NCBI GenBank assembly: GCA_963674825.1
Contig: OY771587.1
Coordinates: 2,720,001 to 2,784,000 of the forward strand
Reading direction: 5' to 3'
Length of the DNA: 64,000 bases
Origin: Candidatus Cloacimonadales bacterium
GTDB taxonomy: Bacteria > Cloacimonadota > Cloacimonadia > Cloacimonadales > JAIOQZ01
Position numbers and translations under genes: made by a program. Shown here piece after piece: positions 1-64,000 of the stretch. Positions within the stretch are counted from its first letter, which is position 1. Each line of letters opens with the position of its first letter. Under the pieces are notes generated by a model. That model was given only the letters and a program-made list of their open reading frames with translations. It did not search any database and was not told the origin of the DNA.

Positions 1-1178
1 AGGTTATTTTCTTCAATTTCGAAGAGAAGCGCGCATCAATCGAAGAAGCCCTCTCACCGATGGGACACTATGTGCGGTTTCGGCAAACGGATAGTATTGC
101 TGAGATGGAAAATGAAGAGCAGCCCGACCTATTGATTCATAACATCCACAATATTGAACAGCTTGACGATGCGTTTCTCGCCTATTTAAAGCGTTGTTAC
201 GAAGCGAGAGTTCCTACCGTTGTCATACTACCCGAACCCAATACGGATCTTCAAAAGCAGCTTATTGCCCAGAATGTCGACGCGGTTATCGAACCGCCAT
301 ACAGTGAGGCCGATCTGCTCTGCCGTATCAGGAACCTTATTCGTATTCGCAGGCTTCAGCAGTGGAGCGATATGCTTCTGCGCCAGCTTACAGATCTCCT
401 TCAACGGCGCACGCACGACCTCATCGACGAAGAACGGCAGACTGTTATCGATAACCTGATCAATGGTATATTCCACAACATTCGCGGTCCGCTAACCGGA
501 CTTTTCTTTGCCTGCGACACACTGTCGCTCTCGGTTCAGGATCTTGCAGGTGGCCCTGCTGGCTTGACCAGTCAGGCTGAAATCGCAGACTTGGATGGAA
601 GCGTGAACATGATCCGTAAAGCTGTCGAGCGTATGAACGACATGCTCTGCAAATTGCTCGAACGCAGTGAGGCGGACAGCCGCGCCTATCCGCAGGTGAT
701 TGACCTGAATCTGCTTGTGACCCAGGAAATCGAGCTGATGAAAGCGGATATGGAGTTCAAGCATCAGATTCATAAGACGATCGAGCTTCATCCCGAACCA
801 ATCGAGATAAAAGCCGTTCGCAGCGAGATCTCACAATCTATTTTCTCCATTCTGCGCAATGCGGTGGAAGCCCTGGCAGGGCATGAATCTCCTCAAATTG
901 AGATCCGCACCGATATTACCGATAACATGGCGAATATTTACATTGCGGATAACGGCCCCGGTATCGCCCCGGAGACTCGGGAACGAATATTCGAACCCTT
1001 TTTCAGCACCAAGCCCAAACCACCGGCCGATACGATCGGGGCGGCTGTCAGTAAAGGGCTGGGGTTGCATTTTTGCCGGCAGTCCATCCGGGCGAATCGC
1101 GGCGAAATTATCCTTGTTTCGGAGCCAGGCAAACGAACCTGCTTCCGGATCAAGCTGCCTCTTCACAAAGAACCATGA
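1..1178 (+). CDS. Hybrid sensor histidine kinase: degenerate receiver-like N-terminus + HisKA + HATPase; probably truncated at its 5' end by the window edge
   Basis: The frame is open from position 3 (VIFFNFEEKRASIEEALSPM...). H-box IFHNIRGPL, N-box ILRNAVEA, G1 ADNGPGI, F-box IFEPFFSTK, G2 GLGLHF. The N-terminus resembles a REC domain (PDLLIH, VIEPPYS..DLL.RIRNLIR) but has no obvious acceptor Asp. Confidence 0.88.
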   Translation, partial: VIFFNFEEKRASIEEALSPMGHYVRFRQTDSIAEMENEEQPDLLIHNIHNIEQLDDAFLAYLKRCYEARVPTVVILPEPNTDLQKQLIAQNVDAVIEPPYSEADLLCRIRNLIRIRRLQQWSDMLLRQLTDLLQRRTHDLIDEERQTVIDNLINGIFHNIRGPLTGLFFACDTLSLSVQDLAGGPAGLTSQAEIADLDGSVNMIRKAVERMNDMLCKLLERSEADSRAYPQVIDLNLLVTQEIELMKADMEFKHQIHKTIELHPEPIEIKAVRSEISQSIFSILRNAVEALAGHESPQIEIRTDITDNMANIYIADNGPGIAPETRERIFEPFFSTKPKPPADTIGAAVSKGLGLHFCRQSIRANRGEIILVSEPGKRTCFRIKLPLHKEP

Positions 1179-1432
1179 TCGACGAAAGACCGGAAGAACC
1201 CATCGAGGTGATGTTTTTCTTCGGGAAAGATAAGCGCTATCCTCAACGATTTCGATGGAATGGAGACGTTATCCAGATCGCTTCGAACAACGGCTACTGG
1301 ATGCGGCACATCGGCAATGTTCCATGCCACTACTACGCTGTTTCGGATGATATCGGCAATTACTACGAACTTGAGATGAACGGCGAGACACTGAAATGGA
1401 GATTGATGCGATATGTGCTTCAGACCGCATGA
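1175..1432 (+). CDS. Small hypothetical protein, DUF6504-like (85 aa)
   Basis: ATG at 1175 overlaps the upstream TGA (ATGA). The pattern P.RFRW.G....I.....YW...HYYAV......YEL......KWRL resembles DUF6504 proteins (from recall). Confidence 0.6.
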   Translation: MIDERPEEPIEVMFFFGKDKRYPQRFRWNGDVIQIASNNGYWMRHIGNVPCHYYAVSDDIGNYYELEMNGETLKWRLMRYVLQTA

Positions 1433-1573
1433 GTTTTCATGAAGTTCCTGCCATTTCGAGCTGTTGTGTTTGCTTTCTTTTAAGGATTCATGTAGATTAT
1501 ACATACGTGCAGTATTGGGTGCTGGTAGATAGCATTTACTTGCACCGACAGTAACAATAACCGGGAGTATTGA

Positions 1574-3595
1574 ATGAGTACAGAGCCATGCACAGGCGAG
1601 ATCGAACTTGAAGTCATCGGTAACGGCATATCGGCACTATTCAAACGCCTTTGTCCATTTTTACCGGACGGTACGGCTGTAACCAAAGAATACCTTATCG
1701 AGCTTCTCAAGGATAACAGCATTGTATCGGGCATCGATGAGAGTGCTATCGAGTATTATCTTGAAGTGGCAAATGATAAAAACGAACCACAAATGAATTG
1801 TCTGATTGCTCATTCCACACCTCCGAGAAAGAAAAAGACAGCACGTTTTTATTTCGAAGTCGAGTGTAAGCTGAAACCTGAAGCCAAGCCTGCCTGGCAC
1901 GCAATGTACAATTGTCTGAACGGTATCGATCCCGAAGGTTTTACGGTTATGTACCCGAGCGATATGATTCTCATGCATGAAAACCAACGTATTGGTTCGT
2001 ATCGTGAGAATCCCGAAAATGAAGATGGCGTCAATGTTTTCGGTGGGCGAATTCCCGCGTTAAGAGCTCATCCCGATGAATTACGTGCTGGTGTGAATGT
2101 CCTCTACGATGAGCGTACCGGATCTTTTACGGCAGGTGCGTGTGGGTACCTGTTGATATACGATAACACGATTCAGATTCTGGATGCTTTTGCCGTGTCC
2201 AAAGATAAAATGCACCTCTATTTCCTGAACCTGCCACGGATGAAGAAAGAACTCCCTACTCAGAAGGAAATCGATCGATATCAGCAGAAGAACAACATCA
2301 TGTTCGATATCAAATTCAGCGAGGACGATCTCGAATTATCTCCGATGAGTCATCCTGTTGTTTGCACCGGCAAGCAACCGGGTGAGTCGTTCGACGCGAC
2401 CATCGAAGAGCATTTCAGTATCGACAAAACGATCGGAACGATGGACGATCAGGGCAAGATCGACTTCAAAGAGCGCAACCTGTTTACCAGTATCGGTGGG
2501 GATGAGCTGCTCGCGGTAAAGAAGCTGCCGATTCGCGGTAAAGAAGGGATGGATATCTTCGGTAATCCCGTGTTTTCGCGAATGCCCAAGGACATTGTTC
2601 TCAAGAATGGTCCGGGAACCCGCGTTGAAAAGACGGAAGAGGAATTCCGCATTTTCAGTTTCGAGGATGGTATCGTAGAATACAATCATGGGATCATCTC
2701 AGTGTTTCCCAAAATCATCATCATGGGTGATGTCTGCTATGAAACCGGTAACATCGATTCCCGCGCAAATGTCGAGATCAGTGGGAGCGTGCTGGCCGGG
2801 TTCAATGTGAAGTCCGAGAAGAACATCTTCATCAAAGGCAATATCGAAGATCATTGTGAGATTGAATGCAAGGGTGATCTCTCGGTGATTGGCGGTATTA
2901 CCGGTGAATCGACCAAGATTGTCTGTCACGGAAACATGACAGCAAAATACATCGAATCCTGCTCCGTCCTTTCATATGGGCAACTGACTGTGCAGCGCTT
3001 CATTCGTGGAGCGAAGATCGAAGGACGACACAACATCATCGTGTTTGGGCATGGAATCAACCTCAATGAGCGTGGCGCGATCGTCGATGCCGAGATCAAG
3101 GTCACCAAGAAGCTTCTGGTGCCGGTCATTGGTTCGGATGCTGGCTTGAAGACCATTATTCATATTGCATATGACGAGCAGTTGCAAAAGAAGATCGATC
3201 AGCAGACCGAAGCCTGTCAGAAAATCGAAGAAGCGCTCAAAGCCATCACTGAACGGTTCAGTTTCGATATCCTGTCACCAACAATCTACGATGAAATGAA
3301 GAACATGACCGTCGATGTGAAGGAAAAAGTTATCAAGGCGTTGCGAGAAAAAAACCAGCTCGAAAAGAAGCAGGAGATGATGCAGCGCATTTTAGACAAG
3401 GAACTGAAAAACAAAGTAGATATGATCCGGGAATCCTCGGTCGATATAAGCGTAAAAATAATTCCGGACCTCATTCTGCGTGCGGAAGGCCTGCAACGAA
3501 CCATTGACAAAATAATGGGCCCATCCAAATTCTACCTCGATCTTGAGACGCATCTGATTGAGAAGAGCGTTGTTGTTGCGAAACCGGAAATCTGA
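1574..3595 (+). CDS. FapA / DUF342 family protein
   Basis: RBS GGGAG. Motifs G.IDFKE.N, GMDIFGN, GDVCYETGNID, VEISGSVLAGFNV, a beta-helix-like repeat and a C-terminal coiled coil are typical of DUF342. Confidence 0.8.
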   Translation: MSTEPCTGEIELEVIGNGISALFKRLCPFLPDGTAVTKEYLIELLKDNSIVSGIDESAIEYYLEVANDKNEPQMNCLIAHSTPPRKKKTARFYFEVECKLKPEAKPAWHAMYNCLNGIDPEGFTVMYPSDMILMHENQRIGSYRENPENEDGVNVFGGRIPALRAHPDELRAGVNVLYDERTGSFTAGACGYLLIYDNTIQILDAFAVSKDKMHLYFLNLPRMKKELPTQKEIDRYQQKNNIMFDIKFSEDDLELSPMSHPVVCTGKQPGESFDATIEEHFSIDKTIGTMDDQGKIDFKERNLFTSIGGDELLAVKKLPIRGKEGMDIFGNPVFSRMPKDIVLKNGPGTRVEKTEEEFRIFSFEDGIVEYNHGIISVFPKIIIMGDVCYETGNIDSRANVEISGSVLAGFNVKSEKNIFIKGNIEDHCEIECKGDLSVIGGITGESTKIVCHGNMTAKYIESCSVLSYGQLTVQRFIRGAKIEGRHNIIVFGHGINLNERGAIVDAEIKVTKKLLVPVIGSDAGLKTIIHIAYDEQLQKKIDQQTEACQKIEEALKAITERFSFDILSPTIYDEMKNMTVDVKEKVIKALREKNQLEKKQEMMQRILDKELKNKVDMIRESSVDISVKIIPDLILRAEGLQRTIDKIMGPSKFYLDLETHLIEKSVVVAKPEI

Positions 3596-3733
3596 TAGTG
3601 ATGGCAGTGCGATCATCGAGGTATTAAGGAAAAATTATTTCACTTCAGCCAGGTGCAGATTGGCCGATAATAATATGAACGGATTTAAACCTTTCACGCG
3701 AGAGGATAATTCGACATCCGAGCTGAGGTGCCC

Positions 3734-4636
3734 ATGCACAAACTAATTGTCTTATCACAAGAAGTCTTTGAGGCAGTGCAACATTCCAGGCCAATTCTGG
3801 CGCTGGAATCTACTATAATAGCGCATGGAATGCCTTACCCGCAAAACCTTGAAACAGCACTCAAGCTTGAACAAATCGCACGCGATAACGGCGCAGTTCC
3901 CGCTACAATCTGTATACACGACGGGAAAATTCGCATTGGATGCGATCGTGATTTGCTGGAACACCTGGCATCCAGCGATCAGGTATTAAAAGCAGGAACC
4001 CGTGAAATCCCTGAAGCGCTTGCCTCTGGGACAACAGCAGCAACGACCGTGTCCGGTACGCTCCATTGCGCGAATATGGCTGGTATCAAGGTCTTTGCGA
4101 CAGGTGGGATCGGTGGGGTTCATCGTGGTGCAGGATTGAGTTTCGATGTATCGGCTGATCTAACACAACTATCCAGAACACCCATGATTACCGTCACGGC
4201 CGGCGCTAAAGCGATCCTTGATGTTCCAGCGACGCTCGAATATCTTGAGACGCTTGCAATCCCGGTTTATGGATTCTGTACTGATACGTTTCCGCTTTTC
4301 TACTCGCATTTTTCGCAGTATCCTATCAGGAAACTGGTCTCTATTGATGGGATCACTACGCGTTTTAAAATGATGCAGGAATGCGGAATCACGAGCTCGA
4401 TGCTTGTCTGCAATCCGGTACCGATCGAATCGGAGATACCGTATGAGGAAATGAGTGGCTGGATCGAAAAAGCACTTGAGGAAAACAGCCATCTCCGAGG
4501 ACCCGAGATAACCCCCGCGCTACTCAAGACGATTGTTGAAAAGACGCAGGGACGATCCCTGAAAGCGAATATCGCACTGGTGGAATCGAATGTGAAGCTG
4601 GGTGCGATGATCGCTGTAAATCTATGTAATGAATAA
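3734..4636 (+). CDS. psuG: Pseudouridine-5'-phosphate glycosidase
   Basis: ALESTIIAHGMPYPQN, ATTVSGT, FATGGIGGVHRG, DVSADL, GAKAILD, TLEYLET. ATG at 3734 follows GAGGTG. Confidence 0.95.
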   Translation: MHKLIVLSQEVFEAVQHSRPILALESTIIAHGMPYPQNLETALKLEQIARDNGAVPATICIHDGKIRIGCDRDLLEHLASSDQVLKAGTREIPEALASGTTAATTVSGTLHCANMAGIKVFATGGIGGVHRGAGLSFDVSADLTQLSRTPMITVTAGAKAILDVPATLEYLETLAIPVYGFCTDTFPLFYSHFSQYPIRKLVSIDGITTRFKMMQECGITSSMLVCNPVPIESEIPYEEMSGWIEKALEENSHLRGPEITPALLKTIVEKTQGRSLKANIALVESNVKLGAMIAVNLCNE

Positions 4637-4656
4637 TAAAAGAGCAATAAAGGCCT

Positions 4657-6696
4657 ATGGAATTCGAAATTAACATTGATACCTCGCAGTCGATTGACAA
4701 CCAGATCGAGCAACTTGAGATCATGCTTCGCGACATGAACTCCAGTGGCTCAATGGACGATAACACACTCGTTAAAAAGAAAGTGGATATTCTGAATCAT
4801 CTTTCTACGCTCTACCGCAAGCACGCAGTGGTCAAAGATCTCGATATCTGTCGAATCTCGCTGGAACTTTCGGAAGACTACATCGACCAGGCGCTTGATC
4901 TGTCCCGCAGAGTCAGCTATAAGATGGGGGAGGGCTCAGCGCTCCTTAATCTCGGACAGAGCTGTTTCCTCTCGAACAATTACGAGCAAGCTCTCAACTA
5001 CCTTCAGCAAGCCTATTCCATCTTCAGCCAGGAACAATTGAAGTATGCCATGGGCGAAGCGTTGAATAACATCGGTATTATCTATTGGAACACCGGAAAG
5101 CATAATAAAGCGCTGGAGTATTACCTCAAGAGCCTGAAGGTCAAAGAGGAAATCAATGACAAAGACGGTATTGCGCGTCTTCTGAATAATATCGGACTCG
5201 TATATACCAACCTTTCCAACGAGAGAAAAGCGCTCACATATTACCTCAACGCGCTCCGTCTCAAGGAAGAACTTGGCGACGAGGCAAGCATATCCACCAC
5301 ATGTAACAACATCGGTATCATATACCGCAATATGCAGGAATTCGATAAAGCGCTGGAATATTATCTCCGCTCGCTCGAAATAAAGAAGAAGCTCGGGAAC
5401 GACCGTGGAGCTGCTTTCTCACACAATAATATCGGCCTCCTCTATTGGCGTAAAGGGGATATGCTTGATGCATTGAACCACTATGAAAGCGCACGTGAGA
5501 CGTTCGAGCGGATCGGTGACCGCTGGGGTGTGGCCAATACACTTAACAATATTGGTAACCTCAGCATCCATCTGCAAAACTACGATGTCGCTGCCGAGAA
5601 CCTCAAGAAGTCGCTCCAGATCGCGATTGATATGGAGAAACCCGATCTTGAGAAGTCGATCTACCGTTCGCTGACCGACCTTTACGAACGCAAAGCGAAG
5701 CAGCAGACGACAGCCGAAGGTCGCTCAGAAGCGCTTGATGAATCGCTGAACTACTTCAAGCAATTCAATGAAATCAACGAGAAGATTTTCAATGAGCGTA
5801 CCAGCAGCAAGATCGCGGAAGTTCAGGCTGCATACGAGATGGATAAAAAGGTCCGCGAGGCGGAAATCTATCGTCTGAAAAACATCCAGCTTACCGAGAT
5901 GTACAAACGCATTTCCTCACAGAATGCGGAGATCTCCGAGCAGAAAGAAAAGCTGGAAGTCCTGAACCACGAGCTTCACGAAGCCAACGCGACCAAGGAT
6001 AAGTTCTATTCGATCATTGCGCACGATCTGAAAAACCCGCTCAGTATTCTTCGTCTATCCGGTGAGATGCTGGAGGAAAATTTTGCTAACTTCGAGCGTG
6101 ATAAAATCTTACAGCTCATCAAGAAGATGAATATCGGCGCGAAACGGCTGGCCGACTTGCTCGACGACCTCCTTTCCTGGGCTCGCTTCCAGATGGAAAA
6201 AATCGAGTTCCAGCCTGAGGTGATCGACCTGTATGAAATTGCCAACGACGCCTGTTATCTGCTCAAGCCCAGTGCGGACAAGAAGCGGATCAACCTGATT
6301 TTCGACATTGAGCGACCCTGCAATGTGTTTGCGGATCGCAACATGATTAAAACTACCGTTCGTAACCTGATCTCCAATGCAATCAAGTTCACCGGATTCG
6401 ATGGCGAAGTACGATTGGAGACGCAGGACAAGAATAACCTGATAACCTTCAGTGTCATCGATAACGGTGTAGGAATTCCGCCGGAGAATCGCGACAAGCT
6501 GTTCCGTATCGATTCAACAATTTCTACGCTCGGAACAGCGCAGGAGAAAGGAACGGGCCTTGGTTTGATCCTCTGCAAGGAATTCATCACCAAGAATGGT
6601 GGTTCCATCCGGGTTGAGAGCGATGAAGGCAAGGGAAGCCGGTTCTTCTTCACGTTGCCGCGTTTCGAATCAACAAGCAACGAGAGTTCTGGGTAA
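4657..6696 (+). CDS. TPR-repeat sensor histidine kinase
   Basis: Tandem MalT-like TPRs (LNNIG.IY...G...KALEYY.KSL), IIAHDLKNPL, NLISNAIKFT, DNGVGI, GTGLGLILCKEF. Confidence 0.93.
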   Translation: MEFEINIDTSQSIDNQIEQLEIMLRDMNSSGSMDDNTLVKKKVDILNHLSTLYRKHAVVKDLDICRISLELSEDYIDQALDLSRRVSYKMGEGSALLNLGQSCFLSNNYEQALNYLQQAYSIFSQEQLKYAMGEALNNIGIIYWNTGKHNKALEYYLKSLKVKEEINDKDGIARLLNNIGLVYTNLSNERKALTYYLNALRLKEELGDEASISTTCNNIGIIYRNMQEFDKALEYYLRSLEIKKKLGNDRGAAFSHNNIGLLYWRKGDMLDALNHYESARETFERIGDRWGVANTLNNIGNLSIHLQNYDVAAENLKKSLQIAIDMEKPDLEKSIYRSLTDLYERKAKQQTTAEGRSEALDESLNYFKQFNEINEKIFNERTSSKIAEVQAAYEMDKKVREAEIYRLKNIQLTEMYKRISSQNAEISEQKEKLEVLNHELHEANATKDKFYSIIAHDLKNPLSILRLSGEMLEENFANFERDKILQLIKKMNIGAKRLADLLDDLLSWARFQMEKIEFQPEVIDLYEIANDACYLLKPSADKKRINLIFDIERPCNVFADRNMIKTTVRNLISNAIKFTGFDGEVRLETQDKNNLITFSVIDNGVGIPPENRDKLFRIDSTISTLGTAQEKGTGLGLILCKEFITKNGGSIRVESDEGKGSRFFFTLPRFESTSNESSG

Positions 6697-6702
6697 TAAG
6701 CT

Positions 6703-8100
6703 ATGAAAAACGATGCGCTTGAAATCGCCAGAGAAGACTTTCAGAAGCGGATCGACGAAGGATTTAACTTACTGCATAATTATCCTGAGAAGGCCGCTGA
6801 TTTAACAGCCAGGCTGCTTCAGAAGGCCATAGCCGAAGGCTGGAGGCTCGAGGAAGCACTGGCGACGCAGCTTACCGGCATTATCAAACGCACGAACGGA
6901 CATCTTAACGAAGCCCTTGAATATTACCGCAAAGCCCTGAAACTCATTCGTATGGAATCGGATGAGAACCGCCAGGCAGTGCTGCTTAACAATATCGGTA
7001 ACATCTATCTCGATTTCGGGCGATACTCCGATGCCTTAAAGCAGTTCAAAGAGTCGGTCAGGCTCAGCGAAAAGTTGGGTAATCAGGAAAACACCGCCGT
7101 AGCCATGAACAACATCGGCATAATCTATTACCGCATGGGCGAGTACGATCAATCGCTGAAGCACCATCAGGAAGCGCTGCGTATCAGCCGGGAAATCAAC
7201 GATCACTCCATGTTTGCCAGCTCGCGCAATTACATCTCCGTTCTCCTGGCGCGGCAGGGTTATCTGGAAGAGGCGATTCAGGCTGGCCTGGATTCACTGC
7301 GGTTGTACACTGAATTGGAGAATCGTAAGGGCATTGCATCGGTAAATGGCAACTTGGGAACCTATTACATCCAGCTCGGGGATTCCCGGAAAGCGCTTGC
7401 GCACCTCGAGGAATCCTATCGAATAGCCCTCGAGATGGACGACCGGAAAAGTATCATCAGCACCGAGAGCAACATCGGCAAGATATACAAGGACCTTGGT
7501 GACAACGAAAAGGCGTACGAATATCTCGAGAAAGCACTCATGGGAGCCCGGGAGTTTGGAATTGTGTATATCCAGCAGAAGATCTTGTTTCTTATGCACA
7601 ACATGCTGAAGGCCGATGGGAACTATGAAAGAGCGCTGGATTGCCACGAAGAGTACCACGAACTAAAGGTCAGTAGCCTGCAAATCGAGCGCAGCCAGCA
7701 GCTTGCGCAGATCCACACGCAGTACGAATTCGAGAAGAAAGAGCGCGAAGCCGAGATCTATCGTCTGCGCAATATCGAACTCGCGGAAACAAACCGAGTC
7801 CTGCAGGAGACCCGTGATGAGCTTGTCGCAGCCGAGCGACAGAACTCCACGCTCGCTATGGCCGTAACCGCCAACCATGAGATCAATCAGCCGTTAATGA
7901 TCATTCGCGGCAGCCTCGACATGCTCGAGCACCACCTTTCCGAACAACTTTCCGACCCCAAGCTTCGAAAATACGTCACCAGCATCCACGACAGTATAAA
8001 GCGTATCCAGGGTATACTCGCCAAGTTTAAAAAGGTGGGACGCCTGCGCTTAGAACCATACAGCGACGGATCGCAGATGATTGTGTTTGAGGACGAATAG
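6703..8100 (+). CDS. TPR protein with a C-terminal HisKA (DHp)-only domain and no ATPase domain
   Basis: TPR array, coiled coil (EREAEIYRLRNIEL), AMAVTANHEINQPL, then ends about 75 aa later with no N/G1/G2 boxes. Confidence 0.85.
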   Translation: MKNDALEIAREDFQKRIDEGFNLLHNYPEKAADLTARLLQKAIAEGWRLEEALATQLTGIIKRTNGHLNEALEYYRKALKLIRMESDENRQAVLLNNIGNIYLDFGRYSDALKQFKESVRLSEKLGNQENTAVAMNNIGIIYYRMGEYDQSLKHHQEALRISREINDHSMFASSRNYISVLLARQGYLEEAIQAGLDSLRLYTELENRKGIASVNGNLGTYYIQLGDSRKALAHLEESYRIALEMDDRKSIISTESNIGKIYKDLGDNEKAYEYLEKALMGAREFGIVYIQQKILFLMHNMLKADGNYERALDCHEEYHELKVSSLQIERSQQLAQIHTQYEFEKKEREAEIYRLRNIELAETNRVLQETRDELVAAERQNSTLAMAVTANHEINQPLMIIRGSLDMLEHHLSEQLSDPKLRKYVTSIHDSIKRIQGILAKFKKVGRLRLEPYSDGSQMIVFEDE

Positions 8101-8296
8101 AAGAAGTTACAAGTTACGAGTCCAGGAACGAGGCGTCCATATCTACAACGCTCTCAGAATCATCTCCGCGATACGTTGATCATCACAGAAATTCAGGTTT
8201 CCAAATCCGATAAACACACCTTCAGAAACGCTTAATAAAAAAAGATTGACGTTCAGCAGCATTGTGTTCTTTCTAAAAAAAACATTGGAGGGATAT

Positions 8297-8749
8297 ATGT
8301 TTGGACTGTCACCTGCCGTAATCTGGCTGATTATTGGCATCATCTTCATCGCGCTGGAGTTCGTGATTCCCGGGCTGGTCATCAGCTTTTTTGGTCTGGG
8401 AGCACTGATCACCGCGCTAACCACAGTCATCGGTCTGACCACGGGCTTCAACTTTCAGGTCATCGTGTTTATCGTGGCGTCGCTGGCGTCGCTGTTCCTC
8501 CTCAGGCGCTACATGAAGAAGGTCTTCATGGGCAAATCGGAGGGTGACGGCGTGAACGAGTTCAACCTCGATATCGGAAAAGTCGTGCCGGTCATTCAAA
8601 CCATCGATCCGAAGAAGAGCACCGGCAGGATAAAGTACCAGGGTACGCTCTGGAACGCATCCGCGGAAGAACTCATCCCCGAGGGTGAATCGGTTCGCAT
8701 CGTCGGGCGCGAGAATATAACCATCAAGGTCGAGAAGATCGAATCGTAA
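8297..8749 (+). CDS. NfeD/YbbJ family membrane protein
   Basis: ATG 8297 after GGAGG. WLIIGII...LEFVIPG..FFG.GA, C-terminal OB-like GRIKYQGTLWNA, located upstream of an SPFH gene. Confidence 0.9.
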   Translation: MFGLSPAVIWLIIGIIFIALEFVIPGLVISFFGLGALITALTTVIGLTTGFNFQVIVFIVASLASLFLLRRYMKKVFMGKSEGDGVNEFNLDIGKVVPVIQTIDPKKSTGRIKYQGTLWNASAEELIPEGESVRIVGRENITIKVEKIES

Positions 8750-8758
8750 GGAGGAATC

Positions 8759-9670
8759 ATGCCATACGCATTAGCTATTATCGGACTTCTGGTCATCATC
8801 ACCTTTTTCAAGACCATCCGTATCGTACCGAACCAGCACGCCTACATCGTCGAGCGCCTGGGTAAGTATTCAAAGACTCTCGAGGCCGGATTCCACATCC
8901 TGTTTCCCTTCATCGACAAGGTCTCCTACAAGTTCTCGCTCAAGGAAAACGCCATCGATGTGCCACCGCAAATGTGTATTACACGGGATAATATCTCGAT
9001 CGAGATCGACGGCGTCCTCTACGTCAAGATCTACGATCCCGTGAAAGCGGCTTACGGTATCAACGACTACCGCTACGCCATCATCCAGCTCGCGCAGACC
9101 ACAATGCGTTCCGAGATCGGTAAGCTCGACCTCGATGTTACCTTCGAATCGCGCGATGTTATCAACGCGGCCATCGTGCTCGCCATCGACGAAGCCTCCG
9201 ACCCGTGGGGCATCAAAGTGACACGCTACGAGATCAAGAACATTACTCCGCCGCCCACCATCATCGACGCCATGGAAAAACAGATGCGCGCCGAACGCGA
9301 GAAGCGCGAGCAGATATACCTCTCCGAAGGCGACAAGCTCTCCAAGATCAACCGCGCTGAAGGCGACAAGCAGGAAGCCATCAAACGCTCCGAGGGTGAA
9401 CGCCTGAAACGTGAGAACGAAGCCACCGGCGAGGCATTCGCCATCGAAGCCGTTGCAAAAGCCACCGCGATGAGTATCCGCGAGATCTCCAAGGCCATCA
9501 ACGAGCCTGGAGGCCAGCAGGCCGTGCAGCTACGTATCGCCCAGGACTGGATCGAATCCTTTGCCAAACTCGCCAAGGAAAACAACACCCTCATCATCCC
9601 CACCAATGTCACCGACATCGCCTCCGTGACATCCGTGGTCAAAACCGCCTTCGAAAGCGTGAAGAAGTAA
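8759..9670 (+). CDS. SPFH/stomatin-like protein (QmcA/YbbK, paraslipin type)
   Basis: VERLGKY, ITRDN, LAQTTMRSEIGKL.LD, WGIKVTRYEIKNI, MEKQMRAEREKR. Confidence 0.93.
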   Translation: MPYALAIIGLLVIITFFKTIRIVPNQHAYIVERLGKYSKTLEAGFHILFPFIDKVSYKFSLKENAIDVPPQMCITRDNISIEIDGVLYVKIYDPVKAAYGINDYRYAIIQLAQTTMRSEIGKLDLDVTFESRDVINAAIVLAIDEASDPWGIKVTRYEIKNITPPPTIIDAMEKQMRAEREKREQIYLSEGDKLSKINRAEGDKQEAIKRSEGERLKRENEATGEAFAIEAVAKATAMSIREISKAINEPGGQQAVQLRIAQDWIESFAKLAKENNTLIIPTNVTDIASVTSVVKTAFESVKK

Positions 9671-9695
9671 ATCAGTTAATCAGGATAGACTTTGT

Positions 9696-9721
9696 TCCCC
9701 CTCTGCGTTTGTGGAGGGGGA
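9696..9721. repeat. GC-rich hairpin (TCCCCCTCTGC-GTTT-GTGGAGGGGGA), REP-like
   Basis: 11-bp stem with G-U pairs and no U-tract. It abuts the RBS of the AT-rich gene at the left edge of the accessory islet. Confidence 0.5.
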
Positions 9722-9730
9722 GGAGAATAT

Positions 9731-10444
9731 ATGGATTTCTTTTTTGACTCAGCCGTAGAACTTTCTGAATTTACTCAGATGCTCAAAGTACCACATCGGG
9801 GAAAGGGGCGGAAAACAATTCATTGTGAGAAAGATAGCGCCTTCAATTTGGTCATTTTGATGGTTTCCAAGAATATTTTTGAACTTCCTATCAGAATCGA
9901 AATGAGGGATAAGCCGGATTGCTTTATTGATACCGGATCAAGAAAAATCGGAGTCGAGATAACTGAACTGGTTGCGAAAAATGAAGCTAAATTCGATGCC
10001 CTTTCTAATTGTGGTGTTATTCAATCAGAAAGCGAATACATTGATCTTGGAGCATTTGATTATCGAGATGAAGAGAAAAATCTTGATGAGCTTAAGGAAA
10101 TTGCCTCAGAGGACCCTTTTAAATCAAATGCTGTTTTTGGCGAGAAATTCGAAGAGGAACTTGAGTACGCGATCAAGGATAGAATACATGAAAAAAAAGA
10201 AAAATTCCATGGTTATACGTTTAGAAAAGAAAACTGGTTACTTCTTTATGATAATCTCTCGAAGCCGGGCACTGATGAGGAGATGGTAATGGAATCATTG
10301 AAAAATGATGGAATCGATATATCACCTTTTTCGTCGCTCATTCTTTTATCAGGATCATATTTGATTAAGTATGATTGTGAAACAAGAAGCTATAAGTATT
10401 TATGGGAAGACTTATTGCATAAATACCAGAGGACCAGAAGGTAA
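9731..10444 (+). CDS. Hypothetical AT-rich protein with a possible PD-(D/E)xK-like motif
   Basis: ATG 9731 after AGGAG. Visibly more AT-rich than its neighbours. Motif RDKPDCFI...KIGVEITE. Confidence 0.65.
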   Translation: MDFFFDSAVELSEFTQMLKVPHRGKGRKTIHCEKDSAFNLVILMVSKNIFELPIRIEMRDKPDCFIDTGSRKIGVEITELVAKNEAKFDALSNCGVIQSESEYIDLGAFDYRDEEKNLDELKEIASEDPFKSNAVFGEKFEEELEYAIKDRIHEKKEKFHGYTFRKENWLLLYDNLSKPGTDEEMVMESLKNDGIDISPFSSLILLSGSYLIKYDCETRSYKYLWEDLLHKYQRTRR

Positions 10445-10468
10445 GAGAATTCTGTATCGCACTTTTTC

Positions 10469-10522
10469 CTATCCATATATCACCCTGCCGTATTTATTTG
10501 CCGGGTAGGCCATTCCACCGAT
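10469..10522 (-). pseudogene. Duplicated 3' fragment of the nucleotidyltransferase gene
   Basis: 10470-10522 matches 10689-10741 at 50/53 nt and encodes IGGMAYPANKYGRVIYG-stop. Confidence 0.8.
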
Positions 10523-10560
10523 ATTTTCCGGAACGTGATTCATTCATCCACCAGCATGCC

Positions 10561-10638
10561 CCTTCGACTCCGCTCAGGGTGACACGCTGAGGGAGTTAAT
10601 CGCGTTATCTACCGTGTCATCCTGAGCGGAGTCGAAGG
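10561..10638. repeat. REP-like inverted repeat (26-bp arms, 26-nt spacer)
   Basis: CCTTCGACTCCGCTCAGGGTGACACG (10561-10586) and CGTGTCATCCTGAGCGGAGTCGAAGG (10613-10638) are complementary except for one G-T pair. Confidence 0.88.
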
Positions 10639-10687
10639 ACAACGGTAGAAAACGAGATAATCATTGAGCATTTAACTTGCGGCCGCT

Positions 10688-10984
10688 TTATCCATAAATC
10701 ACCCTGCAGTATTTATTTGCCGGGTAGGCCATTCCTCCGATCACATCCTTGCTGGCCTCAAACCAGTCTTTCTGCATTACGACGATATCGAACGGAAAAC
10801 CGAGGCCGGATAGCGATTCCTCGATCTTGAGGCTCTCCTGCCTTCGATTGACCTCTTCATTCTCGACAATCAAAAGATCGATATCGCTATCGCGGGTCAT
10901 GGTGCCTGTTGCGGCTGAGCCGAACAGGATTACCTTCTCCGGTTTTACGACATTCAATATCCTGCCTAGTATCTCGGTAATCAA
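10688..10984 (-). CDS. Minimal nucleotidyltransferase (MNT antitoxin-like), possibly decaying
   Basis: PEKVILFGSAATG....DSDIDLLIV is the pol-beta GS/DxD motif. No HEPN partner nearby. The start is uncertain: the frame extends to IGIDDAL with ATA rather than ATG after AGGA. Confidence 0.8.
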   Translation of the reverse strand: MITEILGRILNVVKPEKVILFGSAATGTMTRDSDIDLLIVENEEVNRRQESLKIEESLSGLGFPFDIVVMQKDWFEASKDVIGGMAYPANKYCRVIYG

Positions 10985-11226
10985 GGCGTCATCGATACCT
11001 ATAATTCATCCTGTAATCATTGTTTGCTACAACACAAGCGTAGCGAATCTTGCTGGTCAAGAAGAATCTGCATCGAACTTGTAAGAAATCCTTACAGATT
11101 GGAACACGTTCGATATTTCAGTAGTCGAGTATTGCTTCACAACTTGATTATCGGATAAAGGATGCTCGCCCGGAGGCCGAGAGCTACGAAGCGACGCAGG
11201 GTGGATCATGCATTACGTATCGTGCA

Positions 11227-11324
11227 TCGATACATCCCGGCAAACCGGCCACTCAGCATGACACGCTTATTGATGCGGAACATACTCCTGTGTCATCCTG
11301 AGTAGCGAGGAACGAGCGTATCGA
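11227..11324. repeat. Second, diverged GTCATCCTGAG-type REP-like inverted repeat
   Basis: TCGATAC...ACTCAGCATGACAC pairs with GTGTCATCCTGAGT...GTATCGA and shares the GTGTCATCCTGAG core with the 10561 element. Confidence 0.7.
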
Positions 11325-11356
11325 GGGAGAATGCAGGCAATGGCATACTCAGGCGG

Positions 11357-11386
11357 AAAAGAAAAACGCCGGACGAATCCGGCGTT
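11357..11386 (-). terminator. Intrinsic terminator of the SBP gene
   Basis: AACGCCGGA-CGAA-TCCGGCGTT stem (UUCG loop on the minus strand) followed by a T-tract on the minus strand. Confidence 0.85.
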
Positions 11387-11408
11387 GAAAGCGTGATGCG
11401 AGAATCGG

Positions 11409-12179
11409 TTATTCTTTGACCAGCGCGGCGATACCACCCTTGTAATACGGCTTGGAGAAGAGCACCTTCTCCTGGCGTTCGGGGGAGATGGTGATGCAGG
11501 CCGCGATCATATCGACCTTACCCTCTTCCAGCGCGGGGATCATCTCGCCAAACTCCATGTTGACGATTTCCAGCTTCTTATTCAGCTTCTGCGCGATCAG
11601 CTTCGCGAGCTCGATGTCGATACCAACAATCTGCTGGTTTCCATCTACAAACGAGAAGGGTTCGGTCACGGCGGCGGTTCCGAGGCGCAGTACGTCATCC
11701 GATTCAACTTCCGGCATTTCCGGCATGGGAGCGGGTGCGCCTTCTTCGGGCAGCCAGCGCGCGATCATCTCGGTATAGTAACCGTTGCTGTTGATCTCGT
11801 CGAGGACGGCGTTGATCTGGTCCGCAAGCTCAGTGTTTTCCTTCTGCACGGCGATTCCATAGTGGTCCACGGTGATCATGTCGGCAAGGACCTTGAGTCC
11901 GGGCGTCTTGGCGGCGATGTTCTTGAGGATGGGTTCGTCGTAAGCGGCAGCGTCGGCTTCACCGTTCATAACGGCTTCACAGCATGCAGCGACGTCGTTG
12001 AAGTACTTGAATTGAGCAGTGGCATACTTGGATCTGACCAACTCATCCGCGATGGTTCCCTGCGGTACGGCAAAAACTTTGTCTGCAAGCTGGGCTGTTT
12101 TTTCGATTTTCACTTGTATCTGGCAACCTGCGATCAGCGCGATCGCCAGTACGATTAAGATGATTGATTGCAATTTCAT
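11409..12179 (-). CDS. Polar amino-acid ABC substrate-binding lipoprotein (family 3), circularly permuted
   Basis: Lipobox IAGC (Cys19). Both halves of an SBP_bac_3 domain are present but in swapped order. Confidence 0.9.
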   Translation of the reverse strand: MKLQSIILIVLAIALIAGCQIQVKIEKTAQLADKVFAVPQGTIADELVRSKYATAQFKYFNDVAACCEAVMNGEADAAAYDEPILKNIAAKTPGLKVLADMITVDHYGIAVQKENTELADQINAVLDEINSNGYYTEMIARWLPEEGAPAPMPEMPEVESDDVLRLGTAAVTEPFSFVDGNQQIVGIDIELAKLIAQKLNKKLEIVNMEFGEMIPALEEGKVDMIAACITISPERQEKVLFSKPYYKGGIAALVKE

Positions 12180-12559
12180 GACATTCCCCTCGTATTTTTT
12201 GCAGCAAGGAAGAGTGCATGCGTTGGGTTGTCAATGAAAAAGCGCACCGCCGGTTTGCATTACCAAGGAGAAAGAATAATGGCTATAATGTTTAACGATA
12301 CTAATGTAAGTGTTTACTAGTATGTTAAAGCCTATCCTGTTCGTATTCCTCCAAGCCAATCAATTCTGCGATAATTCTATATTCTCCCAAAAAACCTTGA
12401 CACACTGGCGAAATCCCCATCGATTAACAGTAATTTCTTAAGGAAACGAAAGGGGGATGTTTTTCTGAAGATGAATCATCCTGAAATAAGCAAGGCATTG
12501 CATATCAATTCTTACAACACACGTGAAACACGCATATACTATGTTGGAAAGGACGTTTT

Positions 12560-13729
12560 ATGAACATTCATGAGTATCAGGCGAAAAAGATTTTCGCGAA
12601 GTACGGTGTTCCCCTCAGCAAGGGGAAGGTCGCGTTCACAGTCGAAGAAGCGGTTGAAGCCGCGAAGGAAATCGGCGGTGAGAAATGGGTAGTCAAGGCG
12701 CAGATTCACGCCGGTGGCCGCGGAAAAGGTGGCGGTGTGAAGCTCGCGAAGACATTGGATGAGGTAAGGCAGCACGCGGACGCGATTTTGGGCATGACAC
12801 TTGTTACGCATCAGACGGGACCGCAAGGCAAGCTGGTCAAGAAGCTCTATATCGAGGCAGCCGCGGATATCGCGAAGGAATATTATCTCGGTGTAGTGCT
12901 CGATCGTGCGCGCGAAATGCCGGTCTTCATCGCGTCCACCGAGGGTGGTATGGAGATCGAGAAGGTTGCAGCAGAAAGCCCCGAGAAGATCATCAAGGTC
13001 GGTGTCGATCCGCTGAGCGGATTCCAAGCCTTCCATGCACGTGAACTGGCTTTCGGGCTGAATCTGTCTCCTGCACAGATGAAGGAATTCGGTAAGTTCG
13101 TGCAGGCGCTCTATAAGGTCTATATCGAGAACGACGCCAGCCTCATCGAGATCAATCCGCTGGTTCTGACCGGCGACGACCGTTTTATCGCGCTCGACGC
13201 CAAGATGAATTTTGACGACAACGCGCTCTATCGCCATCCGGCAATCATGGAGATGCGCGATCTGGACGAAGAAGAACCCACCGAGACAGAGGCTGGTAAC
13301 TTTGGGCTGAGTTATATCAAGCTCGATGGCAATGTCGGTTGTATGGTCAACGGCGCGGGTCTGGCGATGTCCACGATGGATATCATCAAGCTTTCCGGCG
13401 GTGAACCGGCGAACTTTCTGGACGTAGGTGGTGCTGCCAGCGCTGAGACGGTTGCCAAGGGATTCGAGATCATTCTGCGAGATCCCAACGTGAAGGCGAT
13501 CTTCGTGAACATCTTTGGCGGTATCGTGCGATGCGATCGTATCGCGAACGGCATCCTTGAAGCGACTCAGGTCACCAACGTATCGGTGCCGGTCATTGTG
13601 CGTCTGGACGGAACCAACGCGAAAGAAGCCTCGGAGATTCTCCGGCAATCGAACATCGAGAATATCATCACCGCGAGCGACCTCGCAGACGGCGCACAGA
13701 AAGCGGTTCAGGCAGCGAAAGGAGCATAA
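12560..13729 (+). CDS. sucC: Succinyl-CoA synthetase beta subunit
   Basis: [58 protein letters not shown]. Confidence 0.98.
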
Positions 13730-13730
13730 C

Positions 13731-14606
13731 ATGTCGATATTGGTCAACAAAGATTCGAAGGTCATCGTTCAGGGATTCACCGGCAAAGAGGGAACCTTTC
13801 ACGCCGGACAGTGCATCGACTACGGCACCAATATCGTCGGCGGTGTGACTCCCGGAAAAGGTGGTCAGGAGCACCTCGGCAAGTCGGTTTTCGATACCTG
13901 TAGAGACGCTGTGGTAGCGACAGGCGCGAATGTCTCGCTCATTTTCGTTCCGCCCAAATTCGCAGCGGATGCAGTCATGGAAGCTGCTGAAGCCGGTGTC
14001 GAAGTGATCGTTTGCATCACCGAAGGTATCCCGGTCAAGGACATGATGATCGCCAAGAAGCTCTGCAACGCGCGTGGCGTACGGCTTGTCGGGCCGAACT
14101 GTCCTGGCATCATCACCCCGGAAGAAGCCAAGATCGGTATCATGCCCGGATTCGTTTTCAAGAAAGGACGCGTGGGCGTAATCAGTAAATCCGGAACCCT
14201 CACCTACGAAGCAGCCAACCAGGTCGTGCAGGCGGGACTGGGTGTTTCCACTGCGGTGGGTATCGGTGGCGATCCCATCATCGGAACCGGGTTCATCGAT
14301 CTTCTGGAACTGTTTGAGAAGGATCCTGAGACGGATGCCATCGTCATGATCGGCGAGATTGGCGGCGATCTGGAGATTCAGGCAGCAAGCTATATCAATG
14401 AGAATGTAACCAAGCCGGTGATTTCGTTCATCGCCGGTCAAACCGCGCCCAAAGGAAAGCGCATGGGCCATGCCGGTGCGATTATCGCCGGTAGCAAAGG
14501 CACCGCGAAAGAGAAGATGGACGCGCTTCGAGCCGCGGGAGTGTCCGTGGTCGATTCACCAGCAGAGATAGGAGTGACAGCATTCAATAGATTGAAAACC
14601 ACATAA
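13731..14606 (+). CDS. sucD: Succinyl-CoA synthetase alpha subunit
   Basis: ATG 13731 after [38 protein letters not shown] (phospho-His). Confidence 0.98.
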
Positions 14607-14621
14607 AACAAGGAGATGCTT

Positions 14622-15467
14622 ATGCGGAACATCAACGTGAATGAGATCATTCCGGTGGTCCGGCAGCTTTGCATCGACGCCAACTACTACATCGGGGAGG
14701 ATGTTCTGAATCGCATCAAGCAGATGCGGGAGACCGAGGAATCGGATACCGCGCGCGAGGTGCTGGACATCATGCTCGAAAACTACAAGCTGGCGGCCGA
14801 AGAAAAGATGCCATCCTGTCAGGATACCGGAGTGGCGGTCGTATTCATCGAACTGGGACAAGAGGTTCACATCGAAGGCGGCGGTTTCGTCGAGGCCATC
14901 AACGAGGGAGTCCGACAGGGCTACAAGGACGGCTATCTGCGTAAATCGCTGGTCAATGACCCTATCATCGATCGGAAAAACACCGGTGACAACACACCGG
15001 CATTGATCTATACCGATATTGTCCCGGGAGACAAGCTCAAGATCACCGTAGCGCCCAAAGGCGGCGGCAGCGAGAACATGAGTGAAGTCAAGATGATGAA
15101 AGCGGCTGACGGCATCGAAGGCGTAATCGAATTCGTGGTGGACCGCATCAGACGGTCTGGAGGCAATCCCTGTCCGCCGGTGGTTGTAGGCGTCGGTTTA
15201 GGCGGCAATTTCGAGCAGAGTGCTCTGCTGGCAAAAAAATCGCTGTTGCGCCCTCTGGATCAGGAGAATCCCGATCCGAAGTGGGCGAAGGTCGAGAAAG
15301 AGATTCTGGAGAAGGTCAACAAACTGGGGATTGGTCCGCAGGGCTTTGGTGGCAGAACCACCGCCCTGGGCGTGAGCATCCTCCATAAACCGTGCCACAT
15401 CGCTTCCATGCCGGTTGCGGTGAACGTACAGTGCCACGCGGCACGGCACAAGAGCGCGGTGATATGA
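14622..15467 (+). CDS. Class I (Fe-S) fumarate hydratase alpha subunit (TtdA-like)
   Basis: CQDTG, GDNTPA, KGGGSENMS, GNPCPP, CHIASMPVAVNVQCHAAR. Confidence 0.93.
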   Translation: MRNINVNEIIPVVRQLCIDANYYIGEDVLNRIKQMRETEESDTAREVLDIMLENYKLAAEEKMPSCQDTGVAVVFIELGQEVHIEGGGFVEAINEGVRQGYKDGYLRKSLVNDPIIDRKNTGDNTPALIYTDIVPGDKLKITVAPKGGGSENMSEVKMMKAADGIEGVIEFVVDRIRRSGGNPCPPVVVGVGLGGNFEQSALLAKKSLLRPLDQENPDPKWAKVEKEILEKVNKLGIGPQGFGGRTTALGVSILHKPCHIASMPVAVNVQCHAARHKSAVI

Positions 15468-16180
15468 ACTTCAGCGCCTTCCGCAAGACCAGACTCTTCC
15501 ATCGACTCAAGCTGATTGCCCTGCCGGTGTTGCGTCCGTTCTTCAAGACGCGCATCAAGCGTTGGGCGGAATTCACCTACTGGAAAGAGCAGTGGGAGAA
15601 GGAAGGCGGTACCTTCGCGAACGCACACTACAAGCCATTGATGCTGGCCGTGGCTGGCGAGAACGATGCGGAATTCCTGCGCGATAAACACGTTGCCGAT
15701 TTCGGCTGCGGGCCGCGCGGAAGCCTCTGCTGGGCGAAAGACGCCCGTTCGCGCATCGGGATCGATGTGCTCATCGACCAGTATGCGAAACTGGGAATTG
15801 CCGAGCATGACATGGTCTATGTATGCAATACCGAGAAGTGGATTCCGCTGCCGGATAACTACATCGATGTCATGTTCATGATCAACTCACTGGACCATTG
15901 CTCCGACCTCGGAAGCTCGTGCAAGGAAATCCTGCGCGTGATGAAAAAGGGCGCGCTGCTCGTCGGTTCCTTCGGACTGGAGGAGGAGATGAGCGCTGCC
16001 GAACCCACCACGCTCACCATGAAGAAGCTCAACGGCTGCCTTCTGGACAAATTCCGCATCGAGCGCATGATCCTCGGTCCCAAGGGACCCGACGGCGACA
16101 CTTACTGCCACATGGCAAATCCGCCTGAGATAATCCCCGACGGACCGCGCATCCTGTGGGTCAGAGCAACCAAGCTTTAA
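15464..16180 (+). CDS. Class I SAM-dependent methyltransferase
   Basis: ATGA overlap with the fumarase alpha stop. Motif I VADFGCGP, IGID, LPDNYIDV, NSLDH, EILRVMKKG. Confidence 0.85.
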   Translation: MNFSAFRKTRLFHRLKLIALPVLRPFFKTRIKRWAEFTYWKEQWEKEGGTFANAHYKPLMLAVAGENDAEFLRDKHVADFGCGPRGSLCWAKDARSRIGIDVLIDQYAKLGIAEHDMVYVCNTEKWIPLPDNYIDVMFMINSLDHCSDLGSSCKEILRVMKKGALLVGSFGLEEEMSAAEPTTLTMKKLNGCLLDKFRIERMILGPKGPDGDTYCHMANPPEIIPDGPRILWVRATKL

Positions 16181-16189
16181 GGAGAAACC

Positions 16190-16747
16190 ATGGCAAAGAC
16201 CGTCTATCTGCAAACTCCTTTGAAATCGGAAGACCTCGTAAAGCTCGAAGTGGGCGACAAGGTCTATCTCTCCGGAATTATCTACACAGGGCGTGACGCC
16301 GCGCATAAACGGCTCGTGGCGCTGCTCGACGAGAATAAAGCGCTTCCCTTCGATGCCGAGGGCTCGGTTATATACTACGTAGGGCCTGCTCCGGCACCTC
16401 CGGGAAAGCCCATCGGCTCAGCCGGTCCAACCACCAGTTACCGCATGGATCCCTACGCGCCGGCGTTGCTCGACGCGGGAATGAAAGCCATGATCGGCAA
16501 AGGGCCGCGCGGCGATAAGGTGGTGGACTCGATGAAAAAGAACCGCGCCGTGTATCTGGCCGCCATCGGTGGCGCTGCGGTGGTGGTAGCGAAATCGATC
16601 AAAGACGCGAGAATCATCGCGTACGAAGACCTCGGCCCCGAAGCAATCCGTGAGCTCAAGGTAGAAAATTTCCCTTGCATCGTCGCCAACGACACCCAGG
16701 GAAACGACATTTACAAGCTCGGCGTGGAGACGTATAAGAGGGATTGA
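16190..16747 (+). CDS. Class I fumarate hydratase beta subunit (TtdB-like)
   Basis: TGRDAAHKRL, SAGPTTSYRMD, MIGKG, DLGPEAI. Confidence 0.93.
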   Translation: MAKTVYLQTPLKSEDLVKLEVGDKVYLSGIIYTGRDAAHKRLVALLDENKALPFDAEGSVIYYVGPAPAPPGKPIGSAGPTTSYRMDPYAPALLDAGMKAMIGKGPRGDKVVDSMKKNRAVYLAAIGGAAVVVAKSIKDARIIAYEDLGPEAIRELKVENFPCIVANDTQGNDIYKLGVETYKRD

Positions 16748-16768
16748 TTTCCGGTTCTCATCTTTTAC

Positions 16769-16792
16769 GGGCGGATTAATTCCGCCCTTTTT
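16769..16792 (+). terminator. Intrinsic terminator of the suc-fum operon
   Basis: GGGCGGA-TTAAT-TCCGCCC followed by TTTTT. Confidence 0.85.
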
Positions 16793-16985
16793 CTTATGCG
16801 TCGATACATATCCATTTAATTCCCATCGTACGAATTATCCATACACCAACGAGATAGGAAACAGGTGTGAGTGAACTTCATTATGGGCGTTGGTCTAAAA
16901 ATGAACAGCCATGTGTTTCGTGTACGCTTTACCTTGACAGAATGGTTTTTCTGGGCAGTGTTGCCGTCAAATTCAAGGAGGATTC

Positions 16986-17813
16986 ATGAAACGAATCATT
17001 TATTTCGTATTGGCAGCTTTGATTGCGCTTACCTTTTTTGCATGCGACAGCAGCAGTGACAGCGATGGAGGTGGTTCCAATAACCTCGTCGAATCTATTC
17101 GTAACGCAGATTTCATGATCGATGTTGCTGGGAATGAATACCGCGGCACGTATATTTCCGTTACCATTTCTTCGGATGTTGTCGATTATGAAACATTCAT
17201 GGGCACATTCATCCATACTCTTACCGTGGATGGCGAAGACATGACACAATACCAGAGTAGCTACGCCGATGTCGATTGGGTGACCTACTATCTTCCCACA
17301 TCCCTGGTCGCAGGACAAACGTACGCGATGACCTACAAGCTTCAGCTGTTCGTCGATGGCGTAAACACCCTTACAAAAGAGGTCGGCGGATCGGTCATGA
17401 TCGCAAATTCGGCTACCTGGGATGTTCCTACAGCTCCGTCAACACCTGCTGAAGAAGTGTCATTCTACTGGCAGATGGACGCAAATAACTCTCATCAGTT
17501 CGCTTTCGCTTCCTCTGAAGGCTTCGACTGGGAAACATATGATTACGAATTCGATGAATTCTGGGCAGAACTGGGTGTCGATGACCGCAGCTACACTTTT
17601 GCTGCTAATTGCGTCAATGACTACAGCGAGAACTGGGATGAAACTTACCTCTGGTATCAGGTTACATCATTTAACTACTTTATGAACGATGACCTGGCTA
17701 TCCTGAGCGAGACCTCCGGTTCAACTTCCTACGATCCGTGGGATCGCGCAGAATCACGCGAAGATCTTCAGAAGCGCGTTAGCGCATTTGTACGCTATCT
17801 GAGAACAAAGTAA
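16986..17813 (+). CDS. Hypothetical acidic lipoprotein
   Basis: RBS AGGAGG, signal peptide with lipobox FFAC, Ser/Gly linker. No family recognised. Confidence 0.8.
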   Translation: MKRIIYFVLAALIALTFFACDSSSDSDGGGSNNLVESIRNADFMIDVAGNEYRGTYISVTISSDVVDYETFMGTFIHTLTVDGEDMTQYQSSYADVDWVTYYLPTSLVAGQTYAMTYKLQLFVDGVNTLTKEVGGSVMIANSATWDVPTAPSTPAEEVSFYWQMDANNSHQFAFASSEGFDWETYDYEFDEFWAELGVDDRSYTFAANCVNDYSENWDETYLWYQVTSFNYFMNDDLAILSETSGSTSYDPWDRAESREDLQKRVSAFVRYLRTK

Positions 17814-17827
17814 TCTATTACCATATA

Positions 17828-17860
17828 GAAAAAGCCCTGTCAGATCGACAGGGCTTTTCT
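17828..17860. terminator. Bidirectional intrinsic terminator
   Basis: AAAAGCCCTGTC-AGATC-GACAGGGCTTTT between convergent genes. Confidence 0.85.
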
Positions 17861-17877
17861 TATTGAACAGCTTAGAA

Positions 17878-18975
17878 TCAATCACCCAGGCAGATGCCGA
17901 GTCCACGAGCTGTGTGCATGATATTCGAATCCATCTTGATATAGTTATACTTGGCGATTGCTTCCTTTATAGGGACGGCCTTGATGTCCTGATTACGATA
18001 GGCGACCATATATCCCCATTTCTTCTCCATGACCAATTCCATCGCCTTTACGCCGAACTGTGTTGCCAATACACGATCAAATGCACAGGGCGAACCGCCA
18101 CGCTGAAGGTGACCGAGGATCGAAACGCGCATGTCCATCTCCAGCCCTACTTCCTTGAGCTCTGCCATCAAGCGCATGCCAGCGCCGCCAAGACGGAAGT
18201 TCTCGTAGCCTGGCTCGTCGCTCTTCTGCCCGACAACCGATCCGCCTTTCGGCATTGCGCCTTCGGCGATAACGATATTCACGAAGCCACGTCCGCGTTT
18301 GTAGCGGCTACGGATACGATCTGCGATTATATTGATATCATAAGGTATTTCAGGGATAAGGCAGATCTCTGCTCCACCACCAATTGCTGCGTAGAGAGCG
18401 ATCCAGCCTGCGTCGCGTCCCATCACCTCGAGGATCATGGTGCGGTTGTGGCTTTCGGCAGTCGAGACCAGCTTGTCAACTGCGTCAGTTGCAATTTCCA
18501 CCGCAGTCTGGAAACCGAAAGTAAAATCGGTGGTCTCAAGATCATTGTCGATAGTCTTTGGCACGCCGACGACATTAAGTCCTTTCTCGAAGAGAGCTTG
18601 CGAGATTTTCTGCGAGCCGTCTCCACCGATGCTGATTACGGCGTGAACGTTCTGATACTGGAGCTTGCGGATAAGCTCGTCGGAGCGGTCAGCAGTGGTC
18701 CACGTTCCATCCGAATTCTGAATTGGCCATGAGAATGGGCCGCCTTTGTTGGTGGTCCGAATGATAGTTCCACCCTTAACGTGAATGCCGGCTACACGAG
18801 CCTTGTCCAGCCTGATAATCTCCATCGGTTCTTTCAAGATGCCGTTGTATGCTTCGATGCTGCCGAGGACTTCCCAATCGGATTCCTGACAGGCACGCTT
18901 GACGATTCCGCGAATAACGGCGTTGAGTCCCGGACAATCTCCCCCGCCTGTGACGACCATTACACGTTTTGTCAT
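17878..18975 (-). CDS. pfkA: 6-phosphofructokinase, probably ATP-dependent (group III type)
   Basis: TGGGDCPGLN, GGDGS (Gly at the ATP/PPi discriminating site), PKTIDND, EVMGR, LGHLQRGG. Confidence 0.93.
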   Translation of the reverse strand: MTKRVMVVTGGGDCPGLNAVIRGIVKRACQESDWEVLGSIEAYNGILKEPMEIIRLDKARVAGIHVKGGTIIRTTNKGGPFSWPIQNSDGTWTTADRSDELIRKLQYQNVHAVISIGGDGSQKISQALFEKGLNVVGVPKTIDNDLETTDFTFGFQTAVEIATDAVDKLVSTAESHNRTMILEVMGRDAGWIALYAAIGGGAEICLIPEIPYDINIIADRIRSRYKRGRGFVNIVIAEGAMPKGGSVVGQKSDEPGYENFRLGGAGMRLMAELKEVGLEMDMRVSILGHLQRGGSPCAFDRVLATQFGVKAMELVMEKKWGYMVAYRNQDIKAVPIKEAIAKYNYIKMDSNIMHTARGLGICLGD

Positions 18976-19066
18976 GGTTCCCCCTGATGATATTATTTTA
19001 CTATTACAATCATGAAATTTTATGGTGCAAGGTTGGCAAGTAAAATTTAGTGAAGCCGAGTAATCG

Positions 19067-21817
19067 CTACTCAGACCGGGAAGTCAGTCGATGAGCCGCC
19101 TCTGACATTTCTTTAAGCGTATAGGGCTTCTGTATGAAGAGGTCAGCGCCGTCATCCATCACTTCCTGTACCCGACGGTCCATGCGATAACCGGAAGCTA
19201 TTGCGATACGTGCGTCTGGATTTAAAACTTTGATCTCCTTGAAGGCTTCTCTTCCTGATTTGTGAGGCATGACCATATCGAGGATCACCGCGTCGATCTC
19301 ATGCTGTCGCTGGCGATAAGTCTCCACGCCGATCTCGCCGTCTTCCGCGATAATTACCTTGTAGCCAAGTGCATGCAGGATATCGCGTGCTGTAGCCCGG
19401 ATAATATCGTTATCATCGACAACGAGGATTGTTCCGGATCCCTTTTCAAGTGCGTTGCTCGGCCTGGTTTTCTCTGGTTCCTCTTGATGCTCTGTGGTTG
19501 CGACCGGCAGGAAGATATTAAACACAGTACCAATATTGATTTCCGAATAGATATCGATGAATCCGCCATGCTGCCGGATGATGTTGTACACCATCGAGAG
19601 CCCCAACCCGCTTCCTTTGATCCTCTTTTTCAAGGAGAAGAATGGTTCAAAGATCTTGGAGATGGTCTTCGAATCCATTCCGACACCGGAATCGCTTATT
19701 GAAATACACCAGTACTTGATCTGTTGCGCTTCCGGATGGTTCTCGGTAAAGAGTGAATCTGCTTCGACCTGCGTAAGTGCTATGGAAAGCGTACCACCGT
19801 GCTTTTCCGATGGATCGCGCATGATGGTCATGGCGTGGGAGGCGTTGATGAAGAGATTGAGCAGAGCCTGCTCAATCTGGCTGGCCTCAGCATTACACAG
19901 CGCTTTTTTTTCTGGAAGATCCGTCTCGATTTCAATCGACTTATCAAATGTGTTGCGGCAAATCTGCAGGACATTCTCGATCGAATCTTGCAATACAATC
20001 TGTGTGAAATCGACTTCCCGTTTCTGCGAGATGGTCAGTAATTGCTCGACAACCTCTCTTGCCCGGTATGCAGACTGGCTGATGATACTGGCGTAGCGAA
20101 TCAGGTTGTCGTTACTGATCGTATCCTTTGCCAGTTCGAACTCGATCAGCGAGATCGTACCTGTGATACCACCAAGGACATTATTGAAGTCATGTGCCAG
20201 GCCACCGGCGAGATTGCCAATAACCTCCATTTTTTGCGCCTGCATGAGCTGTTGATCCTTAATCTGCGCTTCGGTTATATCGTCGATACGCAGCACAACA
20301 CCGCGGCTTCCGTTGAAGAGGAGCGGGTTGAAGTTTACTTGCAGGTAGCGCTCTTTATCCCGGTAGAACGATTTTAAAACGATTTTCCGGTGAGAATTGG
20401 TTTCGAATGCGTGCTGGTATCGATCCGTATAGTCGTTCAGGAAAGGGAGGCATTCAAGGTAGTTTTTACCAATAGCGTCTTCAGGCAGTATTCCTGTAAA
20501 GAGGCTCGCAGCCTGGTTCCATTGGGATATCTCGCCATTGGCCTGAACGGTTATCAGGCTGGAATCGAGGGAATTGACGATATTATCCAGATATTCGCTG
20601 GCGGATCTGTATTGCGCTTCGGCGATCCTAAGCTTTTGCCGATCTTCCTCGATCTCGTCGTGGTTTTCCTGCAATGCGTTCATGAATGTGTTGAAGTATC
20701 CACCGAGTAGATATATCTCATTGTTGCTCAGCACGGGAATCCGAACAGACAGGTTTCCGGATGATCCCTGCTCGAAGGCTGCGATCAACTCCCTAATTGG
20801 TTTGATGATTGTCGATCTTGACCAGATGAAGAACACAGTGAATATAGTCAGTGAACCAAGAATCGACATAAGGAACACATAGCTTAGAATGCGCAATGGA
20901 TAGTAAAATTCATCCTGATATCCGCTCGACACGATAATCCATTTCAATTCAGGGTATGTATGGAAATATGCGTATTTTTTACGTGGCGCAGGGTCACCGC
21001 GATTCTTCCAGTAATATTCCACAAAGCCAATGCGATTATCCAGGAAGGTTCTCGTGAGAGGGAAACCACGTTTATCTGTCGTATCCCTGACATTTCCCGA
21101 CATCTCGGGGTGGATGACCATATTTCCATTATAGTCAACAATGAATGAGTAGCCTGTCTTACCGAATCGTTGAGAAAGGATAATGCTCTTGATATCATCC
21201 ATGTTGATGAGTTCGTGAAACTCATCTCGATAGGAGGACGCGGCGATCAGCCAGTGCCAGGGTTCGTAGTAGGACAGATACACGGCTTTGCTTCGAGGCG
21301 ACTTATCGATTGGATTCTGCCAGTCATATTCGATGTATCCATTCTTGACTTCTGCAGCGCGCCTTGCAAATGCATACGGGCTGAGATCCTGCCCTTCAAT
21401 CAATGGATGAACAACCAGGGGTAATGAATCGGGTGCGTTTGAAATATCCCATACATAGATATAGCCGGTGTCGCCTATTTTTTGCGATAGAAGGACTTCG
21501 CGAAGCTCTTTCATTCCCTGCTTTTCCGAGATATCTCCACTTTTGATCATCCTGTCGAATCGTTCAACAATCTCAAGGTTTTTTTCTGCGATAGCTCGCA
21601 GGTAGTTTCTTATCGATACATCGACGGCATGTTGTGTCAAGCGAAGCGTGTTGGCTGTGGCATCCTGCAATTCAGCTCTAACCTCGTTTTCAATTTCCGC
21701 TCGGAGGATGATGTAAGCGAACGCGAGAAATACGAGAAACAAAAACAAAATTGTGGAGAAGAGAAGTATGATCTTGATATGCAGGTAGATGCGCTTTTCC
21801 CTGAGAAGATGTTCCAT
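19067..21817 (-). CDS. Hybrid sensor kinase: Cache-Cache-HAMP-PAS-HisKA-HATPase-REC
   Basis: Two TM helices flanking Cache repeats (GDTGYIYV, GKTGYSFI), AGGLAHDFNN, NLFINA, DSGVGM, GSGLGL, C-terminal REC (VVDD, LDMVMP, QKPY). Confidence 0.92.
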   Translation of the reverse strand: MEHLLREKRIYLHIKIILLFSTILFLFLVFLAFAYIILRAEIENEVRAELQDATANTLRLTQHAVDVSIRNYLRAIAEKNLEIVERFDRMIKSGDISEKQGMKELREVLLSQKIGDTGYIYVWDISNAPDSLPLVVHPLIEGQDLSPYAFARRAAEVKNGYIEYDWQNPIDKSPRSKAVYLSYYEPWHWLIAASSYRDEFHELINMDDIKSIILSQRFGKTGYSFIVDYNGNMVIHPEMSGNVRDTTDKRGFPLTRTFLDNRIGFVEYYWKNRGDPAPRKKYAYFHTYPELKWIIVSSGYQDEFYYPLRILSYVFLMSILGSLTIFTVFFIWSRSTIIKPIRELIAAFEQGSSGNLSVRIPVLSNNEIYLLGGYFNTFMNALQENHDEIEEDRQKLRIAEAQYRSASEYLDNIVNSLDSSLITVQANGEISQWNQAASLFTGILPEDAIGKNYLECLPFLNDYTDRYQHAFETNSHRKIVLKSFYRDKERYLQVNFNPLLFNGSRGVVLRIDDITEAQIKDQQLMQAQKMEVIGNLAGGLAHDFNNVLGGITGTISLIEFELAKDTISNDNLIRYASIISQSAYRAREVVEQLLTISQKREVDFTQIVLQDSIENVLQICRNTFDKSIEIETDLPEKKALCNAEASQIEQALLNLFINASHAMTIMRDPSEKHGGTLSIALTQVEADSLFTENHPEAQQIKYWCISISDSGVGMDSKTISKIFEPFFSLKKRIKGSGLGLSMVYNIIRQHGGFIDIYSEINIGTVFNIFLPVATTEHQEEPEKTRPSNALEKGSGTILVVDDNDIIRATARDILHALGYKVIIAEDGEIGVETYRQRQHEIDAVILDMVMPHKSGREAFKEIKVLNPDARIAIASGYRMDRRVQEVMDDGADLFIQKPYTLKEMSEAAHRLTSRSE

Positions 21818-22028
21818 TCATCAATCCTTGTTGTGCTTTCTCGCAGGTTGGCTACCTGCGGGATGTTCCAACAATAATATAATGAAATATGTTCAACGCA
21901 AACACGATTTCTTCCTGACAACACAAGAAAATGCAGTATACCTATTCGCTCAATTCATCGTTAAAAGAATCTTCACAGGTAATCCATGAAGAACTTGTCA
22001 GAAGTTGCAGATAGACAAAGGGGGAGAG

Positions 22029-23564
22029 ATGAATCAACGGAAACGATTTTTTACAATCATCACGATACTGCTACTGGCAACCTTTCTGGGTGCGCTGGAC
22101 TATCCGATTGTCGATACCGGCCAAACGGATTGCTTCAACAATACAACCACAATCGAATCACCATCCGCTGGAGAAGCTTTCTTCGGACAGGATGCGCAAT
22201 ACGACGGAAATCAACCACAATATACCGATAATGGCGACGGTACGGTTACAGACAATATCACCGGCCTGATGTGGCAGAAGGGTTACTCTGAGGTGAAGCG
22301 CACCTTCAGCCAGGCCGTAGAAGAAGCAAATGACTTCGAGCTTGCAGGGTATACCGATTGGCGATTGCCTACAATTAAAGAACTCTACTCACTGATCCTG
22401 TTCTCGGGAATCGATCCCAGTGGATACGAAGGCACTGACGTTACCTGGATGGTTCCATTCATCGATACGGACTATTTCGACTTCCGTTACGGCCTCTCCG
22501 ACGAAGGAGAGCGTGTCATTGATGCACAATATGTGTCTTCGACCGAATATGTCGGAACCGTATTCAATGGCGTTAGTGCTGTGTTTGGCGTGAATTTCGC
22601 TGATGGCAGGATCAAGGGCTATCCATCGGGCGTTACCGAGATGGGTGAGAAGCTGTTTGAGGTTAAATATGTGCGGGGCGCAACGAGTTACGGCACGAAT
22701 GATTTCGTGAATTTCCAGGATGGTATTGTCGTCGACCACGCGACTGGCTTGATGTGGACGCTGAATGACAGCGGTGAAGCCATGAACTGGCAGGAAGCCC
22801 TGGCCTGGGTGCAGCAATGCAACGCGGAAGAATATCTGGGTTATAGTGACTGGCGTTTGCCGAATGTCAAGGAGCTCGAGAGCCTCGTTGATTACACCAG
22901 AGCACCTGATGTCACCGATTCACCTGCGATTGACCCGATTTTCAATGTAACAGCTATCACCAATGAAGGTGGTGTTACTGATTATCCGTATTTCTGGAGC
23001 TCGACCACGCACGAGAATTTCCGGGATACCAATGGAGAAGCAGGGTGCTATGTCTCGTTTGGAAGAGCGTTGGGCTGGATGACTGTCCCTCGATATGCGC
23101 GTGATTACGTATTGATGGACGTTCACGGTGCTGGAGCTCAACGCAGCGATTACAAGGCTGGTGATCCTGGTGATTATCCTTATGGTCACGGTCCTCAGGG
23201 GGATGTAGTGCGAATGTACAATTTTGTTCGTCTGGTGCGCGATTCTGAGCTGGAAGTTGATCAGGATACGGAAGATACACCGGAAACCGGCATGCTGGAG
23301 ATGGATATTTTCCCGAATCCGTTCAATCCCGATACGACGATCAAGTTCGATCTTGATGAGCCCGGAAACGTTACGTTGGATATCTTCAATGTTCGAGGGC
23401 AGAAAGTGCAAAAATTGGTCAATGGAATCCTGGAAACAGGTAGCCATTACATAGCCTGGAATGGTAAAGATCTTGCAGGGAAATCGGTTTCCTCCGGGAT
23501 CTATCTCGCGAGATTACAAACTGAAGGAAGCGCGGTGTCGTCCCGGATGACATTGCTGAAATAG
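22029..23564 (+). CDS. Secreted tandem DUF1566 (Lcl) protein with FlgD-Ig/T9SS-like C-terminal domain
   Basis: Signal peptide, two D..TGLMW...DWRLP..KEL repeats, C-terminal FPNPFNP...IFNVRGQKV...SSGIYL. Confidence 0.88.
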   Translation: MNQRKRFFTIITILLLATFLGALDYPIVDTGQTDCFNNTTTIESPSAGEAFFGQDAQYDGNQPQYTDNGDGTVTDNITGLMWQKGYSEVKRTFSQAVEEANDFELAGYTDWRLPTIKELYSLILFSGIDPSGYEGTDVTWMVPFIDTDYFDFRYGLSDEGERVIDAQYVSSTEYVGTVFNGVSAVFGVNFADGRIKGYPSGVTEMGEKLFEVKYVRGATSYGTNDFVNFQDGIVVDHATGLMWTLNDSGEAMNWQEALAWVQQCNAEEYLGYSDWRLPNVKELESLVDYTRAPDVTDSPAIDPIFNVTAITNEGGVTDYPYFWSSTTHENFRDTNGEAGCYVSFGRALGWMTVPRYARDYVLMDVHGAGAQRSDYKAGDPGDYPYGHGPQGDVVRMYNFVRLVRDSELEVDQDTEDTPETGMLEMDIFPNPFNPDTTIKFDLDEPGNVTLDIFNVRGQKVQKLVNGILETGSHYIAWNGKDLAGKSVSSGIYLARLQTEGSAVSSRMTLLK

Positions 23565-23608
23565 ATAAACGTTACTTGAATCGGTGCCGGTATTCTTCGG
23601 GATACCGG

Positions 23609-25135
23609 CTATTTCTTTTTTGCTTTCCAGTTACGGCAGATTTTCTCAACTTCGCGGAAATTCACCTTACCGCTGGACATGAGCGGGATGTCCTGTATCA
23701 CATGGAAATCCTTCGGAATGGCAATAGAAGGAAGTTCCTTGGCCATCATCTTTTTAATGTGTCTAACGTTGATCTCTTCCGTCGTGACCACTGCCACGAT
23801 CTCGGAGCCTTTTACCGGATTCGGGACGTCCACAGCACAGCAAATGGTGCCTTCTGGCAGTAACTTTTCAAGAACCGTCTCGACCTTGACCAGCGACACC
23901 ATTTCACCGCCGATCTTCACAAAACGTTTGAGCCTGCCTCGGTGCCATAGATAACCATCGTTGTCAACCATACCCATATCGCCGGTTTCATACCAGCCGT
24001 TGTGAATGCGTAGCGAGGTTTCTTCGATGTCATGATAGTAACCCTTCATGACGTTGTCGCCCTTGACCATGATCTTGCCTTCTTTGCCGATCGGCAGTTC
24101 TTCGCTTGTCTCGCGATCGACGATCTTCACCTGCACGCTGGGAAGCGGTAATCCAACGCTGCCGGGCTTGTTTCGTCCGGGGAGATTGGTGGAGATAACC
24201 GGGCTCGTCTCGGTAGCGCCGTATCCTTCGCAAACCTCGAGGTTGTGCATGTGCAGATATTCATCGCGGATCTGACGGGTGAGTTTGTCAGCGCCTGCCA
24301 CCGCGATGCGGACCGTATCGAAATCACCTTTCTGGCTCTTCTTGAGGTAACCGTGGTAGAAGGTTGGTGTTCCCACCATGACCGTAACCTTGTTGTCACG
24401 GATCGAATCGCAGATCGACCGGTAGTCGAGCGGGTTGGCATGAGCGACGATGGTGTTGCCATGGGTAATGGGCAGCCACATATCGATGGTGAGACCGAAG
24501 ACGTGGAATAGTGGTAGATTTGCCAGGAAAATATCTTCAGGCATAATCCGGAGGATCTGATGCACGTCACCGAGGTTGGTGTTGATGTTCTTGTGAGAGA
24601 GCTCGACGGCCTTGGGATCTTTCTCGCTGCCGCTGGTGAAGAGGATCACGGCAGTGCTTTCCCTGCCGTCTTTTGGCAGCAACTTCTTTAAAACGGAGTA
24701 GGGGAGTTTCGCTTTCAAGGCAGCGGAGATTTTGTCCGCGAGGGTTACCTTCTTCAAGATATCCTCGATGAAGATCATGCCCTGCATCGGTGTGACACGA
24801 ATCGCTTCCAGCAGTTTGCGGCTGGTGATGATCGTATTGAAATTACATTTATTCCGGGCGTATTCACAGTTTTCTTTCGCGCCGGTGGAGTAGTTCAGCA
24901 TAACGGGAACCTTGTTCTCCATCAGAACGCCAAGGATCGACAGCATACATCCGGCGGATGTGGGCAGCATGATCCCGATGTGCGATTCGCGGAAGGATGA
25001 GACCTTTTTCGCCAGGATGAACGACGCGATCAACATTCTTTCGTATGTGAAGGTTTGTCCGGTGCCGATGTCTTTGACTGCGATGCGACTCGCGTGATTC
25101 TTCGCGGCCAGAATAAATGCGTGATGTAATAGCAT
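23609..25135 (-). CDS. AMP-binding enzyme, Aas-like acyl-ACP/acyl-CoA synthetase (no acyltransferase domain)
   Basis: ILFTSGSEKDPKAVELSH, EGYGATETSP, TGD, GRLKRFVKIGGEMVS, SGKV. Confidence 0.9.
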   Translation of the reverse strand: MLLHHAFILAAKNHASRIAVKDIGTGQTFTYERMLIASFILAKKVSSFRESHIGIMLPTSAGCMLSILGVLMENKVPVMLNYSTGAKENCEYARNKCNFNTIITSRKLLEAIRVTPMQGMIFIEDILKKVTLADKISAALKAKLPYSVLKKLLPKDGRESTAVILFTSGSEKDPKAVELSHKNINTNLGDVHQILRIMPEDIFLANLPLFHVFGLTIDMWLPITHGNTIVAHANPLDYRSICDSIRDNKVTVMVGTPTFYHGYLKKSQKGDFDTVRIAVAGADKLTRQIRDEYLHMHNLEVCEGYGATETSPVISTNLPGRNKPGSVGLPLPSVQVKIVDRETSEELPIGKEGKIMVKGDNVMKGYYHDIEETSLRIHNGWYETGDMGMVDNDGYLWHRGRLKRFVKIGGEMVSLVKVETVLEKLLPEGTICCAVDVPNPVKGSEIVAVVTTEEINVRHIKKMMAKELPSIAIPKDFHVIQDIPLMSSGKVNFREVEKICRNWKAKKK

Positions 25136-25198
25136 AAGCGATACTCCGGTTGTCAGATAAAAATCAGGTTCGGACTGATGCGCCCGAACCTGTCAAAT

Positions 25199-26143
25199 TT
25201 ACGATGCAATAATCGTTCCCGTCTTACCTTCAAATGCGTCGAGGATTTTCTCGATCGATGTGATCAAGACCTCTTTTCCTCCGCGTTCGATGAAGCGTAT
25301 GGCGGCCTTGATTTTTGGCCCCATGCTTCCTTTCGGGAAATGTCCTTCTTCGCTGTATTGCTTTGCTTCCTGCAGGGTCATGCGGGAGAGCTCTTTTTGA
25401 TCCGGTTTGCCAAAATTGATGCAGACCTTCTCAACACCTGTGAGGATTACAAGCCGTTCCGCGCCGATCTTTTCTGCGAGTAGTGCGGATGCGTAATCTT
25501 TATCGATTACGGCGTCAAAACCTTCGTAGGTTCCGTCTTCCTGGACGTAATAGGGAATGCCGCCGCCACCGCATGCGATTACGATCTGGCCTTCATCGAC
25601 CAGTCGTTTGATCGTCGGTGCCTGAACGATGTCGATCGGCAATGGAGATGGGACCACCTGACGGTAGCCGCGTCCTGCATCTTCCACCATTGTCCAGCTA
25701 TATTCACGCTGCATGGTCTCAGCCTTCTCCTTGTCGAAGAATGGTCCGACCGGCTTGCTGGGATTCTTGATACTGGGATCGTCTCGATCAACCAGTACCT
25801 GCGAGAGGATGGTTATGACGTTACGTTCAATCTTGTTCTTGATGAAAAGGTTCTGTAAGGATTGCTCGATCATGTATCCCATCGTTCCTTCGGTTGCCGC
25901 ATTGAGCACACCAAGCGGAAGCGGTGCGATGTTTTTGTCCATGCCAGCGAGTTGCTGGATAAGCAGGTTTCCGACCTGCGGCCCATTACCGTGCGTGATT
26001 GCCAGTTTGTAACCCTGTCTGGCTAATTCGGCCATGACGGAGAGACTGGTTCTGGTGTTGGCGAACTGCTGCGTGATGGTTCCTTCCTGTCCCGCGGCGA
26101 TGATTGCGTTTCCGCCAAGTGCCACAACAGCTTTGCGATTCAT
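25199..26143 (-). CDS. arcC: Carbamate kinase
   Basis: VVALGGNA, THGNGPQVG, KPVGPF, GYRQVVPSP, CGGGGIP, AVIDKD, GSMGPK. Confidence 0.96.
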   Translation of the reverse strand: MNRKAVVALGGNAIIAAGQEGTITQQFANTRTSLSVMAELARQGYKLAITHGNGPQVGNLLIQQLAGMDKNIAPLPLGVLNAATEGTMGYMIEQSLQNLFIKNKIERNVITILSQVLVDRDDPSIKNPSKPVGPFFDKEKAETMQREYSWTMVEDAGRGYRQVVPSPLPIDIVQAPTIKRLVDEGQIVIACGGGGIPYYVQEDGTYEGFDAVIDKDYASALLAEKIGAERLVILTGVEKVCINFGKPDQKELSRMTLQEAKQYSEEGHFPKGSMGPKIKAAIRFIERGGKEVLITSIEKILDAFEGKTGTIIAS

Positions 26144-26492
26144 GTGTACCTCAACTTCCATTGTAAAAGAAATTGACCCGATCCTTCGATTGGGTCATCC
26201 GTTTCCAATATTTCCATATTCGTGTTAAAAGAGCGAACGTTAGGAAACATTCACCCACATTACCAGTTACCGTTAGTCTGGATAGGCTCTTAACGTCAAG
26301 CTTTTTGTCGGCACTTGTGTACCTGCAATCTCATTCCAACTGGCTCTCAGCGGGGAGAACACGGATGGAACAAAGCAAGAAAGATCAATTCATCAGCGGC
26401 CCAATACCGAATCATGTTCATTAACAGCAAGCAGCGTCAAGACGGCTTATCGCCGATGATTTATCGTGACACCATCAGAAACAGGAGGTATC

Positions 26493-26960
26493 ATGAAAGA
26501 GATTAAGATTCACCCCATCGGCATCGTACGAAGAAAAGACCGGCTCGTTATCGAGATTGACAAACCCTTTCGCCCGGCGATGAAAGCGCTGGGAAAATTC
26601 AGCCACGTAATCGTTCTCTGGTGGGCGCATGGCCTGGACACCGACGAATATCGACAGATGTTGCAGACCGATCCGCCCTATGCTCCAGGGCATCTTTGCG
26701 GTGTTTTTGCTACACGCGCGCCCTATCGTCCCAATCCCATCGGCATGAGTATATGCCCGATCGTAAGTGTGGATGAAGAAAACGGTGTGGTGGTCGTAAC
26801 CGATATCGACACAGTAGATGAGACGCCGGTTCTCGATCTGAAGGCGTATTTTCCGGTTTGCGATCGCGTGAAGAGTGCGCAAATCCCCGACTGGCTTTCC
26901 GACTGGCCTGAATGGATGCCAGAAGATGGTATTCCACTGGAGGAATACGGACAGGAATAA
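26493..26960 (+). CDS. TsaA/TrmO-like (UPF0066) SAM-binding protein
   Basis: PIGIV, FSHVIVLWW, GVFATRAPYRPNPIGMS, TPVLDLK. RBS AGGAGG. Confidence 0.88.
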   Translation: MKEIKIHPIGIVRRKDRLVIEIDKPFRPAMKALGKFSHVIVLWWAHGLDTDEYRQMLQTDPPYAPGHLCGVFATRAPYRPNPIGMSICPIVSVDEENGVVVVTDIDTVDETPVLDLKAYFPVCDRVKSAQIPDWLSDWPEWMPEDGIPLEEYGQE

Positions 26961-27010
26961 TCATTTCGATGTTTCAAAATTGTCGTGAGTGTCCATCGGC
27001 TTCGTTTGGG

Positions 27011-27059
27011 TAATACGTTATCTGCTGTGTCATCTGGGCGGAGTCGAAGGGCCACGGCA
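27011..27059. repeat. Degenerate half copy of the GTCATCCTGAG REP-like element
   Basis: TAATACGTTATCTGCTGTGTCATCTGGGCGGAGTCGAAGGGCCACGGCA aligns with 10597-10648, including the flanks. Confidence 0.75.
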
Positions 27060-27167
27060 CATTTTTGCAATCAATAGAAAAGTACCGGAAACCTCCTTTC
27101 TATAATTGCTTTCTTGACAATTTTTGCGGCTTGATTCAAACAAAACGAAAAAGTAATCGAGGTCGCA

Positions 27168-27500
27168 ATGCTGTGGTTTTATCTGCTGCTCCCGATCATA
27201 TTAATCGGCTATTTTGCGCTTAGGGTCATCTTTTATCGTTATCCGGTTAAGAAGCGTATTGAAATCCTGCACCGAGAGTATAAAAAATACCAGCTCATGT
27301 GGGCGATCGGTTTTGGGATTATCCTTCTGATCGCTGTTTATATCATCTGGGTTATTCTGCGTCTATCCGAGCGGATGTTTTGGGATGACTGGATTCTGCT
27401 TCCGGCGTTAACCCTAATTGTGCTCGTATTCTGGAACCGGCTCGATTTCATCTTCAATACCAAAGTCGAGAAAAAGCCACCGTTCTTCCTCAAGAAATAA
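27168..27500 (+). CDS. Hypothetical membrane protein (3 TM)
   Basis: Three hydrophobic segments, RBS GAGG, upstream TTGACA, in an operon with corA. Confidence 0.7.
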   Translation: MLWFYLLLPIILIGYFALRVIFYRYPVKKRIEILHREYKKYQLMWAIGFGIILLIAVYIIWVILRLSERMFWDDWILLPALTLIVLVFWNRLDFIFNTKVEKKPPFFLKK

Positions 27501-27508
27501 GGAGAGGC

Positions 27509-28567
27509 GTGATGTGGAGAGCCCGGAAAATTCATCATGCAAAGCTTGGATCTGTACCTGGAAGCCTGACCTATACCGGTGAAACAACCGGAGACGCAAC
27601 GCGCATCGAGCTGCTCTCGTACAACAAAGATCAATGCGATACGCAAGCGATCGATGATATTACTCAATGGCAACCGGTCTCGGGGAGGGTAAACTGGATC
27701 CGCGTTTTTAACTCGGGCAATGAATCGATTATTCAACAATTCGGTCAACGATTCGGGATTCACACCCTCCATCTGGAGGATATCCTACACACCGCGCAGT
27801 TCTGCCGCGTTTATGAAGAGAATAACTACGTCTTTGCGCTTCTGAGTCGCTACTTCATGGAAGGCGATCTGATGAAGAAAGAGCAGATTAGCCTCATCAT
27901 GACAGGCAGCACGGTTATTTCATTCCAGGAATCAGGTGACGAGCCCTTCCTCGAACCTCTGCGACGCAGGATCGTCGATGGCATGGGACGCATCCGGCAG
28001 CGTGGCGTTCACTACCTCTATTATTGCTTGATGGACCTGGTGCTCGATTACTATTTCCCACTACTGGAAGAGATTACGCTCAACCTCGAAAAGACGGAAA
28101 ATGAGGTGCTGGAGAGTCCTGACTCAAGTAACATCCGTAAGATATACGAATTCCGCTCGGATATTCTCGAGCTACGTAAGGATACACGCCATATTTACGA
28201 GATGATGAACCGGCTGGATAAGGAAATCCGGCTCAGTAATGGCACCGATCTCAGCATGTTTTATCATGATCTCTTCGAGCATGCCGTCATGATCCGCGAC
28301 TCGGTGGATGCACTGCGCGAGAGCATTACCAGCCTTATCGAGCTCTATATGTCCAACATTAGCAACAGGATGAACGAGGTAATGAAGACCCTGACGATCA
28401 TTTCGACCATCTTCATCCCGCTCAGCTTCATTGTCGGGCTCTACGGCATGAACTTCAAGTACATGCCGGAGCTGGAATTCCATTGGGGCTATCCGGTAGT
28501 GCTCGGTATTTTAGTGGCAATCGTTGTGGTGATGATTGCATTTTTCAAACGTAAAAAGTGGCTCTGA
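27509..28567 (+). CDS. corA: Magnesium/cobalt transporter CorA
   Basis: IHTLHLEDI, MNEVMKTLT, GLYGMNFKYMPEL (GMN signature). Confidence 0.96.
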   Translation: MMWRARKIHHAKLGSVPGSLTYTGETTGDATRIELLSYNKDQCDTQAIDDITQWQPVSGRVNWIRVFNSGNESIIQQFGQRFGIHTLHLEDILHTAQFCRVYEENNYVFALLSRYFMEGDLMKKEQISLIMTGSTVISFQESGDEPFLEPLRRRIVDGMGRIRQRGVHYLYYCLMDLVLDYYFPLLEEITLNLEKTENEVLESPDSSNIRKIYEFRSDILELRKDTRHIYEMMNRLDKEIRLSNGTDLSMFYHDLFEHAVMIRDSVDALRESITSLIELYMSNISNRMNEVMKTLTIISTIFIPLSFIVGLYGMNFKYMPELEFHWGYPVVLGILVAIVVVMIAFFKRKKWL

Positions 28568-28590
28568 TAAATCAATGAAAGAAGAAAAAA

Positions 28591-29235
28591 ATGATCGAAA
28601 TTATACTGGATAAACTCTATCATGGCGAGCGGACACTTCTGCGGAACGTCCGGCTCGAAATCCCCGAAGGCGGCAAGGTCGTGCTCAGTGGTGAGACCGG
28701 ATCGGGAAAGACCTCGTTGATGCACACGCTTAATCGAATGAATATGGGTTGGGACGGCAAGGTGAGATTCAAGGGTGAGGATATCCGCGACTTGAACCCC
28801 ATGGAACTCCGCCATCGCGTTATCGAAGTGATGCAGGAGCCATTCCTAGGCAGGGGGAAGGTACGAGAGGCAATCCGTATTCCATTCCAGTTCAAAATCA
28901 ATCGCAGCCGCGAAATCGATCCCGACCGACTAAAGCTTTTACTGCATTCGTTCTCTCTGCAGGAATCGATATTGGACCAGTCGGTGGATAAGCTCAGCGG
29001 TGGCGAGAAGCAGCGTATAGCGATGGTGCGTGCGATGATGCTGAATCCGGAGGTGTTGCTTCTCGACGAACCTTCTTCAGCGCTGGATCGTGAGATATCG
29101 AAGAGGGTACTTGATTTCATGCTGAACAAATGCTCAGCATCTGTTCTCTGCATCAGCCACGATCCCGTATGGCAGGACGCGTTCCCGCTACACTACGCCA
29201 TCGAAGGCGATATACTGGTGAAGGTAAAGGGGTGA
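28591..29235 (+). CDS. ABC transporter ATP-binding protein (FetA/YbbL-like)
   Basis: GETGSGKT, LSGGEKQR, LLLDEP, ISHD. Confidence 0.9.
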   Translation: MIEIILDKLYHGERTLLRNVRLEIPEGGKVVLSGETGSGKTSLMHTLNRMNMGWDGKVRFKGEDIRDLNPMELRHRVIEVMQEPFLGRGKVREAIRIPFQFKINRSREIDPDRLKLLLHSFSLQESILDQSVDKLSGGEKQRIAMVRAMMLNPEVLLLDEPSSALDREISKRVLDFMLNKCSASVLCISHDPVWQDAFPLHYAIEGDILVKVKG

Positions 29236-29237
29236 GC

Positions 29238-30029
29238 ATGGATATCCAATGGCTTGGACTCGCGCTAAGTGCGCTGCTGTTGATCATACCGATCGTTGTT
29301 TCAAGATACAAAAAGCTGGACCTCGTCAAGCCGCTTCTGAAGGCAATCACTCGTATGGTGGTGCAGCTAGCCATGATCGGCCTGGTGCTGGAATACCTCT
29401 TCAAGTGGAATACTCCCGTCTCGACATTTGGTTGGATGCTGATCATGATTGGCGCGGCGGTACACACCATCATCTCGAGACTGGATATCAAATGGCGATT
29501 CATGCTACCGGTAGTAATCTTTCCGCTGCTGGCCTCGACACTGGTTGTCATGCCGTTCGTGATCTTCGTCATCGTGCGGCCGCAACCCTTCCTGGATGCG
29601 CGCTTTATAATCCCCATCTACGGTATGGTGCTGGGTAATAGCATGAACAGCACTGCGCTTGCTCTGGAGCGTTTTCACAGTGATATCAAGAGCAGCTGGA
29701 AGGAATACTATACTTATATTGCTATGGGGGCTTCACCAAGGGAGGCGACGTTCAGTTTCTGCCAGAAGGCGATCAAGATGTCGCTCATGCCACGCATCAT
29801 GAACGTATCTTCCATGGGTATCATTGCGCTACCGGGAATGATGAGCGGACAGATTCTCAGCGGGGCCAGTCCTGCAACGGCAATAAAATACCAGATCATG
29901 ATCATGATTGCGATCATTGCCGCAGTTACGCTGACTGTTTTTCTTTCGCTTCGGCTCTTCACCGCGAGGATGTTCGACCGTGACTATTTACCTCTCCCAG
30001 AAGTGCTGGATCCGGAAGATCGGGATTAG
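29238..30029 (+). CDS. UPF0014 ABC permease (FetB/YbbM-like)
   Basis: RMVVQL, IPIYGMVLGNSMN, LPGMMSGQILSG.SP..AIKYQI. Confidence 0.9.
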   Translation: MDIQWLGLALSALLLIIPIVVSRYKKLDLVKPLLKAITRMVVQLAMIGLVLEYLFKWNTPVSTFGWMLIMIGAAVHTIISRLDIKWRFMLPVVIFPLLASTLVVMPFVIFVIVRPQPFLDARFIIPIYGMVLGNSMNSTALALERFHSDIKSSWKEYYTYIAMGASPREATFSFCQKAIKMSLMPRIMNVSSMGIIALPGMMSGQILSGASPATAIKYQIMIMIAIIAAVTLTVFLSLRLFTARMFDRDYLPLPEVLDPEDRD

Positions 30030-30225
30030 AACGAGCAATTGCAAAAAATCGACCCTATATCAACGTACTCGCGAGTTTATTGAGTTCTAATTCAGTTATA
30101 GCGTGGGTCGAGGTTATTTAATTATAAGGTTATAGAGAATCAAACAAATTCATTGACACTATAGACGTACCCCGAATCTTTGCATCGAACTGAGAGGTTC
30201 GTGTTTCATTAGAAGGAGGTTATAC

Positions 30226-31473
30226 ATGGCGAAAATACGTCCATTCCGAGGTCTTCGACCTGTCCCGGAAAAAGCGAAGGAAGTTGCTTCTCTACCATAT
30301 GATGTGATCAATTCCGCTGAAGCACGCGAGATGGCGAAGGGAAAACCTCACACATTTCTGCATGTTGTAAAGCCCGAGATTGATCTACCGGAAGATGTAG
30401 ATCTCTATGACGATATAGTTTACCAGAAAGGCAAAGAAAATCTCCAGAAGCTCATTCAGGACAAGGTTCTGGTTCAGGATGCAAAGCCTTCCATGTACCT
30501 GTATCAGCAGGCGATGGGATACCATAAGCAGATTGGTCTGGTGGCTTGTGCCTCCGTTGAAGATTACGAAAACAACATTATCAAGAAACATGAGCACACT
30601 CGCGCGGACAAGGAAGCAGACCGTATCCGCCACGTGGACACGCAAAACGCGAACGCCGGCCCGATCTTCCTCACCTATCGTGCACAAGATGAGATGAATA
30701 AGATCGTTGCCGATTATAAAGAAAACCATCAGCCTGTTTACGATTTCGTAGCTGAAGACGGCATCTGGCACACTCTGTGGGTGATTGAAGACGACGCGCT
30801 TCTGGTGAAAATCGAGAAATTGTTCGGCGAGATGGACGCTCTCTATGTTGCCGACGGGCATCACCGTTCGGCATCCGCCGCGAAAGTAGGTGCGAAACGC
30901 CGTGAGGCCAATCCAAACCACACCGGCGATGAAGAATACAACTTTTTCCTGGCTGTGCTTTTCCCGCACGACCAGCTCTATATCATGGATTATAATCGCG
31001 TCGTGAAAGACCTCAACGGTAACACACAGGAAGAATTCATCGGTAAAGTCAAAGAGAAATTCCAGATCGAACCGCTGGAAGCGAACGGTGGCTTCAGCCC
31101 CGAGCACGCGCATGAATTCGGAATGTATATGAACCGTAAGTGGTACAAACTCACCGCGAAACCCGGAACCTTCGATGCGAAAGATCCCGTCGGTTCGCTG
31201 GATGTCTCCATCCTTCAGGAAAACCTTCTTTCTCCGATCCTGGGAATCGAAGATCCGCGCAAAGACAAGCGTATCGATTTTGTCGGCGGTATCCGCGGAC
31301 TGGAAGAGCTGCGCAGACGCGTGGACGCAGGCGAAGCCGTTGCATTCGCAATGTGCCCGACCTCCATCGAAGAACTCATGTCGATCGCCGATACCGGCAA
31401 CGTCATGCCACCGAAATCGACCTGGTTTGAGCCCAAGCTGCGCTCGGGAATCGTGGTGCATCTGCTCGACTAA
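30226..31473 (+). CDS. DUF1015 family protein
   Basis: IRPFRGLRP, PYDVI, KKHEHTR, YVADGHHR, MPPKSTWFEPKLRSG. Confidence 0.93.
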   Translation: MAKIRPFRGLRPVPEKAKEVASLPYDVINSAEAREMAKGKPHTFLHVVKPEIDLPEDVDLYDDIVYQKGKENLQKLIQDKVLVQDAKPSMYLYQQAMGYHKQIGLVACASVEDYENNIIKKHEHTRADKEADRIRHVDTQNANAGPIFLTYRAQDEMNKIVADYKENHQPVYDFVAEDGIWHTLWVIEDDALLVKIEKLFGEMDALYVADGHHRSASAAKVGAKRREANPNHTGDEEYNFFLAVLFPHDQLYIMDYNRVVKDLNGNTQEEFIGKVKEKFQIEPLEANGGFSPEHAHEFGMYMNRKWYKLTAKPGTFDAKDPVGSLDVSILQENLLSPILGIEDPRKDKRIDFVGGIRGLEELRRRVDAGEAVAFAMCPTSIEELMSIADTGNVMPPKSTWFEPKLRSGIVVHLLD

Positions 31474-31551
31474 TTCGATGATCTATAACGCAAACGCTAT
31501 TCACGAGGGCTCCTGATTCACATCGGGAGCCTTCTTACAATCAGGCAGATT

Positions 31552-32484
31552 ATGAAACGTACGTTGAGACTACCGGACAATCCCACGTTTGTCGTGTTCC
31601 GCAATTCGGCCCTGGGTAACGCCATTATGGACAGCCCTATCTTTCCGTGGCTTCGATCGCAGTGGAATGGCGCGAAGATCGTGGCGATATTCGATCCGGT
31701 CAGCGCGGAGCTCTTCAAAGAAGAACCCTCAATCGACCGCATCATCGTTCTGCCCAATAAACCATCCAAGGCGGAGCTTTTCAAGCTACGTCCGATCATC
31801 GCAGCGCTCGAGCCGGATGTCTCCATTCATCTCAAGACCGGTGTTCGTTACGAACTGCTGGCGCTTTTTTCCGGGTGTCGTTATCGCGTCGGATTCAAGC
31901 TCAAGGGTTCGATCCAGTACCTCACACATCGCGTTAAACGGCCTTCAGACTCGCATGCTCGCTATTTTGCCCAGGCACTTGCCGGTGTACTGAAGCCTGA
32001 TGTGGAGCTGGATGAACCACGCCTGACCGTCTCCCCTGAAGGTATGCGGGAAGCAGAGAAGATCATGGCCGATTCCAGCCTGGTGTTGCATCCCGGTGGC
32101 GGTACGATCGGCGATGGCAACTGGAATCACGCGCTGTTCGTCGAAGCACTCACAAAGCTTGGGCAGCCTGCGCTTGTAATCGGTTCCGAACGCGAGCAGG
32201 AAGCTTTCCGCAAGGTGTGCGAACTACCGTTCGTGCAGTACGCGGGTAAGACATCGATTCAAGCCACAGCTGGATTGATCGCGCGGTCCCGATACTTCAT
32301 TGGAAATGACAGCGGTCCGGCGCATATCGCCGAAGCGCTCGAGAAACCGGCAATCATCGTCTATCGCGATGACGAAGGGAACTATCGCAGATGGAAGCCA
32401 CTCAACAAGACAACGCTTGCACTCTTTTCGAATCGCCCTTCCGCTGAAAACATCGATAGTATTCTGGCTTTCAACGAGGAATAG
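31552..32484 (+). CDS. Glycosyltransferase family 9 (heptosyltransferase-like)
   Basis: SALGN.I, LHPGG, AGKTSI, IGNDSGPAHIA. Confidence 0.85.
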   Translation: MKRTLRLPDNPTFVVFRNSALGNAIMDSPIFPWLRSQWNGAKIVAIFDPVSAELFKEEPSIDRIIVLPNKPSKAELFKLRPIIAALEPDVSIHLKTGVRYELLALFSGCRYRVGFKLKGSIQYLTHRVKRPSDSHARYFAQALAGVLKPDVELDEPRLTVSPEGMREAEKIMADSSLVLHPGGGTIGDGNWNHALFVEALTKLGQPALVIGSEREQEAFRKVCELPFVQYAGKTSIQATAGLIARSRYFIGNDSGPAHIAEALEKPAIIVYRDDEGNYRRWKPLNKTTLALFSNRPSAENIDSILAFNEE

Positions 32485-32490
32485 TAATCT

Positions 32491-33582
32491 ATGCCATACA
32501 AGATTTTGATTTCGAATTCCAATCCGCCCGAGCTCTGGGGTGGTGGCGAGATGTGGCTGATGGACATCGCGCGTGATTTGACTGCCGATGGCCATGCAGT
32601 GACGATCAATTCCCATCCTGATTCCCGGCTTTATAAGGAAGCGAAGGATGCGGGGATCGAGGTATGCGACTTCGGTATTCGCAGCAATCTGGATTTCCTA
32701 CGGGCACCGTACTTCGCGATCAAGTTGAAGAAATACGACGTCTTGATCCTGAACATCATCCGCGACGTGAAGGTCCTTGGATTGGCTGGAAAGCTTGCCG
32801 GCGTCCCGGTGATCATAAGCCGGCAGGGAATGATCCTCGTGGGGCCCAAGAAGCGGCATGGTCTCTACATGAAGCTCGTCGATGTGATCCTCACCAACAA
32901 TTTCACGCAGAAGAAGCTCTACGATAGCTATCCGTGGATTACACCGGACAAGGTGCGGGTCGTGTACAACAGGCTGCGGATCGAAGGCGATGTGCCGCAG
33001 TATAATTTGAAGAAGAAGATTGGGATTCCACAGGATTCGATTCTGATGGTCTCGGTGGGCAGACTTTCCGGGATGAAAGGATTCGACCTTTTGCTCAATG
33101 CGCTTTCATCAATCAAGGACCGATTTCCCGATCTGCATCTGGCTATGTTTGGCACAGGCCCGTTGAAGGACGATCTCACGGAACTCCGGGACAAGAATGG
33201 CCTTACGGACCGTATTCACTTCATGGGCTATCAGGAGAAGCCGTTCCAGATGATCCAGGCGGCTGACGCACTGGTGCTGTCATCACGCAGGGAAGGATTT
33301 CCTTCGGTGGTGTTGGAGGCGATGGCGCTCAAAACGCCAGTGATCGCAACACCCGTGGGCGGTGTTTGCGAGTTGGTTGAAGACGGTATGAACGGCTATT
33401 TGGTGAAGGAAATCACGCAGGAAGCTATCGCCGAGGCGATCACGCGCTTCGTGGAGCATCCTGAGCAGCATCAGACGATTATCGACAACGCCTACCGCAT
33501 CGTGTACGAAAAATTCTCCAAGGAAAAGACTCTCGGCGACATGAACAAGCTGATGACGGAGATCTACAACTCGAAGAAATAA
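32491..33582 (+). CDS. Glycosyltransferase family 4
   Basis: GGGE, VGRLS..KG, SRREGFPSVVLEAMA, TPVGG..E. Confidence 0.92.
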   Translation: MPYKILISNSNPPELWGGGEMWLMDIARDLTADGHAVTINSHPDSRLYKEAKDAGIEVCDFGIRSNLDFLRAPYFAIKLKKYDVLILNIIRDVKVLGLAGKLAGVPVIISRQGMILVGPKKRHGLYMKLVDVILTNNFTQKKLYDSYPWITPDKVRVVYNRLRIEGDVPQYNLKKKIGIPQDSILMVSVGRLSGMKGFDLLLNALSSIKDRFPDLHLAMFGTGPLKDDLTELRDKNGLTDRIHFMGYQEKPFQMIQAADALVLSSRREGFPSVVLEAMALKTPVIATPVGGVCELVEDGMNGYLVKEITQEAIAEAITRFVEHPEQHQTIIDNAYRIVYEKFSKEKTLGDMNKLMTEIYNSKK

Positions 33583-33645
33583 GAGCATCCTGATTGGAGC
33601 GCCAAGCCCCTGCTTGGCATTAGGATGTGATATGGTAGCCGGAAT

Positions 33646-33672
33646 AAAAAACCGGCACTTTCGCACCGGTTT
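33646..33672 (-). terminator. Intrinsic terminator after guaB
   Basis: Minus strand ACCGGTGC-GAAA-GTGCCGGT followed by TTTTT. Confidence 0.7.
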
Positions 33673-33698
33673 GCAACGTCTATTGATCAAAGTGTTGT

Positions 33699-35192
<1,494 letters not shown>

Positions 35193-35219
35193 TTATACAA
35201 AACATGGGAGGCACGATTT

Positions 35220-35235
35220 TTGTCAAGATGGAAAT
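35220..35235. repeat. 16-bp direct repeat, copy 1 (contains the minus-strand TTGACA upstream of guaB)
   Basis: TTGTCAAGATGGAAAT, identical to 36009-36024. Confidence 0.8.
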
Positions 35236-35324
35236 AGTCGATAAGTTTCTATCGCCCTGCTTACAAAGAAGATATGATACGGCAAATACGATTATCTGTG
35301 TCAGATGCGTCAGGTAATTGTCAT

Positions 35325-35918
35325 CTAGGCAATTTCGTCGTTCTGCATCGGATTGGCGAGGATCGATAGCATAAGGACATCATGAAACTCATTGCCGTAA
35401 TCGTATTGTCTCAGCAGACCTTCCTGCTGAAACCCCAGTTTCTCCAGTAAGTGAAGGGAGGCTATATTCTGGGGAAGTACGCAAGCTTGTATTCTGTGTA
35501 GATTCAAGTCCTGAAATCCGAAATCCAGCACCAATTTCAGAGCTTCTGTCATGATTCCCTGGTTCCACATTGCGCGAGATAAATAGTACGAAATCTCGGC
35601 CATCGATTTCCTGATGAATCCTCCGAGGTCGCACCTCCCGATTACTTCACCACTATCCTTCCACTCGATACACCATGTGAATACAAGTTTTGATTTCAAG
35701 CACCTTCCGTTGAGGTTGTCGATCCAGCGTTGCGCATCTTCCCGACTTTTAGGTATTAAAATCGAACCGAGATATTGCTGTACTTTTCTGTCTGTGAAAA
35801 AGGCCATGTAAGGTTCAATGTCGTCATACCCAAATGGGCGAAGAATCAAACGTTTGGATTCAAGAACCGGGATTTCCTTAAAGTGATCATTGAACTTCAT
35901 ATTTTCAAGCATCTCCAT
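35325..35918 (-). CDS. GNAT family N-acetyltransferase (RimJ/RimL type)
   Basis: LESKRLILRP, AEISYYL...WNQGIMTEAL, LHRIQA, NIASLHLLEKLGFQQEG. Confidence 0.9.
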   Translation of the reverse strand: MEMLENMKFNDHFKEIPVLESKRLILRPFGYDDIEPYMAFFTDRKVQQYLGSILIPKSREDAQRWIDNLNGRCLKSKLVFTWCIEWKDSGEVIGRCDLGGFIRKSMAEISYYLSRAMWNQGIMTEALKLVLDFGFQDLNLHRIQACVLPQNIASLHLLEKLGFQQEGLLRQYDYGNEFHDVLMLSILANPMQNDEIA

Positions 35919-36008
35919 TCTATGATATCCGCATGCAATTTCTTATAAAACGAATATCGAGTTTTTATGATATCGTTGAATTCTTACAGGTTTGTCGGAA
36001 TTCGCTAC

Positions 36009-36024
36009 TTGTCAAGATGGAAAT
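36009..36024. repeat. 16-bp direct repeat, copy 2 (contains the minus-strand TTGACA upstream of the GNAT gene)
   Basis: TTGTCAAGATGGAAAT, identical to 35220-35235. Confidence 0.8.
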
Positions 36025-36581
36025 CGCAGAAAATTATGGGAAGAACACGGGTTAAAATTTCGTAAAATGTACTTCGGGGTTGTTTGCCGCTCTACGAAGA
36101 AAATCAGGGCCAAATCGCGAGGATTACCCTTGTTCTGCGCATCGAAAAGGATCGCTTAATTTTATAACTTCAACAAAACGTAATTGTTTGTCATTCGGTC
36201 GATTTCGATTAGAATATACTATGTAAAGAAAGAGTACGCTGCCTGGAAAAAATCGAACCGGGGATAACACGACGGGATAGCGCTGTAGCTGACGCCTTTC
36301 ATGCCGGAACAGGCGTACAATCCTATCATCAACAGCGATTTTGAGTGCACATTGGAGCTACTTGAAAGCGTGAAACACCATATCTTGATTTACGTTTTCT
36401 GAGTGAAAACGATTCGTCATGAGGCTAAGTCGAACGCTGTCAGGCAATATCGCATGGATAACAGCGACGACGGTTCTGATCATAATTTCTTAAGCGAATT
36501 TTGATTTGACACGATTGACCTGTCGAAATTCATAGGGTACGAATGTAATAAAATAATTATAGATCACAAGGAGGAATTTTC

Positions 36582-39320
36582 ATGAGCGAAAACATGAAAC
36601 GCATTTACCTGTTTGGTAATGGAAAAGCTGAAGGCAGCACTGGAATGAAGAACCTGCTTGGCGGTAAAGGCGCCAACCTCGCCGAGATGAACCTTATCGG
36701 CGTGCCCGTCCCCGCAGGTTTTACTATCACAACCGAAGTTTGTACCGAATACAATACCATCGGCCCGGAAAAAGTGAAAGCACTTCTCGAACCGGAAGTT
36801 CAGAAGGCGATCGCGGCAACGGAAGAAATTATGGGAATGAAGTTCGGTGACGCGGTTAATCCGCTTCTGCTGTCTGTTCGCTCTGGTGCTCGCGTCTCTA
36901 TGCCCGGCATGATGGACACTGTCCTCAACCTCGGTCTCAACGAAGAGGTTGTAGAAGGTCTGGCGAAGAAGAGCGGCAACGACCGTTTCGCATGGGACTC
37001 TTATCGTCGTTTCGTTCAGATGTACGGCGACGTCGTGCTCGATATGAAGCCGGTCTCTAAAGAAGATATCGACCCGTTTGAAGAAATCATCGAAGCTGTG
37101 AAAGAAGAAAAGGGTGTCGAAGAGGATATCGATCTCACCACCGACGACCTGAAAGAACTTGTTACACGCTTCAAAAAGGCCGTGAAAGACAATACCGGCA
37201 AAGACTTCCCGACCAATCCGTGGGATCAGCTTTGGGGCGCGGTTTTTGCAGTTTTCAATAGCTGGATGAACGAGCGCGCGATCCTTTATCGTCAGCTCAA
37301 TCACATCCCCGAGGAATGGGGAACAGCTGTAAACGTACAGTCGATGGTCTATGGTAACATGGGCGACAACAGCGCGACTGGCGTAGCTTTCACCCGTGAC
37401 GCCGCTACCGGCGAAGACATCTTCAACGGCGAATTCCTGGTCAACGCACAGGGCGAAGACGTGGTTGCGGGTATCCGTACACCGCAGCAGATCACCGTGG
37501 AAGGCTCCCGTCGCTGGGCAGTGCTTCAGAATATTGACGAAGCAGAACGCAAAGCGAAATTCCCGTCACTCGAAGAAGTGATGCCGGAAGTTTACAAGGA
37601 ACTCGATGCTACTCAGCAGAAGCTGGAAGATCATTATAAAGACATGCAGGACCTGGAATTCACTATCCAGGACGGCAAGCTCTGGCTGCTTCAGACTCGT
37701 AACGGCAAGCGCACCGGCGCTGCGATGGTCAAGATCGCCAACGATATGCTCGAACAGGGCTATATTGACGAGAAGACCGCTCTTATGCGCGTCGAACCTA
37801 ACAAGCTGGACGAGCTGCTTCACCCGGTTTTCGATCTGGATGCGCTTGCAAAAGCCACCCCGATCGCCAAGGGCCTTCCCGCATCTCCAGGCGCTGCAAC
37901 CGGCCAGATCGTGTTCTTCGCTGACGAAGCCGAAGAATGGGTCGCCGACAAGAAACAGGTTGTTCTGGTCCGTATCGAGACCTCTCCTGAAGATCTTCGC
38001 GGTATGAACGTCGCTGCCGGTATCCTTACCGCTCGCGGCGGTATGACCTCGCACGCTGCCGTGGTTGCTCGCGGCATGGGCAAGTGCTGCGTCTCCGGCG
38101 CCGGCACCATCAAAATCAACTACAAGACCCGCACCCTCGAAGCCGACGGCAAGACCTTCAAGGAAGGTGACTGGATATCCCTGAACGGCTCTACCGGTGT
38201 TGTTTATGAAGGCAAGGTTGAGACCCGTGATCCCGAACTCAGTGGTGACTTCGGCAAGATCATGGACCTCAGCGATAAATATACTCGCATGTATGTCCGC
38301 ACCAACGCCGACACCCCGCGCGACTCCGTGGTTGCTCGCGGATTTGGCGCGAAGGGTATCGGGCTGTGCCGTACCGAGCACATGTTCTTCGAAGGCGACC
38401 GCATCAAGGCCGTCCGCGAGATGATTCTCGCCGAGACCGAAGAAGGTCGCCGCAAAGCCCTCGACAAGCTCCTCCCGATCCAGCGCGAAGACTTCGAAGG
38501 AATCTTCGAAGCCATGGACGGACTGCCTGTCACCATCCGCCTTCTGGATCCGCCGCTGCACGAATTCGTACCGCATGAGGAAGAAAACCAGAAAGAGATG
38601 GCCGAAGAGCTCGGAATCACCCCCGAAAAGGTGAAATCGATCGTCGATTCACTGGCTGAATTCAACCCTATGCTTGGTCACCGTGGCTGCCGTCTGGGAA
38701 TCACCTATCCCGAAATCACCGAGATGCAAGCTCGCGCGATCATCGAAGCTGCGCTGAACGTTTCGGCGAAGGGTATCAAGGTCTTCCCGGAAATCATGGT
38801 TCCGCTGATCGGTACTCAGGCTGAATTCGTCTTGCAGGAAGAGATCATCGAACGTGTAGCCGAAGAAGAATTCGAGAAAGCTGGACGCCGCCTCGAATAC
38901 CTTATCGGTACCATGATCGAGATCCCGCGCGCTGCCCTGACAGCAGACAAGATCGCTGAACGCGCTGAATTCTTCAGCTTCGGCACAAACGACCTTACCC
39001 AGATGACGTTCGGATACTCCCGCGACGACGCCGGTAAGTTCCTGCCCATCTATACGGCGAAAGGTATTCTTGCTCACGATCCGTTCCAGGTTCTCGACCA
39101 GGAAGGTGTGGGCCAGCTCGTAGAGATGGGAACCAATAAAGGTCGCTCGACACGCCCCGACCTCAAAGTCGGTATTTGTGGCGAGCATGGCGGAGAGCCG
39201 ACATCGGTTAAATTCTGTCATCGCGTCGGCATGAACTACGTAAGCTGTTCACCTTATCGCGTACCCATCGCAAGATTGGCTGCGGCTCAGGCTGCAATTG
39301 AAGAAGAACAATCGAAGTAA
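36582..39320 (+). CDS. ppdK: Pyruvate, phosphate dikinase
   Basis: LLGGKGANLAEM, SVRSGA..SMPGMMDT, GGMTSHAAVVARG (phospho-His), EFFSFGTNDL, ICGEHGG. Confidence 0.98.
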   Translation: MSENMKRIYLFGNGKAEGSTGMKNLLGGKGANLAEMNLIGVPVPAGFTITTEVCTEYNTIGPEKVKALLEPEVQKAIAATEEIMGMKFGDAVNPLLLSVRSGARVSMPGMMDTVLNLGLNEEVVEGLAKKSGNDRFAWDSYRRFVQMYGDVVLDMKPVSKEDIDPFEEIIEAVKEEKGVEEDIDLTTDDLKELVTRFKKAVKDNTGKDFPTNPWDQLWGAVFAVFNSWMNERAILYRQLNHIPEEWGTAVNVQSMVYGNMGDNSATGVAFTRDAATGEDIFNGEFLVNAQGEDVVAGIRTPQQITVEGSRRWAVLQNIDEAERKAKFPSLEEVMPEVYKELDATQQKLEDHYKDMQDLEFTIQDGKLWLLQTRNGKRTGAAMVKIANDMLEQGYIDEKTALMRVEPNKLDELLHPVFDLDALAKATPIAKGLPASPGAATGQIVFFADEAEEWVADKKQVVLVRIETSPEDLRGMNVAAGILTARGGMTSHAAVVARGMGKCCVSGAGTIKINYKTRTLEADGKTFKEGDWISLNGSTGVVYEGKVETRDPELSGDFGKIMDLSDKYTRMYVRTNADTPRDSVVARGFGAKGIGLCRTEHMFFEGDRIKAVREMILAETEEGRRKALDKLLPIQREDFEGIFEAMDGLPVTIRLLDPPLHEFVPHEEENQKEMAEELGITPEKVKSIVDSLAEFNPMLGHRGCRLGITYPEITEMQARAIIEAALNVSAKGIKVFPEIMVPLIGTQAEFVLQEEIIERVAEEEFEKAGRRLEYLIGTMIEIPRAALTADKIAERAEFFSFGTNDLTQMTFGYSRDDAGKFLPIYTAKGILAHDPFQVLDQEGVGQLVEMGTNKGRSTRPDLKVGICGEHGGEPTSVKFCHRVGMNYVSCSPYRVPIARLAAAQAAIEEEQSK

Positions 39321-39329
39321 CGAATATGG

Positions 39330-39352
39330 GCCCGGAAGATATTCTTCCGGGC
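39330..39352 (+). terminator. Hairpin after ppdK (terminator or mRNA stabiliser)
   Basis: GCCCGGAAGA-TAT-TCTTCCGGGC with a weak U-tract. Confidence 0.55.
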
Positions 39353-39424
39353 ATTCTAAATTGTCGTAACGGTGCAGCCGGTCCGGCGTTGTATCTATGA
39401 ATTCGCATCAATCAAAGGAGCATC

Positions 39425-39643
39425 ATGAAAGGCAAAGTAAAGTGGTTTAACAGCAACAAAGGATACGGATTCATCCTGTCCGACGACAATACCGAATACT
39501 TCGTACACTGGAAATCGATTGTCACCAAGACTCCGACAGAACTCAAAGTTCTGTATCCTGACGAACTCGTTGAATTTGATCTTATGAATACCGATAAAGG
39601 AATTCAGGCCATCAATATTATTCGCCTGAACCCTATTTCATAA
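39425..39643 (+). CDS. Cold-shock domain protein
   Basis: MKGKVKWFN..KGYGFI (RNP1), YFVH (RNP2). Confidence 0.93.
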   Translation: MKGKVKWFNSNKGYGFILSDDNTEYFVHWKSIVTKTPTELKVLYPDELVEFDLMNTDKGIQAINIIRLNPIS

Positions 39644-39807
39644 TAACGGCTGATCCTCCCCATCTCCGTTTAATGCATACGCCGCAGGGATGAATAATCT
39701 CTGCGGTTGTTTTTTAGTCGAGGTAGGAGAGATGCGGACGAGACGTCCGCGTTCCATACGGCTTCTATTTTCATTGACGATTCAGGCCATCCGTTTTTTC
39801 TAATCCC

Positions 39808-41550
39808 ATGCAAAGGATATCGCAACCACCCATGACAAGGCAGGAGATGGAGTCTCTTGGCTGGAACGAGCTCGACGTGATCATCGTAACCGGTGACGCG
39901 TTCATTGATCACCCGGCGTTTGGCAGTGCGCTGCTGGCGCGTCTGCTGATCGCGGACGGCTATCGTACCGGCGTGATCGCGCAGCCGCAGACAGATGAGG
40001 ACTATACCCGTCTGGGTGTACCAAGACTTTTCTTCGGTGTTACGTCGGGGAATGTCGATTCTATGGTAGCAAACTACACCGCGCTGAAAAAGCCACGCTC
40101 CGACGACGCCTATACGCCCGGCGGAGAAGGCGGTAAGCGACCGGATCGTGCCACAACTGTCTATTCGCAGGCGATACGCCGACTGTTCAAGGACGCGACC
40201 ATTGTGCTGGGCGGTATCGAGGCCTCGCTGCGGCGCGTTCCGCACTACGACTACTGGTCGGAGAAGGTGCGGAACAGCATCCTGCCCGAAGCGCGTGCTG
40301 ATATCCTCGTTTACGGCATGGGCGAGAGGCAGATTCTCGAGATTGCACGGCGACGACGGGACGACCTTGAGCTGAGCGATATTCCCGGAACCGTGATTTC
40401 GCTTCCAAAGGATGCGATTGTTGAAGGCGTGCAGCTTCCCACTTGGGAAGAGGCGAAGTCACCGGAAGGCTATCTGAAGCTGTTCCAGATATTCGATCGG
40501 AACTACCGCCAACATATACTATTCCAGGATTTCGCCGGAAGGAAGCTGGTTCATTATCCACCGCAGGAACCGTTGGAAACCAGAGAACTTGATGAGCTCT
40601 ACAAGCTGCCATTCTCTCGCAAGCCGCATCCGAGCTACAAGGGTGCGCGCATCCCGGCGTTCGAGCAGATTCAACACTCCATCACCGCGCATCGCGGTTG
40701 CTTCGGTGGTTGTAGTTTCTGTGCTCTGTCCTATCACCAGGGGCGTGCCATCCGTTCACGTAGCGAACAATCGATTGTCTCCGAAGTGCGCGACATGGCG
40801 GCGGATGATGATTTCAGGGGTACCATTACCGATATTGGCGGTCCCACGGCAAATATGTATGGTCTGAGCTGCAAGCGTGGCTTTCCGGTGGATTGCGGAC
40901 GCGCGTCCTGCCTGGTGCCGGATGTATGCCCGTTTCTCGAGACCGGGCACGATGATTACCTGCGTTTGCTGGATAAATCCACGAAAGTGCCGGGTGTGAA
41001 CCATCTTTTCATTGCTTCTGGCATTCGTTTCGACCTCGCGTTGAAGGACAGACAGTTCATCAAGGAACTGGCGAAGCGATACACTGGAGGACACCTCAAG
41101 CTGGCCCCCGAGCATCGTTCGGAGAATGTCCTGCACTATATGAACAAGCCCGGTAACCGGCCATACGACGAGTTTTGCATAATGTTTGAGGAAGATTCAA
41201 ACAAGGCCGGAAAGAAGCAATATGTGCTTCCGTACCTCATCGCAGGGCATCCGGGTGAGTCGCTTAGAGACACGATCGAGCTGGCGTTATGGCTGAAGAA
41301 GAACAACCTGCGGATTCGGCAGATCCAGCAGTTTACACCCACACCAATGACGCGCAGCACCTGCATGTATTTCACGGGTGTCGATCCAACGACTAGCCAG
41401 AAGGTTCACATCCCGAAGGGTCGCGAAGTGAGGCTCATGAAAGCGCTTATGCAATGGTATGTTCCAGAGAATCGCAAACTAGTTATCGAAGCGTTACGGT
41501 CGTCAGGACGAGGCGATCTGGTCAGTGTCTTTCAGTCCGATCGTAAATAA
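39808..41550 (+). CDS. YgiQ (UPF0313) family radical SAM protein
   Basis: GDAFIDHP.FG, GNVDSMV, GGIEASLRR, HRGCFGGCSFC (CxxxCxxC), GGPTANMY. Confidence 0.93.
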   Translation: MQRISQPPMTRQEMESLGWNELDVIIVTGDAFIDHPAFGSALLARLLIADGYRTGVIAQPQTDEDYTRLGVPRLFFGVTSGNVDSMVANYTALKKPRSDDAYTPGGEGGKRPDRATTVYSQAIRRLFKDATIVLGGIEASLRRVPHYDYWSEKVRNSILPEARADILVYGMGERQILEIARRRRDDLELSDIPGTVISLPKDAIVEGVQLPTWEEAKSPEGYLKLFQIFDRNYRQHILFQDFAGRKLVHYPPQEPLETRELDELYKLPFSRKPHPSYKGARIPAFEQIQHSITAHRGCFGGCSFCALSYHQGRAIRSRSEQSIVSEVRDMAADDDFRGTITDIGGPTANMYGLSCKRGFPVDCGRASCLVPDVCPFLETGHDDYLRLLDKSTKVPGVNHLFIASGIRFDLALKDRQFIKELAKRYTGGHLKLAPEHRSENVLHYMNKPGNRPYDEFCIMFEEDSNKAGKKQYVLPYLIAGHPGESLRDTIELALWLKKNNLRIRQIQQFTPTPMTRSTCMYFTGVDPTTSQKVHIPKGREVRLMKALMQWYVPENRKLVIEALRSSGRGDLVSVFQSDRK

Positions 41551-41590
41551 ATCCTTGCCACACAAGCTGGATTCAATTCAGTAGTTCTCT

Positions 41591-42364
41591 ATGGATGGAC
41601 ATGCAATTTTAGTTTACGGAATGCTTCTACTCGCCGGAGGTCTGGCGGGATTTATCAATACGCTCGCTGGCGGTGGCTCCGTTTTGGTTCTGCCTGTGCT
41701 GATAACCCTCATCGGAATGGATGCAAACGTAGCCAATGCCACTAATCGTGTGGCTGTTCTGGTGCAAAACATATCCAGTGTTCACCACTTCAGGAAACGC
41801 AATTTGATCGAGATCAAGGGACGCTGGCACATCTTTCTATCGGTGATTATCGGTTCGCTGCTTGGGACCATGTGGGCTGTGAACATCAGCAGTCGTATGT
41901 TCGAGATTATCTTAGCGTTTATCCTCATCGGAATTGTGATCATGATGATTCGTCCACCTAAGATGAAAGACAAGCGCAAGAACGTCCCCGCGTGGGTTGA
42001 AAGCTTGCTTTTTATCGCAATCGGTTTCTATGGCGGATTTATCCAGGTGGGCGTGGGGCTGATTTTGCTGGCGTCGCTGAACCTCATCGAAAGCCTTGAT
42101 CTGGTGCGTGCAAATGCGCTTAAAGTGACGATCGTGTTGTTCTATACGGTATGCTCAGTGTGCATCTTCGCAGTATCGGGTACGGTGATTTGGAAATACG
42201 GAATTATCCTGTCGGTGGGTAATTATATCGGGGCCTGGATCGGTGTTCGCTCGGCGGTGAAGAAGGGTGAGAAGATCATCCGTCTGATTCTGATTGTGTC
42301 GGTAATCCTCGGTAGCCTTGAACTGCTGGGTGTGTTCGACTGGGCGCTGGGATTATTAAAATAA
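41591..42364 (+). CDS. TSUP (TauE/SafE) family transporter
   Basis: AGFINTLAGGGS, ANATN, GFYGGFIQ.G.G, ANALK. Confidence 0.9.
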   Translation: MDGHAILVYGMLLLAGGLAGFINTLAGGGSVLVLPVLITLIGMDANVANATNRVAVLVQNISSVHHFRKRNLIEIKGRWHIFLSVIIGSLLGTMWAVNISSRMFEIILAFILIGIVIMMIRPPKMKDKRKNVPAWVESLLFIAIGFYGGFIQVGVGLILLASLNLIESLDLVRANALKVTIVLFYTVCSVCIFAVSGTVIWKYGIILSVGNYIGAWIGVRSAVKKGEKIIRLILIVSVILGSLELLGVFDWALGLLK

Positions 42365-42445
42365 CCCCCCTTAGTCCCCCCCCTTGTCAGGGTGGTGGGA
42401 GGAAAGACCCTCACCCCAGCCCTCTCCCATAAATGGGCGAGGGGG
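42364..42445. repeat. Two C-rich/G-rich REP-like units
   Basis: ACCCCCCTTAGTCCCCCCCCTTGTCAGGGTGG and CCCTCACCCCAGCCCTCTCCCATAAATGGGCGAGGGGG, in a convergent intergenic gap. Confidence 0.65.
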
Positions 42446-42470
42446 AAGAGAGAATAATTGAAGTAATCTG

Positions 42471-42608
42471 GCCATCCACCCGCATCTACGCCCGATCCCG
42501 CGGCTAACGTGGATATACCGCGACTTCGTAACTATCGGACACGAGAATTAAACCGCGGAACACCACGCCAGCCGCGCGATCAAACGAATCTGCTGGGTGG
42601 AGTGTGGC
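42471..42608 (-). ncRNA. Candidate structured RNA/ssDNA element, copy A (family unknown)
   Basis: Long nested hairpin, homologous to 61692-61817 with compensatory stem changes. G-U pairs favour the minus strand. Confidence 0.6.
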
Positions 42609-42609
42609 T

Positions 42610-45600
42610 TTATTTCAGCAACAATATCTTCCGCGTGTTATCGACTTTCCCCGTCTGCATCCTGACGAAGTAAATTCCGCTCGAGACCTGCTTCCCAACC
42701 TGATTCGTGCCTTTCCATGTCACCTGATAAGAGCCTGCTTCAAGGCGATCGTCCAGGATCCTCGTCACCCGTTGTCCGCGAATGTTGTAGATGTCGATGG
42801 TCACATTGCGATCCGCACTTAATGAGAAGCGGATGTTGGTCTCAGGATTGAACGGATTCGGGAAATTGCCGATCAGGCGATCCGATGCGATTGGCGCTTC
42901 TGCGGTGTTGTCACCACCTATCGCAGTGACGTGATCGCCAGCTCCGAAGGCCGGTACGGCAGTATATGTGAGGTTGTTACCACCGCCATCCATTGCCTGA
43001 ATGCTCAGGTCGATCAGGCAGGAATCGCTGGTGACGAATTCGCTGATATCAGCTGAAAATGCCTTGCCACTCACAAAGTAATCCACATTATCAATCTCAC
43101 CGACTACCCCGAACGGCACTTCCTGCCATTCTTCTTCGCCGTTGATTCGAAGCGCGAGTAAGATGTCTTCGTTGTCGATCGGATCGTAGTAATACCCGTT
43201 CTCGCTGTATTCACCATCGGTAAGGCAAAATCGGAGGAACGTCGTTTCTCCGGGATTGATCTCACCCAGCGGGACGCCGTCTTCATCGGTGAAGAACAGC
43301 CGGTTTAGCATGGGTGGACATTTACGTTGCTGAGCTGTGTTGAAGTGGTAAAGAACCTTTGTATTGCCCTGGATGTCGTCGAAAGAGTAGTCGTCAAAAT
43401 TCATCTCCAGTTCGTATCCTCCGGCTGCTGGCAAGTAAACCTCGTCAGTGCCCAGCATACCATTGAATACTTCACTACCGTTCTGGTTGCGCAGAACAAA
43501 GGGCAGGCGACTCTCGCTGTAGAAATAGTTGCTGCCTACACCGTCGCTGATCGTGTGATTAACTTCGATACCCGATGCCGTGATGTAGCACGGGACATTG
43601 ACCAGGAAGGGATAGTGGCCGACATACATGGTTTCGCCGATAGGGTATCCGGGTTCGAGTTCCGAGGGAAAACCATTGCGGGAGAAAGCAATCTGGTTGT
43701 TCTGAAGGCGTAAAGGCGGAGGGGTGCCCGCGATAAATTCTTCATCGTCAATCCACCTCTGGTAAAAACTCAGAGAGCTGCCGCGAGGACCGGAATAATC
43801 TCCCTGCATCAAGATGTGGCTGCCCCAGATGCCTTGTTTATCGAAGTACACATCCGGGAATGTCATCCCCATCATGAATCCACCTCCGATCGATGACCAC
43901 ACCAGGGGCATCGGATTGATCTGGAAGTGGTCCCATCCAAAAAAGGACATCACGAGATTGGCTTCACGGAAGCCATTCGGATCGTTCTGGATTGTCATGT
44001 CGCTATCGATACCGTAGAACGTGTCGAACATCATAACGTGGAAGTTCTTCTGCGCATCCCAGTGGGAGAATCCGATGTTGAATTCTGTTTCCGGAGGGAA
44101 ATAATCCGCCTGGAACTCGTGGATATTGAAGTTCATGAATGAGTACGAACGTCTGGCGCTTGGGAAGTAGATGTTCAGATAATAGAAATGCTCACCATAA
44201 CTATCGATCAGGTCGCCCGATTCAGTGTAGCCGTTAACGTTGATCGTGTTGAAATCGTGTTCACCGCTGACGTCGAGCAGAAAACTCCCCGCGTCGATAT
44301 GAAGATCGTCAACGCACACAAACTGAGAGACCTCTCCTGTATTGCGCGAGAAGAAAACGTATTCGTCGCCAGCAATGACGTCGAGCTGATAGAGGTAGGG
44401 GCTTAGCTCGACCGCGTCGCTTTTACGATAGGAATTTCGTTCGTTGAAAAGGTAGAAACTCGCGCTTGATGAATAATGCAGGATTTGAACACCGGTTACT
44501 TTAGTGATCGTCCAGGGGATTCTCCAGTCTCGATTGGAAGCGCTGATCGTTATCCAATCGGTGAAGACATCCAGATCGTCGATGGTCATCTCCTGATTGT
44601 TCACTTCGAGTTGAACGACGATTTCAGTAGATTCTCCCGGTAAAAGTATGGTGCTCTGCGGTGCAAAGTTCATCCCCAGCGCTGGGATCGGTGATTCCGC
44701 TGAAAAATTCAAAGCGATGGATTCGCCTGAGACGTTGCTGACATGCAGCGTGTCGATGAAGCTTACATTGACGACGTTATCCCCGACAACAGCGGTTGTG
44801 TCTGGAGCGAAATTCAGGATAGCCGGTTCGAACAGAACCTTGGGATCAACGGCGGCCATGGCATCGATTCGTCCACCACCTTGCTGCATGATGTCGCAGT
44901 CGATATCCACAGCGTTATTGACCATCGCAGAGCAGATCATTTCCGGTTGCCAGTCAGGGTGAATCTGCTTGATCAGAGCGCTGACACCCGACACATGCGG
45001 TGCTGCCATGGATGTACCGCTCATGGTGCGGGTTCCGCCTCCGGGGTAGGTCGATGTGATATTGAATCCCGGTGCACACAGCTCGGGTTTGACGGCATAG
45101 TTAATCAGGTTGGGGCCTTCGGAGCTGAAGGTTGTCAGTTCATCCCCGAGCGTTGTTGCTCCGACAGCGATAGCACCGGCGGCGCATGCGGGAGAGCCGA
45201 TCGACATGAAGTTAGCGTAGTTTCCTGCCGAGACGCAGAATGTGACGCCCAGCGCATTTGCGTTATCCAGTGCGGTACAAACTGCGTCGTTAGGATTTCC
45301 GCTGCTTGAGCCGAGACTGAGGTTGGCGATATCCACGTGGTCCGACGGATCGTTGTCGTCGTTGGGATCCACGCAGTACTCGATACCGGAAATTACGGTG
45401 ATGGAAGAACCCTGACCACTTGCGTTCAGCACACGAACTGCCAGTAGCGACGCATCTGGAGCGACGCCTCTTAAATTTTCGTCCTCAGCCGCGATAATTC
45501 CGGCAACGTGGGTGCCATGGCCGTTCTCGTCCATCGGGTCGCTGTCTTCATCGATAAAATCGTAGCCACCCACGACCTTGAAGTCAGGCCCGAACCCATC

Positions 45601-46155
45601 ACCAAGCGATGGGTGGGTATAATCGATACCGCTATCGAGAACTGCGACGAGGACGCCTTCGCCTGTCGCGCCATACTGCTGCCATACCTGATCTGCGCCA
45701 ATGTGCGGAACGCTCTCTGTGATATTGCCCTGGTAAATTAGGCTCCTGTGAAGTCTTTTTACATATGATAGTTGCTCGATTCTGTCCCGAACAGCCAGCG
45801 GAGCAATAATTTCGATACCGAAAAAGAGTTTGTAGCACTGCTTGCCCGTGAATGTGTCAGGCAAGTCACGATAGCGCGCTTTGAGGGGCTCAGTAATTGC
45901 AAGAAGGTCGCTCTGAAAGCGGCTGAACATCTCCTGATAGAAGTAAACGGATTGACGATCTTTGCTGACGAGGAGTGGTTGCTGGTCGAATTCGACGATG
46001 AATGTGTCGATTTCGGCTATGTCGTAGATGTCATATTCGAATCCGTCAACACTATCGGTTGCTTCGATTCTCTGGGTTCGGGTCAGTGGTTGATTGAGGC
46101 TGCTGAGGAAGGAAAACAGGGACAAGATCAGAATAATAGATGCAATTCGATTCAC
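42610..46155 (-). CDS. Secreted S8 (subtilisin/Vpr-like) serine peptidase with FlgD-Ig/T9SS-like C-terminal domain
   Basis: Signal peptide. Catalytic triad VLDSGID / GHGTHVAG / GTSMAAPHV. C-terminal GNFPNPFNPETNIRF...SSGIYFV. Confidence 0.93.
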   Translation of the reverse strand: MNRIASIILILSLFSFLSSLNQPLTRTQRIEATDSVDGFEYDIYDIAEIDTFIVEFDQQPLLVSKDRQSVYFYQEMFSRFQSDLLAITEPLKARYRDLPDTFTGKQCYKLFFGIEIIAPLAVRDRIEQLSYVKRLHRSLIYQGNITESVPHIGADQVWQQYGATGEGVLVAVLDSGIDYTHPSLGDGFGPDFKVVGGYDFIDEDSDPMDENGHGTHVAGIIAAEDENLRGVAPDASLLAVRVLNASGQGSSITVISGIEYCVDPNDDNDPSDHVDIANLSLGSSSGNPNDAVCTALDNANALGVTFCVSAGNYANFMSIGSPACAAGAIAVGATTLGDELTTFSSEGPNLINYAVKPELCAPGFNITSTYPGGGTRTMSGTSMAAPHVSGVSALIKQIHPDWQPEMICSAMVNNAVDIDCDIMQQGGGRIDAMAAVDPKVLFEPAILNFAPDTTAVVGDNVVNVSFIDTLHVSNVSGESIALNFSAESPIPALGMNFAPQSTILLPGESTEIVVQLEVNNQEMTIDDLDVFTDWITISASNRDWRIPWTITKVTGVQILHYSSSASFYLFNERNSYRKSDAVELSPYLYQLDVIAGDEYVFFSRNTGEVSQFVCVDDLHIDAGSFLLDVSGEHDFNTINVNGYTESGDLIDSYGEHFYYLNIYFPSARRSYSFMNFNIHEFQADYFPPETEFNIGFSHWDAQKNFHVMMFDTFYGIDSDMTIQNDPNGFREANLVMSFFGWDHFQINPMPLVWSSIGGGFMMGMTFPDVYFDKQGIWGSHILMQGDYSGPRGSSLSFYQRWIDDEEFIAGTPPPLRLQNNQIAFSRNGFPSELEPGYPIGETMYVGHYPFLVNVPCYITASGIEVNHTISDGVGSNYFYSESRLPFVLRNQNGSEVFNGMLGTDEVYLPAAGGYELEMNFDDYSFDDIQGNTKVLYHFNTAQQRKCPPMLNRLFFTDEDGVPLGEINPGETTFLRFCLTDGEYSENGYYYDPIDNEDILLALRINGEEEWQEVPFGVVGEIDNVDYFVSGKAFSADISEFVTSDSCLIDLSIQAMDGGGNNLTYTAVPAFGAGDHVTAIGGDNTAEAPIASDRLIGNFPNPFNPETNIRFSLSADRNVTIDIYNIRGQRVTRILDDRLEAGSYQVTWKGTNQVGKQVSSGIYFVRMQTGKVDNTRKILLLK

Positions 46156-46178
46156 AGGATCCTCCAGGTTGCGAAGGG

Positions 46179-46616
46179 TTATTCAAGGATTTCCACCAGA
46201 TATTTTTTAACGCCGGCAGCGATGAGTCCGATCTCTTTTGCGGCTGCATAGGAAAGGTCGAGGTCTCTGCCTTTTACGTGCGGACCTCTATCATTTACGC
46301 GCACCGTGACCGTTTTCCCTGTTTCTTCGTCCGTTACGCGGAGTCTGGTTCCGAAGGGAAGTGAAAGGTGCGCACAGGTCATATCGTACATGTCGAATGT
46401 TTCTCCACTCGCAGTCATTCTGCCGTGAAATTCCGAGGAATAGTACGAACATACCATATACATCTTCTTTCCGGGAGTAGCCTCGAGTTTCTTTTCGGGG
46501 GTGAGTAGCTTCACCTTTTTACGGGTGACGAACTTCGGGTTCGCAGCACAACCGGTCATGACCGCGAGCAGTACGATTGCCAATATAATATAGATTCTAT
46601 TCGTCGATATCGTCAT
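46179..46616 (-). CDS. rlpA: RlpA family lipoprotein (DPBB lytic transglycosylase domain)
   Basis: Lipobox MTGC, TASGETFD, CAH.SLPFGT, VRVNDRGP, DLSYAAA. Confidence 0.88.
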   Translation of the reverse strand: MTISTNRIYIILAIVLLAVMTGCAANPKFVTRKKVKLLTPEKKLEATPGKKMYMVCSYYSSEFHGRMTASGETFDMYDMTCAHLSLPFGTRLRVTDEETGKTVTVRVNDRGPHVKGRDLDLSYAAAKEIGLIAAGVKKYLVEILE

Positions 46617-47310
46617 GGAACACCAGCATCTGTTCGAAATCTGTGTAGTCTTTGAATGTCATGGAAGTCGCGAGTTTGAACCGGTCGAGGATTCCAACCA
46701 TGCGTTGTGTAGCAGCTTCGATCTTTTTCAGATAATGCTCCGTTTTCTTGTCGTCTTCGCGGCAATTCTGTTCCAGGTGCAGGCGGAACAGCTCCAGGTT
46801 ACCCTTCACGATCATTAGCGGCTGATTCATCTCATGATTGGCCGTTACCGCCATCGCAAGCGCGGTATTCTTTTTCTCCATCATCATGTTGCGGTCATGT
46901 AGCTCTTTGAGCCGGAGGTAGGAGCGAACCCGCATCTTGACGACGTAGTCTTCAACAGGTTTCGACAAAATGTCGTCCGCGCCGGCGTTGAGCATCCGCT
47001 CGCGCTCATCGTCGTTGCTGCGGTCGATCGCGGTGATGAAAATCACGGGGACGAAACCCTCGCGTGCCTTGATTTCACGACAGGCAATATAGCCGTTCAT
47101 GATCGGCATCCGGACATCCATCAGAACAATATCGGGCTGGAAAGTCTCGAACTTCCTGACGCCTTCCTGTCCGTTGGCTGCGGTTTCGATCTCGTATTTC
47201 TCTTCTTCTTCCAGGATCGCTTGCATGTATTGCCGATTTATCTTGTCGTTCTCTACGATGAGGATCTTATTCGGGACGACGTGATAATCCTCGTAAAGTT
47301 TGATATGCAC
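46597..47310 (-). CDS. Response regulator: REC + HisKA (DHp)-only domain
   Basis: KILIVEND, VLMDVRMP, IFITA, KPV, then AMAVTANHEMNQPL with no ATPase domain. GTG start after GAGGA. Confidence 0.88.
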   Translation of the reverse strand: MHIKLYEDYHVVPNKILIVENDKINRQYMQAILEEEEKYEIETAANGQEGVRKFETFQPDIVLMDVRMPIMNGYIACREIKAREGFVPVIFITAIDRSNDDERERMLNAGADDILSKPVEDYVVKMRVRSYLRLKELHDRNMMMEKKNTALAMAVTANHEMNQPLMIVKGNLELFRLHLEQNCREDDKKTEHYLKKIEAATQRMVGILDRFKLATSMTFKDYTDFEQMLVFHDDIDE

Positions 47311-47331
47311 TTTATCCTCGCATGTTGGCGG

Positions 47332-49506
47332 TTAGTAATGTTGTTCCAGTCCCGATTCCATGATTCGCTGACACATCAGCGCAGCGCTGATCATGGAAAA
47401 TCGTTTTGCATGACGATCCACATTTACATAGCATACTATCGGCAATGTCCACTCCAGTACTGCAAGCAAATAGGGTACCATATTTGTTTCAAAAATTGTT
47501 ACCTGATTCGCATAGGAGCGCATCAACCGGATAGTCTCCCAGGCCTTACGCAACCCCGGATCGTCATCGTCGTTGCGGTAAGGTATTACGTCGCCGAGAT
47601 TTCTCTGCTTCCAAAGCTCTTCTTCGAACTTAACCAATCGAACCAGATCATTGTCTGATTCAAACCTTGTAAACTCGGTTTTCACGATCGGTTCGAGCCT
47701 CGCGAAATCGGCAACGGCGTTACGGATACGTGTCTCTGAAAAATCGATGATGTAAATATTCTGCTTTTCATCAAGCAAGATGTTCTGCATGTTCAAGTCG
47801 CCGTGAATTGGGCAGGTGTACCACTGCATCTTTGCATGATGATCGTAATGGTTCGCGAGGAACCAGTAAGGATTGACGAGTGTGCGATCCAGCTCGGGGA
47901 TGAATATCTCCTGTTGCGTCGAATCAATGCCGAGCACTTCTTCGGCAGTCGGGATCAGATTTTTGAAGAGGTTCCTCGGGTCGTGATCACGGTAGAGGTG
48001 AACCTCTTCCCAGCGTGGCTGGCCATACCAGGGTTTCAGGATCTTGGTGAATACGCGGTTGAGGATCGGGAGGCTGTTCTCCGGGTTCTCGCGCCGATAA
48101 ATATCTGTGAACATGGTCAGCTGGCTTTCGGGGCCGTTGATCCCGAGGAAGTTGTAGCGCAGCCCGGCCCAATGTTCCTCGTAGTGATCACCCATGATGG
48201 TTGTGCTGTTGTTGTGGATGAATGGTTTCACGAATCGCGTGCAACCCTGGACTTCGGAACGGGTCACCTCGGGTGATCCCAGCTTAAGTACGGATGGCAA
48301 TAGCTTGCGTTTTTGCTTATCGTAGCCCGTTACTCGATAGGTCTTTGAAGTGAAACCGCCGGTAAGGCGTTTGAGGACGACCCGGCTACAATCCCGATAG
48401 ATTCGGCGGATGATCACATCGTTGCGCGGATCGGCGTCGTCTTGAGAATCATATTCTATCGAAAGCCTCTTTTCGCAGGCATCTCGAGTTTTCTCTGGCA
48501 GGAAGACCCATACGTGAACGTTCCTGACCTTGGTGGATAGAGGCAACTCGGTCATCTCAAGAACATTGTCCAGCGTCATGTTCCGCTTGACGGATATCTT
48601 GATATCCTCAGCGGATTCGAGCCTTGTTTCGCGAAGTTGTACGCCGTATTTCGGGGGAAGCTGCTTCATCTCGTGGAGTTTATTGAAAAGCTCGTCACCT
48701 TCAGGAGAAAGAAATCCCAAGATAAACGTATTGTCGAGGAATCCAGCATATGCAAGTGTATCTGCATGATCGGTGATTACGCGGATATCTTTGAGCAGCT
48801 TCAATAAAGTCGTAGTGTCATTGGATGTAAGAAGCAGGTCGGGATTGCCGCTGATTTCAGTCGCACCGGAAAGCCAAACCTCGCTTTTTTGCGGATCGTT
48901 TGTCACCAGGAAATCGGATGGAAGATCCTGAGGCTTCACGCTGAACATGCCTGGGGCAACGATAAAAGGTCCCGCGTTGAGCTGTGCCTGCTGGAAGCTG
49001 TTACCCATCGCTCCGTTACCAAGTGCGAACACGATCTCATCCAGCGTGATCTTTTCCAGTCCACCTGATTCTGGGCCATTCCATATGTCAATGAACGATC
49101 GTGCTCCGTTGAAGCGTTGAACCGTGTAGCTATGTTCATCAATCGAGATGGTTTCTTCTTTGCCGCAGGACTTACACAGCGCATCCAGTGCCTCGTCTGC
49201 ACTGACGAAGATCGAGAAGCGATTTGCGAGTCCTGAAATCTCCAGCACCTTCATGCAGGATTCATCGACACCGCATAGCGATATACTACCTTCGTTAGTC
49301 TGGAGTGCTCGTTGAACAGTAAGAAGCGACCGGATACCGGCACTTGAGAGGAATTTCACCTGGGTGAAATCGAGAAGTAAACTGTTGTTCACCGTAGTTA
49401 ACGGCATGATTTCGTCATCGAAAATTCCTGCGCCCAAGCCATCGAATCTACCGATAAGATTTACCACCAGTGTCTCACCGATGCGTTGAATCGAAATATT
49501 CAGCAT
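47332..49506 (-). CDS. STAS (anti-anti-sigma) domain + unknown middle domain + APH/TCAD9-like kinase domain
   Basis: N-terminal LDFTQVKFLSSAGIRSLL. C-terminal LTGGFTS, VLKLG, HGDLNMQNILL, IIDF, ADFARLE. Confidence 0.8.
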   Translation of the reverse strand: MLNISIQRIGETLVVNLIGRFDGLGAGIFDDEIMPLTTVNNSLLLDFTQVKFLSSAGIRSLLTVQRALQTNEGSISLCGVDESCMKVLEISGLANRFSIFVSADEALDALCKSCGKEETISIDEHSYTVQRFNGARSFIDIWNGPESGGLEKITLDEIVFALGNGAMGNSFQQAQLNAGPFIVAPGMFSVKPQDLPSDFLVTNDPQKSEVWLSGATEISGNPDLLLTSNDTTTLLKLLKDIRVITDHADTLAYAGFLDNTFILGFLSPEGDELFNKLHEMKQLPPKYGVQLRETRLESAEDIKISVKRNMTLDNVLEMTELPLSTKVRNVHVWVFLPEKTRDACEKRLSIEYDSQDDADPRNDVIIRRIYRDCSRVVLKRLTGGFTSKTYRVTGYDKQKRKLLPSVLKLGSPEVTRSEVQGCTRFVKPFIHNNSTTIMGDHYEEHWAGLRYNFLGINGPESQLTMFTDIYRRENPENSLPILNRVFTKILKPWYGQPRWEEVHLYRDHDPRNLFKNLIPTAEEVLGIDSTQQEIFIPELDRTLVNPYWFLANHYDHHAKMQWYTCPIHGDLNMQNILLDEKQNIYIIDFSETRIRNAVADFARLEPIVKTEFTRFESDNDLVRLVKFEEELWKQRNLGDVIPYRNDDDDPGLRKAWETIRLMRSYANQVTIFETNMVPYLLAVLEWTLPIVCYVNVDRHAKRFSMISAALMCQRIMESGLEQHY

Positions 49507-49616
49507 ATTTGCGTACCTCTTTATCCTATTAAGAATATATTCCTGCTTCTATGTATTGACAACGTTGGAACGGTTTCAGCATTGTTGCCCCGAAAAATTA
49601 TTATAGAGGTAGCACG

Positions 49617-50003
49617 ATGAATCTGTACGTCAAGCGATTTTTACTGTTGGTGTTAGGGCTGATTACGATATGGGATGCGTTCACGTCATTTTGGGCGATC
49701 CATATAATGCTCGACGGTAACGGAGGATATGCGCTCGGAGCTCTTGTAGCACTTGTTGCAACCATTCTCATGCTACGAACGAGCATTACGGTTTTCGCCG
49801 GAATGGAAGACGTTCAGGGCTGCATGATGCTCCTTCTTTGGGCGGCTGCATTCCTCTTCGATATGTATTCTGCCTATGTCGTGAACGAGGCATTTCTAAT
49901 TAGACCAGCAGGGGATATTTCGCTCATTATCGCGCTTGCGGTGCTTACGATTCTTACGACTGGAGCACCGGCAGCCTATTCGTTCATTAAGAACGCGATC
50001 TGA
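49617..50003 (+). CDS. Hypothetical membrane protein (4 TM)
   Basis: Hydrophobic helices, RBS GAGG, upstream TTGACA at 49556. Confidence 0.7.
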   Translation: MNLYVKRFLLLVLGLITIWDAFTSFWAIHIMLDGNGGYALGALVALVATILMLRTSITVFAGMEDVQGCMMLLLWAAAFLFDMYSAYVVNEAFLIRPAGDISLIIALAVLTILTTGAPAAYSFIKNAI

Positions 50004-51033
50004 TATTCTTTGTAAGAAACGCTACTTTGTCCAGTAACTGGTCGAAGCTGTCGATCACTGCGTCAGCGCCTTCCATTTCATCGGGTAAACCGAATCCGTA
50101 CGCGCATCCTACTGTGAAGCATCCGCACTCTTTACCCGCGTCGATATCAACATATCTGTCACCAACCATCACCGTGTTCGCGGGATGATAACGCTCCTGC
50201 ATTTCACGGATCATGTGGGCTTTGGTCTGGCCTGGGCGTTCCCCAAGGCACAGCACCGACTGGAAGAATCTGCTGAGCTGGAATTTTTCCACGACTGGAT
50301 AGAAGTAATCGTATGGGCTGCTGCTGGCGAGCACCAGCATAGCGCCCAAGTTGATCAATTTGTACAGGGTTGTTTCCACGGTAGGGAAGAATTCGCCCTC
50401 GCCATCTATAAGTCGCTGCCGTATATTCTGCCGGACCATGGTTCGCAGCTCATCACAGCGATGGTGGGATGATTCCGGAAGAAATTGCTGATAGATCGAG
50501 CCCTTTCCCAAGCCGAGTTGAGGAATCAGGTCTTCGTAGGTTGGGATGGTTCGGTCGATGCCTTCCTCACGGTAGATGATCTCGAAACCGCGCTTCATCG
50601 CAGCATACGTAAATCCATCTGAGCGCACGATCGTGCCATCCATATCGAATACGATCAGCAAATCGACATGATCTTCGTGGTTGCCACGCGTAAGGTACGA
50701 CTCGGCAATCGCAATCTCCTGTCTCGGTTGATCGACGCTCAGCTTGCGAATCATTTTCGATCGGATATAGTCTTCGATACCGCTTTCGTCGATGTGATCG
50801 ATGATCTCGGGAACATCGGCGTTACTGGAGACTACGGCAATTGCTACCAACGGCAGCCTCAGCCTGGCCAGCAGGAAGAAGAGCTTGTGCTCGTAAAATC
50901 TTCCCGGACTGAGCAGGATGATGCTGCCGGTCGTCAGGTAATCCTCTATCGTCTTGCGCGATTCGCAACGGACTACGCTCCAAGGCTGTTCGGGTGGCGT
51001 ATAATCGACATCCCAGGTCAGAATCTGTGCCAT
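49987..51033 (-). CDS. HAD family hydrolase with an unrecognised N-terminal domain of about 120 aa
   Basis: FDMDGT (motif I), LASSS (II), K (III), MVGDRYVDIDAG (IV). Confidence 0.87.
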   Translation of the reverse strand: MAQILTWDVDYTPPEQPWSVVRCESRKTIEDYLTTGSIILLSPGRFYEHKLFFLLARLRLPLVAIAVVSSNADVPEIIDHIDESGIEDYIRSKMIRKLSVDQPRQEIAIAESYLTRGNHEDHVDLLIVFDMDGTIVRSDGFTYAAMKRGFEIIYREEGIDRTIPTYEDLIPQLGLGKGSIYQQFLPESSHHRCDELRTMVRQNIRQRLIDGEGEFFPTVETTLYKLINLGAMLVLASSSPYDYFYPVVEKFQLSRFFQSVLCLGERPGQTKAHMIREMQERYHPANTVMVGDRYVDIDAGKECGCFTVGCAYGFGLPDEMEGADAVIDSFDQLLDKVAFLTKNIRSRS

Positions 51034-51034
51034 A

Positions 51035-52696
51035 TCAATATTTGAAAACGCTTCCGAAGGTGAATTCCCGCAAAATAGAATTCGTGGGAACCTGATTGTC
51101 AGGAATATCCGCGAAGTGTTCCAGGATTCTCAGGAGGCGTCGCGATTCCAGATACATGGGTGAGTATTGGCTAACCCGTTTCAACTGCGGAATGGCGTGT
51201 TTCTTCAAGACGCCGAGTTCATAGGTCAATGAGCTATTGAACATCACATCGGCATTTTCCTGGAATGGGAAGATGTTCTGTTCTTCTCCTTCACGGATGC
51301 TCTGCCACCGTTTGAGTGTGTCCTCGGCGGTATAGCCGCGATACTTACTGTCGCGCGTGATGCGCCGGATTTTACGGCAATCGGTGGTAGGTATACGGTT
51401 ATGTTTATCTATGTTGAGCTGATTGAGCGCGCTGATATAGATCTTGAATTTGTGGCGTGCCTCAATGTGTGGCGTGAGTTGATCGTTGAGGCCGTGAATT
51501 CCTTCGAGCAGGAGCAGGTCATTTGTACCCAACTTGATCTTGTGGTGACTGGAAACACGGTCGCCGGTCTGGAAGTCGTACTTGGGCAGTTCGACTTCCT
51601 GGCCGTCCAGCAGTTTCTTCAAATGTTCGTTCAATAGCTCGATGTCAATAGCGTGTACGGTTTCGAAATCGTATTCACCATTCTCTTTACGAGGTGTCTG
51701 GTTTCTCGGCAGGAAATAATCGTCCATACCGATAACGATCGGGTTGAGTCCAACAACGCGAAGCTGGACGGAAAGCCTTTTGGCAAAGGTTGTTTTGCCT
51801 GATGACGATGGCCCTGCGATGAGCACGATGCGCGCTTCCGGCTTGCTCTTGATCATGTCCGTAAGGCGCACGATTTTGCGTTCGTGCAAAGCTTCTTCGA
51901 TCTGAATTACATCGGTGATGGTATATTTGTGTACATATTTATTCAAATCGTAAACGTTGTGCATGCGTAGAATGTTGAGCCACTTGTCGTGCTCCTGATG
52001 TGCGGCGTAGAGCTGTTCGGGTATGTGCAGATCGGTCGTTATTTCTGTTTGGCCGGCCTTGGGAAGGCGCAGGACGAGCCCCGGTTTGTAGTAAACGACG
52101 TCGAACGTGTGGATGAGCCCAGTGCTGTACGCGAGCTGCCTTATATAGTAGTCGTGATACGCTCCGCATCGAAAAATGGTGATGTCGTTTTTGGTCCACG
52201 TTTTGAGATTCTCCACAACATCCTTGCGGCCCATTTTTGTAAAGAGTTCCAAAGCTTTCACGAGATCGAAGGTGGTTTTCTCGATCTTCAAATCACCCTT
52301 CACGATGCGCTGCATCTCTTTTTTGAGCGCTTTGGCGTCGTCTTCGGTGAGGGTATAATCACCGAATACCTCGCAGTAGATACCGTCGGAGATGGAGTGT
52401 TCGACAACCAACTCGGCTTTGCCCCCGTGCAGGTTGTTGAAAGCTTTCATCATGATGAAGATGGCGGTATCCTGGTATAGGCGCATACCTTCCAGCGAAT
52501 CGTAGGTGATACAGTCGATCTCGACATTCTGATCGATCACATAGTCGAGGTTGACATGTGAATTATTTACCCGATACGTGAGAACGTACTTATCTTTCAG
52601 GGCACAGTTCTCAACAACATCTTTGATGGCCACGGGATGGTCGGTCTCGATGTTGGTGCAAAACTCGCCGTTTACTTTTATACGGATTTTTGGCAA
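51035..52696 (-). CDS. Nucleoside (uridine) kinase family protein with a ThrRS-like N-terminal region
   Basis: TGS-like and editing-like N-terminus (VEHSISDGIYCE), Walker A AGPSSSGKTT, MDDYF, EGIHGLN, RIPTTD.RKIRR. Confidence 0.9.
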   Translation of the reverse strand: MPKIRIKVNGEFCTNIETDHPVAIKDVVENCALKDKYVLTYRVNNSHVNLDYVIDQNVEIDCITYDSLEGMRLYQDTAIFIMMKAFNNLHGGKAELVVEHSISDGIYCEVFGDYTLTEDDAKALKKEMQRIVKGDLKIEKTTFDLVKALELFTKMGRKDVVENLKTWTKNDITIFRCGAYHDYYIRQLAYSTGLIHTFDVVYYKPGLVLRLPKAGQTEITTDLHIPEQLYAAHQEHDKWLNILRMHNVYDLNKYVHKYTITDVIQIEEALHERKIVRLTDMIKSKPEARIVLIAGPSSSGKTTFAKRLSVQLRVVGLNPIVIGMDDYFLPRNQTPRKENGEYDFETVHAIDIELLNEHLKKLLDGQEVELPKYDFQTGDRVSSHHKIKLGTNDLLLLEGIHGLNDQLTPHIEARHKFKIYISALNQLNIDKHNRIPTTDCRKIRRITRDSKYRGYTAEDTLKRWQSIREGEEQNIFPFQENADVMFNSSLTYELGVLKKHAIPQLKRVSQYSPMYLESRRLLRILEHFADIPDNQVPTNSILREFTFGSVFKY

Positions 52697-52709
52697 GATT
52701 CCTCCAGGT

Positions 52710-53108
52710 TTACAGGTGATAGTTTTCTTTTAGATGCTCGTGATTCCAGTTTTTGAAAGCCTCGAGCTCATCCTGAACAACTTCGAGCGCCAGGACGATG
52801 ATAGCGAAATCATCCAGGAAACCGATTCCGGGTGTGCTATCTGGAATCGCGTCGCTTTGTTCGGTGAGGTAGAGAAGCGAATAGGCGATGGCCTGAATCT
52901 TCTCCCACGCGATATCCTTGAAGTTTCCGTCCATGTATTCTTGAGTCAAAGAAAGTGCAATTTTTACGTCCGGTTTTAATTCCTGAAGTTCTTTGACCTC
53001 GCTCAATTCTTCTGTGACGCCTTCGATATTATCCAGTAACCGCAGTACGTCGTCTTTGCTAATTGATTGTGCCTGAGTGAGTAACCAGGTCTTATCGATT
53101 TGTTCCAT
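52710..53108 (-). CDS. YkvA / DUF1232 family protein
   Basis: LLYL....DAIPD..PGIGFLDD. Confidence 0.88.
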   Translation of the reverse strand: MEQIDKTWLLTQAQSISKDDVLRLLDNIEGVTEELSEVKELQELKPDVKIALSLTQEYMDGNFKDIAWEKIQAIAYSLLYLTEQSDAIPDSTPGIGFLDDFAIIVLALEVVQDELEAFKNWNHEHLKENYHL

Positions 53109-54185
53109 TTTTCCTCCATATCACGTTGATTACACCCTGAATTTAGCAATGCTGCACAAGTTTGTCAAATTATTTTGCGAGATTGGGCCGGTTTATGCTT
53201 CAACCTGGCACATGGATAAACTGAGGTCGTGAACCCTGATGATGAATCTCGAACTGGAGTTGGAATGACCAAACTGAAAAAGGAAAAGAAACTGAGAATT
53301 GGCAATGAAACCTGCAATGCTTGTTTCAGGGCTGCTATCCCGAATCTGGACGCACCCGCAGAATCTGTTGTTGAAAATTGTACCGCCACCTATGCGAACC
53401 GCCTTGAATTCAAGCAGAACCTCAGTTTATCCCCTTTCTTCGACGCTGTAAAGCATGATGTGTATCCGGAATATCGGATTGTGGAAAAAGTTTACAATGT
53501 CGTAACTCACTCGTGTAGAACCTTGATAAGCGAATTTAACCATGTGATTGCAGCCATTGGTTGCAGTGTGTCTTCAAGATTGACAGTTGTCGATTCGCCG
53601 TTACAGTTTGGCGAATATCAGCTGGCGGCTGTCGGATCCAATAGATGTTTAACGCCCCGGGAGCATCACTCCGGTTTCCTCTTCTTCCCGTGTATTTCTT
53701 CTTCTTCTTCATCTTCTTCCCGCGAGAAACTGAAACTGAATCTGTATCTGAGCAATGAATTTATGCAAACCGGTCTATCCCGCCGCATAGGAAGGTTGTT
53801 ATAGAGATGGATAACGTGTTTGCTTCCGGGTGTTTAATTGAGGACAATATCGAAATGAATGCATCGAACAACGTGCGCCGAATCCGTTCCAAGCTTTCTG
53901 AAAGCTGTCGGTTTCTTTGCAGTGCGGTGCATCATGCCTTTCTCGAAACGTATCAATCTGATTGTAAAACGTTTAATCATACAAATTTCACAAGCGCAGT
54001 GTCCCGGAGACAGCAATCTGAATGTTCATGCTACTACGATCAACACACTCAAGTTGAATCTGAAAATCTTTGCGGAATTACAAACTCCTTACGTATGCCA
54101 AACGAAACGCAATAAGATAACTGAAAGCATTGAACTAACAGATAGACGCTTCTCCGGGATATTTTATCCCCCTACAAAGGAAATC

Positions 54186-54881
54186 ATGTATAGGGTAACT
54201 CTATCCATTTTACTCATGTCACTTACTTTGGCCCTTCTGCTGATATCATGCGATGACATTAGAGATGAATCTGAAATTGATTCGCAGGATGTTCTGGTCC
54301 CGCTTGCGATTGGCAATGAGTGGTCCTACATCGATTCATCGGGAAGCACGGGTGAAGTCAAGTTACTGCATATCGGCATTACCGGCTCCATGATGGCCGA
54401 TACCGGCGAGGACGAACAAAGCGAGGTCTTTTTCTGGAACTGGCGGGATCTCGAAACGGGCGAATACAGTGACAATGTATGGCTTCATTACAATGGGGAG
54501 GAAGGCTTTTATACACTTGGCGGGATCAGCTCTACCGATACGTTACTGATTAATTGCCTAAAAATCAAATATCCTGTGGCGGTAAGTGAAAGCTGGATCT
54601 ATCCCGACATCGAGTATGACTACATTAATAAGGAATGGCTGGTAACCGATACCTTGGAAGTATTCTGCACCGCAGTTGACACGCTCATCTCAACTCCTGC
54701 CGGTGACTTCATGTGTAACGAGGTTGCACTCTGTATCATCGGAACAACGCCCAGCGATGTTTACGGTCAACGTTTTTACTTCGCCCCGAATATTGGTTAC
54801 ATAGGGTTCAGGCTATTCCAGCAAGGTGTAATCATGCACGAACGGCTGCTTGTTGACTACATTTTGAACACCGGTAAATAA
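54186..54881 (+). CDS. Hypothetical lipoprotein
   Basis: ATG 54186 after AAGGA, lipobox LISC, motifs PLAIGNEWSY, TPAGDF.C, YFAPNIG. The upstream in-frame extension to 53859 is judged non-coding. Confidence 0.8.
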   Translation: MYRVTLSILLMSLTLALLLISCDDIRDESEIDSQDVLVPLAIGNEWSYIDSSGSTGEVKLLHIGITGSMMADTGEDEQSEVFFWNWRDLETGEYSDNVWLHYNGEEGFYTLGGISSTDTLLINCLKIKYPVAVSESWIYPDIEYDYINKEWLVTDTLEVFCTAVDTLISTPAGDFMCNEVALCIIGTTPSDVYGQRFYFAPNIGYIGFRLFQQGVIMHERLLVDYILNTGK

Positions 54882-55098
54882 AGTTTACAGCCGATTACAG
54901 GCCCCCAGTTGAAATCGCAACCCCCATCGGAAACTTCTTCGAAGAAAAAGCACCGCACAAAGAAACCAAAAAAATATCTTGCTCTGGAATTAGCGATTAC
55001 TATTTGTTGTCCATTGCATCGTAAAACCGGCATAAAATGAGTATGATTCAGCTTATCTCGGTGATATAAAAATACGACGATACAGGAGATCATGAGCA

Positions 55099-55494
55099 AT
55101 GGCGGCGAAAACACTGTCTGATGAGCAATTGCAAGGCTACAAGGAAGTACTCGAACAGGAAAAGGAAGACACCCTGCAGGTGATCCGCGACATCGAGAAT
55201 TTCCAGAGACGTGGCGCGAAAGAGAATTCAGGGAATCTCTCTTCTTACTCACTTCACCAGGCGGACCTGGGCTCTGATACCGAGAGTTCGGAAAAGGAAG
55301 TGTATCTCCTGGAAGAAGAATATCGAAAGCTTCGCAAGCTGAACGAATCGCTTAAGCGCGTTTATGAAAAATCGTATGGCATCTGCGAAATGTGCGGTGA
55401 ATATATTGGTGAAAAACGTCTTAAGATCGTTCCTTACGCACGTCTCTGCATCGAGTGCCGATCAAAAGAAGAAAAATCACAAAAAAGACGTTGA
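55099..55494 (+). CDS. TraR/DksA C4-type zinc-finger protein
   Basis: YGICEMCGEYI...RL..VPYARLCIEC. The coiled-coil tip is HQADLG (YteA/YocK-like) rather than DxxDxA. Confidence 0.9.
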   Translation: MAAKTLSDEQLQGYKEVLEQEKEDTLQVIRDIENFQRRGAKENSGNLSSYSLHQADLGSDTESSEKEVYLLEEEYRKLRKLNESLKRVYEKSYGICEMCGEYIGEKRLKIVPYARLCIECRSKEEKSQKRR

Positions 55495-55617
55495 CGGAAT
55501 CACGATTTTCTGCCTATCAATACCTCCAGAGGATTCGACGAAATAAAACCATCTTGCCCAGATTGAGATTAGCATTATTTTCTTAATAAAGTGATTTCAA
55601 CAGAAGGAGCCTGGAGG

Positions 55618-55926
55618 ATGAAACCACACAAGCTTTATCACAAAACCAAACCGGTGTGTAACGTAACGTTCCACCTACCCTGGCAGGCTGCAAAAGATGC
55701 AAAAAAGGTGCACATTGTCGGTGAATTTAACAACTGGGATGAAAACTCAATGCCCATGAAAAGGGACACGAACGGGGATTGGAGTATCACGCTCGATCTC
55801 GAAACCGGTAAAGAATACCAGTATCGATTCCTGATTGACGAAGCGAATTGGGAAAATGACTGGGATGCAGATGGTTATGTCCCATCACCGATAGGAGGAT
55901 GCTACAACTCGGTGGTTGTGATCTGA
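55618..55926 (+). CDS. Isoamylase early-set / CBM48-like glycogen-binding domain protein
   Basis: VHIVGEFNNW, GKEYQYRFLID..NWENDW.AD.YV. Confidence 0.88.
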   Translation: MKPHKLYHKTKPVCNVTFHLPWQAAKDAKKVHIVGEFNNWDENSMPMKRDTNGDWSITLDLETGKEYQYRFLIDEANWENDWDADGYVPSPIGGCYNSVVVI

Positions 55927-56051
55927 TTTACTGACACACTACTTTTTATACCCACAGGCAATAGCCTGAAGATACTTCTCACATTTCTAATTCCGCTGAA
56001 TAATCTTCATGAAATTTCATTTTCGCATTATTTTAATTGATTCTGTTCGAC

Positions 56052-56093
56052 AAAAACAAATACAGGGCAACCTATAACGGTTGCCCTGTATTT
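56052..56093 (-). terminator. Intrinsic terminator after the large kinase gene (possibly bidirectional)
   Basis: Perfect 15-bp stem AAATACAGGGCAACC-TATAAC-GGTTGCCCTGTATTT. Confidence 0.85.
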
Positions 56094-56118
56094 ATCAGTC
56101 TCTGAAATGCTATATCAT

Positions 56119-59100
56119 TTAGTTGTCGGTATTCCGTTTTGATACTAGAGTTCTGGTTCCTGCCAGCGGAATCGCGATAAAGACCGTAGTTCCCTCACCT
56201 TCCTTGCTCTTGATCCAAATCTTGCCATGATGCAGTTCGGCAATACGGCGGGATGTTGCGAGTCCCAATCCCAGGCCGCTGGATCGGTATTCGACAAATC
56301 CGGACTTGTGTGACCACAGGTCGTTAACCTCATAGAACTTCTTGAAGATATTCTCCTGTTCATGAGCCGGAATACCGATTCCATTATCCTGAACGTAGAA
56401 GACAATGGATGGCCGCTCATCAATCTTCTCACGCGGGAATGCCGAATGACGAACGCCGATGACAATTTTACCGAAGTCCTTGGTGAAACGGATCGAATTC
56501 AGAACCAGATTGTATATCATCAAGTCGCATGCTTCCCAGTTGAGATCGACCCTTGGAAGATCTTCGGGAATTTCCAACTGGATGTGCATATGCCTGTCCA
56601 TGGAGACGAGTTCGGATTTCTTGGAGATTTCTTCCAGAAGCGGTCTCAGCTCGGTTTCTTCCTTCGCGATTGTCGAGATCATGCTGTACTTGTTCAGTGT
56701 CACGATATCCTTGGTTGTGGTCAGGAGCTTGTGGACACTTTCTTCCACCTTTGTGATGTTCTTGACCTGATCTTCATCCTGCCAGTCGATTTCTTTTCGC
56801 AAACGGTTCACATATCCCTGAAGTGTAACCAGCGGTGTATTCAGCTCGTGTGAAACGATGGCAATAAAGTTATCTTTTACTGTATCCAGCGTATGCAGTT
56901 CGAGGTTCTTTTTCATGAGTGCATCGTACTGACGGGCGTTCTTGAGGGCAATTGATACCTGGATCAACATGATGCGCATGAAATCCTTATTGAGTGGTAC
57001 TTCCTTGCGGGACGAATTGTAGTTGTCCAGATAAAGGAAGCCGTGGAGCTCATTGTCGACATAGATAGGCGCGCAATAGATCGAATGGAGCTGATAATCC
57101 TGCACGCTTATGGAATTCTTAAACGTGTTGTCCGCCATGGCGTTGATGGTGTAGATGGGTTCGCGCGTCATCTGCACTTCGCTAAGCAGCGTCTTACTGA
57201 TGTTAACCCACTCGGACAGTATCTGGTTTTTATCGTCCATCGCAACCTGATATACGTAGTTGCCGTATTCGTCTTTCTTAATCAGGAATCCGCGGCTGTA
57301 GCGGGTGAAATTGATAGCGAAAGCAACAATTTCGGTTTCGAGTTTGCCGATATCGTAGATGGAGAATAGCTCTTGCTCCACTTGCATGAGTTTTTGCAGC
57401 ATCTTCATCTTCTCGCTGAGCTCACCGTATTCTTTAATGCGCATCAGAATGGATGTGAGGTGCAGCTTGAGCGCTTTGATCATGCGCATTTCTACACCTT
57501 TGAAATCGAGTTCGCCGGCGTCGGCGATAATCAGGCAACCGACCATCGTAGCCCGGATGCGTAGCGGTGTGATGACCGTATGTGCGCCATCGATGAAACG
57601 GCTGATAATACGGTTTTCCTTGAGAGCTTTATCGATCAGGTCGTCTAATGATTCACTGAAAAGAGTCGCTTCATCCATATTGTATGTCATGAAAGGATCG
57701 CGTTTGTTCTGCCGCTCTTCGGTGAGAATGATAGCATAGCTTTCGGGGGCAAGCAGGTTGGTGATGGTCTTTTCAATGAAGAACTTCATCCGGTCGATCT
57801 CGTTCAGCTTGAAGAGATCATATAGCATCTCCTGCCAACCCTCTTTATAGAATTTGTTGCGGTTATCGATATGGGGCATCTTGATCTCACGGTAGTCGTC
57901 GCGATCAAGCGCCATGGTCAACTTGAATAACTTGGCATCGCCTTCGGGAATGCCTTTTACAACCTCTGCAACCGTTTCTTTCAACTCGGTAAAATATGCC
58001 TTTGCTTTCACCGGAGCGTTGAGCTCCGCATAGATTCGCACCAGGCGTTTCAGGATAGCAATCTCTAAAATGAAGTGCTCGTGACCACGGACTTTTTCCA
58101 ACTGGATCAGGAGATGACGCAGAACTTTACGAAGTGGAATGTGTTTAATCTGGAGATCAATATCGCAACGCAGGATATCGATTGAGCTCTTCCAGTAACT
58201 GAACGAGTATCGATCCACCATGACTTGAGCACGGTCTAGAGCGTTTGACGCATCCTCGGGAAGTTTCATACCGATGTAACATTCAGCCTCTCGGATGTTG
58301 AGGATCGCCTGGGCATACGCACTTTTGTTACGTTCTGAATAGGACTTTGCCTTCTGCAGATTGCTCAGTGCTTCTTTCCAGTCGCCAACCGCCATGAATC
58401 TCAGGCCTATGAGTTGGTACTGAAATTCTTCTTCGTGCAGTTTGGTGAATTCGAGGTTGGTGTTGTTCTGGATGAGTTGGTTGATCTGGCTGATGTTTCC
58501 AGTTTGATAAAGGTAGTAGAAATAGGTCTTTACCAGCGGATTGAAAGAGTCGATCTGGCCTTCGATGAGCTCGGGATTCGTCTTCTGAATGAAGTTGTAA
58601 TAGTGGCCGAATCCCTTGATCTTGCTCTTTGCGAGTGCGAGGTTGTTTTCGATCGAGTAGGTGTACTCGAGGCTTTCGATTTCTTTGTTGATCTTCGCGG
58701 CTCGATTGAGAGAAGCTTCGGCTTTCTGGAATTCGCCCAGCTTGATATAGGCTTCGCCGAAGTTGACATAGGCTAGAACTTGTCCGCGTTTCTGATCGAC
58801 TTTTTCGCAAATGTCAAGCGCTTTTGTGAAGAAATCGAAGGCGGTCTGGGTATCGCCCTGTCGCAGTGCGAGGTCACCGATATTATTGTAAACAAGTCCG
58901 AGCGAACGGACGTAATTCACCTTTTCCCAGATTTCACGAGCACGATGGAAGTTGGCATTCGCTTCGTCGATCGATTTCTGGCTGATGTAAAGGAACGCGA
59001 GGTTGTTGTATAACGAACCGAGTCGCACGAGGAAATTGGTATCGTCATTCATCTCGAGCCTGGAGATGAAGTCCTCGACCATGGAGATCGCTTCGCTTGG

Positions 59101-61608
59101 TTGCCCGGTTGAACCCATCACCAGCGCTTTGCGGTCCATGAACCACACCCTCAGATCTGGAAGCATAAAGACGGAGTCGTACATCTGAATGAGCTGGGTC
59201 GCAGTATCGAGATCGTTTATACGGAATGAGCTCCAGATAATACCGATAACGGCCATAATCCGTTGCTTTCCCGTGATAGATTTATTGAGCGCGATCTCGA
59301 ATTGCTCGCGTGCGGTTTGATATTTATCCAGCCCTAACTGGAATGTACCACGAATATAGTATTTTTCGAAGATGTCAGGCAACTCTTTGATTGTTTCGAT
59401 TCGCTCGAGTGCTTTCTGGATGAGGCCTGAGAGTTCAGCTTTCTCTGAAAAAACGGATAGGTCGTGCATGATTTCAGTGCTACTAAGCTCCACTTTTTCC
59501 GAGAAATCAATGGAGATCACTTCGCTGATCATGTAGAAAGCATCGTCCTGCATGTAGTGCTGATCGTATATCTGAACAAGGCGAAGTTTGTAGCGGCGCA
59601 CTTCACGGAAATCGCCAGCGAGCCTGGCATTATCGATGATGCCTCTACAAACGGCGATTTCATCAACCTCTTTATCGCTGTAGAAATCGACAACTTTCAG
59701 CGAAACCTCTTTGATCTCCTCATCCGAGCATTCGCTCAATAGACGTTGCTGTGCTTCCAGAAAGGCGAACTGGTAGAATTCATCACGAGCGACTAACACC
59801 TCGTTATTGAGTGCATCGTGAATCATGAAGAAGAAGGTCTTTTCGTCGATCCCGAGGATAGCCTGTACAAGCGATTTGGAGATGGGTGTTTTTACCGCAG
59901 ACAATTTTTGAAGATAGAAATAGACCTCTTCGGATAGATGCCCGAGGCGGTTGTAAACCGAGTGGAGCAGATGCTTTGGCAGAATATACTGGCTTGTATC
60001 GAGGTCCAAACTGAATTTTGCTCGTTTCCATATCTTTTTCTTATCCGTAAGGTCAATGAGTATATCGCGTACAAATACCGGAATACCGCTCGATCGTTTC
60101 CAGATAAAGCTGGCGAATGATTCCGGGACTTCGGTTTGTACAAGCTTTTCGACGTATTCTGTCGTCTGCTGACGCGAGAATGGCTCGATACGGAACTGGA
60201 TGGAGTGAATCAGGCCTTTGACCTTGCTCGGGTCATCGACACTGATAATAACCAGAATCTTACGCTCGATCATGTCTTTGGAGATCGAGTTCACGAAGTC
60301 GATGGTCTCACGAGTGAGGTATTGCCCCGCGCGAATAATGTAGATCAGCGGTTTATCTTCCGAGAGGTGGAAGAGGAAGTTGCGTGTCGAGGCAAAGTCC
60401 AGCCTCAGTTCTTCTTTGTTTTCGGTGAGTTCGCCGGCTGACTCCTCCGACTCGTAGAGGTATTTCCTCATCTTCTCTGAAATGTTCTTGAGGTCGGCAG
60501 ATAGCTTCTCGTTGGTCTTCATCGAGGAATAAAATTCTTTGATGAGAGCGAAGAATGGATCGGTATTGGTAGCGCTACACTCATAGTCGAATATGAAGTA
60601 GTCGTCGTTGAGCAGGTGGTAGCGGAAGAGGGAAAGCATGTTGTTCTTTCCGATACCATCACCACCTATGACGACTACCAGCTTGCCGTTTCCACCTTCC
60701 ACAAGCGGGATGTAGTCCAGGAGCTGATGTGCGTGGGTTTCGCGCACGAAGTACGAGCGGAATTTGAGCATTGTAACCGCGGAGCGCCGTTGCGAGAAGG
60801 GGTAATTCTTCAGCTGGATGCGGTTGATATAGCTGATGATACTCTCAATATCTGGATAGCGGTCACCAGGATTTTTCTCGAGCAGCGTGAGGATGAATTT
60901 CTCCAACTGCGGTGGGATGTCGCGGTTCAGTTCGCGCGGGAATTTCGGGATGAACGTCTGCTGATTTCCCTGGATGAGGTTGGTGATCTGCTCCACAGAG
61001 AAGGGATGCATACCGGTGGTAATCTTGTAGAGCGTGACCCCGAGCGAATAGTAATCACTGGCGAATTGTGCACCCTTACCAAGGTAAATTTCCGGCGCGA
61101 CATAGGGCAGGGAACCGCTAATTGTCTGCTGGCTCTTCTGGAAATCGATTTTAGCGAATCCGAAGTCGAGCACTTTCACAACAGGTTTGTTGCGTACGAT
61201 GTTATACATGATGTTTTCGGGCTTAAGGTCTTTGTGGACGATGTTCTGAAGATGCAGTGCGTTGAGTGCATAGCAAATCTGGACGATAATATCGTAAAGA
61301 AGCTCGATATTATATTTCTTGAACTTGAATGAGCTGAGGGAGCGTCCTTCACAGAATTCACTGAGATAATAGATATGCTTACCCATGTTACCGAAATTGA
61401 CTACCTGCAAGAGATTGGGGTGTTCGATCTTGGTAATATGGTGCATATCTTCGGCTGAGAAGCGCTCGTAAAACGCCTCGGAATCAAGTTTTTGGAACAA
61501 TTTCAGTGCGTAGATGTTGCCCGTGCGGATGTCCTGGACCTTGTAAACCGTTGCCCATAGGCCAGTTCCCATGCGCTCGATTACCTCATACCGGGAATCG
61601 ATTATCAT
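56119..61608 (-). CDS. Ser/Thr kinase - AAA/STAND-like - TPR - GAF-GAF - HisKA - HATPase multidomain kinase
   Basis: ATG 61608 after GGAGG. YALKL, HKDLKPEN, DFG, YVAPE; degenerate P-loop GGDGIGKN; TPRs (YNNIGDL); GAF (SIYCAPI...GFLYLDN); SHELNTPL, DNGIGI, GLGLGLA. Confidence 0.9.
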   Translation of the reverse strand: MIIDSRYEVIERMGTGLWATVYKVQDIRTGNIYALKLFQKLDSEAFYERFSAEDMHHITKIEHPNLLQVVNFGNMGKHIYYLSEFCEGRSLSSFKFKKYNIELLYDIIVQICYALNALHLQNIVHKDLKPENIMYNIVRNKPVVKVLDFGFAKIDFQKSQQTISGSLPYVAPEIYLGKGAQFASDYYSLGVTLYKITTGMHPFSVEQITNLIQGNQQTFIPKFPRELNRDIPPQLEKFILTLLEKNPGDRYPDIESIISYINRIQLKNYPFSQRRSAVTMLKFRSYFVRETHAHQLLDYIPLVEGGNGKLVVVIGGDGIGKNNMLSLFRYHLLNDDYFIFDYECSATNTDPFFALIKEFYSSMKTNEKLSADLKNISEKMRKYLYESEESAGELTENKEELRLDFASTRNFLFHLSEDKPLIYIIRAGQYLTRETIDFVNSISKDMIERKILVIISVDDPSKVKGLIHSIQFRIEPFSRQQTTEYVEKLVQTEVPESFASFIWKRSSGIPVFVRDILIDLTDKKKIWKRAKFSLDLDTSQYILPKHLLHSVYNRLGHLSEEVYFYLQKLSAVKTPISKSLVQAILGIDEKTFFFMIHDALNNEVLVARDEFYQFAFLEAQQRLLSECSDEEIKEVSLKVVDFYSDKEVDEIAVCRGIIDNARLAGDFREVRRYKLRLVQIYDQHYMQDDAFYMISEVISIDFSEKVELSSTEIMHDLSVFSEKAELSGLIQKALERIETIKELPDIFEKYYIRGTFQLGLDKYQTAREQFEIALNKSITGKQRIMAVIGIIWSSFRINDLDTATQLIQMYDSVFMLPDLRVWFMDRKALVMGSTGQPSEAISMVEDFISRLEMNDDTNFLVRLGSLYNNLAFLYISQKSIDEANANFHRAREIWEKVNYVRSLGLVYNNIGDLALRQGDTQTAFDFFTKALDICEKVDQKRGQVLAYVNFGEAYIKLGEFQKAEASLNRAAKINKEIESLEYTYSIENNLALAKSKIKGFGHYYNFIQKTNPELIEGQIDSFNPLVKTYFYYLYQTGNISQINQLIQNNTNLEFTKLHEEEFQYQLIGLRFMAVGDWKEALSNLQKAKSYSERNKSAYAQAILNIREAECYIGMKLPEDASNALDRAQVMVDRYSFSYWKSSIDILRCDIDLQIKHIPLRKVLRHLLIQLEKVRGHEHFILEIAILKRLVRIYAELNAPVKAKAYFTELKETVAEVVKGIPEGDAKLFKLTMALDRDDYREIKMPHIDNRNKFYKEGWQEMLYDLFKLNEIDRMKFFIEKTITNLLAPESYAIILTEERQNKRDPFMTYNMDEATLFSESLDDLIDKALKENRIISRFIDGAHTVITPLRIRATMVGCLIIADAGELDFKGVEMRMIKALKLHLTSILMRIKEYGELSEKMKMLQKLMQVEQELFSIYDIGKLETEIVAFAINFTRYSRGFLIKKDEYGNYVYQVAMDDKNQILSEWVNISKTLLSEVQMTREPIYTINAMADNTFKNSISVQDYQLHSIYCAPIYVDNELHGFLYLDNYNSSRKEVPLNKDFMRIMLIQVSIALKNARQYDALMKKNLELHTLDTVKDNFIAIVSHELNTPLVTLQGYVNRLRKEIDWQDEDQVKNITKVEESVHKLLTTTKDIVTLNKYSMISTIAKEETELRPLLEEISKKSELVSMDRHMHIQLEIPEDLPRVDLNWEACDLMIYNLVLNSIRFTKDFGKIVIGVRHSAFPREKIDERPSIVFYVQDNGIGIPAHEQENIFKKFYEVNDLWSHKSGFVEYRSSGLGLGLATSRRIAELHHGKIWIKSKEGEGTTVFIAIPLAGTRTLVSKRNTDN

Positions 61609-61691
61609 AAGTCCTCCCGAAAACATTTAATCAATTTACAATTGGCGGGATTCAATTGCTGTTGTCAAGGAATTCAGCCCAATAATGGCAT

Positions 61692-61817
61692 CCGCGCGCA
61701 TCTTCGTCCGATCGCTCCCACTCGCGTGGATATAATACACCATCAGACTACCGGATACGAGGATATGGTGTATAACACCACGCGAGCAGTCGCGAAACGA
61801 ACGAATCTGCTGCGCGG
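61692..61817 (-). ncRNA. Candidate structured RNA/ssDNA element, copy B (family unknown)
   Basis: Same conserved blocks and spacing as 42471-42608, with different but still complementary stems. Confidence 0.6.
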
Positions 61818-61932
61818 TGATTCGGGTATTGTGCTGAGAGCTGGAACGTAACCCTATGCTAACCGAAAAATTCATTGACGCCGCTGGAGCCCATTCTACT
61901 TTACGCCCAAACGTTAAATTGGGAGAAATCTC

Positions 61933-63369
61933 ATGCAGAAGATGCGAAAAAGCAGCCGTTGGTTGCAATGGATTCTACCGTTTTTGATGATGGTTCTGGC
62001 AGTGAATATCTCCGCCGAACAAGGCAAGAAGACCGAGGTGGTTTTCTGGCACGCGATGGGTGGTCCGCTTGGCGATGCGTTGATATCGCTGGTGGAAGAC
62101 TTCAATAGCACTCATCCCGATATCTATATCAAAGCGATCAACATGGGAAACTACTCCGCGCTTTCCACAAAGCTGATGGCGAGTATCCAGGCTGACGAGC
62201 AGCCGGATATCGCGCAAGCATTCGAATCGTGGATCGCGAACTTCATGGAGGCTGACAAGCTTGTGCCCATGGATGATTTTATCGCACAGGATGCCGAATT
62301 CCGCGCATCGCTGGATGATATTTTCCCCGTATTTATACAGAGCAATACGTTTGACGGGCGTCTTTGGGCGTTCCCGTTCAACAAGAGCGTCCGCGTGATG
62401 TACTACAATCGTGACGCCTTTTTCCGGCACGGACTCGATCCGTACTCCTGTCCCGAGACATGGGACGAATTTCGGGAGTATTGCCGGAAACTGACGGTCG
62501 ATGAAGACAACGATGGCGTTCCGGAGGTCTTTGGGACTACGTTCCCCGTGAGTGCATGGCAGTTCGAGAATCTGCTATTGCAGGCAGGCGGGGAAGTCAT
62601 GAGTCCCGACAACAGAACCCCTCTGTTCAATCAAGAACCGGGTGTGGAAGCGCTTAACTTCCTTTCCGCACTGCTGAACGAAGACAAGACGGCCTACCTC
62701 TCCACTGGCTACGAGGGTCAGAACGACTTTCTCGCCGGCAAGGTGGCGATGGTGGAAGGCTCGAGCGTTTCGATGGCGTACCTGCAACTGACCGGCATTA
62801 ACTTCTACATGGGAATCGGTCCCATCCCGGTCAGAGAAACCAAGCGCAATATCATCAGCGGAACGAACGTGGTGATCTTCCGTGGGCAGGATCCTAAGGT
62901 CGAGAAAGCAGCATGGGAATTCGTAAAGTGGTTTACCGAAGCACCGCAGACGGCGAAGTGGTCGTATGACACCTACTACATGCCGGTGCGAAAGAGTGCG
63001 TTTGACGAACCGGTCTTGAAAGAACGACTGGAGACATATCCCGAGATCGCGGCGGTCTATGACCAATTGAACTATTCGACGTTCGAGCCGCCGATCGCGG
63101 AGTGGTATTCTGCCCGTAAACAGCTTGAAGAGAATGTGATCGAGAAGGTTCTGCGCGGTAAGCTCAGTCCGCAGGACGCGCTGGACAAAGCCGCAGACAA
63201 GATCGAGCAGGAATTGAAGAGCACCGGTGAGAAAGGCGGTTCCAGCCACCGCAAGGTGAAAGAACACAGCTATTTTCTCGAACTGATGGTGATTCTGGGG
63301 ATGATTCTGGTGATCATCGCGATTGTCTGGCTGATCTCCTGGATCAAGAAACGGGCCGAGGGTTATTGA
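61933..63369 (+). CDS. Carbohydrate-type (CUT1/UgpB-like) ABC substrate-binding protein with a C-terminal membrane anchor
   Basis: VVFWHAMGG, PDIAQ, PFNKS..MYYNRD, PETWDE, AWEFVKW, plus a C-terminal hydrophobic helix followed by KKR. Confidence 0.9.
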   Translation: MQKMRKSSRWLQWILPFLMMVLAVNISAEQGKKTEVVFWHAMGGPLGDALISLVEDFNSTHPDIYIKAINMGNYSALSTKLMASIQADEQPDIAQAFESWIANFMEADKLVPMDDFIAQDAEFRASLDDIFPVFIQSNTFDGRLWAFPFNKSVRVMYYNRDAFFRHGLDPYSCPETWDEFREYCRKLTVDEDNDGVPEVFGTTFPVSAWQFENLLLQAGGEVMSPDNRTPLFNQEPGVEALNFLSALLNEDKTAYLSTGYEGQNDFLAGKVAMVEGSSVSMAYLQLTGINFYMGIGPIPVRETKRNIISGTNVVIFRGQDPKVEKAAWEFVKWFTEAPQTAKWSYDTYYMPVRKSAFDEPVLKERLETYPEIAAVYDQLNYSTFEPPIAEWYSARKQLEENVIEKVLRGKLSPQDALDKAADKIEQELKSTGEKGGSSHRKVKEHSYFLELMVILGMILVIIAIVWLISWIKKRAEGY

Positions 63370-63408
63370 TCGTAAATAATAATGATAATGAGATAAAAAG
63401 AGGATACT

Positions 63409-64000
63409 ATGGCTAAAGAAAAGCTTGAAATCAGGTTTCCCGATGGAAACGTGAAAGAATATCATAACGGCGTAACGCCGCTGGAGATCGCTGAGGGAAT
63501 CAGCGAGAATTTCGCGCTACGTGCAATCGCCGCTGAAGTCAACAAGAAGCTCGTCGATATGATGGAGCCGATTACGGAAGATGCAGAGATTCTCTTCCAT
63601 ACATTCGAAAGCGAAACCGGTAAGGATATCTATTGGCACAGCGCATCTCACCTGATGGCGCAGGCCGTGAAACAATTGTTCCCTGATGTCAAAGTGGGTA
63701 TCGGGCCGTCAATCGAGAACGGTTTCTACTACGATTTCGATCGCGAACAGGCCTTCACCGACGAAGAGCTTGAACAGATCGAAGAGCGTATGAAAGAGCT
63801 GTCAAAGGAGAAATTCCCTTACCAGCGTAAGGTGGTGAGTCGCGAGGAAGCGCTCGAGATCTTCACAAAGATGGACGAACCCTATAAAGTCGAATTAATC
63901 CAGGCCCTCCCCGAGGGTGAGACGATCTCGACCTACACACAGGGTGACTTCATTGACCTTTGCCGCGGACCGCACGTGTTGCACACCGGTAAGATCAAAG
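63409..64000 (+). CDS. thrS: Threonyl-tRNA synthetase (5' part, runs off the window)
   Basis: My translation, not in the ORF track: MAKEKLEIRFPDG (TGS), YWHSASHLMAQAV, IGPSIENGFYYDF, DLCRGPH. Confidence 0.96.
   Translation, partial: MAKEKLEIRFPDGNVKEYHNGVTPLEIAEGISENFALRAIAAEVNKKLVDMMEPITEDAEILFHTFESETGKDIYWHSASHLMAQAVKQLFPDVKVGIGPSIENGFYYDFDREQAFTDEELEQIEERMKELSKEKFPYQRKVVSREEALEIFTKMDEPYKVELIQALPEGETISTYTQGDFIDLCRGPHVLHTGKIK

Follow-up and report, generated by a model that had tools for sequence, protein, structure and literature searches.

The window examined here, a stretch of 64,000 nucleotides from a Candidatus Cloacimonadales bacterium (assembly GCA_963674825.1, contig OY771587.1, positions 2,720,001 to 2,784,000 of the forward strand), carries two copies, A and B, of a long hairpin element. 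Copy A lies between convergent genes, one of which encodes an S8 peptidase (Peptidase_S8, E = 1.7e-62) and ends with its stop codon 1 nt from the element; copy B is intergenic, with a kinase gene and a solute-binding protein gene as divergent neighbours. In window coordinates the features are:

42408..42445, minus strand: palindromic repeat of a different family, which we take to be BoxC-like; a component of the repeat mosaic outside the element
42471..42608, minus strand (the folded strand, here the leading-strand template): copy A, long class, scoring 135.9 bits against a model of which it is a training member
42475-42481 paired with 42595-42601 (span 42475..42601), minus strand: basal stem of copy A; its letters differ among copies, with pairing preserved
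42578-42594 paired with 42482-42497 (span 42482..42594), minus strand: outer conserved box of copy A (137 anchored copies), made up in order of a bulged A, 3 bp, a tandem G·A/A·G and a helix that contains T·G wobbles in tandem
42559-42566 paired with 42509-42517 (span 42509..42566), minus strand: inner conserved box of copy A, with a GTGG/CCAC stem, a bulged T and a small internal loop, the loop strands being swapped between the short classes
42527..42549, minus strand: apical loop of copy A; a GNA/GNNA loop stands here in the short classes and a different sequence in part of the G001 copies
42610-46155, minus strand: S8 peptidase gene
56119-61626, minus strand: Ser/Thr-His kinase gene beside copy B
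61688..61822, minus strand: copy B, long class
61698-61713 paired with 61795-61810: outer box of copy B
61726-61734 paired with 61774-61781: inner box of copy B
61933-63369, plus strand: solute-binding protein gene beside copy B

The kinase gene, downstream of copy B, encodes an 1835-aa fusion protein with Ser/Thr kinase, TPR, GAF and histidine kinase domains. The sequence blocks that the original prediction had found common to both copies are all present: GCATCT begins at 42482 in copy A and at 61698 in copy B, the terminal block of 13 nt has its last letter at 42595 and 61812, the block identities of 15/18, 13/14 and 13/13 hold, and the stems lie where they had been placed. A cmscan of the whole window gave no Rfam match at the gathering score, in keeping with the prediction's view of an unrecognised family; at E ≤ 10 there were weak matches only, the best of them near copy A (17.9 bits) and copy B (16.7 bits) being far under the cut-offs.

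The element had been described as present twice. Both copies are real, but an iterated nhmmer search shows them to be two of 39 dispersed intergenic loci in this genome (G000, a single contig of 3.89 Mb). Full-length copies account for 33 of these loci, 16 in the long class, to which A and B belong, 5 and 11 in two short classes and 1 unclassified, and the remaining loci are 220-nt composites or truncations. In each of three other genomes of the same genus (G001, G002 and G003) the model finds at least 22 matches; exact inner-box matches number 54, 17 and 22, respectively, and 62, 17 and 36 matches were collected from sampled stretches, which cover the genomes in part and do not give totals. 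With no more than 22 candidates per genome scored, model R1 matches 4 of 141 genomes, all in the genus. The inner-box pattern occurs in 7 of 232 genomes of the phylum, the three single matches outside the genus having a fold unlike the element, and among all GTDB representatives 62 of 64 loci with the pattern fall in three congeners titled Cloacimonadales, the other 2 being unrelated chance matches; such exact-pattern searches would overlook diverged relatives. A metagenome scan returned 1 match, a non-member; viral contig scans returned 0 and 4 matches with no member by score, the two looked at further sitting inside ORFs; and blastn against phages and plasmids did not find the element. Confined to 1 of the 66 genera searched, it is a genus-restricted intergenic hairpin-repeat family. 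A search of the open-access literature yielded no published description of it. On a separate point, one G002 copy (L212:2460-2600, contig C10) has a basal stem of the G001 type, and two G002 loci map to one G000 gene pair; contigs C9 and C10 of G002 may come from another strain or species.

We use the name R strand for the one that reads GCAGATT...AGATGC; in the window this is the minus strand. Folded as RNA, the minus strands of both A and B reach z = -7.98, and the plus strands -5.41 and -5.90; folded as DNA, the values for A and B are -6.0 and -6.5 (minus) against -4.9 and -5.9 (plus), and in none of these eight tests did any of 200 shuffles fold as well. Across the family the R strand folds better than its complement in 141 of 144 copies as RNA and in 132 of 144 as DNA. 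The element forms a modular rod of 90-230 nt in which a variable basal stem is followed by the bulged A, the outer box with its tandem G·A/A·G and tandem T·G, a variable spacer, the inner box with GTGG/CCAC, bulged T and small loop, a variable stem and a tip. On the R strand G·T exceeds A·C by 39:2 in the inner stem and by 46:3 just outside the inner box, with no such excess in the basal stem (39:29). Since G·T so clearly outnumbers A·C in the inner stem, the minus-strand form is the folded one, as had been suspected.

Among the 16 long copies of G000, double changes occur at 26 of 47 pairs, which 0 of 500 shuffles match on any measure, whereby the structure used was written by hand and relatedness among the copies inflates such tests. 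A set of 34 G001 copies aligned without structure shows double changes at 20 of 37 pairs; these copies were chosen by exact pattern, so that the invariance of their inner box is built in. The basal stem covaries as well, with double changes in 10 of 16 at one of its pairs. The spacer holds a GNA/GNA 3x3 loop in 54 of 121 copies; among the alternatives at this place, the commonest are Watson-Crick paired. The original prediction took covarying stems as a mark of selection on a single-stranded structure. Its premise of a constrained fold is supported, but arm-to-arm template switching, as described in PMC8794818, can produce double changes without stepwise selection. Because template switching can create double changes, the stronger evidence for selection lies in the fixed arm asymmetries (tandem G·A, T·G, bulged T), which are preserved in most of the 137 anchored copies. 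Taken together, the conserved asymmetric boxes and the covarying stems support selection on the single-stranded fold. Two readings of the motifs were dropped, a CsrA-type GGA loop, as GGA is not conserved in the apical loop, and a kink-turn, as the G·A pairs have no adjoining 3-nt bulge.

All 39 copies in G000 are intergenic or touch a gene end. Hereby, 17 lie in convergent gaps, 9 in tandem gaps with R sense, 8 in tandem gaps with R antisense and 5 in divergent gaps, while the background of 951 gaps comprises 115 convergent, 258 tandem sense, 310 tandem antisense and 268 divergent. Copy A, 1 nt past a stop codon, and the 26 of 39 copies that have a same-strand gene upstream are what a cis-acting mRNA element (a 3'-UTR stabiliser, leader or riboswitch) would lead one to expect. 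The upstream-gene excess is, however, due to the convergent gaps (17/39 versus 115/951); in tandem gaps sense and antisense copies are nearly equal in number, five copies lie between divergent genes, and the neighbouring genes have no common function and cluster only into large host families. The 3'-UTR protein-binding element that had been proposed is contradicted by these numbers, and the position next to the S8 stop codon, which we confirm, is incidental. Orientation of the element follows the fork and replichore, not the transcript, and an mRNA element of this kind is thus largely refuted and scarcely credible.

The origin and the direction of replication in G000 were fixed by the skew minimum (1.656 Mb), dnaA (1.658 Mb) and the direction of an rRNA operon; no dif-like motif was found in the 302 loci examined, so the terminus was placed by skew alone. 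R carries lagging-strand sequence and hence is the leading-strand template, which is the case at 37 of the 39 loci (p = 2.8e-9), the two exceptions being one truncated and one rearranged copy. The same polarity is seen in G001 at 43 of 60 copies (p = 0.001; origin at dnaA, terminus from skew), or 24 of 37 by local skew, with 28% of copies facing the opposite way; in G002 at 17 of 17 places by local skew (18 rows, one place appearing twice); and in G003 at 27 of 33 matches by local skew or, with global assignment, at 25 of 34 full-length copies. The local-skew call is correct in 182 of 194 G000 windows, and G002 and G003 have sites in common and do not count as independent. By a crude ORF caller, 51.7% of 2,847 ORFs in G000 are leading, and other repeats are unpolarised (14/25, 6/11 and 3/10, the last being BoxC-like copies not beside the element). 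As the G-rich R strand sits on the C-rich strand, mutational skew runs counter to the observed pattern. As an observation on the genome itself, G000 shows a clear GC skew yet has only this share of leading ORFs. Copies are spread such that the two largest copy-free gaps in G000, 1.457-2.023 Mb and 3.056-3.686 Mb, cover origin and terminus; G001 has no such gaps. Biased loss or biased insertion could be the source of the polarity. Copies with the folding strand on the lagging-strand template might be lost more often, or new copies might enter as nascent lagging strand. A purge of wrong-way copies predicts that these are younger, and their nearest-neighbour identity is no different (p = 0.76 in G001, p = 0.40 in G003).

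A family-specific polarity that recurs in all four genomes would also be expected of a domesticated host signal, that is a replication-polar ssDNA or cruciform site for restart, gap formation or topology, for which density and orientation matter and exact position does not. At orthologous sites the element is, judged by eye, more conserved than the adjoining intergenic DNA, it has no transposase partner, both G000 exceptions are damaged copies, and the E. coli RRS is an earlier case of an oriented ssDNA structure that has a role in the chromosome (PMC11194060). Such a signal would sit poorly with a family found in 1 of 66 genera, with high site turnover, with the 28% wrong-way copies of G001, and with tandem duplicates, truncations and nested insertions that resemble selfish DNA; the RRS, moreover, consists of two position-conserved G-quadruplex copies that act on the lagging-strand template. 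We consider a host role possible but unlikely.

The nature of the folded molecule is indicated by the tips. Among 26 short-class copies, 23 have a short tip and 3 an extended stem, and the short tips are C-GAA-G in 18 cases, C-GCA-G in 2, and T-GAA-A, C-GATA-G and C-GTTA-G in 1 each; all are thus GNA or GNNA. The usual tip loops of RNA are GNRA and UUCG, and neither occurs among these 23. In DNA, d(GNA) triloops closed by C:G are unusually stable (PMC3201870), and d(cGNNAg) is a selected stable DNA tetraloop according to the title of a reference in the same source. As the tip-bearing copies are related, many of them coming from one G000 subfamily, they amount to about five independent variants; copies A and B have a large apical loop without a GNA tip. 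Because the tips are of a type known to be stable in DNA, the substrate is likely ssDNA rather than RNA.

A multicopy structured RNA with the minus-strand sequence, either a family of small RNA genes or an element that moves by reverse transcription, would account for the G·U pairs, the tandem G·A pairs and the GNA/GNA 3x3 loops, all of which are RNA motifs too, and for a strand difference in folding energy that is larger with RNA parameters; bcr1 of Bacillus cereus, as portrayed in PMC3184786, is a transcribed mobile repeat with compensatory changes. The tips are GNA triloops or GATA/GTTA instead of GNRA or UUCG, a search around copy B, a weak test, gave no sigma-70-like promoter or terminator, and all such transcripts would run head-on to the fork. 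In addition, no reverse transcriptase gene is present in G000 or adjoins a copy, and there is no Rfam match. An RNA of this kind thus appears improbable.

The two short classes are alike except that the inner box's two loop strands, 6 nt each, have changed places between the arms. An inversion of double-stranded DNA would give reverse complements, which were not seen in this comparison; in the folded strand, the swap amounts to the same internal loop turned by 180 degrees. Such a flip could result from recombination in the folded state, or from slippage or conversion between two pseudo-direct repeats, and an inner box that works either way round suggests a two-fold symmetric reader. In one G001 copy (L202) the 5' outer arm has been converted to the complement of the 3' arm, which fits template switching as outlined in PMC8794818 and PMC6357072; loss of arm asymmetry is rare among the 137 anchored copies. 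Copy B and a copy at 587,909 of G000 (L006:2001-2138), which lies on the other replichore, are nearly identical in their interiors, and this suggests recent conversion or copying.

Template switching, which according to PMC8794818 can make and repair stems, and the perfectly complementary arm of L202 could also be read, together with the lack of any enzyme found, as signs of an extinct element. Its inert relics would be upheld as hairpins by template switching and gene conversion, and the polarity would stem from physical deletion of the stronger hairpin on the lagging-strand template. Template switching should, however, erase asymmetries, and the tandem G·A, the T·G and the bulged T persist in most of the 137 copies. 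With DNA parameters, moreover, both strands fold strongly (medians of -35.5 kcal/mol for R and -31.0 kcal/mol for the complement), which is a small gap for a 37:2 bias, and near-identical copies occur at unrelated loci. We regard inert relics as very unlikely.

Comparison of syntenic sites points to turnover. Sites in G000 that correspond to G003 copies are empty in 15 cases, filled in 2 and not adjacent in 8; for G001 copies the figures are 5, 1 and 36, and for G002 copies 7 (distinct), 1 and 3, with one row duplicated. Between G002 and G003, 9 of 12 comparable sites are common, and 3 of 12 G003 sites are empty in G002. At these three the whole repeat mosaic has been lost or replaced, and neither they nor one G003/G000 site offer a clean junction, as the flanks are too diverged or the mosaic is gone; no target duplication is seen at the three empty G002 sites. 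At 10 of 10 sites that it shares with the element, the BoxC-like palindrome is found downstream, on the element's strand. One pair of copies at unrelated G003 loci scores 0.97, with identity extending into the downstream palindrome, and at one orthologous site the class has switched, the copy being long in G003 and short in G000. One G002 copy has the upstream flank of copy B on one side and, on its other side, the flank that lies downstream of the copy at 392,813. Synteny breaks accompany 36 of 42 G001 copies versus 39 of 82 control gaps (p = 3.5e-5) and, without enrichment, 8 of 25 G003 copies versus 17 of 75 control gaps, the control gaps not being length-matched in either case. The copies are embedded in REP mosaics. 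In contigs from three DNA runs, which cannot reveal rare events, no joint removing copy A or B was present.

A search for a mobilising enzyme near the copies gave no candidate. Among 422 ORFs neighbouring copies there is no recurrent mobile gene, and the element is absent from 68 loci around genes for a Y1 transposase, RT, GIY-YIG, DUF559 or an integrase and from 16 IS110/GxxExxY loci. Taken by themselves, 17 Y1 loci lack it, and Y1 loci carry other repeats. G001, which has the most copies, shows no Y1_Tnp match; RT (RVT_1) is missing from G000, and five RT loci in relatives lack the element. TnpB was found in 0 of 5 genomes, the TnpA/TnpB linkage tests covering the relatives only in part. The integron integrase TIGR02249 exceeds the cut-off in 0 of 8 family genomes and also in 0 of 14 controls, so that the sensitivity of this search is not established, and a search for the Y2 transposase of IS91/ISCR elements gave 0 of 8 genomes with control genomes likewise unmatched. 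Y1, RT, tyrosine recombinases, GIY-YIG, DUF559, GxxExxY, IS110 and TnpB were accordingly set aside as cognate enzymes, none being linked to the element. Other palindromes in these genomes do flank nuclease genes of their own (RAYT, DUF559 and GIY-YIG).

Weighing these findings, we lean towards a non-autonomous mobile element that acts as folded ssDNA, is read by protein, is coupled to the fork and is moved in trans. The original prediction had listed a non-autonomous ssDNA element among its options, and this option is now favoured, save that no HUH or other partner lies by any copy examined and that the polarity is opposite to the known HUH rule. A protein reader is indicated because bulges and G·A/T·G features are preserved while the stems change and because the inner duplex works both ways; such a protein, probably two-fold symmetric, would recognise these features. 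Excision or insertion would be coupled to the fork, and template switching together with gene conversion would rewrite stems and exchange interiors between copies.

Among known systems, an attC-like architecture with a polarity opposite to that of IS608 describes the element best. In attC sites a single strand folds, with conserved unpaired bases and variable stems and terminal structure, and the element shares this plan. In sedentary integrons the folded attC strand in 25 of 30 cases lies on the leading-strand template (PMC5371416), as does the folded strand here, and one exchange of flanks has taken place at an element. Unlike attC sites in a tandem array of one-gene cassettes, the element is dispersed singly over 39 loci in all four gene-orientation contexts, has no R-box consensus (by eye) and neighbours ordinary chromosomal genes. 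Elements of the IS200/IS605 family likewise use strand-specific ssDNA hairpins with replication-linked orientation, but the active strand of IS608 and ISDra2 lies on the lagging-strand template (both as reported in PMC5027513) and the folding strand here on the leading-strand template; the element was not found to have distinct left and right ends with an ORF between them, and TnpB is lacking in 5 of 5 genomes.

REP, REPIN and BIME sequences with their RAYTs resemble the family as small intergenic palindromes with convergent-gap enrichment, mosaics and proposed ssDNA mobility (PMC3733652, PMC3116915 and PMC6006769). A REP, however, measures 20-40 nt as against a modular rod of 90-230 nt; the element has no GTAG/CGTC tag at the stem base (alignments, by eye), and its arms are not two inverted copies of one REP, given the fixed asymmetries in most of 137 copies. 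The RAYTs of G000 are flanked by other repeats, and the co-resident REPs lack the element's strong replichore polarity. The bcr1 repeat may have a replication-strand bias. It is described in PMC3184786 as an approximately 155-bp, transcribed, cruciform-forming repeat of the Bacillus cereus group with 5-bp direct repeats, and shares with the element the lineage-specific dispersal, non-conserved positions and compensatory changes; compared by description, the element differs in that no direct repeat is seen and in its rod with DNA-type tips. The RRS, too, is an oriented chromosomal sequence with an ssDNA structure tied to fork passage, but its two 222-bp repeats are conserved in position, form G-quadruplexes and use the lagging-strand template (PMC11194060), whereas the element has at least 39 mobile-looking copies, mostly at non-conserved positions, in which no G-quadruplex was noted. 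Finally, a MITE would have sequence-conserved terminal inverted repeats in place of a covarying basal stem, and for a derivative of a group II intron or retroelement there is no RT linked to the element.

Small dispersed structured repeats are an already known kind; what is new here is that leading-template polarity and DNA-type tips occur together with a flippable inner box and no known mobiliser. To the question of how small palindromic repeats originate and spread in bacteria, the family adds a case of polarity opposite to that of the HUH elements compared, which favour the lagging-strand template. It is polarised although genes and other repeats of the genome are not, and it has no recognisable transposase or integrase. 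A bolder and rather doubtful version of the attC-like reading holds that the copies are ssDNA sites dispersed over the whole chromosome and read by a structure-specific recombinase or replication factor not described before. The system would hold the folding strand to the leading-strand template, turn the inner duplex of the folded hairpin and make copies serve as rearrangement points. If true, this would make the family a new class of replication-polar ssDNA element or a genome-shuffling system. For finding a new ssDNA-processing enzyme or replication-linked factor, it provides a defined substrate with folded strand, conserved bulges, DNA-type loops and natural flipped and arm-corrected variants. 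Screens for RNA motifs should take into account that strong covariation with G·U may stem from DNA structure.

Several other repeats were encountered in these genomes. The BoxC-like family (window 42408-42445; L277, L278) also borders DUF559 genes, and another palindrome borders small GIY-YIG genes (L258, L260). Y1 transposase genes of G000 (L002:758-2052, L003:1389-2166 and L001:1221-1425) have their own REP arrays or 30-nt terminal inverted repeats, similar to REPtrons and TIRtrons, and one G000 Y1 gene immediately adjoins a xerC/D-like gene. Two IS110-family elements have 17 copies in G002 (L304-L308), and at each of the four loci examined another long palindromic repeat, possibly their target, is no more than about 1 kb away; the hairpins flanking them belong to this other palindrome and not to the element. 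A second dispersed repeat of approximately 116 nt, with two hairpins, gave 11 matches in G001, 7 of them lagging, so that it is not clearly polarised. It stands alone in G001-G003 (L188:171-283, L115:14242-14355, L253:6308-6421, L212:2224-2336, L255, L243 and L101) and is nested in the element in three G000 composites (L024:2070-2185, L037:2041-2155 and L031:2038-2152).
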